Source of the DNA: a virus
Reading direction: 5' to 3' (one strand)
Virus genome (UHGV): UHGV-0192852
DNA length: 44,464 bases
Shown: positions 1-44,464 of the stretch, piece after piece
How the letters are laid out: every line of letters starts with the position of its first letter
How positions within the stretch are numbered: the stretch's first letter is position 1
Program-made: the position numbers and the translations under genes
Notes under the pieces: model-generated
Databases searched by the model: none
Seen by the model: only the letters and a program-made list of their open reading frames with translations
What the model was told of the DNA's origin: nothing

Positions 1-111
1 ATACGCCAGGTTGCGTGAGTCCATCATGATTGATTTAGCTTCGGTCGCGATTTCGTGGTCGCGCAGTATGTTAGCCAGAATCTGGTTTTTAATGTCTTTT
101 GTCAGTCTCAT
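1..111 (-). CDS. hypothetical protein, N-terminal segment; the gene continues across the circular junction into 43794..44464
   Basis: ATG at 111..109 (MRLTKDIKNQ...) with AGGAC RBS upstream; frame is continuous with minus ORF 43794..44429 once the 17-bp terminal duplicate is collapsed. Confidence 0.6.
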   Translation of the reverse strand, partial: MRLTKDIKNQILANILRDHEIATEAKSIMMDSRNLAY

Positions 112-259
112 TTATGTGTCCTCGTGGTTGGTGTGCAACCAATATAATGCAACCAACATCCGCAATGCAAGCGAATTTTGCGATTATTTTTATCGCTGAT
201 AATATTAAGGCGTGAAGTCAAGCGGGTGGCCCGCTTTGCCACAATCCCAGGGGGATAGC
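112..259. promoter_or_regulatory. divergent promoter/operator region between the 254-aa minus gene and the scaffold gene
   Basis: TGCAACCAA motifs at 134..142 and 148..156; minus-strand reading gives TTGCAT-N18-TATATT (170..141) followed by GGTTGCACACCAAC and AGGAC RBS. Confidence 0.5.
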
Positions 260-961
260 ATGAAACTTACTAAAGCAGAATATGACGCGTTGCCGGAAGG
301 TATGAAGGCGCTTTTTGTTGCCGATGGTGACGGGTATAAATCAACGTTCATGACCGCCGAAGAAGTACAGGCGGAGATCAAGGGTCTGAAAGACAACAAC
401 GCGAAGCTGGTTAGCGAGAAGAAAGCAGAAGCCGAACGCCGCGCCGAAGCCGAGCGCCTTGCGAAAGAGAAAGAGGAAGCCGCCGCGCGCAAAAATGGCG
501 ACCTCGAAGCGATCGATAAGTCCTGGAAAGATAAGTTTGCGAAACACGAAGCAGACACGTCGGGAAAAATCGAAGCCTACCGCAAGCAGATCCACGATCT
601 AACCATCGGCAGCGCTGCCAAAGACCTGGCATCGAAGCTATTCGGTAAGAATGCGGGCATCATGCAACGCCACGTAATGGACCGCCTGGCGCTGGAAGAC
701 GGCGAAGACGGCAGCTTGAAAGTGCGTGTCTTGCAGGATGGCAAACCGTCCGCGCTGACTATGGAAGAGCTTGAAAAAGAGTTCCGTAATAACGCAGATT
801 TTGCATCCGTCCTGGCTGGCACGCCAGCGGGCGGCGCTCCTAGCAAACCGACGCAGGTTGTCGAAGATGTGAAGTCTAAAATTACGATGGGCCATAGCTT
901 CGGTATCACCGATCTCACCAAACAGGCCGGGGATATCATCGCTAAAATGGGCGACGAGTAA
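260..961 (+). CDS. putative capsid scaffolding protein
   Basis: Lys/Glu/Ala-rich coiled-coil-like protein directly upstream of major capsid gene; GGGGGA RBS before ATG 260 (track ORF starts at GTG 212). Confidence 0.55.
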   Translation: MKLTKAEYDALPEGMKALFVADGDGYKSTFMTAEEVQAEIKGLKDNNAKLVSEKKAEAERRAEAERLAKEKEEAAARKNGDLEAIDKSWKDKFAKHEADTSGKIEAYRKQIHDLTIGSAAKDLASKLFGKNAGIMQRHVMDRLALEDGEDGSLKVRVLQDGKPSALTMEELEKEFRNNADFASVLAGTPAGGAPSKPTQVVEDVKSKITMGHSFGITDLTKQAGDIIAKMGDE

Positions 962-966
962 GCAGA

Positions 967-990
967 TTGCCCGCAAAAGCGGGCAATTTT
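967..990 (+). terminator. intrinsic terminator/attenuator after scaffold gene
   Basis: TTGCCCGC-AAAA-GCGGGCAA stem-loop followed by TTTT. Confidence 0.5.
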
Positions 991-1058
991 GCGAGCGCGT
1001 AAAACTAAGGTAACATTAACGTCACTGGGCGAATGCTCACAACTCAAAGGATTTCGAT

Positions 1059-2159
1059 ATGTCTTTAACAGTGTTCCAGCGTAAACTCGTTACCGCGGTT
1101 ACGCAAATGATCCCCGACAACCTGAACGTTTTCAACGCTGCCGCCAATGGCGCTGTTGTTCTCGGTACTGGTGAAGTGCTGAAGGATGTTATTGAAAAAA
1201 TGTCCGTAGGCTTGATCGCCAACCTCGTTACCGACCGTAACGCCTACGCCCCTGTCGGCACTCCGGCAACCGCGAAAGTGCTGGCGCGTATGCTGACCAA
1301 CTCGGTTAACCTTTCCGCAAAAGTGGGTCCGGTAGCAATCACTAAGGCTATGATGGCTAAGATCGAAACCAACGTTAACAGCGTTGCGGCTGAGATTGCG
1401 GCACAGGCTACTCAAGCGATTATGCTGCACTACCTGAAGGCGGGCATCGGCGCAAGTAAAGCGGCGATCGAGAGCAACGCAGCGGCAAAATACACCCAAC
1501 CGGCGCGCGTTGACGGCGTTGGCGGTCGTACCTTCCCGACCCTGGCAGACTTCCCGCTGGCGGCTTCTAAGTTCGGCGATCAGGCGTCTTTGATTAAGTC
1601 CTGGTTTATGGACGGCGTTACTTGGGCAAACTTCATTGCCTACCAGGCGCTACCGTCTGCCGAGCAGGTATTCGCGATCGGCGATCTGCAGGTAATGGGT
1701 GATGGCCTGGGCCGTCGTTTCATTATCTCCGATGCCGCTGCCGATGCTATGGGTACGGGTAACATGCTGGGTCTGGTGCCTGGCGCTGTTGCGGTTACCA
1801 CCAACGGCCTTGATATGCTGGCGCAGGAGAAAGGCGGTAACGAGAACATCGAACGTTGGTGGCAGGGCGAGTTCGACTTCAACGTGGCTGTTAAAGGCTA
1901 CCGTCTGAAGGCGTCCGCTCGTACCCCGATCGAAGGTGTGCGCTCGTTCAAACTGAGCGATATCACCACCTCCGCGAACTGGGAACTGGACCAGGGCCAG
2001 GTAGACAACGCACCGGCAACCGTTCAGGACGTTGGCGCTGTGGGCGATGGTGATACTAAAGGCCGTCGTAAGACACAGGCTGCGCAGGAAGTGCCGACCC
2101 GTCACATCAAGGAAACCGCTGGCGTACTGGTTACGCTGACGGCGACTACCGCATCTTAA
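1059..2159 (+). CDS. major capsid protein
   Basis: 366-aa ORF following scaffold in head module, Ala/Gly/Val-rich composition typical of capsid proteins, followed by strong terminator. Confidence 0.7.
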   Translation: MSLTVFQRKLVTAVTQMIPDNLNVFNAAANGAVVLGTGEVLKDVIEKMSVGLIANLVTDRNAYAPVGTPATAKVLARMLTNSVNLSAKVGPVAITKAMMAKIETNVNSVAAEIAAQATQAIMLHYLKAGIGASKAAIESNAAAKYTQPARVDGVGGRTFPTLADFPLAASKFGDQASLIKSWFMDGVTWANFIAYQALPSAEQVFAIGDLQVMGDGLGRRFIISDAAADAMGTGNMLGLVPGAVAVTTNGLDMLAQEKGGNENIERWWQGEFDFNVAVKGYRLKASARTPIEGVRSFKLSDITTSANWELDQGQVDNAPATVQDVGAVGDGDTKGRRKTQAAQEVPTRHIKETAGVLVTLTATTAS

Positions 2160-2177
2160 CGGGCGCACATCCCAAAT

Positions 2178-2202
2178 GGGCGGGCTTATGCCCGCCTTTT
2201 TT
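2178..2202 (+). terminator. rho-independent terminator after capsid gene
   Basis: GGGCGGGC-TTAT-GCCCGCC hairpin followed by TTTTTT. Confidence 0.7.
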
Positions 2203-2217
2203 ATAGGAGTGAATGAA

Positions 2218-2718
2218 ATGTATGGCGACCCGCAAACATTTGTCGATTATGCCGCGGCGCGAGGCGTTGAAGTCACGCTGAGCGATGCAACTCGACACCT
2301 TACCGTAGTTAATGACTTCCTTAACGGCATCAACTGGATCGGAGAACCCGCAGACCAGACCGGAATCGACGCATGGCCCCGCATAAATTACCCATCGGAC
2401 GGTAAGCCGGTGCGAGACACGCTCACTGAAGTTGTGGCAGTAGTGCCTGCAGGGCAGATCGTAGATTTTGCATCAATCCCCATTGCCGTCGAGCAAGCCG
2501 TTTACAGGTTGGCGATGTTGGTGGCGGACGAGGTCGATATTTCCCCTGTTGGCAGTGGTAAGGAGACTATCCGCGAAACTGTTGGCCCGATCACGATGGA
2601 ATATGACCCTGCGACGATTGGTAGCGGTGTCTCGTTCCCGTGGTGGGATGGCTTGCTGGGCCACTGGATTGACTCCGACGGCAACGCAGCGGGTAATTTT
2701 GACGTATTCCGGGGGTGA
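2218..2718 (+). CDS. putative head-tail connector/adaptor protein
   Basis: AGGAG RBS 8 nt upstream of ATG 2218 (in frame within track ORF 2176..2718); position between capsid and tail genes. Confidence 0.4.
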   Translation: MYGDPQTFVDYAAARGVEVTLSDATRHLTVVNDFLNGINWIGEPADQTGIDAWPRINYPSDGKPVRDTLTEVVAVVPAGQIVDFASIPIAVEQAVYRLAMLVADEVDISPVGSGKETIRETVGPITMEYDPATIGSGVSFPWWDGLLGHWIDSDGNAAGNFDVFRG

Positions 2719-2719
2719 T

Positions 2720-2836
2720 ATGAATCCTGCATTACTGGCGGCTATTATCGCCGCAAATACTAAACGCCAACCAGAACCAGAACCGGAGCCAGCACCAGAA
2801 CCACCGGTACAGGAGGATGATAATGGCGGGCTTTAA
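2720..2836 (+). CDS. small Pro/Glu-rich hypothetical protein (38 aa)
   Basis: ATG 2720 directly after previous stop; MNPALLAAIIAANTKRQPEPEPEPAPEPPVQEDDNGGL; below track size cutoff, uncertain. Confidence 0.25.
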   Translation: MNPALLAAIIAANTKRQPEPEPEPAPEPPVQEDDNGGL

Positions 2837-3176
2837 TTACGCTGGATTAAAGCGGAAAGTGAATCCGCTGATTAAAAAATTCGGCATGACCGTTACGGTT
2901 ACGCGTCCGGGGTCGGTTGACCGCGTAGACGGCGACGAAGTGGTAATCCCGCCAACGTCGTTCGACGTCATAGGTCTTCGCGAGGAGTACAAGCCTAGCG
3001 AGATCGACGGAACGCGTATCGTTGCCGGTGATGTGAAGTTTTTATGTCGGGCGGTTGAGCAATTGCGGGTGGGCGACCTTGTTAACCTGAACGGCACTGA
3101 CTACCGGGTCGTTAACCCTAACCCACTGCAACCGGCGGGGACGACCATGCTGTTTCAACTACAGCTAAGGGGCTAA
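2817..3176 (+). CDS. putative head closure/head-tail joining protein
   Basis: 119-aa ORF in neck module between connector and tail genes. Confidence 0.4.
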   Translation: MIMAGFNYAGLKRKVNPLIKKFGMTVTVTRPGSVDRVDGDEVVIPPTSFDVIGLREEYKPSEIDGTRIVAGDVKFLCRAVEQLRVGDLVNLNGTDYRVVNPNPLQPAGTTMLFQLQLRG

Positions 3177-3177
3177 C

Positions 3178-3771
3178 GTGGCTGAAGTCTACTCATTCGC
3201 CGCCACTATTGCTACGTGGGTGGATAAGACGAAGGAGAACAACGATAAGGCGGTGCGGGCGTACGGGATGCAAATACTCGGACGCCTTATTGAGATCTCC
3301 CCGGTGGGCGACCCTCGCCGGTGGAAAATTAACAGGGCTTACGCGCTGGCCCGCCAGCACGCGAACAAGGTGAACGCCGCGCAGCGTCGCAAGAATGGTG
3401 GCAAACTGAAGCGCGGGCAGAAAAAGCACGCCAGCGTGCTGGTATCATTCAAGACTAAAAACGGCAACGTCACGTTCCGCCAGCGTGGCTGGGCTGCGAA
3501 GAATTACACCGGCGGACGCTTCCGGGGAAACTGGCAGGTTACGTTCGACCGACCGGCGGTTGGCGCTATCGACCGCGTGGACAAGGCCGGAACGGCAACA
3601 TTAGCCGCTGGGCGTGAAGTGCTGGCGCATTACGATTCCGGTGAATACGGGTCGATCTGGTTTACTAACAACGTGCCATACGCGCAGCGACTTGAGTATG
3701 GCTGGAGTAAACAAGCGCCCGCGGGGATTGTTCGCGTCGTAGCGGCAGAAATTAATTCGAAGGTGAAATAA
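3178..3771 (+). CDS. putative neck/tail completion protein
   Basis: 197-aa ORF, synteny; start abuts previous stop. Confidence 0.4.
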   Translation: MAEVYSFAATIATWVDKTKENNDKAVRAYGMQILGRLIEISPVGDPRRWKINRAYALARQHANKVNAAQRRKNGGKLKRGQKKHASVLVSFKTKNGNVTFRQRGWAAKNYTGGRFRGNWQVTFDRPAVGAIDRVDKAGTATLAAGREVLAHYDSGEYGSIWFTNNVPYAQRLEYGWSKQAPAGIVRVVAAEINSKVK

Positions 3772-4193
3772 TGAGCAATACCGCAATCCGCAAAGCGCTT
3801 AACAGCGTGGTTGAAGAGTTATCGGCAATCCTGAGCACAAGCCAGCGTCCGATTAGGGTTAACTGGGAGAACGTGAGCGGCGACCACGCAAACGGCAGCG
3901 GGATCTACCTGGAGCCGTACCTGCTACCAGCCCCTACCCAGTTTGTGGGCCTCCAGCAGAAGGGTCGGATCTATGCTGGCGTATATCAGGTTGCCGTGGT
4001 GTTTCCCGCAGGAACTGGAACACAGTACGCGAGCGAACTGGCGGACGCCATCGCTACGTCTGATAAGTGGCTGGCGGTGAAGATTTCCGGTGCGTCATTC
4101 CAGCTTCAGGATGCGCCCTATACCAGTTCAGTGGTTGAGGATGTTGATCGTGCCCGCATTGTGGTTACAGTCCCCTACACCTGTTGCGCCTGA
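3771..4193 (+). CDS. putative tail terminator protein
   Basis: 140-aa ORF immediately upstream of major tail protein gene; synteny. Confidence 0.4.
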   Translation: MSNTAIRKALNSVVEELSAILSTSQRPIRVNWENVSGDHANGSGIYLEPYLLPAPTQFVGLQQKGRIYAGVYQVAVVFPAGTGTQYASELADAIATSDKWLAVKISGASFQLQDAPYTSSVVEDVDRARIVVTVPYTCCA

Positions 4194-4254
4194 TTTGGCG
4201 CAATTCTGCGCGTGCTGTATCATTAAACCGTATATCTAAACAGGAGCGTTCATT

Positions 4255-4980
4255 ATGGGTTATCAACTTCCTAACGGGTCTAGCGTCCAGATTGGGTCCG
4301 TACTGGGCGACGGCATCGCTGTTACGGCAGCTACCAACGCCGCCGCGTCGATCTCTGATCTTACGAAAGGTTGCGTTATCACCTGCGCGGATTCTCATGG
4401 CCTGCAAGTTGGTGACGTGGTTATGTTCACTAAAACCCCGTGGGTCCGTGCGCTGAACCGCGCGTTCATCGTGGGTAAAGTGGCGACTAACGACGTTACA
4501 CTGGCGCGCTTCGATACTAAAGACGTAACCAAATACCCTACCGGCGCTTTCAGCACAGGAACACCGGGTGAGGTGGTGAAGGTATCGAGCTTTGTCGACT
4601 TCCCGTATATCACTAACGTTGCTGTGTCGGGTGGCGACCAGCAGACTACTACCTTCCAGCCGTTGCAGGTGAATACCGCGATCAGTCTGAACACCACGAA
4701 AAACCCGTTGGTCCAGACTTACACCTTCACCCACGACGAAGAAGACCCGATCCGCCCGATTCTTGAAGACCTGGACGACACACAGAAAACCACTGTGATT
4801 AAGTTCACTAACCCGGCAGCGGCAAGCGGCAAAGGTGAGATCCGCATTTACCCGGCTAAGGTGTCTTTCCGGAAGATCCCATCGTCTGAAGTAAACAACG
4901 TGGAGACGGTGGAGTCCACGCTGACCATGCAGTCAGATATGGTTATTTACCGTAAGGACTTGGTCGAGGCGCTGTCTTGA
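4255..4980 (+). CDS. major tail protein
   Basis: 241-aa ORF with AGGAG RBS, located directly upstream of G/G-T chaperone pair and tape measure gene. Confidence 0.65.
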   Translation: MGYQLPNGSSVQIGSVLGDGIAVTAATNAAASISDLTKGCVITCADSHGLQVGDVVMFTKTPWVRALNRAFIVGKVATNDVTLARFDTKDVTKYPTGAFSTGTPGEVVKVSSFVDFPYITNVAVSGGDQQTTTFQPLQVNTAISLNTTKNPLVQTYTFTHDEEDPIRPILEDLDDTQKTTVIKFTNPAAASGKGEIRIYPAKVSFRKIPSSEVNNVETVESTLTMQSDMVIYRKDLVEALS

Positions 4981-5010
4981 TTTGGTCGCTTAAATAGCGG
5001 GTGATAATAT

Positions 5011-5033
5011 GGGGCCAGCACGGCCCCTTTTTT
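5011..5033 (+). terminator. rho-independent terminator/attenuator after major tail gene
   Basis: GGGGCC-AGCAC-GGCCCC hairpin followed by TTTTTT. Confidence 0.7.
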
Positions 5034-5049
5034 ATTGGAGAATACTACA

Positions 5050-5412
5050 ATGGCTAAAGCACCACTCTTTACACTTGACCCTAAGCCTACCTTTAAGCTG
5101 CCGATTGAGATCCCGCGCCCTGGTGAGAACGAACCAGGCAAAATGACGTTTACCGTACGCCACCGCCCGATCGACGAATTTTCGCAGACCATGCAGGACA
5201 CTGAGCGCAAGCTGTCGGAATACGACGACAACGACCCGGAAGGCTTTAACGTTATGGTCGAGGCCATCATGCACGTCGCTGAAGGCTGGAATCTGCCAGA
5301 TGAATTTAACGCGGAGAACGTCCGCCGCCTGGTGGTTAACTACCCTCGCGCGTTCGGTGTGTTCCACACGTCGTACTATCTCGAACTGATGGGTCTGCGT
5401 GAAAAAAACTAA
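5050..5412 (+). CDS. tail assembly chaperone (lambda gpG-like)
   Basis: 120-aa acidic protein between major tail and tape measure genes; GGAG RBS before ATG 5050 (in frame within track ORF 5035..5412); ends REKN*. Confidence 0.7.
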   Translation: MAKAPLFTLDPKPTFKLPIEIPRPGENEPGKMTFTVRHRPIDEFSQTMQDTERKLSEYDDNDPEGFNVMVEAIMHVAEGWNLPDEFNAENVRRLVVNYPRAFGVFHTSYYLELMGLREKN

Positions 5413-5726
5413 TTGAGGCGGCGCGACGCTTTTATGGCCCGCCGCCACCCTCCGAAGATTTAGCCGCAAGTTTATGGGGTGCGGCCCCCGAAGATGTTTG
5501 TCCGCCTGTTGCGCTATGGCCCGACAACGCGAAGGTAGTCGCCGTCTTCACGGATTGCTCCACGCAATGGCGCACCGGATTCGGCGGCGCATACGGCATC
5601 GACTACGGCGTACTGGAATGGCTATTTAAGATGCATGGCATCGAAAACGCACAACGTGCGTTTAAAGATATCAAGCTAATGGAACGCGTTGCGCTGGATG
5701 AAATGGCGCGGCAGAACCCCGCATAA
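5050..5726 (+). CDS. tail assembly chaperone G-T fusion made by programmed -1 ribosomal frameshift
   Basis: slippery heptamer A_AAA_AAC at 5403..5409 just before the G stop; the -1 frame is open with no ATG for 105 codons (LIEAARRFYGPPPPSEDL...DEMARQNPA) to TAA at 5724..5726. Confidence 0.6.
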
Positions 5727-5730
5727 CGAA

Positions 5731-5990
5731 GCGGGACAGGCGGGACGTCCCGTTTTGTCCCGCACCTCTAAAAACTGCATATTTACCCACCAACATTGCA
5801 TAAATTAAAAACGGGACAGGGGTGCTGTCCCGATCTGTCCCACCCCCAAATTGTGAATATCTATTCTGTTTTCGTGCATAAAACAAACGGGACAAAAAGC
5901 GGGACAGACAAGGGGCGGGACAAAGCGGGACAGCACCCTGTCCCTGCCAGTGCTGCCGCGGGGTTTAGCCGATCGGGACAGCGGGACAGC
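5731..5990. repeat. array of GCGGGACA(G) octamers in both orientations (copy A)
   Basis: about 14 copies of CGGGACA / TGTCCCG incl. palindromes CGGGACGTCCCG and GGGACAGGGGTGCTGTCCC; 5887..5945 nearly identical to 33738..33795. Confidence 0.8.
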
Positions 5991-5994
5991 ACCC

Positions 5995-6042
5995 CAGTCT
6001 TTCAGACTAGACGGGGGTCAATGGCCCCCTCGTCTGAGACTG
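5995..6042 (+). other. conserved 48-nt imperfect palindrome/hairpin (copy A)
   Basis: CAGTCTTTCAGACTAGACGGGGGTCAATGGCCCCCTCGTCTGAGACTG; outer CAGTCT/AGACTG, AGACG/CGTCT and GGGGG/CCCCC pairings; near-identical copy at 33846..33894. Confidence 0.75.
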
Positions 6043-6110
6043 AATAAGGTTTGTTTTAAATTCGCTGATACAATAACCGACGGCAACTGCATAAAAAGGG
6101 GGACTGCATA

Positions 6111-8753
6111 ATGGCAGATCAGGCAGCGGGCATCACGCTAAAGGCGGACGTCGCGCAAATTAAAACGGCTAATACTGTGCTGGACACATTTGCGCAGAAA
6201 TCCGAGAACACAGAACAGAAAGTAAAAAAATTAAACGACACCCTCGGCAAGTCGAAAAAGGTTACTGGCGACGCCGCGGGCGGAATGGAAAAGTTAGCGA
6301 CTGAATCGCAGCGCGCCGCCGACGGCATGACGAAACAGGAGCGACTCGCCAGCCGATTAGGCATGTCGACCAAAAACCTGGGATTCGCATCGCGGAACGC
6401 CGCATTCCAGTTACAGGATATCGCGGTTACGCTAGAGATGGGTATGCCGGTGCACCGCGTCATGCTTCAGCAGCTACCACAGCTAACCGGCGCATTTGGC
6501 GGACTGGGTAACACGCTGCGATATGTTGCAGGCTTCCTCGGCCCAGTAGGGATCGGACTTGCTGCCGTAACGGCGACGTTAGGCGTGGGCGTGGCAATTA
6601 CGTCACGGGCAGAGAACCAAGTGGCGGCGCTTAATAAGACGCTGGCGCTGTCCGGTAATATCTCCGGCCTCACAGCTAACCAGATCCTTGTGCTGTCCGA
6701 GAACGCCGAGCGCATGGGCGGGTCATTTCGCAAGACGCGTGACACAATCCAGGCGCTGGCGGCGGCGGGTGTGAAAGCGGGTGGTGACTTCGGCGCATTG
6801 GCTAAGGTAGTTAATGACTTTGCGAAGGTGTCCAGCCAGCCGATCGAGGATGTGGTAGCGGCGGTGGCGAAGCTGTCAACCGACCCCGTTGGCGGACTGC
6901 GTGCGCTGGCGGATAAGTATCACGTCGTAAACGAAGCGCAGATCCAGCAGGTACAGTCGCTCGTTGATGCGGGTCGTGAGACAGACGCAGTTGCGTTGGC
7001 TAACAAAACAGCCGCGGCGTCGTTCACCAGCATGACCAATGAAATCAAGTCCAACATGGGTACGCTTGAGCGGTCGATGAACGTCGTCACATCGGCAGCC
7101 AAATCGATGTGGGACGCTATCCTGGATGTGGGTCGCGCGCAGTCCTCCAATGAATCCGAGATGAAAGCGCGCGAATCACTGCAGCGGCTGACCACGGCTT
7201 ACTATGCCGAGATGAAAGCGGTAAACGCTGCCGGTGGGGTAATGACTGAAGCGCAGAAAGCACGTATTAACATGCTTTACAGCGAACTGGTCGCCCAGGA
7301 AAAAGTGGTGGCGTCGCTCACCCTGCGTAACCGTGCTGAGCGAGACAACGCCCGCGCCGCAGACGAATCCGCAAAGGCGAACGAGGAGGCCAACCGCACT
7401 GCCCGTGACCGCGCCGCGTTCGAGAAGGAATACGCCACCAACGCTAAGAAGCGCGCCGACGAGATCGCCCGCCTCAATTTGCTGAATAAGCGCGGCGTTA
7501 TTGATGAGAAAGAACTAGCCGAGGCGGTTAAGCAGGTCAACGAGCGCTACAAAGACCCCGCCCCGAAGAAGGCCGCGGCTGTTCGTGTGGATGCCGGTAT
7601 GAAAATGCTGGAAGTCGCACGGAGCGAACTGGCCCAGCTTCGAGAATCAGGCAAGCAGATCGAAGCCAACGCGTCTACGCAGACCCGCACGCAACGCGCT
7701 CAAGCGGCCTTAAATAAGCTGATCGCCGACAATGAGCAGCTAATTGCCGCGAGCAAAGAAAGAGCACTAACGGCAGCAGAAAAGCAGCAGATGGTCGAAT
7801 TCGGACGCGTGAAGGAAGTGCGCGAGCAGATCGTCGAAGAAGCCAAATTGCTGGACGCGAAAGAGAAGCAGGTTAAGGCGCACGCGCAGATCGATGCCTT
7901 CGTTAAGAACCAGAACGCCGAACTAAAAGCCACCGCCGCGGGGTATGCGCTTTCCACTCGCGAAGCGGCAAACCTGCGTGAAGAATTGCAGCTAATTGAC
8001 CGCCTGAAGCGGGTTGGCGCTAACGATACCGATATAGACAAGGCGGTGTCTAAGCTGCGCGAAGTGCAGGAAGCACAGACCGGTGCTAACGCCTCGCTAT
8101 GGGATGGCTTCAGCCGCGGGCTTAAGGATAGTGTGGATGATATGGGTAACGGATATACGCAGATGACGACGCTCACAAAATTCACGTTCAGCGCTATGCA
8201 AGACACGATGAACGAGTTTTTCGAGACGGGCAAGCTGAACGCAAAGGATATGGTTAAGTCCATCCTTAGCGAATTAATCAAGCTGGCTACCTCACAGGCT
8301 TTCAAGTCGATCGTTAGCGCTTTTGGTGGCGACGGCGGCAAAAACGGATTGTTCGGCGCTATCTTCTCAGGCCTCACCAAGAATGCGGACGGCGGAGCGT
8401 ACGCAGGAGGCAATCTCGCGGCCTATTCGGGGAAAGTGGTAAGCCAGCCTACCTTTTTCAGTTATGGCGTCCAGGCGTTCGCTAAGGGCGCAGGATTGAT
8501 GGGCGAGGCTGGCCCCGAGGCCATCATGCCACTGAAGCGCGGGCCGGACGGGAAACTGGGCGTTGCCGCGTCTGGCGCAGGCGGGGGTATGGTCGTGACG
8601 ACTAACGTTTACACGGGTACCGGTAAAACGGATACCAGTGTCAGCGGGCCGGACACCCGTACCGCGCAGGCGTTCGGCAAGCAGATCACCGAGGCGGTGA
8701 AGTCCGAGATCGTGAAGGCAACGAAACCGGGTGGTGTACTTTATAAACGATGA
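6111..8753 (+). CDS. tail tape measure protein
   Basis: 880-aa ORF, coiled-coil-rich with Gly-rich C-terminal part, located after G/G-T chaperones and before the M-L-K-I-J module. Confidence 0.85.
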   Translation: MADQAAGITLKADVAQIKTANTVLDTFAQKSENTEQKVKKLNDTLGKSKKVTGDAAGGMEKLATESQRAADGMTKQERLASRLGMSTKNLGFASRNAAFQLQDIAVTLEMGMPVHRVMLQQLPQLTGAFGGLGNTLRYVAGFLGPVGIGLAAVTATLGVGVAITSRAENQVAALNKTLALSGNISGLTANQILVLSENAERMGGSFRKTRDTIQALAAAGVKAGGDFGALAKVVNDFAKVSSQPIEDVVAAVAKLSTDPVGGLRALADKYHVVNEAQIQQVQSLVDAGRETDAVALANKTAAASFTSMTNEIKSNMGTLERSMNVVTSAAKSMWDAILDVGRAQSSNESEMKARESLQRLTTAYYAEMKAVNAAGGVMTEAQKARINMLYSELVAQEKVVASLTLRNRAERDNARAADESAKANEEANRTARDRAAFEKEYATNAKKRADEIARLNLLNKRGVIDEKELAEAVKQVNERYKDPAPKKAAAVRVDAGMKMLEVARSELAQLRESGKQIEANASTQTRTQRAQAALNKLIADNEQLIAASKERALTAAEKQQMVEFGRVKEVREQIVEEAKLLDAKEKQVKAHAQIDAFVKNQNAELKATAAGYALSTREAANLREELQLIDRLKRVGANDTDIDKAVSKLREVQEAQTGANASLWDGFSRGLKDSVDDMGNGYTQMTTLTKFTFSAMQDTMNEFFETGKLNAKDMVKSILSELIKLATSQAFKSIVSAFGGDGGKNGLFGAIFSGLTKNADGGAYAGGNLAAYSGKVVSQPTFFSYGVQAFAKGAGLMGEAGPEAIMPLKRGPDGKLGVAASGAGGGMVVTTNVYTGTGKTDTSVSGPDTRTAQAFGKQITEAVKSEIVKATKPGGVLYKR

Positions 8754-8760
8754 TAAAATG

Positions 8761-8793
8761 GCCCTCACATCCATCGTGGGGGCTTTTTTTTTT
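8761..8793 (+). terminator. rho-independent terminator/attenuator after tape measure gene
   Basis: 8-bp stem GCCCTCAC/GTGGGGGC (one G-U pair), 7-nt loop, then T10 run. Confidence 0.6.
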
Positions 8794-9393
8794 ATGTCAC
8801 AAGGTACAATCACACTAACGAAAGGAAGTAAGACCGTCACGGGCGCGGGAACGGCGTTCTTGAGCGAGGTCGGGAAGGTACGCGTATTCGCCCGCATCGA
8901 CGGCAACGACTATACCGGCAAAATTGCGGCGTTCAACTCGAACACGGTCATTACCCTGGAAGATAACTGGGCAGGTCCGACAAAAGCCGGTGCGGCTTAT
9001 GAGTTAATCGAAGCGCACGACCCGAGGTCAAACGAATGGCCCTATTACTGGCACATGCAATTGCAGGGCGGTGGCGACGTGCAGTTAGCTTTCCGGTCGG
9101 AGGAATTGCAATTCGGTAATGGCTACGGACAGAACATCGCGGACGGCCCGAACGCCGAAACGAAACAGTTCCCCGTGCAATTCGTCGGGCTGACTACGGA
9201 CAAGTGGTGCAACCCTAAACTGGTTTACAACTTCCTTCGCGGGCACTTCGTCAAGCCGTTTGTCGTCACCGCGCCAGATGGCGAAACAGGTTTATTCGTG
9301 GTCGAGCGTTCGAGCTTGTCGTACACGGACAACGGACACCTCACGGCAACCGTATCCGCCACCCTTAAGACTGCTATTGGATTCGTAAGATGA
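8794..9393 (+). CDS. minor tail protein (lambda gpM-like position)
   Basis: ORF following tape measure; ATG 8794 chosen after the T-run (track start 8731 and ATG 8758 are alternatives); synteny. Confidence 0.55.
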   Translation: MSQGTITLTKGSKTVTGAGTAFLSEVGKVRVFARIDGNDYTGKIAAFNSNTVITLEDNWAGPTKAGAAYELIEAHDPRSNEWPYYWHMQLQGGGDVQLAFRSEELQFGNGYGQNIADGPNAETKQFPVQFVGLTTDKWCNPKLVYNFLRGHFVKPFVVTAPDGETGLFVVERSSLSYTDNGHLTATVSATLKTAIGFVR

Positions 9394-10178
9394 ATAAACT
9401 TTATCGCGAGGCGACGCGCTTTGACCCATCGGGTCGCGTTCGCCTGATTCACATTGACGCGCAGGACGTGGAACCAGGCGACGGTGCGATCGGCGCGGGC
9501 CATCACTATTTCCACTACTGCTTTATTCCGCACACTGCCGAGGATATTGCTGCCGCCGGTGGTGACGAGGATAAGCTAAAACCTAAATCAATCTTCTTCG
9601 GCGGGCAGGAGTTCGAATTTTGGCCCTTCGATTTGTCCGGCCTTAACTTCTCCACATCGACGGCGGCAGAACCGCAACTAACAATCGTCGATATTGGCGG
9701 CATAATAACCCGGCTGTCGCTGAACCACGACCAGCTACTTGGCGCGAAGGTTGAGATCATCGACACGTTCGCGAAGTTCCTTGATAACGGGTCGGATCCA
9801 GACCCGACGCAAAAACGTGTCCAGGAGTATTACATTGACTCACAGGTCGGGCGCAATCCAGGTAAGCAAATAACCTTCGCATTATCCTCACCCGCGGATA
9901 TGGAGGGGCAAGTAGTTCCACGCCGCCAGATCATGAACATGTGCGAATGGGCGTTAAATGGGAAGTACGCCAGCGGGGACGGCTGCACATGGAACCTTGC
10001 GAAGCCGGGCATCAAATACTACGACGAGCGCGGTAATGAAGTCATCGCGATGAACATGGACCGATGCGGCGGCTGTTTGTCCGACTGTTATCTCCGTTTT
10101 GGTCAAGGTCTTGCGGACCCCAAAGCCGCAGTGTTGGACTTCGGCGGCTTTCCGGGGTCCAGATTAATTAAGGGGTAG
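9390..10178 (+). CDS. minor tail protein L
   Basis: 262-aa protein with C-terminal Cys cluster (CEW...DGC...CGGC..C) as in lambda gpL; synteny M-L-K-I-J. Confidence 0.8.
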   Translation: MNKLYREATRFDPSGRVRLIHIDAQDVEPGDGAIGAGHHYFHYCFIPHTAEDIAAAGGDEDKLKPKSIFFGGQEFEFWPFDLSGLNFSTSTAAEPQLTIVDIGGIITRLSLNHDQLLGAKVEIIDTFAKFLDNGSDPDPTQKRVQEYYIDSQVGRNPGKQITFALSSPADMEGQVVPRRQIMNMCEWALNGKYASGDGCTWNLAKPGIKYYDERGNEVIAMNMDRCGGCLSDCYLRFGQGLADPKAAVLDFGGFPGSRLIKG

Positions 10179-10180
10179 TC

Positions 10181-10921
10181 ATGTTAACGAAGAAGGTTAA
10201 ACGCGATATCGCCGCACACGTTGCGGCATGTCTGCCGGAAGAAGCCTGCGGCCTGGTTGTCATGGTGGGTCGCAAGCAAGTATTTGTCCCGTGCATGAAC
10301 GTATTCGAAGACCCGACCGGCGTGCGCTCGCGCAAAGACGCGTTTACCATTAGGGATACGGCCTGGATGGATGCCGAGGATATGGGCGACGTCGTGCGCG
10401 TAGTCCACTCGCACCCAGGGCAGCGCGAGCTAACCCCGTCATTGGGCGACGTTAACGGATGCAACGGCAGCGGCGTCGTCTGGACCATCACTAACGAATA
10501 TGGCGACTTTATCGAGATAGACCCGGAAGACCCGCCGCTGGTAGGCCGCCGATTTGTTCTCGGAATTACGGATTGTTACGGCCTCGTCATGGACTGGCAC
10601 AAAAAGCAGGGAGTAAATTTGCCAGACTTCCGCGTGCCGTATAACTGGTGGGAGACAGGCGAAAATCTGTATATGGATAACTGGTACGGCGCTGGATTCA
10701 GGGAATGCGAGGAGAATACGCCGGGGGCGATGGTCATCATGCAGATTAGCGCGCCAGTGCCTAACCACGCCGGGATATTCCTTCCGGGCAACCAACTCCT
10801 ACACCATATCTACGGCAGTCTGTCGAGCGTGATACCCTTCCGGTCAGGATTTTTCCGGGACAATGTGGTTAAATGGGTACGTCATAAAGACCTACCGGGG
10901 AATATAACAGAATGGCAATGA
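10181..10921 (+). CDS. tail assembly protein K (MPN/JAMM + NlpC/P60 domains)
   Basis: EACG...HSHP JAMM-like motif N-terminally and DCYGLV...H NlpC/P60-like Cys/His C-terminally; lambda gpK architecture. Confidence 0.85.
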   Translation: MLTKKVKRDIAAHVAACLPEEACGLVVMVGRKQVFVPCMNVFEDPTGVRSRKDAFTIRDTAWMDAEDMGDVVRVVHSHPGQRELTPSLGDVNGCNGSGVVWTITNEYGDFIEIDPEDPPLVGRRFVLGITDCYGLVMDWHKKQGVNLPDFRVPYNWWETGENLYMDNWYGAGFRECEENTPGAMVIMQISAPVPNHAGIFLPGNQLLHHIYGSLSSVIPFRSGFFRDNVVKWVRHKDLPGNITEWQ

Positions 10922-11529
10922 CCACATTTAAATTATACGGCGTTTTAGGACGTCGATTCGGTAAAGTGCATAAGCTGGACTGCTTCACTCCAGGCGAGGG
11001 TATCACCGGCCTGTGCGTGAAGTTACCCGGCTTACAGGACTTTCTAATGTCGGCCCACCTGGACAATATGATGTTCAAGGTGCGCAAAGGCGACCACACG
11101 ATGACCGGCTATGATGAGCTGGGCGAGTTCCACGGCAACCGCGTAGTTACCATCGCGCCGGTTATGACGGGCGCAAAAAGAGGGTTTGGACAATTGCTGG
11201 CGGGTGTCGCGATCGTAGTGGCGTCGTTCTATACGGGCGGACTTGCTACTGCCGCTTTCGGGGCTTCGGCTGCAACCGCTGCCGCTATCGGGACGGCGAC
11301 GTTTTCGTTCGGGATGTCGATGGCGCTGGGTGGCGTTATGCAATTGCTGTCGCCACAACCGAAAGGATTGCAGACAAGGCAGGACGTGGATAACAAAGCG
11401 TCGTACGCGTTCGGCGGGCCAGTGAATACAACAGCGCAAGGCACGGCGCTTGGTGTATTATGGGGCGAGCGTGAGATCGGCGGCGCTATTATTTCAGCCG
11501 GAATAGTAACCGAGGACTTGAACGAATGA
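10912..11529 (+). CDS. tail assembly protein I
   Basis: 205-aa protein with Gly/Ala-rich hydrophobic C-terminal half, between K and J homologues. Confidence 0.75.
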   Translation: MAMTTFKLYGVLGRRFGKVHKLDCFTPGEGITGLCVKLPGLQDFLMSAHLDNMMFKVRKGDHTMTGYDELGEFHGNRVVTIAPVMTGAKRGFGQLLAGVAIVVASFYTGGLATAAFGASAATAAAIGTATFSFGMSMALGGVMQLLSPQPKGLQTRQDVDNKASYAFGGPVNTTAQGTALGVLWGEREIGGAIISAGIVTEDLNE

Positions 11530-14500
11530 CGATTATCTACGACGTCACAGGGCATAAAGGCGGCGGCGGCAAACAGCACACCCCGCAGGAGACGCCCGAT
11601 AGCCTGCATTCGCTGGCTAAAATCCGCATCTTGCTTGCGCTGGGGGAAGGGGAATTCGAAAGTATTACCAGCGCCAGCGAATTGCGGCAGCGTGTTTACT
11701 TGGATGGAACGCCGATCCAGAACGCTGACCTGTCCGAAAACTTCCCTGGCGCGCGTGTGGAGTTCCGCCCCGGCACACAGCACCAGGATGTGATCCACGG
11801 ATTTTCGGCGGTGGAAAGTGAGCAATCTGTCGGCGTAAAACTGGAAAACGGCACGCCGTGGGTGCGCCAGATTAACGATACCAGTCTGGACGCTGTTCGC
11901 ATTCGCATCGGCATTCCAGCCCTGTACACTAACGAAGATAATGGCGACCTGGTGGGCGGGCGCATCGACTATAAGATAGTTGTGTATACGGATAACGCCG
12001 ACCCGCGTGAGTTCAGATTCGCCGCCGTTGGTAAAACAATGTCGCTATATGAGCGCGACCACCGCATCGAATTACCTCCGAACGTTAACACCGGCTGGCG
12101 CGTGGAGGTGCACCGCATAACGGCAGACTCCACATCGGCGAAAGTGGTTAATGATATCCGGGTGCAGTCCATCACTGAGATTATTGACGCCCGCCTGCGT
12201 TACCCGCTAACCGCGCTGTTGTTTGTGGAGTTCGACGCCAAAGCGTTCCAGAACATCCCGCGCGTGTCCATCAAGTGCAAAGGCCGCAAAGTTCTAATAC
12301 CTAACAACTACGACCCGATTAATCATACCTATTCCGGGGACTGGGACGGCACGTTTAAACGAGCATGGACGGATAACCCTGCGTGGCACTGGTACGACAT
12401 TTGTATTACTGAGCGCTTCGGCCTAGGTCGCCGGATCAAACCACAAATGCTAAACCGATACGCGCTTTACCAGATTGCGCAGCGCTGCGATCAGCTGGTA
12501 AGTGACGGCAACGGCGGACGGGAAATCCGATTTAAGAATGATATGTACATCCAGTCGCAGACCGATGCCTGGACCGTGCTTAAGGATTTAGCCGCTATCT
12601 TTGCCGGAATGACCTGGTGGGGTAATCAGATGTTGAATATCGTCTGCGACCAGCCGGTCGCAGCGGTATCTCACACTATCACCAACGCCTCGGTTATTGA
12701 TGGTCGATTCGACTACGCGTCCGGTAGCCAGAAAACTAGGTATTCCACGTTCGCGGTAGCGTACGGCAACCCGAAGAACCACTATGAAGATGCCATCGCA
12801 ACGGGGCAGCGCGTCGAACTGGTGCGCCGTCATAAGATTAACCGTCTTGATATTACGGCGATCGGCTGTACGCGTGAATCAGACGCGCAACGCCGCGGGC
12901 ACTGGGCGCTAATCTCCAACCAGCTTGACCAGCAAGTTAGCTTTAAAGTTGGCATGGAAGGGCTGTTTTTTATCCCCGGAAGCGTAGTGGCGATCGCGGA
13001 TACTAACATTTCTGGCGGCTTCGAGACACGCGGCGGTCGCCTGTTGTCAGATCCGGGGACACGTACCGTGCTGAACACAGACAGCGAAATCACGTTCCGC
13101 CCTGGTGACAAATTCCTGGTGCGCACCGATAGTGGAAATGTGGAGACTCGCGAGATCTCCAGCGTCAACGGCAACAAGGTTACGCTAAAAACCGCACTGG
13201 ATGCCGACCCGATTCCTGAGCAGCCGTTTTGCGTCGATGGCAACGATATCCAGTTGCAGAAGTTCCGCATCACCGACCTGGAATATGACGACTCTACCAG
13301 CACTTTCTCGGTGCGCGGGATCGAGTACAACGATAGTAAATACGATGCCGTTGATAATGGCGCTCGCCTTGATCCGGGCATCTTTACGCAAGTTCCTGAC
13401 GGCGTAATGAAGGGGCCGGAGTCCGTCACCATTACCCCGTCGCAGATTTCATCACAAGGCCAGCTAATCACCAACGTGGATATTGTTTTCCCGCCGGTGA
13501 AAGATGCCGTTGTATATGAAATCCAGTGGCGACGTACCAGCCTGCAGAATATGGAAATCCAGTGGGGTAACGACTGGGTGAACATCCCCCGCACGGCATC
13601 GAACGGCGCGCACATCCCTAACGTGTTTTCCGGTAACTACCAGGCACGCGTCCGCGCGATCGGTATGGGCGAGATTTCATCACCGTGGGTGTCGTCCGCC
13701 ATCACGCCGATCGAAGGTCGTCTCGGTGGGCTTAACGCACCAATCATCACCAACGCGATTTCAGGCCTCCACCAAATTTTGTGGAAGTGGAACCATAACA
13801 ACGCCGCGACTGATATTTCATACACTGAGCTTGAAGTGCGCAAGACCGGTGAAACGGAATGGAAATTTCTTACCAATGTCCCATACCCGGGGTCAGACTA
13901 TGCGCAAACGTCGCTGGAGTTCGGGGTCTATCAGCAGTTGCGCGCCCGTGTAGCAGATAAAATAGGCAACCTGTCGGATTGGTCGGCCCCGTTTGAAGGG
14001 CAGGTAAGTGCTGAAGTTGACGAGTACATGAAGGGGCTTGATAACGAGTTCTTGACTTCCGAAGACGGCAAACACTTCCAGGAAGCAATAGACACGATCC
14101 CGCAGGGAATTTACGAGGCGATGCTCACCGACGCGCAGCAATTGTTCAACGCCCGCGCCGAGTACAAGGGTATTTATGCGGAAATCTCGGTGGCATATAA
14201 CGTGGCGGCGGACGCCCACAAGGCGGTCGCTCAACTGGAGACGTTGATCGGCACACGCCTTGACGATGCGGAAGCGGCGATCCACACGTTGCAGACGGCG
14301 CAGAGTACACAAGAGCAGGCCTTCGCCCAGTACCAGCAAACTGTTGCCGCTAAGTTCGCGGATCAGGAATCCGCCATCCAGCAGGTACAAACGGCAACGG
14401 CAGACGTAGCTGGCGCGCTGGCGGAGTACAAAACCCAGGTCGCGGCACAGTTCGGTCAGCAGTCCGCCGCTATTGAGCAGAAGATGACGTCTTCGTTTAA

Positions 14501-14945
14501 CCATGCTGGTGGTAATGCCACGTACAGCCTTAAGGCGGGCGTGACATATAACGGGACTTACTATGATGCTGGTATGCAGCTTTCCGTCGTGGCGGAAGGC
14601 GGCGCGGTTAAATCCCGCATCGCGTTCAAGGCGGACCAGTTCTATATCATGCACCCGTCAAATGGGTCGCTTTCATCCGCGTTTATTGTAGACGGAGGGG
14701 CGGTGTACATCGACACGGCACGCATCAAGGACGCGACTATCAACTTCGCGCAGATCACGGACACGCTGCAATCTAATAACTACGACGGCAGCACGCGAGG
14801 CTGGCGCTTAGGGAAAGACGGAACGTTTATCAACCTGGGCACCGGTAACGGAGGCGGGATGAAGCAGACGAATACGCAAATCAGCGTAAGGGACGGGAAC
14901 GGAGTTCTGCGCGTGCAGATTGGCGAAATCACTGGCAGTTGGTAA
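11526..14945 (+). CDS. tail tip / host specificity protein J
   Basis: 1139-aa ORF following I; size and position of lambda gpJ-type central tail fibre. Confidence 0.85.
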   Translation: MTIIYDVTGHKGGGGKQHTPQETPDSLHSLAKIRILLALGEGEFESITSASELRQRVYLDGTPIQNADLSENFPGARVEFRPGTQHQDVIHGFSAVESEQSVGVKLENGTPWVRQINDTSLDAVRIRIGIPALYTNEDNGDLVGGRIDYKIVVYTDNADPREFRFAAVGKTMSLYERDHRIELPPNVNTGWRVEVHRITADSTSAKVVNDIRVQSITEIIDARLRYPLTALLFVEFDAKAFQNIPRVSIKCKGRKVLIPNNYDPINHTYSGDWDGTFKRAWTDNPAWHWYDICITERFGLGRRIKPQMLNRYALYQIAQRCDQLVSDGNGGREIRFKNDMYIQSQTDAWTVLKDLAAIFAGMTWWGNQMLNIVCDQPVAAVSHTITNASVIDGRFDYASGSQKTRYSTFAVAYGNPKNHYEDAIATGQRVELVRRHKINRLDITAIGCTRESDAQRRGHWALISNQLDQQVSFKVGMEGLFFIPGSVVAIADTNISGGFETRGGRLLSDPGTRTVLNTDSEITFRPGDKFLVRTDSGNVETREISSVNGNKVTLKTALDADPIPEQPFCVDGNDIQLQKFRITDLEYDDSTSTFSVRGIEYNDSKYDAVDNGARLDPGIFTQVPDGVMKGPESVTITPSQISSQGQLITNVDIVFPPVKDAVVYEIQWRRTSLQNMEIQWGNDWVNIPRTASNGAHIPNVFSGNYQARVRAIGMGEISSPWVSSAITPIEGRLGGLNAPIITNAISGLHQILWKWNHNNAATDISYTELEVRKTGETEWKFLTNVPYPGSDYAQTSLEFGVYQQLRARVADKIGNLSDWSAPFEGQVSAEVDEYMKGLDNEFLTSEDGKHFQEAIDTIPQGIYEAMLTDAQQLFNARAEYKGIYAEISVAYNVAADAHKAVAQLETLIGTRLDDAEAAIHTLQTAQSTQEQAFAQYQQTVAAKFADQESAIQQVQTATADVAGALAEYKTQVAAQFGQQSAAIEQKMTSSFNHAGGNATYSLKAGVTYNGTYYDAGMQLSVVAEGGAVKSRIAFKADQFYIMHPSNGSLSSAFIVDGGAVYIDTARIKDATINFAQITDTLQSNNYDGSTRGWRLGKDGTFINLGTGNGGGMKQTNTQISVRDGNGVLRVQIGEITGSW

Positions 14946-14950
14946 CATAC

Positions 14951-14972
14951 GGGGCTTTGGCCCCTTTCTTTT
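14951..14972 (+). terminator. rho-independent terminator after J
   Basis: GGGGC-TTTG-GCCCC hairpin followed by TTTCTTTT. Confidence 0.65.
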
Positions 14973-14983
14973 GGAGGTAATGT

Positions 14984-15286
14984 ATGTCTTTCGGAGTCGA
15001 AACATGGGACGCGCAAGGGCGACCGAACAACTACGGGATCAAGCCGGTATCGGTTGCAGGAATCATTAAATTAGCAACTGGGCAAACATCGGGATCGTGG
15101 TCGTTCACTATTCCGTCTGGGATGAAAGTAGGATTCGCGGTTACGCTGGACGAGGGTGGGACAACGGTAGGCAGGGCCATCCGCGCGAGCGGAAATACAA
15201 TAACTGTGTCGGCAGCAAACAGTGTGGGTATCGGCAACTATCCCGCGTCCGCGTGCGAGGTAGTAGTTTTTGTGGAGAAAGCATAA
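14984..15286 (+). CDS. hypothetical protein (possible tail fibre-associated)
   Basis: 100-aa ORF with GGAGG RBS between J and tail fibre genes. Confidence 0.5.
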   Translation: MSFGVETWDAQGRPNNYGIKPVSVAGIIKLATGQTSGSWSFTIPSGMKVGFAVTLDEGGTTVGRAIRASGNTITVSAANSVGIGNYPASACEVVVFVEKA

Positions 15287-15288
15287 AA

Positions 15289-15960
15289 ATGGCAAACTTT
15301 GGCGCATTAATTGATAACAACAATGGCAACCCATTCGTCACGCCAAACTCAACGCCGTTCGTGCTGTACGCAAAGGCATCTGCAAATTCAGTTGACGCGG
15401 GCGCGGACTATAAAACCGCGAACGGGAGCGTGGATATCCCCGCGAACTACCCGGCGATGGTGTTCATGCGGTCAAACAACCGTTGCGTCCTGGCAGCGTC
15501 ACGATCTGGAAACAGGATAGTATTCAGCGGAAGCATCCAGGGGCGGAACAACCCGCATTTCACGGTAACAGCGTACATATTCGCAAGATTCCCTCAACCG
15601 CTGCCACGATGGGGCTTTGCAATTTGGGACGCCAGCGGGACTTGCATACTGACCAACGAGAGCAAAGTTCTCACGGATTTAGTCACAGTCGGCAGCTTCG
15701 GTAATAACGGCGGGATCAACATAGACCAGACGCTGCCGGGTAAGTACGCCGTATCGCCGATGTTAATGGGTGCTACTCTTATTCAGATATTTGTGCAAGG
15801 CCAGCCGCAGATTATTCAGATCTCTGCGGGGGCCGGCGCTTACGACAACGGGAGCGGCACGCGTATTAACGCCGTGGCGACACAGGCGGGGTCGGGTAAC
15901 GTTGCTGGGTATCAAAACACGGGGGTCGCTCTGACGGCAATTAACGTGGATGGGATATGA
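15289..15960 (+). CDS. hypothetical protein (possible tail fibre-associated)
   Basis: ATG 15289 in frame within track ORF 15097..15960, immediately after previous stop; Gly/Asn/Ala-rich. Confidence 0.5.
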   Translation: MANFGALIDNNNGNPFVTPNSTPFVLYAKASANSVDAGADYKTANGSVDIPANYPAMVFMRSNNRCVLAASRSGNRIVFSGSIQGRNNPHFTVTAYIFARFPQPLPRWGFAIWDASGTCILTNESKVLTDLVTVGSFGNNGGINIDQTLPGKYAVSPMLMGATLIQIFVQGQPQIIQISAGAGAYDNGSGTRINAVATQAGSGNVAGYQNTGVALTAINVDGI

Positions 15961-15978
15961 AAAAGCCACTTTCGTGGC

Positions 15979-16197
15979 TTATTTGCAGGTCGTCCTTTTG
16001 AAGTGGTCAACCGATACATACTGGAAGTTGAACGGGTATCCCGCCCTTAGCATTTTATGACCGCCGAAGTCGGCTACCCCAAAAACAGGGACAGAATACT
16101 CCATGCCGCTATTCACATATGTCGCGTCGCAGACCTTAGACGGCATAGTGGCACACCCTGATAGAAGGACCGCACAAATCATAATTAAAGTTTTCAT
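15979..16197 (-). CDS. small lipoprotein, candidate superinfection-exclusion protein (Cor/Llp-like)
   Basis: MKTLIMICAVLLSGC signal peptide with lipobox; CAGGAGAT RBS; divergent from and adjacent to tail fibre gene. Confidence 0.55.
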   Translation of the reverse strand: MKTLIMICAVLLSGCATMPSKVCDATYVNSGMEYSVPVFGVADFGGHKMLRAGYPFNFQYVSVDHFKRTTCK

Positions 16198-16277
16198 GGT
16201 ATCATCTCCTGTATTGGGTTGTGTTTTAGTATTACACCGCTCAATCAAGAATGCAACCAATTTAAGAGGATTTAGCT

Positions 16278-18659
16278 ATGGCAGCGGGTACTCTATCCGT
16301 AACGAATAACAGCACCGCGGTAGTCGGGACCGGCACAACGTTTACCGCGTTAAAGGCTGGCGACTTCTTATCGCTGGTAGTAGGGCAAGTCCCTTACACT
16401 GTGGCGATCGCGTCCATCGAGAGCGACACCGCGCTTACGCTGGTGCTGCCGTTCGACGGCCCCACGGCAACCGACCTCGCGTGGGACGGCGTTAAACGCG
16501 ATACCATGTCGCTGGCAACGATGGGCGTAACAGTACAGGCCCAGAAAGCGTTGCGCTTGATGATTGCAGATGAAAACAACTGGCGTGCAATCTTCGGCGA
16601 CGCTGAAGAAATCACAGTGACGTTACCTAACGGGCAGGTTATGCAGGGCATGTCATGGGGCTATCTGTCGCAGTTGATGAATCAGATCGATCCTGTAGAG
16701 ATGCGCAACCTGCAACAACAAGCCGCTGCGTCGGAGGCTGCCGCACAGGGATTTCGTAATGAAGCCGAAGGCATCAAGAATACGACAGCTGGCATTCGCG
16801 ATGCCACCGACCTGATCAAGACTGAAACACAGGCTATCCACGACGCAACCAATACCATCAAGGGCCAGACGAACCAGATCAAGACTGAAACACAGGCCAT
16901 CAAGGACCAGACGAACCAGATCAAGACTGACACTGGCGTTATGAGGGACGAGGCTAACACCGCGAAGAGTGACGCGCAAGCCGCCAGCACTGCCGCGCAG
17001 GGATTTCGCGATCAGGCCCAAGAATGGGCGCAAAGCATCAATGCGGATAACCTGCTAACCAAATCAGGCAACCTGGCAGGGCTGACCGACAAAACGCAGG
17101 CATGGCTTAATGTTCGCCCAGACGGGGCCACGCCATTGGCGGGCGACCCTGTAGGTGACTACGACGCTGCGACAAAGCGCTGGGTGCAGAACCTTATCAA
17201 CTCCGGCACGATCGGCCCAACAATGAATGGCGTGATGAACTACGGCGTCGGCGATTTCCACCTTCGCGATAGCCGCGCATACATTCAGCCGTATGAAGTA
17301 GTGTCAGACGGGCAATTGCTTAATCGCGCTGACTGGCCCGAACTATGGGCTTATGCTCAAATGCTTTCACCTATTGAAGATGCAGACTGGCTTGCGGACC
17401 CCGCAAATCGCGGTAAATATTCTCTGGGTGACGGTACAACTACGTTCCGCGTGCCAGACCGTAACGGTGTGCAATCTGGATCTATTGCTGGGCTATATGG
17501 AAGAGGCGACGGGGTAGGAAATGGAACGGCAAATTCTTTGATAAACGGGGAAGTGTTCGATTCGGGTGCTCCCAACATCATTGGTGATATTGGCGCTGTT
17601 CTGTCTTACGGAGCCAGTGGCGCATTTGCCTATGTGCGTCAAGCAGCTGACGTTTCCGGTGTGCCAGTCGGCACAGGTCTTGGGACACAGATAGTTGCGT
17701 TTGATGCCGCAAAAAGCAGTGAAGTATACGGAAGGTATGATAACGAAATCATGGGCCGTAACTTCGTCGGCGTGTGGGTGATTCGTGCATCCGGCGGCTT
17801 CGTGGCAGCAAACACGTCGTGGTCAGTAATCAACGGCGACGCCACAAAACCGCCAGCGGGCACTACGGCAGACGGCGGTCAGCTAAAATCAGAGTATAAA
17901 GTAAACGGCACGGTAGAAGGTGAGTTGTTCTGGCGTATCCGAGCGGCAATCGGGGCCGAATATTACGCACGTTTGAACGTTTATAATGCCACCGCCAACC
18001 GCACCGCCGTTTATGACTTTGATGATCTAGGCACTTTCTCGGCGAAAAACCTGCGTTCTTTGGGTCGAATTGACTCCTATGGTGGTATTACTCTCCAGAA
18101 ACAGGGATTCCCTAGCGTATACTTTAACTCGAGTAGGTATGCCTCGCCGAATACGCAGGTTGGCGCGATAACATTGATTCAGGTGACTGGGGCGGACGGA
18201 GCAGTATCTAGCGTAAACCTTATCAGGAGACGCGACGATGGTACCCAAACTGGCCAGATCGTTGTTACATTCCCAACCAGCAGCGGAATTCTCGCGCTGC
18301 AAGGTACGTCGGGCCGCGAGTATAAGAAAGATATTGCCGATGCAGACGCAAGCGAGGCTATGGACCGCATTAGCCGCCAGCGTCTTGTTAACTTCGTGTA
18401 CAAGGATGACGAGAAGGGCCGCCGGCGCTTCGGTATTATCGCCGAAGAAGCGGAGTTGATCGCGCCGCAATACGTCAAGCACATCGAGGTTCCCGTCGAG
18501 GATATCTTAGACGAAGACGGCAACAAAATCGGCGAGAAAACACGGGATAGACCGTCCGTCGACGTTAACCCGATCGTAATGGACTTAATGGGGTGTGTTC
18601 AATATCTCAATAAGCAGGTTGAGGAGTTGAAGGCCGAGATCGCGGCGCTGAAGAAATAG
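16278..18659 (+). CDS. tail fibre protein with C-terminal intramolecular chaperone (peptidase S74-like) domain
   Basis: 793-aa ORF; coiled repeats (IKTETQAI...); C-terminal SGREYKKDIADADA...RRFGIIAEEAELIAPQYV resembles self-cleaving chaperone domains of tail fibres/endosialidases. Confidence 0.75.
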   Translation: MAAGTLSVTNNSTAVVGTGTTFTALKAGDFLSLVVGQVPYTVAIASIESDTALTLVLPFDGPTATDLAWDGVKRDTMSLATMGVTVQAQKALRLMIADENNWRAIFGDAEEITVTLPNGQVMQGMSWGYLSQLMNQIDPVEMRNLQQQAAASEAAAQGFRNEAEGIKNTTAGIRDATDLIKTETQAIHDATNTIKGQTNQIKTETQAIKDQTNQIKTDTGVMRDEANTAKSDAQAASTAAQGFRDQAQEWAQSINADNLLTKSGNLAGLTDKTQAWLNVRPDGATPLAGDPVGDYDAATKRWVQNLINSGTIGPTMNGVMNYGVGDFHLRDSRAYIQPYEVVSDGQLLNRADWPELWAYAQMLSPIEDADWLADPANRGKYSLGDGTTTFRVPDRNGVQSGSIAGLYGRGDGVGNGTANSLINGEVFDSGAPNIIGDIGAVLSYGASGAFAYVRQAADVSGVPVGTGLGTQIVAFDAAKSSEVYGRYDNEIMGRNFVGVWVIRASGGFVAANTSWSVINGDATKPPAGTTADGGQLKSEYKVNGTVEGELFWRIRAAIGAEYYARLNVYNATANRTAVYDFDDLGTFSAKNLRSLGRIDSYGGITLQKQGFPSVYFNSSRYASPNTQVGAITLIQVTGADGAVSSVNLIRRRDDGTQTGQIVVTFPTSSGILALQGTSGREYKKDIADADASEAMDRISRQRLVNFVYKDDEKGRRRFGIIAEEAELIAPQYVKHIEVPVEDILDEDGNKIGEKTRDRPSVDVNPIVMDLMGCVQYLNKQVEELKAEIAALKK
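16812..16933 (+). repeat. intragenic tandem DNA repeats within tail fibre gene
   Basis: ATCAAGACTGAAACACAGGC at 16815 and 16877; CAGACGAACCAGATCAAGACTGA at 16866 and 16908. Confidence 0.7.
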
Positions 18660-18665
18660 GAATAA

Positions 18666-18688
18666 GGGGCCATACGGCCCTTTTTTTT
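18666..18688 (+). terminator. rho-independent terminator after tail fibre (convergent with minus-strand block)
   Basis: GGGGCC-ATAC-GGCCC hairpin followed by T8. Confidence 0.75.
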
Positions 18689-19262
18689 AGTTTGAGTTTT
18701 CCCAGTCCATTTTGCGCCGCACTAGCGGACTTTCGTAGTATTCCTTGCCTTCTACTTCCACCAGGGGCCAGTCGTTCACGATGACGTATGGCTCTGCGAT
18801 ATCCTCAATCACGCCGTGCGCGCTATGTTGCCCGAACGACACACCCACCAGAATAACACCGGCAACACGACGGGTGAGATACTCCCGAGCGCAACGCGCC
18901 TCTACCAGTCCGCGACGGATGCCGCTGGTGGCTTTCACCTCGTATGTCCAAACAGCATCGATCATGTGCTCGCGGTAGTCTGGGCCGGACTTAACCTTGC
19001 GCTTACCGACCATGATAATATCGCCGCGGTCGATGGTATTGGCGCTGAACAGGCCGGTACGCATCAGTAAGCCTTGCGGTATGCAACTGCGCCCACCTGC
19101 CTGCCCCTCAAGGTACATGCCCGCAAACATCTCGCCCAGCACACCGACGAGACGGCTTTGTTTACACGCGTCAGACTTTAAACGCCACTGGTCAAACTCG
19201 ATGCTTGCTAACATTGCCGCCAGGTGGAATTGTTTACCGGTTATTTCAAATTCGCCGAACAT
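18687..19262 (-). CDS. hypothetical protein
   Basis: 191-aa ORF, last gene of minus-strand block; possible D-x5-EVK motif but no confident family assignment. Confidence 0.5.
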   Translation of the reverse strand: MFGEFEITGKQFHLAAMLASIEFDQWRLKSDACKQSRLVGVLGEMFAGMYLEGQAGGRSCIPQGLLMRTGLFSANTIDRGDIIMVGKRKVKSGPDYREHMIDAVWTYEVKATSGIRRGLVEARCAREYLTRRVAGVILVGVSFGQHSAHGVIEDIAEPYVIVNDWPLVEVEGKEYYESPLVRRKMDWENSN

Positions 19263-19304
19263 TGTGAATCCCTCATTGCTGCGGGCCGAAGCCCGCGATT
19301 AGAA

Positions 19305-19898
19305 TTATTTAAGTGCGCTAGTCACCAGTGTTTTTTCCATGTTGCGGAAGTCTTCCGGCGTCATGAGAATTTGGGACCCGTCTTCGCCAGTGTGCACGAC
19401 CATAGGCTGGACGTCCAGGGCTACAGCACCGAAATTAGCGGCTTTAACAGTCTTTCCGAACGAGGCAACCGTATCCTCGGCAACGCGCATTGCACTGTTA
19501 TATGCATTGATCCCGCCATCCAGGCGCACGGACAGGTCCGAAGGCTTGAACGCGCCGCCGGTCTTGATAGGCCAACCCTTGAGGCTGTCGAATTGCGCTG
19601 CCGTTGTATCGATCTGAATCTCGTCATGCACGGTCATGTAAGACTCGCCCAGCAGTGCGGCATACGCAACCAGGTCCACGATGTTATCTTCCTTATGCTT
19701 GCGGTGCTGGCGCACCAGCTTCAGGCAGATCAGGAAGGTCCATGCTTCTTGCTCGGTCAGATCGCGACCGGTAAGCGCGTTAAACACGGCAGCTACTTGA
19801 CCTGCGACGCGTTCCTCTTTTGCGCCGTCATAGCCGTTTTCTTTCCCGCGCTGTTCCATAGTGGTGGCGGCGTTCTGGCAATATTCGTATGCTTTCAT
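19305..19898 (-). CDS. hypothetical protein
   Basis: ATG at 19898 (MKAYEY...) with AAAGGAAAAC upstream; track ORF extends to 19988 but overlaps the upstream gene. Confidence 0.5.
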   Translation of the reverse strand: MKAYEYCQNAATTMEQRGKENGYDGAKEERVAGQVAAVFNALTGRDLTEQEAWTFLICLKLVRQHRKHKEDNIVDLVAYAALLGESYMTVHDEIQIDTTAAQFDSLKGWPIKTGGAFKPSDLSVRLDGGINAYNSAMRVAEDTVASFGKTVKAANFGAVALDVQPMVVHTGEDGSQILMTPEDFRNMEKTLVTSALK

Positions 19899-19952
19899 GA
19901 TGTTTTCCTTTTTAGTGGGAGGCAATACCGCCTCCCGACGAGTTAAATATAG

Positions 19953-19974
19953 TGCAACCAACCTATTGGTTGCA
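19953..19974. promoter_or_regulatory. perfect 22-bp palindromic operator-like site
   Basis: TGCAACCAA-CCTA-TTGGTTGCA; on minus strand followed by CTATATT (-10-like) upstream of gene 19305..19898. Confidence 0.6.
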
Positions 19975-20433
19975 AGTGAATTTTGCAACGTTTATCGCGT
20001 AAATTTTCGGGACCAAATCTCCGCACGCCCGACGAATTGCCGCGATGTTCTTCTCGCAATCTTCAATGATGACCAGTTCCGACACGTCCGCATAGCAGAC
20101 CATTTTGAACACGGCGCACGCCTTAAACTCTGGCGGCGGGGTATCGTCCAGCATGTGGCGCATAAACAACCGGCCTGTCGGGAATACTTCCAGTTGTTCG
20201 GCGGTGGTGTCCCAACATTCTCGCTGCCGGTTGGTCAGATACGCGATCTCGAAGCCTTGCTCTTTATACATGCGCAACAACGGCAGCATATCCATGTTCA
20301 GTTCTTCGCGGACGTGCGCTTTGTGCCACTTCGCCCAAAAGGTGGATTTAGTTTTTATCCCAGGCACCAGGTCGGCACGGGCATCGCTTGAACCGTTAAT
20401 AACGCCATCCAAATCGCAAATCAGTAATTTCAT
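19963..20433 (-). CDS. HAD-superfamily phosphatase (putative nucleotidase / polynucleotide 3'-phosphatase-like)
   Basis: N-terminal LICDLDGVI matches HAD motif I (DxDG). Confidence 0.55.
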   Translation of the reverse strand: MKLLICDLDGVINGSSDARADLVPGIKTKSTFWAKWHKAHVREELNMDMLPLLRMYKEQGFEIAYLTNRQRECWDTTAEQLEVFPTGRLFMRHMLDDTPPPEFKACAVFKMVCYADVSELVIIEDCEKNIAAIRRACGDLVPKIYAINVAKFTCNQ

Positions 20434-20654
20434 TTCAATTCCTCAATCAAATTTGCACGAACAGTACGGGCGGAAAACGTGTCACACACAAGATGACAGC
20501 GGGCAGTCATTACAAGCCAGCCAGTAAGGTCCATGCCCAGGATGTGTTCAGGCCGTGACACGCGACGCACTTTGTTCTCCCTCGGGTTGATTTGGTAGCG
20601 TTTAACAATTTCGTCCACGACGCGCATACTGCGATCAACGATTAAGATATTCAC
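20430..20654 (-). CDS. hypothetical protein
   Basis: 74-aa ORF, GTG start with AAGGAGAA RBS; overlaps 3' end of Dam gene. Confidence 0.45.
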   Translation of the reverse strand: MNILIVDRSMRVVDEIVKRYQINPRENKVRRVSRPEHILGMDLTGWLVMTARCHLVCDTFSARTVRANLIEELK

Positions 20655-21120
20655 GTAGTTCTCCTTCGCTCATTATTTCAATTTGTGCGCTGCCGGTGGG
20701 TGGCGCCTCGTCAAAGATTATCAATTGCTGGCACTTGTTATTGCTCGGCCCGACTTCACCGGTCACAGCATGGATGAATCGTATCCGCCAGTCCAGAAGA
20801 ATTATCAGGTTTGCAGTCTTCCGGGCCAGCTTCGCCCACTTAGTCGACGTGTCCTGATTCAGTAGCATGACAGTCTGGCGACCGTGCGCTGCGCATTCCA
20901 CCCACGGCAGCGGATCGGAGTATGGCGGATTGCACCACTTCCACCCCTTCAACTCTGACCAGTCCACATCAAGCGCGCTGCGATCTGCCGTGAAGTAACG
21001 CGGTAGCAGATGATTGGCATCGCTCGCCGCCATGTCATAACGGAATCGGTACTTCCGGCGCAGCGGTTTAAATAAAGCTGGTGGCGTGCGCCAGCTATCC
21101 TTTTGTTCATTCTCAGTCAT
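20635..21120 (-). CDS. dam: DNA N6-adenine methyltransferase (phage Dam family)
   Basis: WRTPP...F...DMAASDANH...WCNPPY motifs typical of phage Dam MTases; ATG 21120 overlaps upstream stop (ATGA). Confidence 0.75.
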   Translation of the reverse strand: MTENEQKDSWRTPPALFKPLRRKYRFRYDMAASDANHLLPRYFTADRSALDVDWSELKGWKWCNPPYSDPLPWVECAAHGRQTVMLLNQDTSTKWAKLARKTANLIILLDWRIRFIHAVTGEVGPSNNKCQQLIIFDEAPPTGSAQIEIMSEGELREYLNR

Positions 21121-21413
21121 ACGGACAACACGGGCGGAAATCGCACGTACTCCTCGGCGCGCTTGCAATGTTCACGTAGGCCTTCTGCTGTGATGCGGTT
21201 TAACGCAACGCTGGTTGTGTATCCTGTGCGCTGCATAATCCCCATCAATTCGAAAAGTAGTTCGAAGCGCTCCTCTAACTCCTTGCGTACCTTCTTCTCG
21301 CCTTCGTAGCTCGCAAGGTGGGCGTCTGCCAGCGCGTTAGCGCGTTCGGCCTGTTCGCGGGCTTCGAGGCATTGCGCGGCCCAGTAATTTTTCTCTTCTT
21401 GTAAGATTTTCAT
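21117..21413 (-). CDS. hypothetical protein
   Basis: 98-aa ORF with GGAGACAA RBS downstream of promoter 21461..21489. Confidence 0.5.
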   Translation of the reverse strand: MKILQEEKNYWAAQCLEAREQAERANALADAHLASYEGEKKVRKELEERFELLFELMGIMQRTGYTTSVALNRITAEGLREHCKRAEEYVRFPPVLSV

Positions 21414-21430
21414 CGTGTTGTCTCCAGGTA

Positions 21431-21458
21431 TTAAAAAGGGCGTCCAAACCGGACACCC
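21431..21458 (-). terminator. putative terminator overlapping promoter (minus strand)
   Basis: minus-strand GGGTGTCC-GGTTT-GGACGCCC hairpin followed by TTTTTAAT. Confidence 0.45.
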
Positions 21459-21460
21459 TC

Positions 21461-21494
21461 AATATAATGCAACCAATATGGTTATGCAACCAAT
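21461..21494 (-). promoter_or_regulatory. sigma70-like promoter with two TTGGTTGCAT motifs
   Basis: minus strand TTGGTTGCAT-AACCATA-TTGGTTGCAT-TATATTG, i.e. TTGCAT-N17-TATATT; 17-mer CAATATAATGCAACCAA shared with 140..156. Confidence 0.55.
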
Positions 21495-21812
21495 TTACGA
21501 ATAAAAATTTGGGTCGCGCGCAACGTCTACCAGATACAGGTTACTAATGCGGTTGCCGTAATGACCTGGTGTGCGTTGACGGCACACTACGGCATAGCCT
21601 GGAGGGATTGTATTGCCAGTCTCAATAATCCACGCCACGCGTGCGCCGGATAGCGTCTTGCCGTTGTATTCGATACGAGTACCGCCATCGGCAGTGTTAA
21701 GGTTGCCGATCTTGCAGCCTGTGGACTTCAGGCGAATGACGCCGGTCTTGCTGTCGTAGGAAAAAAGCTGATTGGTCATTGCCACTGAAAAGTCGATGGC
21801 TTCGAATGTCAT
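21495..21812 (-). CDS. HNH-family-like protein (NUMOD4/HNH_3-like, apparently degenerate)
   Basis: YDSKTGVIRLK...GARVAWIIETG...NRISNLYLV resembles HNH_3 homing endonucleases, but the expected catalytic His (HIDG) is replaced by RTPGHYG; ATGA overlap with upstream gene. Confidence 0.4.
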   Translation of the reverse strand: MTFEAIDFSVAMTNQLFSYDSKTGVIRLKSTGCKIGNLNTADGGTRIEYNGKTLSGARVAWIIETGNTIPPGYAVVCRQRTPGHYGNRISNLYLVDVARDPNFYS

Positions 21813-22504
21813 TTTAAATTTTCCTCATTTACCGCTATTGCAAAGCCGCGCGGAGTGAGCGACCGGATTAATTTGGTGCGGGCAGATTTGCCTCCGAGGC
21901 GACTATACTGCTTCGAGTACCCATTTTCAACGAAAACAGGTTTCTTCTCTGGCATACGGAAGCCGTTGCCGGTCCATAAGCAGGTCAGCTTCGGATATGA
22001 ATCGCGGGCGTTGATGTATTCCGGGAATAACGGGTGCACGTCATCCTCCGGCAGATATCCACCATACTCCCACGGGTCAAACGAGTGGTCCGGCTTGCGC
22101 CATTGGGTCGATAGCACGCTGCGCGGATTCTCAATCATATATGGCACTTCGAAGAAGTCACCCAGAAAAGCGGCAATCTTCGCGGTGCGCACCGCCTTAA
22201 GCTGAAAGGCCGGGTCTTTGGCCCGCTTGCGCGGGAAAGCTGGCGCACCGCTAACTGCCAGATCCGTACACGGCGGGAACGCATATATGATATCCGGCGT
22301 ACCGAAATCGCCATTCATCGCGCGGTCTACAAAGTCCAGATCAATAAACGCATTGCGATATCGGATCCCGCGACCATAAATCCGGTAGTCCTGGTAAGAC
22401 CCATGATCGGCTTCGGAGTAGTTGAAACAGTAGCATTTGTGCCCCATTTCGGCAGCACGCTCTACCATCAAGCCGCTGCCGTCGAACAATGACCAAAGTA
22501 TCAT
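21809..22504 (-). CDS. putative SAM-dependent DNA methyltransferase with C5-cytosine-MTase-like motifs (short form)
   Basis: motif I-like LFDGSG, motif IV-like FPPCTD (Pro-Cys), motif VI-like IENP; only 231 aa; ATGA overlap with helicase stop. Confidence 0.45.
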   Translation of the reverse strand: MILWSLFDGSGLMVERAAEMGHKCYCFNYSEADHGSYQDYRIYGRGIRYRNAFIDLDFVDRAMNGDFGTPDIIYAFPPCTDLAVSGAPAFPRKRAKDPAFQLKAVRTAKIAAFLGDFFEVPYMIENPRSVLSTQWRKPDHSFDPWEYGGYLPEDDVHPLFPEYINARDSYPKLTCLWTGNGFRMPEKKPVFVENGYSKQYSRLGGKSARTKLIRSLTPRGFAIAVNEENLK

Positions 22505-23925
22505 TTGCGCCCCTTCTTAGCTTTCATGTATTCCATCAAGTCGTCCTGAATATTGCGCTTACTGTCGCGACGTTTGGCGACAAGTTCGTCCAGTGTCCCG
22601 CGCGCCTGGATAATGTAGACGAACACCGGACGAGGGTGCCCGGCTTGCATCTGTCGAACTGGCCCGATACGCTCCACAATCTGCGCAAAGTGCTCATAGT
22701 TCCACGTATCCGAGAAGATTGCCAGATGATGACCTCCGTCCTGCAGGTTAAGGCCGTGACCGGCAGATGCCGGGTGTGCGAACATGATGGGAATCTCACC
22801 CCTGTTCCACGCCTCCATATCCTTGATACCCTGCTTACCTTTGCCCAGCGCTACGCCGTGCGGGAATTTCTTCTTGAGACGTGCCAGGTCATGCTTGTAC
22901 TGGTACGCAACGAGCAACGGGGCGCCGTTCAACTCCTCTACGATACTCTCCAGCGCGTCCAGCTTGGCGTCGTGAATCTTCTCCCACTCGTCGGTCCGTT
23001 CGCCGTCTTCGTCCACCTTATACACGGCACCGGATGCGAGCTGGAGGCACTTGACGGTCTTCGCCGCAGCGTTTGCCGCTTCTACCGTTCCGCTTTCCAG
23101 TTCGGCGAATAGTTCAGCCTCAAACTGGTCGTAAATCTTGCGGGCTTTCTTCGGCAGGTCCACAACAACCGGCGTATAGATTGGCTTGTCGCATCCGAAG
23201 TATTCAGCCGCGTCAACGGTAAGGGAAACGTCGGACAGACGTTGTTGTATTTCTTTCTCGGAGTTCTTTAGCGGAGCGTGCTGCATAGTGAAGCTGCCAG
23301 GCTTAACAGGCTTGCTAATGAACCAGCGGTCGGTAAATGCCTTATAGCTACTGCCTAGGCGTTCGCCACCGTCGACAAACCACGTCTGACCCCATAAGTC
23401 TTTCAGCCCGTTTGGCGCTGGTGTGCCGGTAAGGTTAATCCAGCGCTTGACGTGCTTATGAGCAATCGCTGCCAGTGCTCGGGCGCGCTTACTTCCCTGC
23501 TTGCTACGATAGCCTTTCAGCTTAGTCGATTCATCGGCAACAACGACCGTAAAGGGCCACGCATCGCCGTAATAGTCTACCAGCCACTCAACCACATCGT
23601 AGTTAACACAAACCACGTTAGCGTCGCTCTCAAGCGCTGCGATACGGTCCTTCTCCGGCCCAGTGCCGTCTACGACCAGCAGGGATGAGAACCGCCATTT
23701 CTCCTGCTCCGGGGGCCATGTACCCGACGCAACACGCAGCGGGGCCAGCACCAGTACGCGGTCCTCATGATGGGACAGGACGCCAGTCTGGAACATTTTA
23801 TTCAGCGCCCACATTGTCGCGCCGGTTTTACCGGATCCCATTGTCGCCCAGATATTACATCGCTTATGCTTGAGGATGAACGCGGTTATCAACTTCTGAT
23901 ATTCGCGGCGTCGGAATCGTGCCAT
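22501..23925 (-). CDS. SF2 ATP-dependent helicase (SNF2/DEAD-like)
   Basis: Walker A MGSGKTGAT, DEAD-like VVADESTKL, conserved C-terminal helicase motifs; ATG 23925 (MARFRRRE) chosen to avoid overlap with upstream ORF. Confidence 0.8.
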   Translation of the reverse strand: MARFRRREYQKLITAFILKHKRCNIWATMGSGKTGATMWALNKMFQTGVLSHHEDRVLVLAPLRVASGTWPPEQEKWRFSSLLVVDGTGPEKDRIAALESDANVVCVNYDVVEWLVDYYGDAWPFTVVVADESTKLKGYRSKQGSKRARALAAIAHKHVKRWINLTGTPAPNGLKDLWGQTWFVDGGERLGSSYKAFTDRWFISKPVKPGSFTMQHAPLKNSEKEIQQRLSDVSLTVDAAEYFGCDKPIYTPVVVDLPKKARKIYDQFEAELFAELESGTVEAANAAAKTVKCLQLASGAVYKVDEDGERTDEWEKIHDAKLDALESIVEELNGAPLLVAYQYKHDLARLKKKFPHGVALGKGKQGIKDMEAWNRGEIPIMFAHPASAGHGLNLQDGGHHLAIFSDTWNYEHFAQIVERIGPVRQMQAGHPRPVFVYIIQARGTLDELVAKRRDSKRNIQDDLMEYMKAKKGRK

Positions 23926-23929
23926 GTCG

Positions 23930-24154
23930 TTATTCCGCCTTTTTCCAGACTTCGGTTTCACTGTTCCAGTTCCTTTTTGTGGCGTCGTAGTTGGTGGCGT
24001 GTCCGATGTGCACACCGGTAGCCCGGAAGCTCTTAAATTTTTGCCAGCACACCGTCAACGGCAGCGGATCATTCATGCCCGCAATAAACCATACGCGATC
24101 GCCCGGTTTACATTCGCCCAGCTTGGTGAGTCGGTAATGTTCTTTCATCGTCAT
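23930..24154 (-). CDS. hypothetical protein
   Basis: 74-aa ORF between terminator 24163..24185 and helicase. Confidence 0.45.
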   Translation of the reverse strand: MTMKEHYRLTKLGECKPGDRVWFIAGMNDPLPLTVCWQKFKSFRATGVHIGHATNYDATKRNWNSETEVWKKAE

Positions 24155-24162
24155 GTCTCTCT

Positions 24163-24185
24163 AAAAATGGCGGGACAAGCCCGCC
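24163..24185 (-). terminator. putative intrinsic terminator (minus strand)
   Basis: minus strand GGCGGGC-TTGT-CCCGCC hairpin followed by ATTTTT. Confidence 0.45.
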
Positions 24186-24192
24186 GTATTGA

Positions 24193-24366
24193 TTATTCTT
24201 GTTCTGCACGATAGCGGCGCTGCCGTTCGCGCTCTTTCTTATTGCGGCAAGACTTGCACTCGGCACGATGACCGTCTGGACTTCGCGCAGTCTTACCGGT
24301 GTATTTGTGGAACTGGGACAGCGGCTTGATGCAGCCGCAATTACTACAACGTTTTTCTTCAACCAT
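24193..24366 (-). CDS. small zinc-ribbon protein (57 aa)
   Basis: AGGAGG RBS 8 nt upstream of ATG; CSNCGC...ECKSCRNK Cys pairs; below track size cutoff. Confidence 0.5.
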   Translation of the reverse strand: MVEEKRCSNCGCIKPLSQFHKYTGKTARSPDGHRAECKSCRNKKERERQRRYRAEQE

Positions 24367-24398
24367 TTCTAAGTCCTCCTAACCGGCACACTATACCG

Positions 24399-24677
24399 CT
24401 ATGCGACCAATTCGGCAACCAATAAATCACAGTCGGCTATGTTGTCAATGACGCGAACATCAGCACCGCGGCGTACCATTCGATCATGTTCACGTACCTG
24501 GTGCGGCCTCGGTTTGCCGCCAGGGCGCTTCACTTCTACGAATACCACTTTGCCGTTTATGATTATAATCAGGTCGGGCGCGCCTGAGCGCCCCTCCCAT
24601 ATCACCTTACGGCAGAATCCGCCAACCGCTTTCACCAGCTTCATCAGGTGACTTTGTACCTTGCCTTCTGGTGTCAT
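24399..24677 (-). CDS. VRR-NUC domain nuclease
   Basis: GAPDLIIIINGKVVFVEVKRPGGKPRPHQ matches PD-(D/E)xK VRR-NUC core (D...E.K...Q). Confidence 0.7.
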   Translation of the reverse strand: MTPEGKVQSHLMKLVKAVGGFCRKVIWEGRSGAPDLIIIINGKVVFVEVKRPGGKPRPHQVREHDRMVRRGADVRVIDNIADCDLLVAELVA

Positions 24678-26968
24678 TATTTTCTATACCTGTACATGAT
24701 GTCGCCTTCTGCGGCAAGTGGGAAGCCTTTCGCCCAAATAGGCAGGTCGCACATCAGTGCGCAAAGCTCCTCGGTCGTGTAGTCGTCGGTGTCCGGCACT
24801 TCTGTGATCAATTCGTCGTGTACTGACAGGACTATTTCATAGCCCGCAGCTTCAACGCCAGGCATGGACCACGCGAGGATATCGCGACACAGCGCCTGTA
24901 CGATGTTTTCCGTCAGTTTGCCGCCGTAGGTATACTGGAAGCCCCACTGGCGCGTCGTCTGATTCTCGCCCTGGTATTTGATGCGGGTGCTGGTGCGCTT
25001 CTTGCCGGTGTCTTCGTCGATCTCGGTAGTGACAGACAGCGCGATGCCGGGGTAGCTCATGATGCGCCCCGACGGCAACTCAATTTTCAACCACCAACCG
25101 GCGGCGTTCGGGTCGTCGCGCTCCTCGTCGAAGGTTGGGTCGTGCTTCGCCTTCGTGCGCACAATCTTAAGCGCTTTCCTACCGTCCGGGCGAACGTTCG
25201 CGCCAGCCCAGTATGCTTTGCCCGGATTGCGGATTGCACACAACACCGCGTCCTCAAGCTCGGCCCAAAAGGCTACCGTCTTCGGGTGGGCCTCACGCCA
25301 CATACGTTTGATCGCGTCGCAGGTCAGCCAAACGTTTTTAGGCAGTATGTATGTTGGGCGCTCGTCTTTCTTGCCAGGCTTCGGAGGGCGTTTTGCTTCG
25401 TTAATGCGGGCGTACTCATATCCTCGTTTCGCCGCCGCCCAAATGTGATCCGGGAACGTGCCTTTCATCACGTCAGCCATAGTGTAAAGGTCGAGGCCCA
25501 GGTTTTTAGCGAACTGCAAGAACGCCGCGACGCCGCCACCATAGCCCAGTCCCAATTCACACGCCTTACCGATCTGGCGCAAGTCTTTGCGGTTGGCTTT
25601 AATGTAGTCCGGGTCCAGGCCGAACATCTTACCGGCAGTCTCACAATAGATATCGCGACCGGCCCTAAACACCATTAGCGCGGTTTTCTCGCCCGCGATC
25701 CAGGCAAGTCCACGCCCTTCCACGTTGGAGTAGTCCGCTACGACAAACTTCTTGCCCTTAGCCGGGATAATGCACCCGCGAACGGTCGAGGCTGTTAGCT
25801 TCGATATGTCATACGCCCAGTGCGCTGTCCCGCGTAACAGGGAGTTGATGCCGTTGGTGAGCATGTGCGACCGGACCCAAAAAGCGACGTCGCTCTCGCC
25901 TTCGCGGCGCTTAATCTTCCCTTCGTGATCGTCGCTATACTCGCCGCGTGCCAGGTTTTGGGGCTGGAAGCCTTTACCCGCCCAGCGTAGCGTGCGCTTT
26001 GCCCCTCCATACTGAAGACAACCACGGCGGCGACCATCGGCAGACAGGCCATTGACGAGCGGATTGTATTTAGTCGATGCCGTTGATGACGCCCCGAGGC
26101 GCATCTCAATCAGCGCTTTGCCCTCGTCCGGGAAGTCCGGGTCTTCAAGCAGGTCGTTAAGTGTGGATTTCTGCGCGTTGTGAATCGTGAACGCCGGGGC
26201 AATATCACGCAGAATCGGCAGGAAGTCGTTGCCGGTTAGCTTACCGCCGAACCGTTCCCATGCCTCTTCCTTCAATTCGTCCTTATGCGCCTGCACCGCC
26301 TTGATCGCGGCGTTCGCCAGGTCAACGTCTACGTTGAATCCGCGGTCATTAATCAACTGGTCGATGAGCAGGATTTCATCTTCCTTCGGCGTGTTGCCCC
26401 AGTCCGGTATGCGCCAGTAGACTTCACGCATGGCAACAATATCCAGCGCGGCATAGCGCAGGAATTTTGCCCATTCTTCAGGGTGCGTCTCGCGCGTGTA
26501 GCGGCGGATTTTGTAGGTCTTAGGGGTGGGCTTACAGAATCGTTTAATCAGCGCCTTGCCTGCCTTATCCTTCGCGTGCTCTGCGTCAACGCCCAGCACC
26601 TGGCACTGCATATCGAGGCTACCGGGCAGCGCGTGGCGAAAGGCCATAATCATGGTGTCTTCGATCTGGCTTACCGGCAGGTCAATGCCCCACTTCTCGC
26701 GAATGACCAAGCGGTCAAACAGAAGGCCGTTAGCCATCACGATTTTTGCTTTCTTGCGGGATACCTGGCGGAGCGCCTTGCGCAGTTCACGCGGCATTGT
26801 GGGGGATTCAGTGCAATCCCATGTCTGCACGCGGCCCTCGTCGATGGCGTAGGTGCAAATCATAATCTCGGTTGATGGGTGTTCTGCGTAGGCGTAAGCG
26901 CCGACTTTCTTCAGGTCCACATCGCTGAACGTCTCGGTGTCGAGAAACAGGCGTTCGAAGTCTTTCAT
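24677..26968 (-). CDS. family A DNA polymerase with 3'-5' exonuclease domain
   Basis: N-terminal LDTETFS Exo I motif; R-x-GK...GLGYGGG (motif B-like) and VHDELITEV (motif C); 763 aa. Confidence 0.85.
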   Translation of the reverse strand: MKDFERLFLDTETFSDVDLKKVGAYAYAEHPSTEIMICTYAIDEGRVQTWDCTESPTMPRELRKALRQVSRKKAKIVMANGLLFDRLVIREKWGIDLPVSQIEDTMIMAFRHALPGSLDMQCQVLGVDAEHAKDKAGKALIKRFCKPTPKTYKIRRYTRETHPEEWAKFLRYAALDIVAMREVYWRIPDWGNTPKEDEILLIDQLINDRGFNVDVDLANAAIKAVQAHKDELKEEAWERFGGKLTGNDFLPILRDIAPAFTIHNAQKSTLNDLLEDPDFPDEGKALIEMRLGASSTASTKYNPLVNGLSADGRRRGCLQYGGAKRTLRWAGKGFQPQNLARGEYSDDHEGKIKRREGESDVAFWVRSHMLTNGINSLLRGTAHWAYDISKLTASTVRGCIIPAKGKKFVVADYSNVEGRGLAWIAGEKTALMVFRAGRDIYCETAGKMFGLDPDYIKANRKDLRQIGKACELGLGYGGGVAAFLQFAKNLGLDLYTMADVMKGTFPDHIWAAAKRGYEYARINEAKRPPKPGKKDERPTYILPKNVWLTCDAIKRMWREAHPKTVAFWAELEDAVLCAIRNPGKAYWAGANVRPDGRKALKIVRTKAKHDPTFDEERDDPNAAGWWLKIELPSGRIMSYPGIALSVTTEIDEDTGKKRTSTRIKYQGENQTTRQWGFQYTYGGKLTENIVQALCRDILAWSMPGVEAAGYEIVLSVHDELITEVPDTDDYTTEELCALMCDLPIWAKGFPLAAEGDIMYRYRK

Positions 26969-27135
26969 TGCTTTATCCTCACTACGGCGTCAGCGCTGCC
27001 GATCATGGAGAAGATGCCGTCGGACAGGGTGATTTCTTCGCCGTTGTTGCGAACCTCGGCAACTGTGAAATATTCCCCCAGTAGCTTAGACCATACTTTC
27101 ATTCCGACTTTTACTTCGCTGGCTTTAATCCGCAT
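26965..27135 (-). CDS. small hypothetical protein (56 aa) translationally coupled to DNA polymerase
   Basis: MRIKASEVKVGMKVW...; stop TGA overlaps polymerase ATG (ATGA); below track cutoff. Confidence 0.4.
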   Translation of the reverse strand: MRIKASEVKVGMKVWSKLLGEYFTVAEVRNNGEEITLSDGIFSMIGSADAVVRIKQ

Positions 27136-27152
27136 TTTTCATTGTCCTATTA

Positions 27153-27176
27153 AAAAGCCCGCATTAAGCGGGCTTG
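27153..27176 (-). terminator. rho-independent terminator after SSB gene (minus strand)
   Basis: minus strand GCCCGC-TTAAT-GCGGGC hairpin followed by TTTTT. Confidence 0.65.
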
Positions 27177-27193
27177 AATAGTGGGCTTTGCCC

Positions 27194-27946
27194 TTAACGG
27201 CGGCGACGTTTACGTGGTGCTTCGTCATCGCGTGGCTTACGACGTTTACGTGGTGCTTCGTCTTCGTCGTCGTCATCGCGGCGCTTGGATTTCTTGGACT
27301 TGCGCGGTTTTTCATCTCCATCATCGTCATCACGACGTTTTAACTTTTTGGATTTACGCGGTGCTTCGTCTTCGTCATCATCCAGGTCGTCGTCAGAGCA
27401 AGATGCACCGCCGCCACCACCGAAGGAATCACCATCGTCACGGAAGCGCATACCAAGCAGACCACAGCCTAAGCCTTTGCCGTTGGTATTGTTCCAGGCC
27501 CAAATATCTAATGAAACGTTGCAATAGCAACCGGAATATATTTCCTTCCCTTCGATTTCGTCGCCGTCGATGGTCAGACCCTGCTCCGTCTGCTTCTCGC
27601 CTTCGGAAGTCTGGATGATAGGCTGTTTGAATGATTTGGCATTGATGTACAGCTTTCCTTCAAACTCTTCCGTCACTTCTTCACGCTCGTCACCATCACG
27701 AACTGCACATTCTTTCGAATCCTGTGCGTAGTGGCGGTCCATCCACTTATCGGCGTTCTTTTCAGACTTCAGCTTTTCGGTGAGCACTGCGCGTGCCGCC
27801 GCTTCCACTTTGTCCACCTGCGGATCTTCTTTATCAAGAATAATCACCGCACGATATGCCGGTTTTTGTCCATCCTTTTTTGGGGTATCACGCTCCCAAA
27901 TGTTAAGGAAACATACGCGCACATTTTTCAGGTTGACCTTAGCCAT
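27194..27946 (-). CDS. single-strand DNA-binding protein-like (phage gp2.5/DUF2815-like) with repetitive acidic/basic C-terminal tail
   Basis: GAGGA RBS before ATG 27946 (MAKVNLKNVRVCFLNIWE); C-terminus has three [PRK(S/R)KK-KRR][DDDD-DE] blocks encoded by tandem DNA repeats; family assignment is from memory. Confidence 0.5.
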   Translation of the reverse strand: MAKVNLKNVRVCFLNIWERDTPKKDGQKPAYRAVIILDKEDPQVDKVEAAARAVLTEKLKSEKNADKWMDRHYAQDSKECAVRDGDEREEVTEEFEGKLYINAKSFKQPIIQTSEGEKQTEQGLTIDGDEIEGKEIYSGCYCNVSLDIWAWNNTNGKGLGCGLLGMRFRDDGDSFGGGGGASCSDDDLDDDEDEAPRKSKKLKRRDDDDGDEKPRKSKKSKRRDDDDEDEAPRKRRKPRDDEAPRKRRRR

Positions 27947-28003
27947 TTTCCAATTCCTCATTTTCACATGTATCGGGGTTATTGTGAGCCACCCCGTTCG
28001 GCT

Positions 28004-28026
28004 TGGTTGCTAATTTACTTGGTTGC
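28004..28026. promoter_or_regulatory. paired TTGGTTGC motifs upstream of SSB gene
   Basis: TTGGTTGC at 28004..28011 and 28019..28026 in intergenic region 27947..28036. Confidence 0.45.
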
Positions 28027-28036
28027 GCCTAAGCGG

Positions 28037-28279
28037 TCAAGCACTTTCATTAAAAAGATTTCTGGTAACGTAGTTGGTGGCGTTCTCGATCCAGCTTAAC
28101 GGCGGTCGGTCGCCATGTCTCGCGATCCACTCCACGGCGATGGTGCTGTAACCATCATCCAGCCAGCGGGTCGGATGGCGAATCATCCAGGCCACCATTA
28201 ACACGCCTTGCACGCAATGCAGGATAAAACCCAGCGCGCCGAGCAAAAACATCAATAAGATTGCAAATACTTTATTCAT
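28037..28279 (-). CDS. small membrane protein
   Basis: 80-aa ORF with N-terminal hydrophobic segments (VFAILLMFLLGALGFIL). Confidence 0.5.
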   Translation of the reverse strand: MNKVFAILLMFLLGALGFILHCVQGVLMVAWMIRHPTRWLDDGYSTIAVEWIARHGDRPPLSWIENATNYVTRNLFNESA

Positions 28280-29702
28280 TGCTTAAGTCCTCGTCAGTAG
28301 CTTCGGACCACGCAGGGCGCTGGTCGTCGATTGGGGCTAATACCGGTTTAGCCGGTGCGCGTGTGATTTTATCACACAACTTCGCCCATACTTTCGGCTT
28401 CTCGTCCTTCAATACCTTCTCGGCGTCGGTAGGACTGAGTAATGTTTCTTTGTACATCACATCGCGCTTGATCCGGGCCTTCGTGAAGATTTCAATCACT
28501 TCGCTCTCGTCGGCCCATTTGCGAACACCAGCTTTACCGGCAACCATCTTGAGGCCCAGCGATTCACCATCTCCCGCCATTACGGCCTTGAACACTGCGG
28601 ACTCGATAGCCTTGATGTGCTGGCGCATTGCGTCTAGACCTTCGTATGCCTTACGCAGTTCTTCCGTGGTCATCGCCCCTGGCGCTTCTTCCTTCTTGCC
28701 CCGCTTCGCACGTCGTGCCGCTTTCCGGGCTTCGCTGGCCATATTGCGGTCGTGGTTGGCGCATTCTTCCTCTGTCGCCACGCTCACGTCGTCGCCCAGG
28801 TCTTCGTCTGTTGCCGTTGGTGGGGTCATCGTGTCAATTGCGGCCTTAGCGCGGGCACTACACTGACCCGCAAATCGGCACCACTGGCACGCGTCAACGC
28901 TCGGGCGGAAGTCGGCACGGGTAAGCCCCTTCTTTCCTCGGGTGTACGCTTCCAGGGCGGCAATAGCGCGCTTGGATGCAAACTTCGAGAATATTTCCAG
29001 CGCTTCCACTGAAATATCCCACTCTGACGCCCCGCCGCAATACGGTTGGAAGATAACCAGGCGAACGGTCGTAATGTCGTACATAGTTTGCAGCTTGCGA
29101 AGCAGGCCCAGCGCATACAACATAAGCTGTTTGTTTTCTTTCGCCTCGACCTTATGTCGCCCGGTCTTCAGGTCGCCAACGATAAGCATGTATGTACCGT
29201 CGGTCTTCTTCATGACCATGACCATATCGGCAGTACCGAACGTCTTCACCTTGTTGCCGTCCATCTCAAAGCCAGGATGCAAGACTCGGGTCAGATCGGC
29301 GCGCATCTCAAGCTGGACAAACTCCGCCACTTCGAGGAGCGGTCGCCAGTGGTCGATGTACGCGTCGCACTGTTTCACCATGTCGTCATTGACCAGTACG
29401 CCGCCTTTCGGCGCTTTCGGGTGTGCCTTTACTGGCCCCTTTCCTTCGTTCTCGACGTAGCACCCTTTATACGTCTTCGCGGTTATTTTCTTCTCACCGG
29501 CGATAATGCGGTTTAGCACCACTTCAGATACGGTGTGCATACTCGTACCGTTAATCGCGGCTTGCCCGGATTCGTTCGGGATATCTTTTTCGACCACCAG
29601 GGCGGCGGGGCACCCCATCCATTTTTTAGATCCCGATGGCCCGAGTAATGAGTGTTCTGTATTGCTACCTGATTGTGTTTTGCGCTTTGGTTTAATAGCC
29701 AT
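28272..29702 (-). CDS. PD-(D/E)xK nuclease with Cas4-like Cys cluster (DUF2800-like recombination exonuclease)
   Basis: GDLKTGRHKVEAKENKQLMLYALG nuclease core and C-terminal CQWCRFAGQC Cys cluster; 476 aa. Confidence 0.6.
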   Translation of the reverse strand: MAIKPKRKTQSGSNTEHSLLGPSGSKKWMGCPAALVVEKDIPNESGQAAINGTSMHTVSEVVLNRIIAGEKKITAKTYKGCYVENEGKGPVKAHPKAPKGGVLVNDDMVKQCDAYIDHWRPLLEVAEFVQLEMRADLTRVLHPGFEMDGNKVKTFGTADMVMVMKKTDGTYMLIVGDLKTGRHKVEAKENKQLMLYALGLLRKLQTMYDITTVRLVIFQPYCGGASEWDISVEALEIFSKFASKRAIAALEAYTRGKKGLTRADFRPSVDACQWCRFAGQCSARAKAAIDTMTPPTATDEDLGDDVSVATEEECANHDRNMASEARKAARRAKRGKKEEAPGAMTTEELRKAYEGLDAMRQHIKAIESAVFKAVMAGDGESLGLKMVAGKAGVRKWADESEVIEIFTKARIKRDVMYKETLLSPTDAEKVLKDEKPKVWAKLCDKITRAPAKPVLAPIDDQRPAWSEATDEDLSNE

Positions 29703-29890
29703 TATTCAACCCTTGTAAACTGAGCAATGTAATAATCGTGTTCAACATTGGCCCGCTTCGCGGCGTCGTTCATGGTTGATGCTAGTCCGCGGGCTTGCGT
29801 CCAGCAGCAATTCCAGTTTTGATTCATAATAATTTCTGGTTGCTCGTTGCCGGTAATACGGCAACGAAATAAAACAAAGAATATAGCCAT
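29702..29890 (-). CDS. hypothetical protein
   Basis: 62-aa ORF in early operon. Confidence 0.35.
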   Translation of the reverse strand: MAIFFVLFRCRITGNEQPEIIMNQNWNCCWTQARGLASTMNDAAKRANVEHDYYIAQFTRVE

Positions 29891-30141
29891 TATTTCGTCT
29901 CCCAGCGGTCAATCGTTCTTGCTTCGGATGCAACTGCAAAGCGAACATATTCCAGATTGGAATCCGCCCAAATATAAAAGTCGGGATTAGTAAAGGTGGT
30001 GCACTTAATTTGCGCGGGGGTATTGCGGCGTTTGTCTATTACGGCAACGCGTGACTGAAAATAGCCGATGCGTTCGAATAGCCAATAATACGGGCGTTGG
30101 TCGCGGGAGTCCACCGCCTCGATTAGCGTGAAGCGTGCCAT
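29890..30141 (-). CDS. hypothetical protein
   Basis: 83-aa ORF in early operon. Confidence 0.4.
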   Translation of the reverse strand: MARFTLIEAVDSRDQRPYYWLFERIGYFQSRVAVIDKRRNTPAQIKCTTFTNPDFYIWADSNLEYVRFAVASEARTIDRWETK

Positions 30142-30154
30142 TGTCTCGTCCTCT

Positions 30155-30181
30155 AAAAAGAGGCCCGCTAATCTGCGGGCC
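30155..30181 (-). terminator. putative attenuator/terminator within early operon (minus strand)
   Basis: minus strand GGCCCGC-AGATTA-GCGGGCC hairpin followed by TCTTTTTA. Confidence 0.45.
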
Positions 30182-30189
30182 GGATAATA

Positions 30190-30592
30190 TTAATCTTCCA
30201 GTTCGAAATAAGTTTCGACGATTTCTTTAAGATCTTTGTGGAAGTCTTCGACGTCGTCATCTTCCAGCTTGGCGATTGATTTGATCTCGAACGATTCCAG
30301 CAGGTCGTCGAATTCGTCGTTCGCGTCATCATCATCACCGCCTGCAATAATAGCGGCATACTGCTTGATTTCGTCGCGCATTTCTGCCAGCGGATCAGCT
30401 TCTTTCTTACCTTTGCCTTTCGCTTTCTTAGTCTTCGCCGGAGCTTCTTCTTCGACTACTTCTTTTTTGGCCTTAGACGGCTTCTTGTCTTCCTGCTTAC
30501 CCACGGCAGCGCCAACGGTTTCATAATGCTTTGCAATGGTTTCCAGTGCTACTACGCCGCGAGTGATCAGGTTTACGATTTGTTCAAACATG
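30190..30592 (-). CDS. hypothetical Lys-rich/acidic protein
   Basis: ATG 30592 (MFEQIVNL...) with GGAGAT RBS; first gene after the leftward early promoter; acidic C-terminus. Confidence 0.5.
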
Positions 30593-30787
30593 GTATATCT
30601 CCGATTGGTTAAGTTTAGGTGTCGGCAGTTAACTTCGTCGGTGGCCTTAACATATTGCCCGGTTGCGCGTTCTCCCGTTCGGGTAGTGGACCGGGTTATA
30701 TAATCACGGTTGGGAATCCTGACACTTCGATCCGGCCCCTGCGTTGCCCCTCTCCAGTTTGCGTCCTGCATCCTGTCGACGGGGTGA

Positions 30788-30817
30788 ATAATAGATTGGT
30801 TGCAGGATGGGTGTCAA
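30788..30817 (-). promoter_or_regulatory. leftward early promoter (sigma70-like)
   Basis: minus strand TTGACA-N18-TATTAT with a TGCAACCAAT motif in the spacer. Confidence 0.6.
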
Positions 30818-30828
30818 CAACTAATTTC

Positions 30829-30862
30829 AAAAAAAAAGCGCCGAGGCAAAATGCGACGGCGC
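30829..30862 (-). terminator. minus-strand terminator immediately upstream of the leftward early promoter
   Basis: minus strand GCGCCG-13 nt loop-CGGCGC followed by T9. Confidence 0.5.
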
Positions 30863-30994
30863 TAACCAATAAGAGACAATGAGACGGAAAGTATTATTAC
30901 ACGCGTGCGCGCCCGTTTCAATATTCCAGAGGAGTTGACACCCTGCGGTTTTAGGTGTAGTTTCATTGGTCATTAACCAACTGGGGGCAGAACA

Positions 30995-31324
30995 ATGAAT
31001 GTAAACGACGCAATCGAAATGTTAACTAAGACTGTTTGCAGTGAGACTAGCCGGTCCTGGGCGTATACCGATGCCGTGGGTGCGGTGCTATTTGAAATCG
31101 AACGACTGCGCAGTGTCGAAAAAGAATTACGCGCCAGGCTGGAATTGCTCAATGGCACGGCAGCAAGCAAGCTGCAAAAGCACAATGAAGAAATGGAAGA
31201 ATACAAAAAGCAGGTTATCCGTTTGCGCGCCGAGGGTAAATCCTGGGCGATGATTGCCGAGTTGACCGGAATTAATCAGAGCACAGTGCGCTCCTGGGTA
31301 CGCAATAATAAAACTTCTAAGTAA
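30995..31324 (+). CDS. HTH DNA-binding regulator
   Basis: C-terminal GKSWAMIAELTGINQSTVRSWVRN helix-turn-helix; first rightward gene of the control region, upstream of primase. Confidence 0.6.
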   Translation: MNVNDAIEMLTKTVCSETSRSWAYTDAVGAVLFEIERLRSVEKELRARLELLNGTAASKLQKHNEEMEEYKKQVIRLRAEGKSWAMIAELTGINQSTVRSWVRNNKTSK

Positions 31325-31334
31325 GGCCGCGGCA

Positions 31335-33599
31335 ATGAGCTTAATTAAATTCGCTGTAACACGACCCGCTAAAAAAGGCGAAAAAGCCAGGGCGGAAAAC
31401 TTCCAGATGACCACTGATGAATTTTTCGAATTTATCAAAGATGCGAAAGAGATATCGTCGGTGCATATCAATAAGACGGAAGATAAAGCCGAGTATGCAC
31501 GCCGCAAGCGTAAGGCCGATGGCATTGTGGCGTATACCAGTGACGGCTTACGTCGCAAGACCAGTGCGGTGGACCGCTCGATCCTGTTCTTCGATATTGA
31601 CCGTACTGACACCCGCACCCTACGCCGCTGCCGTAAGGCGTTCATCGACGCGGGACTGGAGCACGTCTTCCACACCACAACCGGCGACCGCCACCCGCTG
31701 AAAGGAGGCACGCGTTGCGCCCGTTTCCTGGTGTTAACTGACAAGCCTGTACCGGCGGAAGACCTGGGCCGCGCCCAGTATGCCTTGTTAGCCCAACTTG
31801 GTCTGTCCGATGTGGACTTCGATGATTGCACGAAAGACACAAACCGCCTTATGTACCTGCCCCACCAGCAATCGGTTATTAAGTGCCACTACGGCAAACG
31901 TGCCCGCATCCGTCGTCTGCTTCGCCTGGCTGATAAGCTGGGAGTGGAAAAAGAGGAAGTACGCCGCGAACTAACCCAGGGCGATGACGGCGTGGCGGAC
32001 GGCATTCTGGATTGGTGCTTCCAGGCAGGATTCGAACCGCTGTCGTCCGGTCGTGGTTATGAAGTGCCATGCCCGAACGAACATCTGCATAGTGGAGAAG
32101 GGTCCACCGCAATCATGGTTAAGGATGGCGAGATCCGTTTCAAGTGTATGCACACCGGCAACGAGTGTTGCTCGGAACTGAATAGACACCAGCACCTAGC
32201 GCTACGTCTTATCGGTATCCCTGACCACCTGAACGTCGAACCGCACAACATGTCACGTAAGCAGATCGCCGCCATCCTTCCGGGGCTTGACGACGAGGAG
32301 GTGGAATCGTGCTACGAACATATTGTTGATGCGGTTGGTGACGGCTACGAGTACGGCGAATGTACGGATGCAGACCTGGACAACGAGCCGGTCGCACTGT
32401 TCAGTAAGCACGACCCGATCATCGAAGGCCTGGTTAACTTTAAATCGACATGGTATCTCGCCGGTGAGTCGAACATCGGTAAGTCATTCTACGTGCTGGG
32501 CCAGATGGGCGCTGTTGCCGCGGGTATTCCTTTTGGCGGTGCGAAGGTCGTACAGTCTCATTGCTTCTATTTCGACGCGGAAGGTGGCGAAGCCTCCAAC
32601 CAGCGTAAGGAAGCATTGCAGATCAAATATGAGCACGACCTGGACAAGCTGCACATTATAGACCTGCAATCTCGCGGCTGGGATATCACCAGCAAATCAG
32701 GACTGCGTGAAGTTATCAGCTTCATCAACCGCACCGCTAACGGAGAACCGGTTGGCCTGGTGGCGTTCGACTCACTCAACCAGACTGTTGCGTTGCGGTC
32801 CGCCGATGCTAAACCGTTCGACGAGAACAACGCCAGCGATATGGGCGAAGTGGTCAAAGCGCTGAAGGCCATCGCGGAAAATACAGGCGGCAGCGCTGGC
32901 GTCATCCACCACCCGGCGAAAGGTGCAAACGGCAGCAGAACGCCACGCGGATCCGGCGCGCTTCATGGTGCTGTCGATTCCGCGTTCTTCCTGGAACAGC
33001 CGGACGACAACCAGCCAGGCCAACTCAACCTGTACCATGAGAAGTCACGTAACGGCATCAAGCAAGCGCCGCGTGGCTTCGTTCTGCTCAAGTGCAAAGT
33101 GAAGGTGGATCTACGCAAGTCCGAGGCGTTCGAAGCCCACCAGTCCACCAGCACCGGGCCAGACTTCGGTGATGTGGTTGCCGGTTGGGACGTCAAGCCG
33201 ATTGCATCCACGCCACGCGACGAGACTCTCTACCTCGTACCGGTCGCCCTGGCACCGTTCGCTATCGAACAGGCGAAGGCCGCGGGCAAAGCGGCAGTTA
33301 AGGAAGAGAACACCGCCGGACCGCGCACAGAAAAAGAGAAGGTGCTTTATGCGGCACTGGAAAAACTGATGGAAGATAACCCGGACCATACCGGATTCAG
33401 TAAGTCGGCAATTGTCCGCCAGGCCGGACTCGCGAAAGGTGGCACATCTACGAAGGCGATTGACGATATGGTTGAGCGCGGAGTGTTAGGTTTCTACACC
33501 GACCCGCACACCGGGGCCATCTATGGGTCGTCAAATATCGTCATCAAAACGAATATACCCATCACGCTTTCGGCGACCGACGACGACTTAAGAGATTAA
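31335..33599 (+). CDS. putative DNA primase / replicative helicase-ATPase fusion
   Basis: C-terminal RecA-like P-loop (AGESNIGKSF Walker A, VAFDSL Walker B-like); central Cys/His cluster (CPNEHLH...CMHTGNECC); 754 aa. Confidence 0.55.
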   Translation: MSLIKFAVTRPAKKGEKARAENFQMTTDEFFEFIKDAKEISSVHINKTEDKAEYARRKRKADGIVAYTSDGLRRKTSAVDRSILFFDIDRTDTRTLRRCRKAFIDAGLEHVFHTTTGDRHPLKGGTRCARFLVLTDKPVPAEDLGRAQYALLAQLGLSDVDFDDCTKDTNRLMYLPHQQSVIKCHYGKRARIRRLLRLADKLGVEKEEVRRELTQGDDGVADGILDWCFQAGFEPLSSGRGYEVPCPNEHLHSGEGSTAIMVKDGEIRFKCMHTGNECCSELNRHQHLALRLIGIPDHLNVEPHNMSRKQIAAILPGLDDEEVESCYEHIVDAVGDGYEYGECTDADLDNEPVALFSKHDPIIEGLVNFKSTWYLAGESNIGKSFYVLGQMGAVAAGIPFGGAKVVQSHCFYFDAEGGEASNQRKEALQIKYEHDLDKLHIIDLQSRGWDITSKSGLREVISFINRTANGEPVGLVAFDSLNQTVALRSADAKPFDENNASDMGEVVKALKAIAENTGGSAGVIHHPAKGANGSRTPRGSGALHGAVDSAFFLEQPDDNQPGQLNLYHEKSRNGIKQAPRGFVLLKCKVKVDLRKSEAFEAHQSTSTGPDFGDVVAGWDVKPIASTPRDETLYLVPVALAPFAIEQAKAAGKAAVKEENTAGPRTEKEKVLYAALEKLMEDNPDHTGFSKSAIVRQAGLAKGGTSTKAIDDMVERGVLGFYTDPHTGAIYGSSNIVIKTNIPITLSATDDDLRD

Positions 33600-33603
33600 A
33601 ATT

Positions 33604-33687
33604 TGCGCGCATTGGTTGCCATGTTGGTTAATTTCTGCGCGCATTGGTTGCCAAATTGCGTGTTTTTAGCTGGTAGTATTGGTTGCC
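33604..33687 (+). promoter_or_regulatory. direct repeats carrying three TTGGTTGCC motifs
   Basis: TGCGCGCATTGGTTGCCA at 33604..33621 repeated at 33636..33653; third TTGGTTGCC at 33679..33687. Confidence 0.6.
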
Positions 33688-33737
33688 GTTCGGTGTGATT
33701 ACTATGAATAGTTATGCAATAAAACTGCATAAACTAA

Positions 33738-33840
33738 GCGGGACAAAAAGCGGGACAGACCAGGGGCGGGACAAAGCGGGACAGCACCCCCGTCCCGCCC
33801 CGGATGACGCGGCCTGGCGGGGAGCGGGACAGGCGGGACA
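33738..33840. repeat. array of GCGGGACA(G) octamers (copy B)
   Basis: GCGGGACAAAAAGCGGGACAGACCAGGGGCGGGACAAAGCGGGACAGCACCC almost identical to 5887..5945; further copies to 33840. Confidence 0.8.
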
Positions 33841-33845
33841 ACTCC

Positions 33846-33894
33846 CAGTCTTTCAGACTAGACGGGGGTCAGTGGCCCCCCTCGTCTGAGACTG
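33846..33894 (+). other. conserved imperfect palindrome/hairpin (copy B)
   Basis: CAGTCTTTCAGACTAGACGGGGGTCAGTGGCCCCCCTCGTCTGAGACTG; two differences from copy A. Confidence 0.75.
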
Positions 33895-34054
33895 CATAAA
33901 ATCCGGGGATTGCAAAATACACGGCAGCATGTTGCGGATTGCGGTCGTCGACGAACCCGGCAACCAATGCGAGTTGCAGAATGGAGAGTGAAAAATGCAG
34001 TTTGCAGTTACAGCAGATAGCGATCAACTTTTTCATGCGCGTGATTAATATTGG

Positions 34055-34097
34055 TTGCATTCGTGCCAGCACCCTGCTAGATTGGTTGCACACCAAC
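34055..34097 (+). promoter_or_regulatory. sigma70-like promoter with conserved leader element
   Basis: TTGCAT-N17-TAGATT followed by GGTTGCACACCAAC and AGGAC RBS; same architecture as the minus-strand promoter at 170..141. Confidence 0.55.
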
Positions 34098-34111
34098 ATG
34101 AGGACCGAACA

Positions 34112-34402
34112 ATGAAAAAACTAATCTGGAATTACACAATGGCCCTGGCGAAGCCGGTCGAAGTGAAACACACAAACGGCAGCGCACCAGAGGCGTTCAT
34201 GACCGCTCCGGCCTGGCATGCGATCATTAACGCGACCGCGGGCATGGAAGACCCCAAGCCGTTGCGCGCGGCTATCAGGGCTTACGCGCTGGCATTTGCC
34301 CGCGAGCGCCTGGCATATCGCTTCGGTGTTGGCGATAAGGCAGTGACAAACATCGCCCGGATTAAAGCCCAGCGTGAGCTATTCGCCCAGCTTGAGAAAT
34401 AA
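34112..34402 (+). CDS. hypothetical protein
   Basis: ATG 34112 (MKKLIWNY...) with GAGGA RBS, in frame within track ORF 34055..34402. Confidence 0.5.
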   Translation: MKKLIWNYTMALAKPVEVKHTNGSAPEAFMTAPAWHAIINATAGMEDPKPLRAAIRAYALAFARERLAYRFGVGDKAVTNIARIKAQRELFAQLEK

Positions 34403-34411
34403 GGGGCCAAA

Positions 34412-34681
34412 ATGAGCCGTAGGCGAGCAAAACAGCTTTCGTGGCATATTCCACTGCATTGCATACGAATATGGGCTAAGAATGCGGTTGAGGGCGAATC
34501 TATATTCTGGAGCTATCGCGACGACGTGAAGCCGTTGACGCAGACTCGCTACTTGCACCAGTTCGCTGCACAACACGATTTCAGGGTGCGGACTTCCTTG
34601 CAACCAATGGGGATTCGTATTACATTACGCCGGAAGCCCGCCGTTGAGCGGGTGGGCAAACACTGGAGACTGAGCAAATGA
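34412..34681 (+). CDS. hypothetical basic protein
   Basis: 89-aa ORF, Arg-rich. Confidence 0.4.
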   Translation: MSRRRAKQLSWHIPLHCIRIWAKNAVEGESIFWSYRDDVKPLTQTRYLHQFAAQHDFRVRTSLQPMGIRITLRRKPAVERVGKHWRLSK

Positions 34682-34878
34682 CCCCAGCACTATTCGCAGG
34701 ATGTTCGCAGGAGTTTATCGACCTCGTATCCTGCTATGATGACTACACCCATTACGGCATCGCTACGGTATGTGACGGCGACAACCTTACCGCCGACGAG
34801 ATCGACGAAAGCGGGTGTGACCATAACCAGCAAGATGAAATTATCGTGTGCGACAAGTGCGGCACGGTTAAACTTTAA
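34678..34878 (+). CDS. small Cys-rich (putative zinc-binding) protein
   Basis: 66 aa with eight Cys including C-terminal CDKC. Confidence 0.45.
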   Translation: MTPALFAGCSQEFIDLVSCYDDYTHYGIATVCDGDNLTADEIDESGCDHNQQDEIIVCDKCGTVKL

Positions 34879-34890
34879 GGAGACAGAACA

Positions 34891-35448
34891 ATGAAATTAC
34901 TATTCCGCCGTAAGCGCGATGGCTACATCATGAAGCCGATCCAGACCATGGCCAAATACGTGCTATTGCGCCACGTTCACAGCGGCCTTGAGTGTATGAC
35001 GACTAAGGCAAATCTGCCGGAGGGGTACGACGTACTCACACATGATATTGAGCGCGGCGATGTGCTGCGTGATATTCGCCACGGCAGTATGTGGATCGTC
35101 GAGTATGTCGGGCTTCACGGCCTGCGTATGCAAAACCGCAAGGATGGCGTCGTCGGTATGACTTACTTCGGCCTTGTCAACTACGAGCGAGTGGGTCGCA
35201 AATCCGGCCTTCTGGACCGCCAGCCGCGTGAGCGCGTTGAGTTCCGCAAGTCGCAGCCCGCCTACGCCACCTACGACGCAAGCCAGGTGCAGGCGAAGAT
35301 GAAACGCGCCGCACACGAAATCGTCAATCGCTTTGATGCCGTGACGAATGCACAGCGCCAGGCACGGGAATACGGCGTCGGATTCATCCGGGTAGAACGT
35401 GACGGCAGCATGGAGGCCATCGACCCGCGCTCGGTGATTCTGAAATGA
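34891..35448 (+). CDS. hypothetical protein
   Basis: 185-aa ORF; start ambiguous (alternative internal Met residues). Confidence 0.45.
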   Translation: MKLLFRRKRDGYIMKPIQTMAKYVLLRHVHSGLECMTTKANLPEGYDVLTHDIERGDVLRDIRHGSMWIVEYVGLHGLRMQNRKDGVVGMTYFGLVNYERVGRKSGLLDRQPRERVEFRKSQPAYATYDASQVQAKMKRAAHEIVNRFDAVTNAQRQAREYGVGFIRVERDGSMEAIDPRSVILK

Positions 35449-35569
35449 GTGCGACTATCCGGGATATGCTCATGCACAACCGCTTTGAGATAGGCGGTCG
35501 GGTATTTCGCAATTACTTCGTGGCGCGTGCATGGGCGCGCCATATTGGCAAACCGGAAGGGGCAATTCG

Positions 35570-35857
35570 ATGTTACACGATGTGATTTATTGGTTTGGTT
35601 TGATCTGCGGGCTGTGCCTGCTTACCGCGGTGCTGTTGGGCCTCCTGATGTTCCTGATTTGGCCCGCGGTTGAAGCTGCCAGCATTACCCGCATGACGTT
35701 CCAGATATACAAGCGCCGTGGAATCACGGAGCACCCGACCAGGCTGCGCATGTGGTGGCTGTGGTATCGCGATATGATTGGGGGTCGGATGTTCGAGGCC
35801 GTCCGATCGAACGGATGGGAATGGAAAGGCGTCGGCAAGTGGTCCATTTTCGATTAA
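35570..35857 (+). CDS. small membrane protein
   Basis: ATG 35570 (MLHDVIYWFGLICGLCLLTAVLLGLLMFLIW) hydrophobic N-terminus; followed by terminator. Confidence 0.45.
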   Translation: MLHDVIYWFGLICGLCLLTAVLLGLLMFLIWPAVEAASITRMTFQIYKRRGITEHPTRLRMWWLWYRDMIGGRMFEAVRSNGWEWKGVGKWSIFD

Positions 35858-35874
35858 TTATGCAAGCGTGATAT

Positions 35875-35909
35875 AGTCCCAGTGAGATAAAACTTACTGG
35901 GACTTTTTT
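35875..35909 (+). terminator. rho-independent terminator
   Basis: perfect 9-bp stem AGTCCCAGT/ACTGGGACT, 12-nt loop, T6 run. Confidence 0.7.
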
Positions 35910-36200
35910 ATGGATAAGCTAAACGAGTGGTTATTCGCCCTTGCGTGTCTTGCTGGTGGCTTCGTAGGCGCACGCATTCATGGCGAGGCAACGAAAGGGC
36001 CGTTGAACTTCGTTTTATATGTCGTAGTTGGCTTCCTGTGCGCCGTTTTTGGCGCTCCAGCGATTGCCGAGTGGTCTGGTTTGTCTGGCGAGCGCACTGT
36101 CGCCGGTTTGGGCTTCGTAACTGCCATCTTCTGGATGCCAATAGCGGACCGGATCAGGGAGACTATTGAGTCGTTCCGACTTCCGGGGGGCGCAAAATGA
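35910..36200 (+). CDS. putative holin/antiholin
   Basis: 96-aa protein with about three hydrophobic segments, two genes upstream of endolysin. Confidence 0.5.
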   Translation: MDKLNEWLFALACLAGGFVGARIHGEATKGPLNFVLYVVVGFLCAVFGAPAIAEWSGLSGERTVAGLGFVTAIFWMPIADRIRETIESFRLPGGAK

Positions 36201-36442
36201 TTATCTCCGTCCTGTTGTTTGTTATCATCGGGGCTTCGTCCCTGTTTAACGTGTATGCGCCGTCCGTCCAGGATGGCATTTTCGGTCGGGTGTTATATCT
36301 ACTAACGGCGATGGTCTGTGTTATCGGACTGTTGCAAACAGGAGACGTATCGAACACCACCTGGACCGCGTTAATCTGGCTGTTTGCATTGCGCACCCTG
36401 CGTAATGCTGTTTTGAATGGGGTAAAACATGCGATTCAGTGA
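36197..36442 (+). CDS. putative holin
   Basis: 81-aa protein with 2-3 hydrophobic segments, directly upstream of and overlapping endolysin start. Confidence 0.5.
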   Translation: MIISVLLFVIIGASSLFNVYAPSVQDGIFGRVLYLLTAMVCVIGLLQTGDVSNTTWTALIWLFALRTLRNAVLNGVKHAIQ

Positions 36443-36920
36443 CAACGGTCTAAGATTTACGGCAGCATGGGAGCAATTCAGCCCAGTGCCGTATTTCGCG
36501 ACTAAGAAAGAGCAGGCCCGCGGCCTGTACACCTGGGGCTATGGGCACACCGGCACAAATCCGCCACGAAGCATTACCCGCGCGGAAGCGCTGGAGCTAC
36601 TCAAGCGAGATGTGGCATATGCAGAAAACTGGGTGAACAAGTACGCACACCATAGCATCAACCAGGCGCAATTCGACGCGCTGGTGGACCTGGTTATCAA
36701 CGCCGGTCCTGGTCCGATCATGCCGGACGACATCGCCGGAGACTTCGACGATGCGATCCGCCTGGGTGACTGGGTAAAGGTCCGCGCTACGCTGCCACAA
36801 TTCCGCAAGCAAGGCGGGGTAGTGCTCAAGGGGCTTGTCCGTCGTGCGATCGGCAGACAGGCGCTATTCGATGGTAAGCAGTGGGACGTTGCCGAGAAAA
36901 TCGGGCGAAACGCCGCATAA
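36429..36920 (+). CDS. endolysin (GH24 phage lysozyme, P22 gp19-like)
   Basis: SDNGLRFTAAWE...GYGH...QFDALVDLVINAG...GLVRRA matches conserved lysozyme blocks. Confidence 0.85.
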   Translation: MRFSDNGLRFTAAWEQFSPVPYFATKKEQARGLYTWGYGHTGTNPPRSITRAEALELLKRDVAYAENWVNKYAHHSINQAQFDALVDLVINAGPGPIMPDDIAGDFDDAIRLGDWVKVRATLPQFRKQGGVVLKGLVRRAIGRQALFDGKQWDVAEKIGRNAA

Positions 36921-36936
36921 TACGAGGGGACACAGT

Positions 36937-37104
36937 ATGTTAAAAAGTATTCTTGATCATAACGCCGACGCGCTCGCCGCGCTGGCTAAAACCGAAGACC
37001 CAGGCGCACGTGCCATTATCGCGGACACTATCAGTCATGCTGGCGTCTTTGATGCGAAGCTGCCAAGCCCGCCACCGCCGGAAGAAACCGGCCCAGCGGC
37101 CTAA
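36937..37104 (+). CDS. small hypothetical protein
   Basis: ATG 36937 (MLKSILDH...) in frame within track ORF 36835..37104; Pro-rich C-terminus; followed by terminator. Confidence 0.4.
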   Translation: MLKSILDHNADALAALAKTEDPGARAIIADTISHAGVFDAKLPSPPPPEETGPAA

Positions 37105-37112
37105 CCTAGCAA

Positions 37113-37135
37113 GCCCGGAACTATCCGGGCTTTTT
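37113..37135 (+). terminator. rho-independent terminator after lysis cassette
   Basis: GCCCGGA-ACTA-TCCGGGC hairpin followed by TTTTT. Confidence 0.7.
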
Positions 37136-37140
37136 ATCGC

Positions 37141-37179
37141 TTGACTTGCAACCAATTATCAGACCATACTGCGACCAAT
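37141..37179 (+). promoter_or_regulatory. promoter/operator region with TGCAACCAAT and TGCGACCAAT motifs
   Basis: TTGACT at 37141..37146, motifs at 37147..37156 and 37170..37179, upstream of AGAGGA RBS and small ORFs. Confidence 0.45.
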
Positions 37180-37279
37180 CAACAAGAGGAGTATTACACT
37201 ATGGCACGTAATGATATTTGGGTATTGGCAATCTTGTCCGCCGCAGCATTTATAGGCATGGTTATTTGTGAGGTGATGT

Positions 37280-37453
37280 ATGGCTTTTAAACCGCAGCGT
37301 GATTCCCACCCTATGGCGGACAGACCGAAGGATATCCAGATGGAGGCGTCATTCTTCCAGGGGTTATCATTCCTCACTAAAAAAGAGCAGGGGAAAGTAA
37401 TGGGTGAGTTCCGCCGCGTATTGGCGGAATTCAAGCAGCAAGACGCAGAATAG
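37280..37453 (+). CDS. small hypothetical protein (57 aa)
   Basis: MAFKPQRDSHPMADRPKDIQ...; below track cutoff; a 28-aa hydrophobic peptide ORF (37201..37290) precedes it. Confidence 0.3.
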   Translation: MAFKPQRDSHPMADRPKDIQMEASFFQGLSFLTKKEQGKVMGEFRRVLAEFKQQDAE

Positions 37454-37517
37454 TGCCTAGCCGCAATAGGGGCCGTGGTATATTGTCCTCGGACCCATAA
37501 CCAGGAAGTTAATTAAT

Positions 37518-38660
37518 ATGCACCCGCAAACTAAAATCACCGACGAGCAATTGATCGCCGAGCTGCAATCTGGCACTACCTCGAAAGATATTGCGAAGAA
37601 GTACGGTCTTTCCTTACGAAATGTCTACATGCGCAAAGCCCGCCTGTCGAAGAAAGGTATTGGTCACGGAAACGATGCCGTAATCCGTAAGCGCGTTGCC
37701 GATGGCTTCGGTGTTAAGCGTGTCTCCGCCCTGGTGCGCGGAAATGGCGAAGAGGTCATGTCGTGGGTTATCACTGAGCAGGACAAGGAGCGCCAGCTTG
37801 AAGCCATGCGCGCCGCTGTCGAGGGAATGAACAGCGAAATCACACCGGCAGCACCAGTTAGCGCCCCGCCAGTCCCGATCCAGGCGCTTGACCTGCTCAA
37901 TCTGTACACCGTGTCTGACTTCCACCTGGGCATGTTGGCATGGGGCGAGGAGACTGGCGAGGATTGGGATATGGCAATCGCCGAAGATCTGTTTTACCGC
38001 TGGTTTGTCGAAGCCTTCGCGCGCGCACCGGACGCAGGCACTGCCGTAATCAATATCCTCGGTGATATGGCGCACTTTGATAGCCTCGATGCCGTCACTC
38101 CAGCCAGTGGTCACATCCTGGACGCAGATACCCGATACCAGAAGTTGGTCCGCTACATGATTCGCATGGTGCGCAACGTGGTAGACCTGGCGCTGCAAAA
38201 ACACCACAAAGTCAAACTTCTAATCGTCCAGGGGAATCATGACGAGTCGGGTATGATCTGGCTTGCGGAGATGTTCAATACCCTGTATGAGAACGAGCCG
38301 CGCGTCGATGTGGATACGTCCCCGGACGTGTACAAAATGGTGCAACACGGCAAGACCACGCTGTTTTTCCACCACGGGCATAAGGCGCGTTTTGACGCTA
38401 TTGAAACCGTCATGATTTCCAAATTCAGGAAAGCATTTGGCGAAAGCGAGTACAGCTACGCGCATGTAGGCCATTTGCACCACCAGAAGATTGTTGAATC
38501 CCGCAACATGATTGTTGAGCAGCACCGGACACTCGCGGCGAAAGACGCATACGCCAGCCGCGGTGGTTGGATGTCCGGTCGTAGTGCCAACGTCATCACC
38601 TACAGCGCCAACTACGGCGAAGTGGCGCGCTTAACCATTAGCCCGGAGATGTTGAAGTAA
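37518..38660 (+). CDS. HTH domain + calcineurin-like metallophosphoesterase protein
   Basis: N-terminal TSKDIAKKYGLSLRNVYMRK HTH; C-terminal ILGDMAHFD, GNHDE, GHLHH metallophosphoesterase motifs. Confidence 0.6.
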   Translation: MHPQTKITDEQLIAELQSGTTSKDIAKKYGLSLRNVYMRKARLSKKGIGHGNDAVIRKRVADGFGVKRVSALVRGNGEEVMSWVITEQDKERQLEAMRAAVEGMNSEITPAAPVSAPPVPIQALDLLNLYTVSDFHLGMLAWGEETGEDWDMAIAEDLFYRWFVEAFARAPDAGTAVINILGDMAHFDSLDAVTPASGHILDADTRYQKLVRYMIRMVRNVVDLALQKHHKVKLLIVQGNHDESGMIWLAEMFNTLYENEPRVDVDTSPDVYKMVQHGKTTLFFHHGHKARFDAIETVMISKFRKAFGESEYSYAHVGHLHHQKIVESRNMIVEQHRTLAAKDAYASRGGWMSGRSANVITYSANYGEVARLTISPEMLK

Positions 38661-38681
38661 CGGCAACCCGTAAGCCTCTCA

Positions 38682-38705
38682 GCCTGCCGATTTGGTGGGC
38701 TTTTT
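38682..38705 (+). terminator. putative terminator
   Basis: GCCTGCC-GATTT-GGTGGGC stem (two G-U pairs) followed by TTTTT. Confidence 0.35.
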
Positions 38706-38719
38706 TGTGCCTGTTATAA
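38692..38719 (+). promoter_or_regulatory. promoter with extended -10 upstream of terminase operon
   Basis: TTGGTG-N16-TGTTATAAT (TGn extended -10 at 38711..38719). Confidence 0.45.
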
Positions 38720-38790
38720 TCCACCTTAGATGGCAGGGCCGTCTCCTATGTTGCCGATGGTCGGCGCATATGAACAAAAGGGCTTATATC

Positions 38791-39342
38791 ATGGCAGAAA
38801 TCAAAGTTAAGGGCCGACGCGCCAAACTGGACGGACGAGTAGCAGTAACCCCGCGCCGTAAACCAGGCGAGCAAACAGAGCACACCAATCTCGGACCTGA
38901 AATCGAGTACGGAAAGCGCCGTAAAGGCGGAAAATGTGGACGCCCTACTGACTACCGATCCGTTTACTGCGACCAGCTTCGCCGCTATTTTGCCGACGCC
39001 GACGCCTGGCAGGTAAACTACTCCGATAAAGGCGCTGCGCAAGTAATCCCCCGCAACAAAATGCCGACCTTCGGTCGTTTTGCCGCAGAAATTGGTGTGG
39101 GCGTAGCTTGCCTGTATCGCTGGGCGCGTGCGCATGAGGAGTTCGCCGAGGCGATGGCGGACGCTATGGAGTTGCAGAAAACTTTCCTGATGGAAGCTGG
39201 CGGCGTGACCATCGCGGCAGGCTTCGCTACGTTCCTGCTTAAAGCAAACCACGGCATCCGGGACGATGTACCGCTGGATGACGACGAAGATGATAACGGC
39301 GACGTCGTTGTCGAACCCACCGGCAAAGGTCAGGGTGAGTAA
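38791..39342 (+). CDS. terminase small subunit
   Basis: 183-aa protein immediately upstream of and overlapping terminase large subunit; AAAGGG RBS; HTH-like FGRFAAEIGVGVACLYRWARAHEEF. Confidence 0.6.
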   Translation: MAEIKVKGRRAKLDGRVAVTPRRKPGEQTEHTNLGPEIEYGKRRKGGKCGRPTDYRSVYCDQLRRYFADADAWQVNYSDKGAAQVIPRNKMPTFGRFAAEIGVGVACLYRWARAHEEFAEAMADAMELQKTFLMEAGGVTIAAGFATFLLKANHGIRDDVPLDDDEDDNGDVVVEPTGKGQGE

Positions 39343-40727
39343 TGCGCAACTATGCGGCAGAACACCGCGCACTCGAACGCGCGATTGCAAAGCGCAACCG
39401 ACCGCCGCGCCCTACGCGTGTTGCGCAGGCCGTCCGCCTGTATCAGCCTGATTGCCTTCCGCACCAGGTGGAACTACTGCGCGACACTAAGACTAAAATC
39501 CTCGGTCTGTGTTCCGGCTTCGGCGGCGGAAAGTCCTGGGTAGCGGCACGTAAGGTTATCCAGCTTCTGACACTGAATCCCGGTCACGACGGAATTGTGA
39601 CAGAACCGACTATCCCACTCCTGGTTAAAATCATGTATCCGGAGCTGGAGAAGGCTTTCGATGAGGCTGGCTTCCGGTGGAAGTTCAACAAGCAGGACAA
39701 GATCTATAGCGTGCTGGTGAAAGGCAAATGGACGCGCGTTATTTGTGAGTCAATGGAGAACTATACCCGCCTTATCGGTGTTAACGCCGCGTGGATTGTT
39801 GCCGATGAGTTCGACACCACGAAGCAAGACGTTGCAATGGCGGCGTATCACAAATTGCTAGGTCGTCTGCGTGCGGGCCTGGTGCGCCAGTTTGTCATCG
39901 TGTCTACGCCTGAAGGCTACCGGGCGATGTACCAGATTTTCGAAGTGGAGAAGGATAGCCAAAAACGTTTGATCCGGGCGAAGACTACCGACAACCACCA
40001 TTTACCGGCGGACTTTATCGACACGCTGCGCAGCCAGTATCCGGCAAACCTGATTGACGCGTACCTTAAAGGCCTGTTTGTCAACCTCACATCCGGCGCG
40101 GTATACAAAATGTTTAACCGCGAGGAGAACGCCAGCACCGAGGAAGTGCTACCGAATGATACGTTGATTATCGGTATGGACTTTAACGTCACTAAAATGG
40201 CGGCGGTCGTGTACGTCAGACGGCAGCGCATCACGGAGAACAAGGAGTTCCGCGACGAGATTCACGCCGTGGATGAATTTGTGGACCTGTTTGACACCCC
40301 GGCTATGATTGAGGCGATCGAGGAGCGCTACCCCGATCATTGTGCTGCCGGTCGTGTTGTCGTTTACCCGGATAGCAGTGGCAAGTCTCGTAAGACGGTT
40401 AACGCATCGTCATCCGATATCGCGCAACTGGAAGATGCGGGCTTCGAGGTGGAATATGACAGCGTTAATCCACCCGTGAAAGACCGATTGATCGCGATGA
40501 ATACGATGATGTGCAACTCGAAGGGCGTGCGCCAGTATTTTGTCAACCTGGATAAATGCCCTACACTAGCGAAATGTCTGGAACAGCAGGTTTACGACCT
40601 GAAGAAAGGCGAGCCGGATAAAACCGCCGGTGTGGATCACATGAACGATGCTGCGGGCTATCCAATTGCGCACCTGTTCCCAGTGATTCGTCCAATCGCC
40701 GTTGTTCCAACTGTAGACTTCTACTAA
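39342..40727 (+). CDS. terminase large subunit
   Basis: 461 aa with Walker A-like GLCSGFGGGKS and ATPase/nuclease layout; precedes portal. Confidence 0.85.
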   Translation: MRNYAAEHRALERAIAKRNRPPRPTRVAQAVRLYQPDCLPHQVELLRDTKTKILGLCSGFGGGKSWVAARKVIQLLTLNPGHDGIVTEPTIPLLVKIMYPELEKAFDEAGFRWKFNKQDKIYSVLVKGKWTRVICESMENYTRLIGVNAAWIVADEFDTTKQDVAMAAYHKLLGRLRAGLVRQFVIVSTPEGYRAMYQIFEVEKDSQKRLIRAKTTDNHHLPADFIDTLRSQYPANLIDAYLKGLFVNLTSGAVYKMFNREENASTEEVLPNDTLIIGMDFNVTKMAAVVYVRRQRITENKEFRDEIHAVDEFVDLFDTPAMIEAIEERYPDHCAAGRVVVYPDSSGKSRKTVNASSSDIAQLEDAGFEVEYDSVNPPVKDRLIAMNTMMCNSKGVRQYFVNLDKCPTLAKCLEQQVYDLKKGEPDKTAGVDHMNDAAGYPIAHLFPVIRPIAVVPTVDFY

Positions 40728-40737
40728 GGAAACGACC

Positions 40738-42258
40738 ATGACCGTTAACGTTGACAACCAGCACCCACTTTATGCGCGCATCGCGCCAGAGTGGAAAATG
40801 ATCCGTGATTGTGTAGCAGGGGAGCGCGCAGTGAAGGCGTGCGGCCCCTTGTACCTGCCTCATCCCGCCAGCGGCGACAATACTGACCCGAAAGCACGGG
40901 CGCGGTATAAGGCGTACAAGCAACGCGCTGTATTCCTGAACGCCACCGCCCGCACACTTAACGCGCTGTTAGGCGTTGCCTTTGCTAAACCGGTAAGTCT
41001 GGACCTTTCCGGGGCTATGGCTGACCTGATTGACGACGTAGACGGCAGCGGTATGCCTCTGCCGCAACTCCTGCGCGGTGCTATGTCGGAAGTGCTGCAA
41101 TCAGGACGTGCGGGCTTTATGGTCGACTACGACCGCCAGGCGCATTTTGATGAACTGGGTAACGTAGTGCCGCAGACCGCCGCCGAGATGGCGTCACACC
41201 GCCCGCTTATCCGCCTGTACACGGCAGAACAGATCATCAACTGGCGGCAGACCCACGGCGTCGATACGCTAATTGTGCTGAAGGAAACGGACGAAATCAG
41301 CACCGAAGACCCGGACGATTTCGCAAACCACGAAGTCACAATCTGGACTGAATTGCGCATGATTAACGGTGTGGCACACGCCCGCCGCTGGTTTTACAAC
41401 GCTGACACGTCCGAGGTGCAGATGGACTTGCCGCGAGGCTTCACCCGCACCGACCTTGTACCATTGGTGGATGCCTCCGGTAATGCGCTAACTCAACTGC
41501 CATTTTGCTGGTGTGGCGCGGTGGACAACAACGCGACACCGGACGCCGCACCGCTGGCGGATATTGCGTCCATCAACATTAAGCACTACAACGCCGAAGC
41601 GGACGTCGCCGAGATTGCGCACATCGTGGGGCAACCTACCCTCATTGCGACTGGTCTTACCCAATCATGGGCGGACAAGAACCTGAAAGGCGGCATCGCG
41701 CTCGGGGCAACTAAGGGCGTTATCCTGGGCCAGAACATGGACGCCAAACTGCTTCAGGCGGAGGAGCGCAACTTGTCTGTTGCACTATGTGAGCGCCGCG
41801 AATTGCAAATGGCTAAACTTGGCGCGGCCCTGGTAGAGAAGGGGACCGCACCTAAGACGGCAACCGAGGCGGCCTATGATGCGCAGACTGATAACAGTAT
41901 CCTGTCACTGATTGCCGGTAACGTCGAGAAGGCGTTCAACCGTGCTCTGCAAATCGTTAAGCTGTTCACTGGCGACACCGCAGACCAACGCGTAACGCTG
42001 AATAAGTTCTACACCGAAATCACGGTTGACGCGCAGCTTATGTCCGCAATGATGGCTGGTGTGCAGACCGGTACGGTCCGTCTGGCGGACTTTATCAAGT
42101 GGATGATGGCCCAGGGCGTTATTGACGACTCGCAGACCGTCGAACAGGTGGAAGACGAACTGCGAAATCAGAATCCATTGCCTCAAATGTCCCCGGATGC
42201 GGTAGACTCTACCGAAGAAGACCCGGACAAGGTAGTGGACAATGGCGAAGACAATTAA
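40738..42258 (+). CDS. portal protein
   Basis: 506-aa ORF between terminase and head morphogenesis genes; acidic C-terminus. Confidence 0.8.
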   Translation: MTVNVDNQHPLYARIAPEWKMIRDCVAGERAVKACGPLYLPHPASGDNTDPKARARYKAYKQRAVFLNATARTLNALLGVAFAKPVSLDLSGAMADLIDDVDGSGMPLPQLLRGAMSEVLQSGRAGFMVDYDRQAHFDELGNVVPQTAAEMASHRPLIRLYTAEQIINWRQTHGVDTLIVLKETDEISTEDPDDFANHEVTIWTELRMINGVAHARRWFYNADTSEVQMDLPRGFTRTDLVPLVDASGNALTQLPFCWCGAVDNNATPDAAPLADIASINIKHYNAEADVAEIAHIVGQPTLIATGLTQSWADKNLKGGIALGATKGVILGQNMDAKLLQAEERNLSVALCERRELQMAKLGAALVEKGTAPKTATEAAYDAQTDNSILSLIAGNVEKAFNRALQIVKLFTGDTADQRVTLNKFYTEITVDAQLMSAMMAGVQTGTVRLADFIKWMMAQGVIDDSQTVEQVEDELRNQNPLPQMSPDAVDSTEEDPDKVVDNGEDN

Positions 42259-43345
42259 TCAATATATGGCGGATCGAATGATTCGCCGTCACATCTTCAC
42301 CCAGCGCCTGAGTAATGACCAGGCGCGGAGGGTGTTGGCTATGTGGGAGAAGTTCCGGCCCACGTTACTGGGTAAGCTGACCGAGTTGCTTGATGGTAAA
42401 AAGTCCATGAGCAACAAGGCGCTTACCACCCTGTTAACGCAACTCGACAAGACCGTCAAAACGGAACTGCGCACCGAGTTTAAGGTGCTGGCTGAAAGCC
42501 TTCAGGAGTTCGCCGACACCGAGGCCGATTATCTCGCCGACACATTAACGGCAGCGATCCAGCCGGTGGTCGCCGTACCAGCGGTCGAGGTGGTTGGCGT
42601 AGTGACCGGTGCGCAGATCGCAGCGACGGCAATGAAAAACCCGTTCCAGGGTAATACGATGATGCAATGGCCGGACTCACTTTCTGAGTGGACCAGGACG
42701 CAGATCGGCAATCAGGTGCGCGCCGGATTCATCCAGGGCAAGCCAACGATGGAAATTATCGCGGACGTGAGGCGCGCGCTAGGCGGTCGTAGTGCGCAAG
42801 CCATCTCAAGCGTTGTTAAGTCCGCAGTCAACCACTATGCGGCGACCGCCCGCGAACTAATGGTAAAAGCAAATGACGATATTCTCGAAGGTCGCCAATG
42901 GTTATCTACATTGGACACGCATACTTCTCCCATGTGCCAGCTACGCGATCGCCTGTTTTATCCGGTTGATGTTACTCCCGATACGAAAGGGAAGCGAGGC
43001 GGAAAAGTGGTGGCGGGATCACAATATGGCGCTGGTCCGGGCAAGCTACATTATTGCTGCCGCTCGACGGAGACGTGGAAAGTCAAAGGTATGGAAGATT
43101 GGCCCAGTGGTAAGCGTCCGGCATTGAAGGCCGACGCAGGCAGATTGCTGAGTGAGCAGGTCGACGCGCAGACGGATTTCTTCTCATGGGTACAGCGCCA
43201 GCCGCGCCATATCCTGGAGGAATTATATGGAGTGCAACGCGCCGACCAGATTATGCGCGGCGTGAAAGTGCCGAAGATGTTTACCGATTCTGGCGAACTG
43301 ATGACTATCGCACAGCTTAAAAACCGGGGGTTATGGCGTGATTAA
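42242..43345 (+). CDS. head morphogenesis / minor capsid protein (SPP1 gp7 / Mu F-like)
   Basis: 367-aa ORF after portal; conserved-looking LSTLDTHTSPMCQ region. Confidence 0.75.
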   Translation: MAKTINQYMADRMIRRHIFTQRLSNDQARRVLAMWEKFRPTLLGKLTELLDGKKSMSNKALTTLLTQLDKTVKTELRTEFKVLAESLQEFADTEADYLADTLTAAIQPVVAVPAVEVVGVVTGAQIAATAMKNPFQGNTMMQWPDSLSEWTRTQIGNQVRAGFIQGKPTMEIIADVRRALGGRSAQAISSVVKSAVNHYAATARELMVKANDDILEGRQWLSTLDTHTSPMCQLRDRLFYPVDVTPDTKGKRGGKVVAGSQYGAGPGKLHYCCRSTETWKVKGMEDWPSGKRPALKADAGRLLSEQVDAQTDFFSWVQRQPRHILEELYGVQRADQIMRGVKVPKMFTDSGELMTIAQLKNRGLWRD

Positions 43346-43667
43346 ATATGCAGCTATTGGACTAGTTATCGGTCTGGCGGTAGGATTCTGGCTAGGTGAC
43401 TCCTATCGTGCTGGCGTAGTGGCAGAGGCGGCGCAAGAAGCGCAAGCCCAAGCCCAACGGCAGCAAACTAAAGTTGTCGAGCGCTCCGTGCAGGCCGAAC
43501 AAGCCCGCGACGTAGAATACCGGACTATCACGAAAGAGGTTGTTAAATATGTTACGCGCCCTAACCGCCCTGATTGTAGTTTTGATGCTGAGCGCGTGCG
43601 GATCAAGCAACGCGCCGTTGATGCCGCTAACGGAGTCGGCACTGCGACCGCCGTGCAAGTTCGATAA
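43338..43667 (+). CDS. i-spanin (Rz-like)
   Basis: GTG start; N-terminal TM segment (AAIGLVIGLAVGFWL) then Ala/Gln-rich coiled region; an overlapping +1-frame lipoprotein gene follows. Confidence 0.55.
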   Translation: MIKYAAIGLVIGLAVGFWLGDSYRAGVVAEAAQEAQAQAQRQQTKVVERSVQAEQARDVEYRTITKEVVKYVTRPNRPDCSFDAERVRIKQRAVDAANGVGTATAVQVR

Positions 43668-43779
43668 CCCGTCTGCGGACCCCGACGAAGATTTGATGAT
43701 TGACGTGAAAAATATGGAATGCGGGGCGAAGCTGAGGGCGCAGGTGTTGGAGTTGCAGCAGATAATTAAGGGGCCGTAA
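43549..43779 (+). CDS. o-spanin (Rz1-like outer-membrane lipoprotein)
   Basis: LIVVLMLSAC lipobox signal peptide, Pro-rich mature region; starts inside the i-spanin gene in another frame and extends beyond it (overlapped architecture); alternative ATG at 43540. Confidence 0.55.
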   Translation: MLRALTALIVVLMLSACGSSNAPLMPLTESALRPPCKFDNPSADPDEDLMIDVKNMECGAKLRAQVLELQQIIKGP

Positions 43780-43790
43780 TGGCCCCTTTT
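43770..43790 (+). terminator. terminator between convergent genes
   Basis: GGGGCC-GTAAT-GGCCCC hairpin followed by TTTT. Confidence 0.65.
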
Positions 43791-43793
43791 CCG

Positions 43794-44464
43794 TTAGCGA
43801 GGAATGCCGCAAATCTCGTTGAGTGTTTTCACATCCAGCGCCACCGCCGTGGATTTTGGCTTGTCCGGGTAAGGGATGAATTGCTCAACTTCAGGCCATG
43901 CCTTGATCAGCTTCTTATCGGTATTGTGCATATCCAGCACGCCGGTCACAGTTAGCTTGAATGCGTCATACTTCGCACGCAACTCGCGGCGGGCCTTGTC
44001 GTTACGGTCCAGGCGCTTGCAGAAATCATGGTCCGCCGGATAGTCTATACGACCGCGTGGCTTATATATCGGCAGCGCTTTCCCGTCATCGTCTAATTCG
44101 CACACTGACGCTAACATAATTTCCTCATACCCTGGCACAATATCGCCGAGATCGGGAGACAGCTTATTCATGTATTTATACTCCCAGTATCCGCGATGTA
44201 CTCGGTATTGGAGTCCGTCGCCGCTCAATGACAAGGTGCGAACGTTACCGCCTGCGTTGATTTCGAAAGTGGCATCGTAAACGCCGCCAATACCTTTTGG
44301 GCGGTCGGTGTTATAACTATACGTCGCCTTGTTGGTGTATACGCAGACGCCGTACATCTGCGACGGGTCATCGCTGATTGCTTCAATGTGCGCACGTAGC
44401 TCGGCGAACGTATGAATGCCCACCGGCATACAGTGTAACGTAATGTCATACGCCAGGTTGCGTG
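43794..44464 (-). CDS. hypothetical protein, C-terminal segment of the 254-aa gene spanning the circular junction
   Basis: minus ORF open to the window end; joins in frame with 111..1 after removing the 17-bp duplicate. Confidence 0.6.
   Translation of the reverse strand, partial: RNLAYDITLHCMPVGIHTFAELRAHIEAISDDPSQMYGVCVYTNKATYSYNTDRPKGIGGVYDATFEINAGGNVRTLSLSGDGLQYRVHRGYWEYKYMNKLSPDLGDIVPGYEEIMLASVCELDDDGKALPIYKPRGRIDYPADHDFCKRLDRNDKARRELRAKYDAFKLTVTGVLDMHNTDKKLIKAWPEVEQFIPYPDKPKSTAVALDVKTLNEICGIPR
44448..44464 (+). repeat. terminal duplicate of positions 1..17 (circular assembly overlap)
   Basis: ATACGCCAGGTTGCGTG present at both window ends. Confidence 0.9.

Follow-up and report, generated by a model that had tools for sequence, protein, structure and literature searches.

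The window analysed here (the whole stretch of 44,464 nucleotides of virus genome UHGV-0192852) carries plus-strand genes from 30995 to its end, continuing from 1 to about 18.6 kb, and a minus-strand block running from 30771 to 18687 that includes the DNA polymerase and exonuclease genes. The phage thus encodes its own exonuclease, together with a gp2.5-like single-strand-binding/annealing protein, and its terminase genes lie at 38692-40727. The neighbourhood of region 33738-33894, which follows the primase-helicase gene, matches 159 phage records, nearly all of them from Escherichia phages of the genus Dhillonvirus (HK578 / SSL-2009a type), with 85-92% identity. The original prediction had placed a candidate replication origin in this region and had named absence from close relatives as an observation that would speak against it; the element was present in all the relatives examined. 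The annotated Dhillonvirus records examined bear no feature at the array site except one "terminator", our literature search found no published map or prediction of a Dhillonvirus origin, and a search for the repeat motif itself returned primer sequences only. The array thus adds a case without annotation to a type of element that is already known.

The replication operon upstream of this region encodes a small HTH protein and a primase-helicase (Table 1). In the latter, Pfam recognised AAA_25 only (residues 357-531) and NCBIfam gave no match; its primase domain is of the AEP fold, and a winged helix is confidently predicted towards the C-terminus. Sequence and modelling thus indicate that one polypeptide combines a primase, a RepA-type (AAA_25) helicase and a DNA-binding winged helix. 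The protein ends in an acidic tail, ATDDDLRD (33576-33596, residues 748-754; DDDLRD in relatives), which is conserved down to relatives of 43% identity and recalls T7 gp4 and gp2.5, whose acidic C-terminal tails contact the polymerase. The small HTH gene is found at the same position in all relatives, with a family that varies (HTH_3 in phiEap-2, L125, L126 and L149), and the small HTH proteins also diverge between groups of phages with different repeats. The protein encoded at 30995..31324 is a possible alternative binder of the repeats described below. The repeat of phiEap-2 is nearly that of the window, yet the small HTH proteins of the two are unrelated (HTH_3 and HTH_23, respectively), so that the winged helix is favoured as the reader. 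A ParB-like binder was considered as well, an HTH_ParB gene being located at the divergent position in L149, and was set aside because the window gene there (30190-30771) is unrelated and has no Pfam match.

The anatomy first described for the region was confirmed. The primase-helicase ORF ends at 33599 and the first octamer lies 139 bp past its stop codon, in line with the distance of about 140 bp given by the original prediction. The octamers, of which it claimed at least six, are six exact copies of GCGGGACA on the plus strand, at 33738, 33750, 33766, 33776, 33824 and 33833, all within 103 bp, and the reported 48-nt imperfect palindrome is a 49-nt imperfect hairpin at 33846-33894, which begins 247 bp past the stop codon. 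The inverted copy is indeed present, but matches at 7/8 positions (GTCCCGC at 33792-33798); several relatives have it in exact form (TGTCCCGC). The array was also rightly said to be non-coding, since the overlapping ORFs match no PHROG family and relatives carry 1-nt indels that break the frame. Exact GCGGGACA occurs 15 times in the window against 2.08 expected, a count that 0 of 100 shuffles reached; for the core heptamer CGGGACA, 21 copies compare with an expectation of 6.5. Directly before the array, 33698-33738 is the least stable 40-bp duplex of the 44-kb window in nearest-neighbour energy, and it ends at the first repeat. Folded as DNA, the hairpin has an energy of -13.2 kcal/mol (z = -3.5 relative to shuffles); it comprises about 20 bp, and its bulges are conserved on one arm only among the aligned copies. 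We refer to this cassette as copy B.

Other short sequences were noted around the arrays. CTGCATAA occurs six times in the window against 1.1 expected and brackets the arrays (33725-33732, 33892-33899, 6087-6094 and 6104-6111), TGCATAAA stands 5 nt ahead of the first repeat in each cluster, and in the window, phiEap-2 and L124 the sequence after the hairpin is (C/A)ATAA. In an alignment that includes L120, L128, L130, L131, L132 and L142, the genome L137 is devoid of most of the part aligned to window positions 33600-33640.

Table 1. Positions of the genes and of the cassette components in the window.
Feature	Position	Strand	Remarks
Extra upstream part of copy A: two clusters of direct and inverted (C)GGGACA (5731-5763, 5812-5845)	5731..5845	.	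Conserved in 10 aligned A copies
AT-rich spacer between the upstream clusters	5764-5811	.	5769-5809 ranks 16th least stable
AT-rich stretch, copy A	5846..5887	.	Homologous to 33698-33737; ranks 10th least stable
Iteron array, copy A	5888..5988	+	CGGGACA at 5888, 5900, 5916, 5926, 5974, 5982; spacing near that of copy B
Hairpin, copy A	5995..6042	.	Almost identical to that of copy B; -13.2 kcal/mol, z -3.5
Small HTH protein, 109 aa	30995..31324	+	First gene of replication operon; Pfam HTH_23 / Sigma70_r4_2; phrog_9366
Primase-helicase, 754 aa, proposed initiator	31335..33599	+	AEP primase ~1-210, Zn motif ~246-279, AAA_25 helicase ~346-600, winged helix ~666-740, acidic tail
Element after primase-helicase stop	33611..33687	+	Copy number 1 to 3 among Dhillonviruses
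Putative DNA-unwinding element, AT-rich, copy B	33698..33738	.	Holds 13-mer GAATAGTTATGCA (33706-33718) and CTGCATAA (33725-33732)
Four direct GCGGGACA iterons, copy B	33738..33783	+	Invariant in 15 aligned B copies; spacers vary
Inverted iteron GTCCCGC	33792..33798	-	7/8 match
Two more direct iterons, copy B	33824..33840	+	At 33824, 33833
49-nt imperfect hairpin, far end of copy B, then CATAAAA	33846..33894	.	DNA fold

The cassette is not unique in the window. Nine of the other octamers are grouped at 5731-5988, and about 190 bp are duplicated, 5846-6042 corresponding by alignment to 33698-33894. This second cassette (copy A) has the same order of parts, namely the AT-rich stretch, four repeats, a divergent middle, two repeats and the hairpin; repeats and hairpin are almost identical between the two copies, and the middle is about half identical. 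Its AT-rich parts rank 10, 12 and 16 among the least stable non-overlapping 40-mers of the window. Copy A is located between the gene of a tail assembly chaperone (Phage_TAC_4 at 5035-5412) and the tape-measure gene (6111-8753), downstream of a frame which lacks a start codon and is open from 5403 to 5726, in keeping with a frameshift extension of the chaperone. Both copies are kept in most Dhillonviruses, and two exact copies of the 5' arm of the hairpin were found in 13 of 16 Dhillon-like IMG/VR contigs. When 25 copies from 14 genomes were aligned (15 B and 10 A), the heptamers were invariant and the spacers variable. Across these 14 genomes, orthologous copies were 89-91% identical and A and B about 82-83% identical to each other, with a small but significant excess of A-B identity within genomes (83.2 vs 82.3%, permutation p = 0.005). 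The duplication would therefore be old, with both copies kept and little gene conversion between them. Past the hairpin of copy A, by 24 nt, an extended -10-like sequence, TGATACAAT, lies at 6066-6074 and is conserved in 10/10 aligned A copies; from its sequence, it may serve as promoter of the tape-measure and downstream tail genes.

Comparison with more distant phages indicated that the layout outlives the sequence of the repeat. Nine lineages whose primase-helicases are 43-68% identical all have a non-coding gap of 360-650 bp after the gene (9/9), and eight of the nine, the window included, have a repeat array in that gap. The repeats are of at least five different types (CGGGACA, CGGACAA, TTGCGAGT, TTCCGCACA, GGGGGAGA and GGGAT-type). 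CGGGACA and the same hairpin are retained in close Dhillonviruses and in the 68% identical lineage (L124, L024), while Enterobacter phage phiEap-2 (43%) has nine copies of CGGACA(A) in 300 bp at the same place, CGGACA being the most clustered hexamer of its genome; the parts follow each other as in the window, and the hairpin differs in its inner sequence. The other lineages, at 44-48% identity, use TTGCGAGT (L125, L146), TTCCGCACA (L148), GGGGGAGA (L149) or a GGGAT-type repeat (L126, L147). Hairpins of other sequence at the same place in phiEap-2, L124 and L125 gave z values from -2.9 to -3.5. Simple repeats were also seen: a (CACACG)n-like stretch lies between the hairpin and the next gene at 12590-12615 of L124 (68% identical lineage), and L101 and L110 have CA- or TA-rich simple runs inside their arrays. 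In Jerseyvirus SETP3, whose helicase is 32% identical, no array follows the gene and a convergent HTH gene and a terminator are found there; the layout does not reach that distance.

Judged from sequence identities, the repeat tracks the winged helix better than it tracks the helicase core. Between phiEap-2 and P0037, which have different repeats, the helicase is 85% identical and the winged helix 38%; winged helices were 54-57% identical in pairs with a common repeat and mostly 20-44% identical otherwise. P0015 illustrates the same point, with a helicase nearer that of P0028 (77%) and a winged helix nearer that of P0018, with which it shares its repeat (54 vs 44%). By contrast with the repeats, the 13-mer GAATAGTTATGCA of the AT-rich stretch survives in phiEap-2 and L149 despite their different repeats (33706-33718 in the window, 39928-39940 in L123, 3835-3847 in L149). 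As this 13-mer is kept across phages with CGGGACA, CGGACAA and GGGGGAGA, its reader is probably not the factor that binds the repeats, and might be a host factor or a conserved portion of the primase-helicase. A diverged version of this 13-mer was noted in copy A, at about 5851-5864.

Arrays of the same motif were also found far outside this group. A scan of IMG/VR (2.9 million contigs) for two GCGGGACA within 12 bp yielded 120 loci, among which we defined a dense class of 36 loci without DNA similarity to the window and with six or more CGGGACA in 300 bp, and a control class of 62 loci with two or three motifs. In 15 of the 36 dense loci, and in none of the 62 control loci, the array coincided with the 3' end of an AAA_25 helicase gene or lay immediately past it (Fisher p = 3e-8); these AAA_25 genes are 23-29% identical to that of the window in the helicase core. 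Further arrays follow genes for DnaB, for DUF5906 (which we take to be an SF3 helicase family), for Toprim-NTPases and for Walker-A NTPases without Pfam match. In 15 of 23 such loci the array adjoins the least stable 1% of the locus, which is the absolute minimum in seven of them; many of these unrelated arrays end in a G+C-rich palindrome with flanking inverted repeats, and inverted copies of the motif occur in them as well. Common ancestry of the motif was considered and rejected, because the scan selects any array that uses the octamer, several helicase classes are involved, and the winged-helix motif KKAFxRA shared by the other AAA_25 proteins lies in a helix that the window protein does not have. 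These loci may thus be regarded, from their sequences, as a sample of origin-type arrays in general, in which the same motif need not mean the same binding domain, and identity of the motif may be due to chance among 2.9 million contigs. In L021 (10184-10322), L060 (1315-1453), L014, L028 and L081, the array overlaps the last codons of the AAA_25 helicase frame, so that some of the repeats may be intragenic in these phages, an arrangement known from lambda O and SPP1 gene 38. An unrelated viral contig, L098, has about 20 tandem 15-bp units (TGTCCCGCGCAGACC and variants) at 6663-6960, which resemble a pentapeptide repeat within a coding sequence more than an origin; the scan picked this contig up solely because of the common octamer.

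A second motif, (A)TTGGTTGC, is dispersed over the window, with 17 exact 9-mers and 26 when one mismatch is allowed, against 12 expected. Twenty-one sites were located, for example at 135-157(-), 19954-19973, 21469-21494(-), 24403-24423(-), 28002-28026 and 30795, and further at 33611/33643/33678, 33960(-), 34050/34081 and 37148-37179(-). Most of them lie between genes, frequently as pairs with a distance of 11-35 bp, and several of these pairs overlap with sigma-70-like promoters, such as TTGCAT-17-TATATT on the minus strand at 21469-21494. Variants (TTGGCTG, GTTGGCAGC and GCGGCCAAC) occupy the same places in relatives, and from this distribution the motif looks like an operator or promoter element. 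Past copy B, a 37-aa ORF at 34002-34112 matches phrog_23498 (function unknown) and corresponds to orf54 in SSL-2009a; as it overlaps a promoter-like region with two ATTGGTTGCA motifs, this gene call is doubtful.

In our view it is fairly probable that the phage initiator binds the cassettes and that these act as replication origins or as sites of origin control. The original proposal of a candidate origin beside the initiator gene was indeed favoured by every in silico test able to refute it, namely conservation, invariance of the repeats, position of the least stable duplex, presence of a winged helix and co-variation; the anatomy, the conservation, the co-variation and the domain folds are computed. 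On the other side stand genome-wide indicators: cumulative GC skew simply tracks the direction of the genes and locates no origin, its minimum falling near 30-31 kb and not at 33.7 kb, and DnaA boxes (TTATNCACA, one mismatch allowed) are not enriched, with 32 in the window against 26 expected and none in copy B. A plasmid collection gave two weak helicase matches and no replicon of such a type. A role as terminase or pac site was rejected, as the terminase genes are far from both copies.

A different account would make the cassette a boundary between transcription units, with the repeats as operators for a phage regulator, for example the small HTH protein, and the hairpin as an RNA 3' end, a stabiliser or an RNase III site. 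Both copies do lie between gene blocks, at probable borders of transcription units, and are oriented with transcription, and promoter-like sequences were seen by eye past each of them (TTGCAT-17-TAGATT at 34054-34082 past copy B, and the conserved TGATACAAT past copy A). The conservation of bulges on one arm only of a hairpin of this length makes a role in RNA, as a 3' end or RNase III site, possible, and the small HTH proteins diverge between repeat groups too. However, the hairpin is followed by CATAAAATCC and not by a T run, no intrinsic terminator (G+C-rich hairpin and T run) was detected in 33400-34300, no sigma-70 promoter scored above threshold around copy B, and the same scans around copy A returned only two minus-strand hairpins formed by the inverted iterons. 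A strong terminator in copy A would moreover be costly, since the flanking tail genes are normally expressed together. The motifs stand in both orientations in copy A, phiEap-2 has the repeat in common with the window while its HTH protein is of another family, and such a boundary would leave unexplained why an array adjoins the least stable DNA of the genome and why arrays follow replicative helicase genes in unrelated phages. We therefore regard this account as unlikely. Structured non-coding RNA, of about 160 nt and in two copies, with GGGACA motifs that bind or titrate a protein, appears very improbable. The plus-strand RNA of 33735-33900 folds to -76.9 kcal/mol (z = -2.8), both copies have the same orientation, and the hairpin is kept in relatives with altered sequence; but it is the heptamers that are conserved and not base pairs, inverted motifs occur in copy A and in other phages, the scanner found no promoter or terminator, and wholesale replacement of the repeat with the layout kept is what is expected of a protein-DNA code. 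In line with this, the covariance models of Rfam 15 gave no usable match, neither in the window at gathering score nor in the region at E up to 1, where one chance hit fell outside the array.

It could also be that the primase-helicase binds the repeats solely to regulate its own gene or to arrest forks, and that replication starts elsewhere, for example in the divergent region at about 30.8-31.0 kb, or by recombination. Such a start would fit the GC skew minimum, which coincides with the divergence of the gene blocks at about 30 kb, and the exonuclease and gp2.5-like annealing protein are typical of recombination-driven replication; the oriR of SPP1 has likewise been proposed to be a fork barrier (PMC6316719). 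Against this, GC skew is confounded with gene direction, the intergenic stretch 30772-30994 has a single ATTGGTTGC motif and no CGGGACA cluster, and all components expected of an origin, among them the DNA that melts most readily, are present in each copy of the cassette; we regard this account as distinctly unlikely.

If the cassettes are indeed origins or origin-control sites, the array would be the part of this Dhillonvirus origin to which protein binds, and the following course of events may be proposed. The early operon would supply the HTH protein and the AEP-primase/RepA-helicase/winged-helix protein, and the C-terminal winged helices of several protomers would bind CGGGACA, gathering subunits for assembly of the ring. 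The resulting strain would open the adjoining AT-rich stretch at 33698-33738, on whose single strands the helicase would load itself while the AEP domain primes for the phage family-A DNA polymerase. More speculatively, the hairpin at the far end might form in single-stranded DNA and mark a loading or priming site, or else it may merely be the 3' end structure of the operon transcript. Copy A, with 5846-6042 and the repeat clusters from 5731, would bind the same protein; it would be a second origin or, alternatively, a bound site at which forks are controlled or stalled.

These cassettes may be of practical interest, as HK578 and its relatives now serve as test phages for defence systems. HK578 mutations that allow escape from OLD were mapped to gp46, which is this same helicase-primase, and to the gp45-gp46 operon promoter, and OLD was proposed by the authors to sense origin hairpins, the HK578 origin not being located in that study (bioRxiv 10.64898/2026.07.10.737580); we count this in favour of the origin reading. 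The candidate origin pair offers a concrete place to look in such studies. From a wider point of view, one protein and about 200 bp of DNA may suffice as a minimal replicon, and the natural series of swapped repeats and winged helices would provide a ready-made specificity code. A more ambitious scheme, which the sequences would allow but which we hold to be doubtful, is that of a Dhillonvirus two-site system, in which copy A would be bound by the same fused initiator as a second origin or as a programmed fork barrier (circle-to-circle to concatemer), the cassette hairpin and palindromic repeats would be the structures sensed by OLD in HK578, and the combination of AEP primase, RepA helicase and winged helix with iterons, AT-rich stretch and hairpin would constitute a self-contained phage replicon of wide occurrence, in which joint swaps of winged helix and repeat determine specificity. 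If copy A is a fork barrier, the SPP1 model of the switch to concatemer synthesis would be extended to a Gram-negative phage.

Among known systems, satellite phage P4 was the one invoked by the original prediction. P4 alpha is one multi-domain protein with primase, helicase and C-terminal DNA-binding domain, and ori and crr are separated sites with the same short repeats in direct and inverted orientation, crr having been shown to act as a bound control site. The window likewise has two separated sites of the same repeat, 5731-5988 and 33738-33840, and the comparison thus holds as an analogy of layout. It does not extend to homology: the helicase of P4 alpha is of the P4/D5 (SF3) type, Pfam found no D5-type domain in the primase-helicase, and with its AAA_25/RepA-type helicase and AEP primase the window protein is not a homologue of P4 alpha. 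The comparison with RSF1010 is based in part on a PDB match, 3H25. At the oriV of this IncQ plasmid, RepA, RepB' and RepC are separate proteins and two ssi hairpins lie on opposite strands, whereas the window has one fused protein and one palindromic hairpin per cassette. The lambda origin also has four or more repeats beside an AT-rich region and is encoded with its initiator, but its iterons lie inside the O gene, and O, which has no helicase or primase of its own, recruits host DnaB via P.

The archaeal plasmid pRN1 offers a further parallel. There, a small regulator gene precedes a Rep protein with AEP, helicase and winged helix, an essential stem-loop lies just after the rep gene, and the same layout is found in some phages (PMC4234260). 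The window resembles pRN1 (orf56/orf904) in its AEP primase, its winged helix, its small upstream DNA-binding gene and a stem-loop 3' of the gene that is conserved as structure. It differs in that pRN1 has an SF3 helicase and no iteron array, its stem-loop alone being sufficient, while the window has an AAA_25 helicase, and repeats and an AT-rich stretch before a shorter hairpin of 49 nt. As regards the arrangement of sites, Bacillus phage SPP1 offers a parallel: it has two origins with the same repeats and an AT-rich element, one in the initiator gene and the other interrupting a block of morphogenesis genes that is conserved otherwise, and the bound second site was proposed to stall forks and to trigger the switch to concatemers (PMC6316719). 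SPP1 uses a separate binder (gp38), a loader (gp39), a DnaB-type helicase (gp40) and host DnaG in place of one fused protein, and its oriL lies inside gene 38 while the window array lies after the gene; we make no claim of sequence homology. In both SPP1 (oriL/oriR, gp38) and the window, one site is in or next to the initiator gene and the other within the morphogenesis genes, at a distance of about 13 kb on the circle in SPP1 (PMC6316719) and of about 16.6 kb between the copies of the window.

Follow-up and report, generated by a model that had tools for sequence, protein, structure and literature searches.

A recurrent 10-bp word at two promoter-leader cassettes and further promoters of a Dhillonvirus genome, read as a putative phage operator

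Two promoter-leader cassettes and the genes behind them

The window analysed here, a stretch of viral DNA of 44,464 nucleotides (UHGV-0192852), was identified by megablast as a complete, circularly permuted genome of the genus Dhillonvirus. This genus holds the E. coli siphophages of the HK578/SSL-2009a/SO-1 group, with 85-90% nucleotide identity across most of the genome. Bases 1-17 are repeated at 44448-44464 (ATACGCCAGGTTGCGTG); this 17-base terminal repeat is the assembly overlap of a circular or circularly permuted genome, and the circle measures 44,447 bp. Two genes, referred to as A and B, lie behind the cassettes described in this section:

34100-34402, plus strand: gene A with its ribosome-binding site (GAGGAC at 34100-34105), ATG at 34112, 96 aa, PHROG 9839, function unknown.
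1-123, minus strand: start of gene B, with GAGGAC at 123-118, ATG at 111 and the first 37 codons.
43794-44464, minus strand: remainder of gene B; the reading frame runs from 111 to 1 and then from 44447 to 43794, and 44448-44464 duplicate 1-17.

Because its reading frame spans this junction, gene B is complete, at 254 aa, only in the circular reading. Its product gave a full-length match to the Nmad5 domain (PF18757, E = 7e-56). The gene A and gene B proteins share no BLASTP hit and no similarity, which agrees with the preliminary description of two unrelated downstream genes. The elements upstream of the two genes are as follows:

34051-34060, plus strand: upstream word copy of site A, TTGGTTGCA; the −35-like hexamer TTGCAT (34055-34060) consists of its final five bases and a T.
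34061-34077, plus strand: 17-nt spacer of site A, variable in sequence and fixed in length among relatives.
34078-34083, plus strand: −10-like hexamer of site A, TAGATT, which is TATATT in most relatives.
34082-34097, plus strand: start-site word and dyad of site A, TTGGT-TGCAC-ACCAA(C), with a start predicted at 34090 from the hexamer distance.
34084-34097, plus strand: GGTTGCACACCAAC of site A, directly after the −10.
170-165, minus strand: −35-like hexamer of site B, TTGCAT, followed by an 18-nt spacer.
148-156, minus strand: spacer copy of TTGGTTGCA in site B, 1 nt upstream of the −10.
146-141, minus strand: −10-like hexamer of site B, TATATT, conserved.
140-127, minus strand: GGTTGCACACCAAC of site B, directly after the −10.
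127-142, minus strand: start-site word and dyad of site B, TTGGT-TGCAC-ACCAA(C), with a start predicted at 134.

The architecture that had been noted for both genes, namely TTGCAT, a spacer of 17-18 nt, TA(T/G)ATT, a shared block and a ribosome-binding site, was found at both sites. Pairwise alignment of the two regions returned a common TTGGTTGCAT and a 26-nt block, TA[G/T]ATTGGTTGCACACCAAC[C]A[T/C]GAGGAC, and GGTTGCACACCAAC has exactly two occurrences in the window. The −35-like and −10-like hexamers, 17-18 nt apart, follow the sigma-70 layout, and sites A and B are probably sigma-70-type promoters of the form TTGCAT, 17-18 nt, TA(G/T)ATT. A consensus promoter scan called neither of them, because TTGCAT matches only three of the six bases of TTGACA; the same scan called the sister promoters at 24418, 19975, 30817, 28040 and 37141. 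Both starts, predicted from the usual 7-nt distance after the −10, fall on the A of TTGCA.

The conserved symmetry within the cassettes is TTGGT-N5-ACCAA, centred on the predicted start. When four other full genomes (PaulFeyerabend, SO-1, bob and UAE_MI-01) were compared with this one, exactly three such dyads were observed in each of the five, always just past a −10 hexamer: at site A, at site B and at the promoter of a gene for a 109-aa helix-turn-helix (HTH) protein. Versions of the dyad with N3, N4 or N6 spacing were absent from the four other full genomes.

Every Dhillonvirus genome examined carried both cassettes at these two positions. When viral contigs were scanned for the 16-mer TTGGTTGCACACCAAC, most contigs of Dhillonvirus size had two copies, without exception one at each cassette: the A position follows the helicase-primase gene and the repeat region, and the B position separates the spanin gene from the scaffold gene. 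Of the 76 hits, about 50 lay inside unrelated coding sequences of other viruses. A related-locus search with gene A was less productive and yielded only four loci. Among 16 distinct sequences of site A, the −35, the −10 and GGTTGCACACCAAC were essentially invariant, which supports the earlier suggestion of an operator overlapping the start site; the loci were found by exact 16-mer match, which inflates the apparent invariance of that word copy. The upstream word was nearly invariant in the same set, with one relative reading TTGGTTGCG, and roughly half of the 17 spacer positions varied without any indel. At site B, the hexamers were conserved in 14 B-type sequences, and one lineage carried a 1-nt deletion.

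The word across the genome

Taken alone, the exact 17-mer shared by the two sites is weak, as a repeated 17-mer appeared in 31 of 100 dinucleotide shuffles. Since such a match is not improbable by chance, the case for a cassette rests on its context. The core TTGGTTGCA has 12 exact copies in the genome. Among all 10-mers, ATTGGTTGCA (aTTGGTTGCa) is the most strongly over-represented, with 10 copies where a third-order Markov model predicts 0.10. The form TTGGT[TC]GC has 25 copies, of which 18 lie in the non-coding 6.8% of the genome (binomial P = 3e-16) and three more in the last codons of a gene, just before the next gene. Alignment of 20 sites gave a sharp consensus, aTTGGTTGCa, between uninformative flanks. 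Besides sites A and B, the word was located at the following promoters and sites:

30935-30981, plus strand: HTH-gene promoter, with TTGACA (30935-30940), 17 nt, TAGTTT (30958-30963) and the third dyad; kept in 12 of 13 relatives.
30965-30981 (core 30966-30980), plus strand: third dyad, ATTGGT-CATTA-ACCAAC, its core 2 nt past the −10; also in the four other full genomes.
30788-30817, minus strand: strong leftward promoter TTGACA-18-TATTAT (11 of 12 matches), with a reverse word in the spacer (30796-30804 in plus-strand writing).
28003-28040, minus strand: promoter of the ssDNA-binding protein gene, TTGACC-17-TAAATT, hexamers spanning 28040-28012; two reverse words, at 28019-28027 in the spacer beside the −10 and at 28003-28011 directly after the −10.
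24390-24422, minus strand: promoter TTGCCG-17-TATAGT; its −35 carries TTGGTTGCC and its spacer TTGGTCGCA.
21461-21493, minus strand: promoter TTGCAT-17-TATATT, with two word copies, one covering the −35 (21485-21493) and one within the spacer (21468-21476).
19946-19975, minus strand: promoter TTGCAA-18-TATATT, built on the palindrome TGCAACCAA-tagg-TTGGTTGCA (19953-19974).
16228-16260, minus strand: promoter of the Cor superinfection-exclusion gene, with the word on the −35 (16252-16260), 17 nt and TGT-AATACT.
37141-37182, both strands: overlapping promoter-like pair, TTGACT-18-CATACT on the plus strand (37141-37170) and TTGATT-16-GATAAT on the minus strand, sharing two words (37147-37155 and 37170-37178), after the lysis-gene terminator.
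33611-33687, plus strand: three direct repeats of ATTGGTTGCC, bordering on the left a repeat-rich non-coding region past the helicase-primase gene.
33959-33967: inverted word copy on the other flank of the iteron region.

Copies of the word are usually found two or three per promoter and in either orientation. The word lies on the −35, with TTGCAn as the hexamer, at site A, 21489, 24418 and 16256, and in the spacer at site B, 21468, 19953 and 24402, ending 1-2 nt before the −10 at the first three of these. At site A, site B and 37155 it crosses the −10/+1 junction, its first TT being the end of the −10. Reverse-oriented copies occupy the spacer and/or the position directly after the −10 at 30817, 28040 and 37141, and these three promoters carry an independent strong −35 (TTGACA, TTGACC and TTGACT). 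Copies without an evident useful promoter are located at 34599, inside a gene, and at 33612-33687 and 33959, around the iteron region. The copy at 34599-34607 (minus strand) is an exact word, antisense in an 89-aa gene (34412-34681); no convincing −10 follows it, and it is kept in all four other full genomes.

Several further structures were observed in the vicinity of these sites. On the minus strand at 21432-21466, a terminator-like hairpin (AGGGTGTCC-ggttt-GGACGCCCT, then TTTTT) begins within one base after the −10 TATATT; the predicted start falls inside its 5' arm, so that transcripts from upstream might terminate there and locally started ones read through. The palindrome at 19953-19974 is a near-perfect one of 22 bp, with two words tail to tail between two minus-strand early genes, and a GC-rich hairpin follows the promoter that bears it. 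The Cor-type gene (PHROG 1119; 15979-16260, minus strand) lies on the opposite strand in the tail module, and its own word-bearing promoter has an extended −10. At 37105-37210, a bidirectional terminator hairpin (GCCCGGAACTATCCGGGC) follows the lysis genes and precedes the overlapping promoter-like sites; the minus-strand site would yield only a very short RNA ending at this terminator, and the plus-strand site may be a late-operon promoter. The non-coding regions 5729-6042, which precedes the tape-measure gene, and 33737-33895, which follows the helicase-primase gene, have in common long identical stretches and numerous copies of (A)GCGGGACA(G), direct as well as inverted, and their equivalents in the SO-1 GenBank record are annotated as repeat regions A and B. 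Their layout recalls that of phage P4, in which ori and crr form an origin plus a second cis replication region.

In the four other full genomes, the word was found at the same ~20 syntenic places. Alignment of ten promoter regions showed conservation of the word and the hexamers, with spacers that vary in sequence at constant length. Invariant columns made up 146 of 171 (85%) in the word versus 772 of 1274 (61%) elsewhere (odds ratio 3.8, P = 3e-11). Two distant relatives (L086 and L088), reached via homologues of the HTH protein, differ in promoter layout and are strongly diverged between genes. There too, ATTGGTTGC occupies intergenic positions, as the most over-represented 9-mer of L088 and one of the top four of L086.

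As in an operator set, a short word is over-represented, concentrated in non-coding DNA and placed over core promoter elements. From this distribution, the word appears to mark about ten promoter regions and the putative origin region as a genome-wide regulon. The conserved regulatory cassette of the preliminary description can therefore be retained as a conserved sigma-70-like promoter and not as a feature restricted to two genes, given that the word stands at about ten promoters. In the same way, the pair is not an isolated duplication but part of a genome-wide word, and the term "duplicated" may still fit the additional shared leader, CACCAAC..GAGGA.

A candidate binder and the competing readings

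The protein considered as a binder of the word is encoded near one of the three dyads:

30995-31324, plus strand: gene of the 109-aa HTH protein; it opens the rightward operon and is followed directly by the helicase-primase gene.

Among 24 products scanned against Pfam (23 early-region genes and the scaffold-like protein at 257-961), this was the only one with a DNA-binding or HTH domain, scoring 30.9 bits for HTH_23, 28.4 for HTH_28 and 27.7 for Sigma70_r4_2, all above the curated cut-offs. Its AlphaFold2 model (mean pLDDT 85) consists of a long helix (residues 26-79) and then the HTH (84-107). Foldseek superposed the HTH, at ~1 A over 34-46 residues, on the DNA-binding domains of LuxR/GerE regulators, IstA transposase and resolvases, in short alignments with weak E-values. 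A PDB sequence search with the HTH profile returned only a designed repeat protein and coiled-coil noise. In 20 cluster representatives, the C-terminal 60 residues are nearly invariant (…GKSWAMIAE-TGIN-STVRSWVRN) and the N-terminal 45 are hypervariable. The protein was detected by tblastn in 155 phage records, nearly all labelled Dhillonvirus or phages of its enterobacterial hosts. Its public labels are "transposase", "resolvase" and "Gam", none of which is supported by its domain content.

The spread of this protein among phages matches that of the word, a co-occurrence that comes without covariation because protein and word are both invariant. We tentatively name the 109-aa protein as the most likely binder; another early protein of unknown fold could also bind the word. 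A single HTH normally reads fewer than 10 bp, which counts against this protein reading the 10-bp word.

On balance, we lean towards the reading in which the word is the operator of a phage-encoded DNA-binding protein at about ten promoters, with the 109-aa protein as the likeliest binder. Host sigma-70 polymerase would start transcription at the word-bearing promoters, and the HTH protein, made early from a promoter with a consensus −35, would then bind the word. Bound on the −35, in the spacer or at the −10/+1 junction, it would compete with or contact RNA polymerase. Promoters with words that flank the −10 or cover +1 (sites A and B, the HTH gene's own, 28040 and 30817) would be turned down, and the bound protein may help at the weak TTGCA −35 sites. 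Of the two signs of regulation, repression is favoured. The dyads at site A, site B and the HTH promoter suggest dimer binding and co-regulation of the three promoters, including autoregulation. As the product of the first gene of the rightward early operon, the HTH protein would work like a Cro-type early regulator.

Five promoters place TTGCAn exactly 16-18 nt before a good −10, the word contains the TTG of the −35 consensus and 16 of 20 sites have A at position −1 of an A-rich upstream flank. These features would also fit a core promoter element, an extended −35-type signal for host RNA polymerase, alone or modified by a phage factor in the manner of the MotA box at T4 middle promoters, and the match of the candidate protein to the Sigma70_r4_2 profile points the same way. 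This alternative is nevertheless unlikely. The word also occurs reversed, in the spacer and across the −10/+1 junction; three promoters already have a strong −35; and all 20 sites keep TTGG, the part of the word that the hexamer does not include. A protein operator would work in both orientations and three registers and a core element would not, which is why the operator is preferred.

A stronger proposal, which we rate as rather unlikely, is that the 109-aa protein acts as a single master factor, whose target, a −35-like word, would be read at all phage promoters as well as in the origin region. With rising levels, the protein would stand in for a −35 or activate transcription at weak TTGCA promoters, and would form a roadblock where copies lie in the spacer or at +1. 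If true, the timing of the entire phage programme would be under its control and tied to the start of replication, and the cassette would be a portable, programme-wired socket for swapping accessory or anti-defence genes.

The word and the cassette might instead serve DNA transactions, as a replication origin, in helicase loading or as boundaries guiding recombinational module exchange. Three direct words and one inverted word flank an iteron-rich region beside the helicase-primase gene, the gene of the candidate binder lies immediately upstream of that same gene, and the sequence break between alternative genes behind the cassettes falls right after CACCAAC(A) or after GAGGA. This account is very unlikely for most of the copies, which are registered to −35/−10 hexamers in about ten intergenic regions, a thing that a single origin does not need; a mosaic break past the promoter would be expected for any conserved promoter. 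An origin or recombination role may apply to the copies at 33612-33967, alongside the transcriptional role elsewhere.

Even less credence can be given to a host FadR/GntR-type regulator such as PdhR, which by reading the sites would tie phage early genes to host metabolism. The half-sites of the dyad, ATTGGT/ACCAA(C/T), are identical in letters to those of the E. coli PdhR box, AATTGGTnnnACCAATT (PMC7660256). Their spacing, however, is five and not three, and TTGGT-N3-ACCAA had 0 matches in the window at up to one mismatch. Moreover, most phage copies are single asymmetric 10-mers with an additional invariant TGC that is absent from the PdhR box, and the word follows the phage lineage, including a phage isolated on Sodalis.

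The cassette block had also been drawn as a GGTTG-CACAC-CAACC hairpin of the 5' leader. An RNA hairpin of this kind (GGUUG-CACAC-CAACC), governing translation or stability of both mRNAs, is the least probable of the weighed alternatives. Within this phage, the CAACC arm exists only in site B, where a stem of 5-6 bp can be drawn (−5.6 kcal/mol with the 5' arm, z = −1.2 versus shuffled sequence), and relatives conserve the arms. CAACA, with a shorter stem, is nevertheless the reading at site A and in most relatives, and the site A fold with the 5' arm reached only −3.3 kcal/mol (z = +0.2). With starts predicted on the A of TTGCA (34090 and 134), GGTTG would stay outside the transcript, and the short leaders from the predicted +1, ACACCAAC...AUG (about 22 nt), were unstructured (0 to −0.4 kcal/mol). 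The stem columns are invariant in relatives, the change from CAACC to CAACA being the sole one, which leaves no paired changes to score. Placed 2-3 nt before the ribosome-binding site, the stem leaves that site free, and a search of the whole window with Rfam 15 at gathering thresholds gave 0 matches. Identical arms are present at the third promoter, and other copies of the word lie where there is no leader. The cassette hairpin is better read as a DNA dyad, and the RNA reading is unlikely.

A sigma-54 reading (TGGCAC-N5-TTGCA) was ruled out by hand, as the GG-to-GC spacing never fits.

Exchangeable genes and relation to known phage systems

The cassettes stayed constant between phages, and the genes downstream of them were swapped. 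Behind cassette B, the Nmad5 gene is carried by this phage and PaulFeyerabend; SO-1 (L003 5082-5600) has an unrelated 172-aa gene there, and in UAE_MI-01 (L009 37240-38378) an unrelated 104-aa gene comes first and an Nmad5 gene truncated at its 5' end second. The truncated gene behind the 104-aa gene suggests insertion by recombination at the cassette. At cassette A, an extra 59-aa gene precedes the gene A homologue in SO-1 and one metagenomic phage. The cassette may thus be a fixed expression socket before exchangeable accessory genes.

A moron, in the concept of Hendrix and Juhala, is an accessory gene with its own promoter inside a phage late operon. The GenBank note for the 172-aa gene behind cassette B of SO-1 describes gp07 as a "possible moron gene product". 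In the present genome, gene B and the Cor gene are like morons in lying on the opposite strand in the structural module, each with its own promoter. The gene B slot, oriented against the late operon, varies in content between relatives and holds unrelated genes in different phages. Unlike that of a moron, its promoter is not private: it carries the genome-wide word and the dyad of the regulator's own promoter, so that the cargo would be wired into the phage programme.

Lambda Cro is a small HTH protein that binds multiple OR/OL operators over the −35, the −10 and the start of early promoters, including its own. The 109-aa protein is likewise a small HTH protein, encoded by the first gene of a rightward early operon at a divergent promoter region with replication genes next, and several copies of the putative operator cover the −35, the −10 and the start site, its own promoter included. 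It differs from Cro in several respects. There is no sequence homology, the word is an asymmetric 10-mer and not a 17-bp pseudo-palindrome, it stands at about ten promoters and not two, and this phage has no cI partner or lysogeny module.

T4 middle promoters combine a MotA box at ~−30 with a sigma-70 −10 and are served by MotA/AsiA sigma appropriation. Here too, a phage word of 9-10 bp replaces or overlaps a weak −35 before a normal −10 at a subset of promoters, and the candidate factor has a sigma region-4-like HTH. In contrast to the T4 promoters, the word is also found in the spacer, across +1 and reversed, and the Pfam and PHROG scans revealed no homologue of MotA or AsiA.

No description of promoters, of regulators or of the word was found in the literature on Dhillonvirus, HK578 or SSL-2009a, genome papers included. 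The putative regulon is undescribed but of a conventional type among phage regulatory circuits. Dhillonviruses are among the most often isolated E. coli siphophages, are part of the BASEL collection and have been used in defence-system and phage-engineering studies. The 10-bp putative operator word, the map of about ten promoters and a named candidate regulator together provide a testable model of the early-to-late programme. The regulator reading would also explain the mis-annotation of the 109-aa gene. Sites A and B, as two conserved sockets, are possible insertion points at which foreign genes may be placed with native timing.

Follow-up and report, generated by a model that had tools for sequence, protein, structure and literature searches.

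The window, by which we mean the whole stretch of 44,464 nucleotides that was analysed, is the complete permuted genome of a Dhillonvirus (HK578-like siphovirus) with a nucleotide identity of 93-95% to the sequenced members of the genus. Behind its head-morphogenesis gene, which is annotated as the same neighbour in related phages, lie two overlapping reading frames that a first sequence-only reading had placed at 43338..43667 and 43549..43779 and described as an overlapped spanin pair; both were recovered at exactly these positions. They are referred to here as the i-spanin and the o-spanin gene and are listed together with the surrounding features in Table 1. From the end of the endolysin gene to the start of the i-spanin gene we counted 6418 nt (43338-36920), in agreement with the distance of about 6.4 kb from the holin-endolysin genes (35910..36920) that had been claimed.

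Table 1. Genes and sequence elements at the spanin locus and in the lysis and head-gene regions of the window
Feature	Position	Strand	Description
Two holin-like membrane protein genes	35910..36200, 36197..36442	+	phrog_2359, phrog_2508 ('holin'); hydrophobic segments
Endolysin gene, phage lysozyme type	36429..36920	+	Phage_lysozyme PF00959 (E 6.3e-20); phrog_7
Terminator-like hairpin (38681..38701), then T6, then extended -10 TGTTATAAT (38712..38720)	38681..38720	+	
Head-morphogenesis gene (SPP1 gp7 / Mu F-like)	42242..43345	+	phrog_241 (E 1.3e-116); immediately upstream of the i-spanin gene
i-spanin gene	43338..43667	+	GTG start, 109 aa; ORF list, hydrophobicity, phrog_2536
Shine-Dalgarno-like AAGAGG	43534..43539	+	9 nt upstream of the o-spanin ATG
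o-spanin gene	43549..43779	+	ATG start, 76-aa precursor; ORF list, lipobox, phrog_5672, phrog_1267
Hairpin	43768..43788	.	8-bp stem (6 G-C, 2 A-U); loop contains the o-spanin stop codon

The i-spanin reads MIKYAAIGLVIGLAVGFWLG, followed by a hydrophilic remainder. Its Kyte-Doolittle maximum over 15 residues (2.3) is found at the N-terminus (residues 5-19), where a single transmembrane segment is predicted at approximately residues 4-20, as is characteristic of an inner-membrane spanin by the criteria of Summer 2007 and Kongari 2018. Ala and Gln account for 53% of residues 25-56 (counted by hand), and an AlphaFold2 model calculated from the single sequence contains a helix from residue 3 to 72, a break, and a further helix from 84 to 97, at low confidence (pLDDT 58.5). 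The proposed transmembrane protein with an Ala/Gln-rich periplasmic part is thereby supported, and its periplasmic domain may be mostly alpha-helical, for which the AlphaFold2 model counts as weak support only. With 87 periplasmic residues the protein is short. It contains one Cys (C80) and a conserved ITKEVVKYV motif, and in an alignment with distant homologues V68, K70, Y71 and C80 are invariant. The GTG start overlaps the stop codon of the head-morphogenesis gene by 8 nt, and because of this overlap translational coupling between the two genes is suggested.

The o-spanin gene, read in the +1 frame ((43549-43338) mod 3 = 1), has its start within the i-spanin gene, shares 119 nt with it and runs 112 nt beyond its end, which places the pair in the overlapped class. 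The precursor reads MLRALTALIVVLMLSAC and continues with GSS; with the lipobox set apart this is MLRALTALIVVLM-LSAC-GSS. The lipobox L-S-A-C with Cys17 and the preceding signal were assessed by a regular expression together with hydrophobicity, the Kyte-Doolittle maximum over 15 residues (2.4) again being located at the N-terminus. As the +2 residue is Gly and not Asp, the protein lacks a signal for retention in the inner membrane, and sorting to the outer membrane is expected. In a six-frame lipobox scan of the window three ORFs were found, among which 43549..43779 scored best; the others (18340..18459, which lies in another frame of the tail-fibre gene, and 25865..25990, 41 aa) do not adjoin the lysis cassette. 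Mature o-spanin has 60 residues including 7 Pro, of which 6 occur within the first 30, so the Pro-rich lipoprotein of the sequence-only reading is moderately Pro-rich, less so than lambda Rz1. Beyond the lipid Cys it contains C36 (PPC) and C59 (MEC) in precursor numbering and a helix-like C-terminal segment. Periplasmic Cys residues that might form disulfides, typical of spanins, are therefore present in both partners (C80 in the i-spanin, C36 and C59 in the o-spanin), and all of them are conserved. The Shine-Dalgarno-like AAGAGG falls among the i-spanin codons for the conserved KEVVKY; since TTG 43540 would leave zero spacing after it, ATG 43549 is the likely start of the o-spanin.

To describe selection on the two frames we used 19 Dhillonvirus sequences aligned over 442 nt, in which no indels occur. 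In the i-only part pN/pS is 0.16 in the i-frame, and in the o-only part it is 0.12 in the o-frame. Within the overlap the values are 0.43 (i-frame) and 0.61 (o-frame), indicating constraint on both, and every non-coding frame has a pN/pS above 1. The lipobox with its +2 feature and the number of o-spanin Cys residues are kept in 19/19 relatives, where the GTG start of the i-spanin is conserved too. Both frames are under purifying selection in these related phages. One could object that only the 109-aa gene is real and that the +1 ORF is open by chance, given that 79 open codons are not very rare ((61/64)^79 ~ 0.02) and that several GenBank records carry a truncated 159-nt version or no o-spanin at all. 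There is next to no probability left for this objection: in the 112 nt past the i-spanin stop the pN/pS of 0.12 in the o-frame contrasts with 3.6-4.7 for the remaining frames, the lipobox is retained throughout, the Shine-Dalgarno element is good and properly spaced, and the lipoprotein ORF persists in homologues with as little as 21% identity. Judging from these comparisons, the selection and distant-homologue data effectively refute a chance frame already.

All profile matches point to a spanin. The i-spanin matched phrog_2536 (E 1.9e-36), phrog_8821 and phrog_1152, and the o-spanin phrog_5672 (E 2.4e-26) and phrog_1267 (E 4.4e-12), each annotated 'Rz-like spanin'; these matches to PHROG 2536/1152 and 5672/1267 assign the two proteins to the Jersey i- and o-spanin families. 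The family is covered by PHROGs only, as NCBIfam and Pfam scans of both proteins returned nothing meaningful, and specifically no Pfam match to Rz (PF03245 Phage_lysis) or Rz1 (PF06085) at E <= 0.1. By tblastn the pair reaches Jersey, K1G, SETP7 and wksl3. In alignments the i-spanin is 41% identical to its counterpart in Jersey and 36% in K1G, the o-spanin 46% and 45%, respectively, and the lipid Cys and the PPC of the o-spanin are kept in distant homologues. Five IMG/VR contigs carry homologues of both proteins (29-42% identity) directly downstream of holin and endolysin genes, the holins belonging to PF16931, PF05449 and PF04550 and the endolysins to GH19, Hydrolase_2 and Peptidase_M15_4. 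Kongari et al. 2018 (PMC6139136) placed the Dhillonviruses HK578, JL1, EP23, SSL-2009a, SO-1 and EK99P-1 in overlapped 'Jersey' i- and o-spanin families. Their short subfamily (EP23 to SO-1, including HK578 and JL1) is characterised by an i-spanin whose two helices are joined by a linker and by an o-spanin in which two Cys are conserved.

On the grounds of anatomy, homology and gene context we are highly confident that 43338..43667 and 43549..43779 are the genes of a two-component spanin belonging to the short subfamily of the 'Jersey' family. The pair is a genuine and conserved inner-membrane/outer-membrane spanin of a coliphage, and its role is most likely the breakage of the host outer membrane at lysis. 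The observations behind this assignment are direct ones, namely the gene anatomy, the conservation, the dual-frame selection, the assignment to families and the location of distant homologues in lysis cassettes. Together with the published catalogue they also uphold the claim of an overlapped pair that lies after the head-morphogenesis gene and apart from the holin-endolysin genes. A literature search on Jersey and Dhillonvirus spanins yielded annotation-level statements, and no experiment on any Jersey-family member was found in the searchable literature; the functional assignment therefore rests on anatomy, homology and gene context.

Small phage lipoproteins with roles in exclusion or receptor masking exist, for example T5 Llp and T1 Cor. 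The latter is mentioned in PMC5238451. A lipoprotein with a membrane partner could accordingly serve superinfection exclusion or receptor masking rather than disruption of the outer membrane, and the separation of the two genes from the lysis cassette, as well as the lack of a direct functional test of the Jersey family in the searchable literature, would be compatible with such an envelope role. We consider it very improbable, because homologues immediately follow the endolysin in canonical cassettes, because an overlapped pair of transmembrane protein and lipoprotein with periplasmic Cys in both is the defining signature of spanins, and because the phage would be left without a spanin despite a Gram-negative host and a canonical holin-endolysin system. 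Even less credit is given to a function in head assembly or in the virion. It draws on the place in the head gene cluster, between the head-morphogenesis and scaffold genes, which is conserved from Dhillonvirus to Jerseyvirus and Kagunavirus, but the export and membrane-anchor signals on both proteins are unfit for cytoplasmic capsid assembly, and homologues elsewhere reside in lysis cassettes with no head genes nearby. A 'structural' annotation occurs in 0/60 sampled rows of 667 matching phage records. Homologues annotated as virion structural proteins had been named beforehand as evidence that would speak against spanins; the labels found in close relatives in GenBank are 'putative spanin', 'Rz-like spanin' and 'o-spanin', none of them designating a virion protein.

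The lysis cassette itself contains no spanin candidate beside its two holin genes and the endolysin gene. The 55-aa ORF that follows the endolysin gene (36937..37104) was considered as a second spanin and rejected, having neither a transmembrane segment nor a lipobox; it corresponds to phrog_11068, which has no assigned function in PHROG, and is called 'major tail protein' in some records. In the endolysin no N-terminal hydrophobic (SAR) segment was found, no 19-residue Kyte-Doolittle window exceeding 0.9, and it is for this reason regarded as a soluble, holin-dependent enzyme. A unimolecular spanin of the T1 gp11 type was also rejected, as the o-spanin has no C-terminal hydrophobic segment and none of the three ORFs from the lipobox scan of the window combines a lipobox with a C-terminal transmembrane segment.

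A further aspect concerns transcription. The hairpin at the o-spanin stop codon sits between the convergent o-spanin and Nmad5 genes, with a fold energy of -15.5 kcal/mol on the + strand (z -2.8) and -15.9 on the - strand (z -3.2). It looks like a candidate bidirectional terminator, which a consensus terminator scan missed because its T-run is short. The element at 38681..38720 lies within the 130-nt gap that separates the phosphoesterase gene from that of the small terminase, and its sequence is unchanged in BMA1 and JLBYU60; the 141-nt stretch around it (38655..38795) shows 95-99% identity across more than 120 phage records, and in one of these a terminator is annotated at this place. This element could represent the boundary or start of a packaging-head-spanin transcription unit. 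Separate transcription units for the spanins and for the holin-endolysin genes, as put forward in the sequence-only reading, are plausible, and the two elements would agree with such a division.

In lambda, the pR' transcript extends from S over cos and reaches the head genes. An analogous long late transcript might carry both the spanins and the holin-endolysin genes here if the two hairpins, 35875..35904 and 38681..38701, were read through. All genes between about 34.9 and 43.8 kb share the + strand, and scanning upstream of the small terminase gene gave no sigma-70-like promoter that included a -35 element. Among the terminator-like hairpins the strongest (-21.5 kcal/mol, z -6.2) has its end 5 nt away from the holin ATG, too close for a promoter to fit in between, so that transcription of the holin gene must pass a structure resembling a terminator; by implication, termination in this phage is leaky or regulated. 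What weighs against a single transcript is the conserved hairpin with T6 directly behind the phosphoesterase stop, which has a perfect extended -10 element, TGTTATAAT, after it, as would be expected at an operon boundary with restart. We regard the single transcript as unlikely, while still giving it some weight.

It is conceivable, though in our view rather doubtful, that the position of the spanins in the string of head genes is functional and not historical, their dosage and timing being tied to the expression of the capsid genes and uncoupled from the holin-endolysin genes. This idea is based on the placement being common to Dhillonvirus, Jerseyvirus and Kagunavirus, on the apparent coupling of the i-spanin to the head-morphogenesis gene in Dhillonvirus, and on the holin-endolysin cassette being located behind a strong terminator-like hairpin. 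If true, the lysis system would possess two separately regulated arms.

For a two-component spanin of this kind, membrane topology, lipidation, complex formation, membrane fusion and transcript structure are as follows, as far as we can infer them. The two genes would probably be expressed as the final two cistrons of the terminase-portal-head-morphogenesis string, with the hairpin after the o-spanin stop. The 109-aa product would be an inner-membrane protein of type II in which a long first helix and a second helix are joined by a short linker with the single Cys, while the 76-aa precursor would be cut and lipidated at Cys17 and then reach the outer membrane. If the pair works like lambda Rz/Rz1 and T4 PseT.3/PseT.2, the two proteins may bind each other through their C-terminal parts and form a disulfide-stabilised periplasmic bridge. 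An i-spanin of this length and a 60-residue o-spanin could be able to span the periplasm, considering that the T4 proteins are of comparable size (117 and 83 aa). Such bridges would be trapped inside the peptidoglycan mesh until the soluble lysozyme (36429..36920), released by the holins (35910..36442), has degraded the wall. The spanin complexes might then be freed, change their conformation and fuse the inner with the outer membrane, thus removing the last barrier to phage release.

With the pair assigned, the Gram-negative lysis set of the phage is complete and comprises two holin-like proteins, a soluble lysozyme and a two-component spanin. The pair and its location within the head-gene cluster were both catalogued before for this phage group, and spanins unlinked to the holin and endolysin genes are known from T4 and Jersey-like phages; it is an ordinary find, and its importance is small beyond getting the annotation right. 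This may still be of use to annotators, as many GenBank records of Dhillonvirus list the i-spanin as 'hypothetical' or 'exported protein', and in several the o-spanin is cut to 159 nt and has lost its signal peptide and lipobox. The start at 43549, which the sequence-only reading had chosen, is the correct one.

The designation 'Rz/Rz1-type' holds for the mechanism class and the gene architecture and fails for the family. Probabilities by hhalign are 0.2% for the i-spanin against lambda Rz and 0.6% against P2 LysB, and for the o-spanin 38% against lambda Rz1 and 26% against P2 LysC, the latter two values reflecting the signal peptide and the Pro-rich stretch only. Membership in the Rz/Rz1 family was therefore rejected, the i-spanin being unrelated by profile and the o-spanin similarity being weak and compositional; by these profiles the i-spanin is a functional analogue in a family separate from lambda Rz and P2 LysB. 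What the pair has in common with lambda Rz/Rz1 is an inner-membrane protein of type II whose periplasmic domain is helical, together with a small Pro-rich lipoprotein of the outer membrane that is encoded in the +1 frame; both partners also contain periplasmic Cys. In lambda, however, Rz1 is wholly embedded in Rz and the pair adjoins S and R; moreover, the i-spanin is smaller than lambda Rz (109 versus 153 aa), and mature o-spanin is larger than Rz1 (60 versus 40 residues) and has a predicted C-terminal helix.

The overlapped layout resembles P2 LysB/LysC and not the embedded layout of lambda. In P2 the o-spanin likewise has its +1-frame start within the i-spanin gene and its end beyond that gene, and both pairs lie within a late morphogenetic operon, whereas lysB and lysC directly follow the holin and endolysin genes. 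T4 PseT.3/PseT.2 are similar in size (PMC6139136), and their o-spanin also has a C-terminal helix and two Cys, but the T4 genes are separated and non-overlapping. In Jersey and K1G the gene order agrees with the one observed here, holin-holin-endolysin being placed upstream of the terminase genes and the spanins between head morphogenesis and scaffold. The differences are a Hoc-like gene between the head-morphogenesis gene and the spanins, where in the present genome the start of the i-spanin and the stop of the head-morphogenesis gene overlap, and the next neighbour of the o-spanin: in Jersey and K1G this is the scaffold gene, on the same strand, and here it is a hairpin and a variable cassette on the minus strand (Nmad5 gene). 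From the short subfamily of the Jersey spanins the pair does not differ in any essential respect, sharing with it the genus, the overlapped architecture, a two-helix i-spanin with a linker, and an o-spanin with two conserved periplasmic Cys.

Megablast of positions 42800..44464 matched 158 records of the phage collection, nearly all from Escherichia/Shigella Dhillonvirus, with 93-95% identity over the whole query. Dhillonviruses are HK578-like siphoviruses with genomes of about 44-45 kb. Given this identity and a length of 44,464 bases, the window can be regarded as a complete, circularly permuted Dhillonvirus genome. The sequence-only reading had placed an overlapped spanin pair next to the head-morphogenesis gene and 6.4 kb away from a holin-holin-lysozyme cassette (35910..36920). 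The ORF listing returned the same coordinates and frame for the pair, the adjoining gene matched phrog_241 (head morphogenesis, E 1.3e-116), and both the cassette and its distance were confirmed.

The product of the first ORF (i-spanin) starts with MIKYAAIGLVIGLAVGFWLG. Its Kyte-Doolittle 15-residue maximum of 2.3 lies at residues 5-19, the remainder is hydrophilic, and Ala and Gln account for 53% of residues 25-56 (manual count). The ORF of the second protein (o-spanin) has a frame offset of +1, overlaps the i-spanin ORF by 119 nt and extends 112 nt beyond its end. From ATG 43549 the o-spanin starts with MLRALTALIVVLMLSAC followed by GSS and possesses a positively charged n-region, a hydrophobic core and the lipobox L-S-A-C with Gly at +2; six prolines within the first 30 residues and two further cysteines are found in the mature protein of 60 residues. 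This ATG is the likely start because the upstream TTG 43540 leaves no spacing after the AAGAGG motif, which precedes the ATG with a spacing of 9 nt. Three ORFs were retrieved by a six-frame lipobox scan of the entire window, the o-spanin with the top score.

The region was aligned for 19 distinct sequences: that of the window, three from GenBank relatives and 15 from IMG/VR relatives. Not a single indel occurs over the 442 nt of the spanin pair, and indels begin directly past the o-spanin stop. Variable sites are distributed over the codon positions as 23/11/46 in the DNA coding for the i-spanin alone (chi-square p = 6e-6) and as 12/6/22 in the DNA coding for the o-spanin alone (p = 0.01), each in its own frame. 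The pN/pS ratio (Nei-Gojobori, 19 sequences) is 0.16 in the i-frame of the former part (other frames 1.3 and 2.1) and 0.12 in the o-frame of the latter (other frames 4.7 and 3.6); in the overlap the two coding frames give 0.43 and 0.61 and the third frame 4.3. Taking indels, codon-position bias and pN/pS together, the two ORFs are real genes that encode proteins and are subject to purifying selection, the overlap included. The GTG start, the lipobox, the single cysteine of the i-spanin and the three cysteines of the o-spanin precursor are kept in 19/19 sequences. Among these relatives the i-spanin has 109 or 102 residues, which is in agreement with the variable extreme C-terminus known from the literature.

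The i-spanin matches phrog_2536 (E 1.9e-36), phrog_8821 and phrog_1152, and the o-spanin phrog_5672 (E 2.4e-26) and phrog_1267 (E 4.4e-12), all labelled "Rz-like spanin". By tblastn 667 phage records match the i-spanin, with Dhillonviruses at 83-99% identity, and Jerseyvirus, Kagunavirus, Klebsiella and other phages at approximately 40-60% over the conserved core ITKEVVKYV..P.R..C.F..ERV. The matches listed are annotated as "hypothetical", "spanin", "Rz-like spanin", "o-spanin" or "signal peptide-containing protein"; the other labels among them (head morphogenesis, capsid and scaffold, minor capsid) are those of the overlapping neighbour gene, and none of the listed homologues is itself called a virion structural protein, the annotation regarded by the sequence-only reading as contrary to a spanin function. 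V68, K70, Y71 and C80 of the i-spanin are invariant in the homologue alignment, as is the lipid-bearing cysteine of the o-spanin, whose PPC and DEDL..D..N.EC...LR motifs are widely kept. An AlphaFold2 model of the i-spanin, of low confidence, contains a helix at 3-72, a break at 73-83 with the cysteine, and a helix at 84-97.

Independent functional context for the spanin reading is supplied by the gene order around distant IMG/VR homologues. In three contigs a holin (PF16931), a holin (PF05449), a GH19 endolysin, the i-spanin homologue and an overlapped lipoprotein follow each other; in contig L025 the pair lies directly behind a Hydrolase_2 endolysin, and in L026 behind a PF04550 holin and an M15 peptidase. 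Among the ORFs adjoining the endolysin of the window's phage none qualifies as a spanin candidate.

We further report that in two independent distant homologues, L024 (IMGVR_UViG_3300033070_000410, 2926-3444) and L026 (IMGVR_UViG_2931094325_000002, 2791-3324), the long ORF in the i-spanin frame ends in an o-spanin-like C-terminal helix segment, N.E.C...R..I..WQ.WY (pairwise BLASTP E 0.001-0.003). In the other frame, the lipobox ORF is short or embedded and does not contain this segment. The pattern could reflect frameshift errors in both contigs or genuine movement of the o-spanin C-terminal module from one reading frame to the other.

In many records one or both spanin genes are "hypothetical". 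JLBYU60 names the i-spanin "conserved exported protein", and in StarDew and BMA1, also related Dhillonviruses, the o-spanin is annotated with 159 nt only, starting downstream of the lipobox. The phrog_5672 profile (47 positions) covers only o-spanin residues 32-76, which probably stems from such truncated entries. As the lipobox is conserved and left out by the truncated versions, the long form from 43549, as originally called, is correct.

Features of the window discussed in the text
Feature	Coordinates	Strand	Remarks
Lipobox-scan ORF	18340..18459	+	out of frame within tail-fibre gene
Lipobox-scan ORF	25865..25990		41 aa
Hairpin	35875..35904		12-bp perfect stem + T6; -21.5 kcal/mol, z -6.2; ends 5 nt 5' of first holin ATG
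ORF after endolysin	36937..37104	+	55 aa; phrog_11068, unknown function; Pro-rich tail
Calcineurin-like phosphoesterase ("DNA repair exonuclease")	37518..38660	+	380 aa; phrog_704; weak N-terminal HTH signal
Hairpin	38681..38701		8-9-bp stem + T6; 20 nt 3' of phosphoesterase stop
Extended -10 element, perfect	38712..38720		TGTTATAAT; directly after preceding hairpin + T6; ~70 nt 5' of small terminase ATG 38791
i-spanin ORF	43338..43667	+	GTG start, 109 aa
o-spanin ORF	43540/43549..43779	+	79/76 aa depending on start
Hairpin	43768..43788		8-bp stem (6 G-C + 2 A-U); -15.5 kcal/mol; o-spanin stop codon in loop; between o-spanin and convergent Nmad5 gene
Nmad5 protein gene	43794..44429	-	PF18757, nucleotide-modification-associated domain 5; E 2.2e-38; convergent to spanins

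From approximately 34.9 to 43.8 kb every gene is located on the + strand. The hairpin in front of the holin genes may represent a terminator or attenuator for entry into the lysis cassette, or may limit holin translation; lambda tR' and the sdi structure of the S gene are the cases for comparison. The first holin gene has no free Shine-Dalgarno sequence, its sole GGGA being part of the 3' arm of this stem. The segment of the second hairpin and the extended -10 element is identical in BMA1 and JLBYU60, and the surrounding 141 nt (38655..38795) show 95-99% identity across more than 120 records; in one of these a terminator is annotated at this place. The three hairpins and the extended -10 element fit a packaging/head/spanin unit from about 38720 to about 43790 separate from the holin-endolysin-phosphoesterase stretch, as the sequence-only reading had proposed, and we consider two such units fairly probable. 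A single long late transcript over holin-endolysin and spanins, as in lambda, is the less probable alternative. Holin transcription itself has to pass the strong terminator-like hairpin, which makes read-through or antitermination probable in this phage. The stop codon of the head-morphogenesis gene and the i-spanin GTG overlap (GTGATTAA, kept in 19/19), which suggests that translation of the i-spanin is coupled to that gene.

The intergenic stretch 38655..38795, 5' of the small terminase gene, exceeds its flanking genes in conservation. A number of GenBank records begin or end inside it (JLBYU60, for example, ends with ...GTGCCTGT), and it may harbour a packaging (cos/pac) site besides the terminator-promoter pair. 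In BMA1 an extra 195-nt ORF is inserted just upstream. The phosphoesterase gene lies downstream of the lysis cassette and upstream of the terminase genes. Some relatives label the 55-aa ORF "major tail protein", which looks wrong given its PHROG match and Pro-rich tail. The Nmad5 gene belongs to a cassette on the minus strand that separates the spanins from the scaffold gene and varies in content among Dhillonviruses: a 765-nt and a 369-nt gene in JLBYU60 and BMA1, a single 810-nt gene in StarDew, and two other small genes in Opt212. The lipobox-scan ORF inside the tail-fibre gene (16278..18659) encodes 39 residues with a signal-peptide/lipobox-like N-terminus, MQTQARLWTALAASVLLTSC; it is probably a chance ORF. 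By tblastn it matched just 15 phage records, with identity not exceeding 77% and every match within a tail-fibre gene. The C-terminal segment of the tail fibre has no close match among sequenced phages (tblastn).

A mechanistic outline can be drawn from the established biology of lambda Rz/Rz1 and T4 PseT.3/PseT.2 as summarised in PMC6139136. The i-spanin would be inserted in the inner membrane in the N-in, C-out orientation, and the o-spanin would be lipidated and then Lol-sorted to the outer membrane. Their C-terminal regions would associate into a complex stabilised by homotypic disulfides and caught in the murein mesh until the wall is degraded by soluble lysozyme released through the holin holes. 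The complexes could then oligomerise, collapse and fuse the inner and outer membranes. As the endolysin has no SAR-type hydrophobic N-terminus, the lysis system would follow the canonical holin-endolysin-spanin pathway.

The pair would thus work in the same way as lambda Rz/Rz1, and it has the same layout as P2 LysB/LysC. At the sensitivity available the i-spanin is unrelated in sequence to lambda Rz and P2 LysB (no Pfam match, hhalign probability below 1% against either), and the likeness of the o-spanin to Rz1 and LysC is limited to the signal peptide and the Pro-rich region (hhalign). The earlier designation as Rz/Rz1-type is therefore supported as regards a spanin pair, but not as regards the lambda Rz/Rz1 sequence family. 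HK578, JL1, EP23, SSL-2009a, SO-1 and EK99P-1 are all HK578-like phages. They are found in the overlapped "Jersey" i-spanin family and the matching o-spanin family of Kongari et al. 2018 (PMC6139136), to which the window's pair, judged by sequence, can also be assigned. Among the Jersey i-spanins, the members from EP23 to SO-1 form a shorter subfamily that has two helices plus a linker, and the o-spanins have two constant cysteines (PMC6139136); the low-confidence i-spanin model and the conservation data agree with these published features.

The spanin pair of Salmonella phage Jersey and coliphage K1G is preceded by the head-morphogenesis gene and a Hoc-like gene and directly followed by the scaffold gene, whereas in Dhillonviruses the minus-strand cassette is in between. 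The holin-holin-endolysin genes of Jersey precede the terminase genes, with the record ends in between, and are about 8.7 kb away from the spanins. For Dhillonvirus vB_EcoS_P78, described in 2025, holins (ORF31-32), endolysin (ORF33) and spanin (ORF40) were reported. Both the spanin pair of Dhillonvirus and its placement apart from holin and endolysin are already known, and the interest of the feature is low for this reason. Spanin genes far from the holin and endolysin genes are also textbook knowledge for T4 (PMC6139136).

Follow-up and report, generated by a model that had tools for sequence, protein, structure and literature searches.

What is the function of a single gene that is read leftwards within the rightward structural block of a phage genome, and does it belong to that block? 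The gene lies across both ends of the window, i.e., of the whole analysed stretch of 44,464 nucleotides (UHGV-0192852). The window starts and ends with the same 17 bases (1..17 and 44448..44464), and thus it represents a phage genome of 44447 bp that is circularly closed and was cut within a gene. Joining 43794..44447 and 1..111 on the minus strand of the circle yielded an open reading frame of 765 nt, which translates into 254 amino acids followed by a stop codon. The 3' part (43794..44464, minus strand, of which 44448..44464 duplicates 1..17) ends with the stop codon TAA at 43796..43794. The 5' part (1..111, minus strand) opens with an ATG at 111..109 and encodes the N-terminus MRLTKDIKNQ. 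An in-frame TAA is located immediately upstream of the ATG, and a putative Shine-Dalgarno sequence, GAGGA, can be read at 123..119 on the minus strand, 7 nt upstream of the start codon, which is also kept in relatives.

The join across the assembly overlap is correct, because residues 1-254 were matched as a single contiguous piece in 146 GenBank phage records, with identities of 83-94%. The start codon is also correct, because the members of the protein family described below open with M-R-L-T. The median pairwise dN/dS value was 0.128 (116 orthologue pairs), indicating purifying selection. An earlier note on this DNA had described a lone minus-strand gene of 254 codons across the assembly junction, and join, start and selection agree that this gene is real. 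It had also been described as the sole minus-strand gene between the packaging/head genes and the scaffold gene, and the ORF map as well as the annotated relative Pandora71 bore this out for the region from the head-morphogenesis and spanin genes to the scaffold gene. The order of the plus-strand genes is small and large terminase, portal, head-morphogenesis protein and spanin pair on one side, and scaffold and major capsid on the other. The GC content of the gene is slightly lower than that of the genome (51.1% versus 54.5%).

The earlier note had recognised no family in the encoded protein, and in this respect it was wrong. The protein matched the Pfam family PF18757 (Nmad5) over its full length, with 190 bits at a gathering cut-off of 27 and an E-value of 7.1e-56 (residues 1-253 on profile positions 1-206). 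The full name of this family is "Nucleotide modification associated domain 5". A further match was obtained with PHROG 1965, a family of unknown function (E=1.1e-59). All signature residues of Nmad5 are present in the window protein, i.e., M-R-L-T, G104, T213-x-x-K-L217-x-x-x-W221-P-E, P229, and L246-N247-x-x-x-G-[LI]-P. The window is a Dhillonvirus genome, and its head-morphogenesis protein shares 99.7% identity with the counterpart in SECphi4, the closest GenBank relative. Nmad5 itself has 85-94% identity to the product of the gene located at this position in Dhillonviruses. The reverse-strand gene is almost certainly the Dhillonvirus orthologue of nmad5 (PF18757, PHROG 1965), and one GenBank relative already labels the orthologue as Nmad5 domain-containing protein. 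The finding is thus already known: the gene has a name and has been published, and its Pfam family is curated.

The distribution of nmad5 was analysed in 157 Dhillonvirus records from GenBank, defined by a head-morphogenesis protein of at least 80% identity. The gene was found at the same position in about 150 of them (about 95%, at an identity of at least 60%), and in a few more it is split by the ends of the record. In the phage Teewinot it was detectable for codons 1-38 only. Because about 150 of the 157 records carry it at the same place, nmad5 is, by this count, a near-core gene of the genus and not a sporadic moron. In comparison with SECphi4 the identity on the amino acid level was 93.7% for Nmad5 versus 99.7% for the neighbouring head protein, and thus nmad5 evolves faster. 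The slots that flank it are variable; in some relatives an extra gene of phrog_24635 is found upstream of nmad5, or a DNA-metabolism gene of phrog_3007 downstream of it. The earlier note had called the gene moron-like and had proposed to check its presence or absence in related phages. The cassette shares one feature with a moron in the sense of Hendrix and Juhala, namely that it is an autonomous reverse unit within a conserved module, with a promoter and a terminator of its own, as far as in silico prediction goes. Sporadic presence and a deviant composition, in contrast, are not shared, as it is near-universal in the genus and its GC content is close to that of the genome.

How would this gene be expressed? 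A sigma-70-like promoter is predicted on the minus strand at 170..141, with the -35 element TTGCAT (170..165), a spacer of 18 nt, and the -10 element TATATT (146..141). The window contains four sites with the pattern TTGCAW-N16-18-TAKAWT versus 0.2 expected, and none of 100 shuffled sequences reached four sites. The three further sites (19946..19975 and 21461..21489 on the minus strand, 34055..34083 on the plus strand) all precede non-structural genes, i.e., the region of the Dam methyltransferase and the phosphatase, and several small ORFs in a row. Across the aligned relatives both hexamers are kept, while the spacer is variable. The phages SM_A8 and CHD5UKE2 contain an additional gene of 104 codons, and here the promoter element precedes this addition. 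What the element marks is thus the 5' end of the whole leftward unit, and not nmad5 itself. The 9-mer TTGGTTGCA is present twice around the -10 element (156..148 and 142..134), and it is enriched throughout the phage genome (26 occurrences versus 12 expected). The palindrome TTGGT-N5-ACCAA was considered as a candidate operator, but its three sites versus 1.1 expected are not significant.

At the other end, a hairpin that resembles a bidirectional intrinsic terminator is predicted at 43768..43788 on both strands, with the structure AAGGGGCC-GTAAT-GGCCCCTT and a GC-rich stem of 8 bp. It is located 5 nt beyond the nmad5 stop codon, and it shares bases with the o-spanin stop codon on the opposite strand. 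The RNA folding energies were -24.8 kcal/mol (z -3.7) for the minus strand and -21.2 kcal/mol (z -2.4) for the plus strand, with z calculated against shuffled sequence, and T-rich tracts follow the hairpin on either strand. Both genes, o-spanin and nmad5, could use this hairpin, each on its own strand. A generic sigma-70 consensus scan did not call the nmad5 promoter, and a generic terminator consensus scan missed the hairpin, we think because the extension of the stem swallowed the T-run. Both elements were retained as in silico predictions on the basis of comparative and folding evidence. They agree with the earlier note, which had proposed the promoter TTGCAT-N18-TATATT at 170..141 and an adjoining convergent terminator at 43770..43790.

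A search of 1.84 billion proteins with P0001, a protein 93% identical to that of the window, revealed that the Nmad5 family is small and restricted to phages, with 94 representative clusters at E<=1e-3. All members found have a single domain and a length of about 170-300 amino acids (180-254 for the complete ones, the window protein having 254), and not a single fusion was observed. In an alignment of 70 divergent members, L217, W221 and N247 are invariant, and G104, P222, P229 and L246 are nearly so. Only four polar positions are conserved in at least 85% of the members, i.e., R2, T/S213, E/D223 and N247, and no nucleotide-binding, metal-binding or nucleophile motif was seen in the alignment. 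These four residues could still make up a small active site or a ligand pocket. Residue 216, which is of importance below, is a lysine in only 61% of the 70 members and Q, R or A in the others; it is conserved in all 16 orthologue sequences checked, including the window protein.

The structure prediction that the earlier note had asked for gave a confident AlphaFold2 model of P0001 (pLDDT 90.1, pTM 0.83). It consists of three N-terminal helices, a central beta region, which contains an insertion specific for Dhillonvirus, a long helix (178-209), short helices around W-P-E, and a C-terminal helix. DSSP placed residues 2 and 213 of the model in beta-bridges, and we infer that the conserved N-terminus probably packs against the T213/K216/W221 motif. 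The model matched other Nmad5 proteins in BFVD (E-values from 2e-28 to 1.5e-5), but it matched no solved fold and contained no recognisable catalytic fold. Profile searches of PDB sequences, PADLOC and NCBIfam returned nothing.

The genomic context of nmad5 in other phages was analysed with two alignments that were narrower than the set of 70 sequences. Across about 20 other phage groups, the gene is mostly found beside or inside early or replication-recombination modules, and it often stands at or near the start of its (early) operon. Its neighbours include PolA, a DUF2800 exonuclease, SSB, AAA_24, primases, helicases, and ParB-like proteins. Observed arrangements are nmad5 before a ParB-like protein and a helicase, before DUF7173, AAA_24, SSB and exonuclease, beside PolA and ThyX, or beside primases. 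In two contigs, L037 and L041, it forms part of the replication operon, and the exonuclease gene follows two to three genes downstream; the PolA of L037 is 66% identical to that of the window, and the DUF2800 exonuclease of L041 is 48% identical to its counterpart. In lambdoid and Stx phages the homologue directly follows N and precedes Bet, a classic slot for accessory genes. In a few contigs nmad5 is found just before lysis genes and not beside replication genes, and in one contig it adjoins a Tad2-like anti-Thoeris gene. Outside of the Dhillonvirus genomes it was never found in a head module, with the exception of one Dhillonvirus-like contig (L018). These contexts, and above all the operons of L037 and L041, suggest a link to replication and recombination. 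In Dhillonvirus, nmad5 seems to have been relocated to the head region, with a promoter of the non-structural class retained.

A special context is found in the YuA/M6-like Pseudomonas phages, where the homologue lies between the genes for aGPT-Pplase and dUMP hydroxymethylase, within a cluster for thymidine hypermodification. The Nmad domains were reportedly defined by Iyer et al. in 2013, and the name Nmad5 presumably derives from this neighbourhood. A Pfam scan of the early-region proteins of the window detected neither a hydroxymethylase nor a 5-hmdU kinase nor an aGPT-Pplase; among these proteins, a Dam methyltransferase was the sole match related to DNA modification. In the annotation of the relative Pandora71, two genes are listed as putative DNA methyltransferases, and enzymes for hypermodification are missing. 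In the window, the slot in which sister phages keep genes near nmad5 is occupied by a gene of 193 codons (30190..30771). Its product had no similarity to the 201-aa protein encoded in this slot in L041, and no Pfam match, including Nmad5.

Additional information comes from the genetics of Tmn, a membrane NTPase. Yamashita et al. (2025, Commun Biol) linked the nmad5 orthologues of the phages SM_S22 and SM_A8 to the escape from Tmn (PMC11846954). Independent mutants of two phages carried the exchange K216E in nmad5, the introduction of K216E alone led to Tmn resistance, and its reversion restored sensitivity (PMC11846954). The deletion mutant was viable and still sensitive to Tmn, and the wild-type gene could not be cloned and is apparently toxic (PMC11846954). 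Phages with wild-type nmad5 are Tmn-sensitive, and another gene, ORF35, is the anti-Tmn factor (PMC11846954). The authors regarded Nmad5 as a DNA modification enzyme and suggested that Tmn senses an Nmad5-dependent modification (PMC11846954). The exchange appears as K296E in SM_S22, as the start codon in the SM_S22 record is annotated 80 codons too far upstream; in the window, an extension of this type is excluded by the in-frame TAA. For phage T2 it was reported that RIIB, which is early and replisome-associated, activates Tmn by direct binding, that a single residue separates binding from activation, as seen from the behaviour of D219S, and that RIIB nonsense mutations lead to escape (2026 preprint, PMC13001434).

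Three possible connections to known triggers or escape genes were rejected. Homology of Nmad5 to RIIB of T4/T2 was not detected by hhalign (probability 0.2%). Ksap1, the Dhillonvirus trigger of KpAvs2, is not nmad5 but another gene of 74 codons between methyltransferase and phosphatase genes. Escape mutants of SECphi4 had hits in the genes for SSB and DNA polymerase, and not in nmad5.

Taken together, the explanation that we prefer, consisting of the identity as nmad5 and of a proposed expression and role, appears slightly better than an even bet as a whole. It proposes that nmad5 would be transcribed leftwards from its own host-type promoter, with the transcript being ended by the bidirectional hairpin. 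Because the promoter belongs to the class that precedes the non-structural genes of the phage, Nmad5 is probably an early or middle product of the infection, and not one that is made together with the surrounding head genes. It would then act as a dispensable binding or adaptor protein for the replication-recombination machinery of the phage, i.e., the family A polymerase, the Enc34-type SSB and the DUF2800 exonuclease. The N-terminus, the T-x-x-K-L-x-x-x-W-P-E helix and the C-terminal L-N-x-x-x-G-L-P motif may form the surface that binds the partners, and K216E, a charge reversal on this conserved surface, would alter the response of Tmn to the infection. We infer this mechanism from genomic context, and the part that Nmad5 is a non-enzymatic, replication-associated adaptor is put forward tentatively, with chances somewhat below even. 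Nmad5 is most likely not an enzyme, in view of the few conserved polar residues, the single-domain architecture of its members, the lack of partner enzymes in the window, and the restriction-sensitive genus.

The escape by missense mutation and not by deletion fits a neomorphic or dominant effect of K216E. By analogy with RIIB D219S, it may be speculated that the K216E protein is a Tmn binder that does not activate; as a dominant blocker of this kind, it would explain why the missense mutation leads to escape but the deletion does not. The far-reaching version of this idea would be that Nmad5 is no enzyme but a widespread early adaptor of the replisome or of recombination, with a fold lacking any solved relative, that it is read by Tmn like RIIB, that K216E is a dominant non-activating blocker, and that the name of the family is an artefact of guilt by association, stemming from a single phage group. 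We consider this combination of claims rather improbable.

The apparent toxicity of the cloned wild-type gene fits equally well to an effector with a host target, the action of which would not depend on phage replication, and the earlier note had indeed suggested a function in host takeover, exclusion or anti-defence. Such a function would be in line with the variable cassette that has a promoter and a terminator of its own, the post-N slot in lambdoid phages and the frequent position as first or early gene of an early operon, the Tad2-like anti-Thoeris neighbour in one contig, the creation of Tmn resistance by a single substitution, and the faster evolution of nmad5 than of its head neighbours. 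However, the wild-type allele gives no protection from Tmn, ORF35 being the anti-Tmn factor, and the protein has no match among the PADLOC models of known defence-system proteins. In addition, a near-core gene with a dN/dS of 0.13 is unlike the typical counter-defence genes with their fast turnover, and the replication/recombination context in other phages also argues against a host-directed role. Altogether, an effector of this kind is possible, but unlikely. From the earlier suggestion, the interplay with Tmn via K216E remains; anti-defence or exclusion by the wild-type protein finds no support, since wild-type phages are Tmn-sensitive and only the missense mutants escape.

The family name and the interpretation of Yamashita favour an enzyme that modifies DNA bases, or an obligatory subunit of such an enzyme, with Tmn sensing the modified DNA. 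YuA gp15 and its counterparts in M6 and SN1 are indeed encoded beside 5-hmdU kinase, aGPT-Pplase and dUMP hydroxymethylase, and a few polar residues (R2, T/S213, E/D223, N247) are conserved. The predicted structure, however, has no known enzyme fold, nucleotide-binding, metal-binding and nucleophile motifs are missing, and none of the partner enzymes of the pathway is encoded in the window or in most of the other phages with nmad5. Dhillonviruses are also reported to be sensitive to type I and type II restriction in comparison with deazaguanine-modified phages (PMC8594841). Moreover, the deletion of nmad5 leaves Tmn sensitivity unchanged, which is hard to square with Tmn reading a mark made by Nmad5. 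For these reasons we consider an enzymatic role quite improbable.

The deletion mutant also bears on the view that Nmad5 itself is the pattern directly recognised by Tmn, i.e., that it has the role of RIIB in T2. Independent escape mutants of two phages hit the same residue and reversion restored sensitivity, and in T2 the binding of RIIB activates Tmn, with one residue parting binding from activation (PMC13001434). Yet, Nmad5 cannot be the sole trigger of Tmn, because the phage without nmad5 remains sensitive, and it has no sequence relation to RIIB; a direct recognition of Nmad5 is thus very improbable. Finally, nmad5 is not a structural gene, and a function in head assembly is hardly credible, as only its position between head-morphogenesis and scaffold genes points to it, while it is encoded on the other strand, has a promoter that belongs to the non-structural class, is dispensable in the published orthologue, is detectable only for codons 1-38 in Teewinot, and has homologues in early/replication modules, and never in head modules except in L018.

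If the adaptor reading that we prefer is true, the Tmn escape allele would have to be reread as altered protein recognition instead of altered DNA modification, and phage engineers would have a clearer rationale for the use of the K216E allele. For genome annotation the value is ordinary, as the Pfam family, the gene name and mutational data from the same genus are all published. What is added is a caution and a suggestion. The label "DNA modification enzyme" is unsafe, as it goes back to the association with one gene neighbourhood, and fold, conservation and the other contexts argue against it. The suggestion is that Nmad5 belongs with the early replication-recombination functions.

Several known systems can be compared with the nmad5 of the window. 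T2 RIIB and Nmad5 are both early phage proteins, although in the case of Nmad5 the timing is deduced from the promoter, and in both cases exchanges of single residues are tied to Tmn escape. They differ in that homology is not detectable, and in that nonsense mutations of RIIB lead to escape, whereas the deletion of nmad5 does not. The homologue of lambdoid and Stx-converting phages, a protein of 207 amino acids encoded first after N in the pL operon, also belongs to PHROG 1965 (E=5e-83), and its gene is promoter-proximal in an early operon near recombination genes. In contrast to the window protein, with which it shares about 32% identity and a tblastn match over residues 156-253 only, it is found in temperate phages without a polymerase of their own, and its gene is co-oriented with the operon and does not form a reverse cassette. 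YuA gp15, which represents the YuA/M6/SN1-like phages, is likewise a single-domain protein of PHROG 1965, and its C-terminal part is about 40% identical to residues 173-253 of the window protein. It comprises 186 amino acids and lacks the central insertion of about 50 residues, and it is encoded in the thymidine hypermodification cluster beside PolA, whereas the window does not encode those enzymes. The window protein thus agrees with the family throughout in sequence and structure, but the neighbourhood that gave the family its name is absent. The last comparison concerns the nmad5 genes of SM_S22 and SM_A8, which show only allelic differences, apart from the 104-codon gene that SM_A8, unlike the window, has between promoter and nmad5. 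They encode proteins of 254 amino acids with 90-92% identity, have the same promoter element, are found in the same place and direction between the spanin/head-morphogenesis and scaffold genes, and share with the window K216 and the whole T-D-K-K-L-I-K-A-W-P-E motif.

The leftward cassette of nmad5 is a variable slot among the relatives of the window phage. In two of them, SM_A8 and CHD5UKE2, nmad5 is separated from the promoter by an additional gene of 104-109 aa (phrog_24635, unknown function; 2146..2460 and 2132..2461, respectively). In CHD5UKE2, a gene of 171 aa (phrog_3007, 3323..3838) is also present downstream of nmad5; it is RusA-like or processivity-factor-like and carries the annotation "possible moron". 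Also in a more distant relative, the Dhillonvirus-like contig L018, the genes that flank nmad5 are different ones (5633..5998 and 6784..7203). In Teewinot (NC_073053.1), a Dhillonvirus of 41.8 kb, nmad5 could be detected over its first 38 codons only (3001..3114). This looks like a natural deletion, and the loss agrees with the published viability of an engineered nmad5 deletion.

The records of two relatives probably contain annotation errors in this region. In SM_S22, nmad5 (CDS0006, 2261..3265) was annotated 80 codons too long and overlaps the scaffold gene, and this is the reason why the published Tmn-escape substitution is numbered K296E instead of K216E. In Pandora71, a 45-aa ORF, ECPH3_19 (10727..10864), was annotated on top of the nmad5 promoter.

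Homologues of nmad5 were also found in early modules of other phages. Two phages from metagenomes, contigs L037 and L041, have a replication module that resembles the one of Dhillonvirus, and in both of them nmad5 (1743..2411 and 7001..7669, respectively) lies inside the replication operon, upstream of an exonuclease gene. In L037 the order after nmad5 is DUF2800 exonuclease, Enc34-type SSB, PolA and SNF2 helicase, and PolA is 66% identical to the protein of the window. In L041 the exonuclease (48% identical to that of the window) is followed by the end of the contig. The position within the replication operon would imply that nmad5 was relocated in the Dhillonvirus lineage. In a further contig of 74.7 kb, L036, the gene directly upstream of nmad5 (6647..6928) matches the Pfam Tad2-like family, which is anti-Thoeris, and it was the only counter-defence neighbour of nmad5 among the contexts examined.

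The 9-mer TTGGTTGCA is enriched in the window, i.e., 26 sites with at most one mismatch were found versus 12 expected, and none of 100 shuffles reached 26. Pairs of it lie in intergenic regions, where they flank or overlap the -35 and -10 hexamers of the TTGCAW-N17/18-TATATT promoter class; the sites include 134..156, 19953..19974, 21468..21493, 34051..34090 and 37147..37178. The 9-mer could be an early-promoter signature or an operator for a phage regulator. In addition, ATTGGTTGCACACCAAC...GAGGAC is common to the leaders of nmad5 and of the gene starting near 34113. A possible rightward promoter of the scaffold/capsid operon was spotted by eye at 176..205 (+), consisting of TTGCGA at about 176..181 and the extended -10 element TGATAATAT at 197..205. 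It lies within the conserved AT-rich divergent region, about 55 nt before the scaffold ATG at 260, and an alignment revealed that the segment is kept in relatives. The consensus promoter scan of the window did not call this candidate.

The head module also contains a spanin pair (43338..43779, +), composed of an Rz-like i-spanin of 109 aa (43338..43667; phrog_2536, E=2e-36) and an o-spanin lipoprotein of 76 aa with the lipobox LSAC (43549..43779; phrog_5672, E=2e-26). The two genes overlap in different frames, and the loop of the terminator hairpin holds the o-spanin stop codon. The holin and endolysin genes are located about 7 kb away (about 35910..36920), and thus the lysis cassette is split.

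The window has an exact terminal duplication of 17 bp (1..17 = 44448..44464), an artefact that arose when a circular or circularly permuted genome was assembled; the true unit length is 44447 bp.

Lastly, a 74-aa ORF on the minus strand (about 20430..20654) is situated between the genes for a Dam methyltransferase (20635..21168) and a HAD phosphatase (19963..20433). The gene for Ksap1, the activator of KpAvs2 in Dhillonvirus, has been described at this position (PMC11564622).
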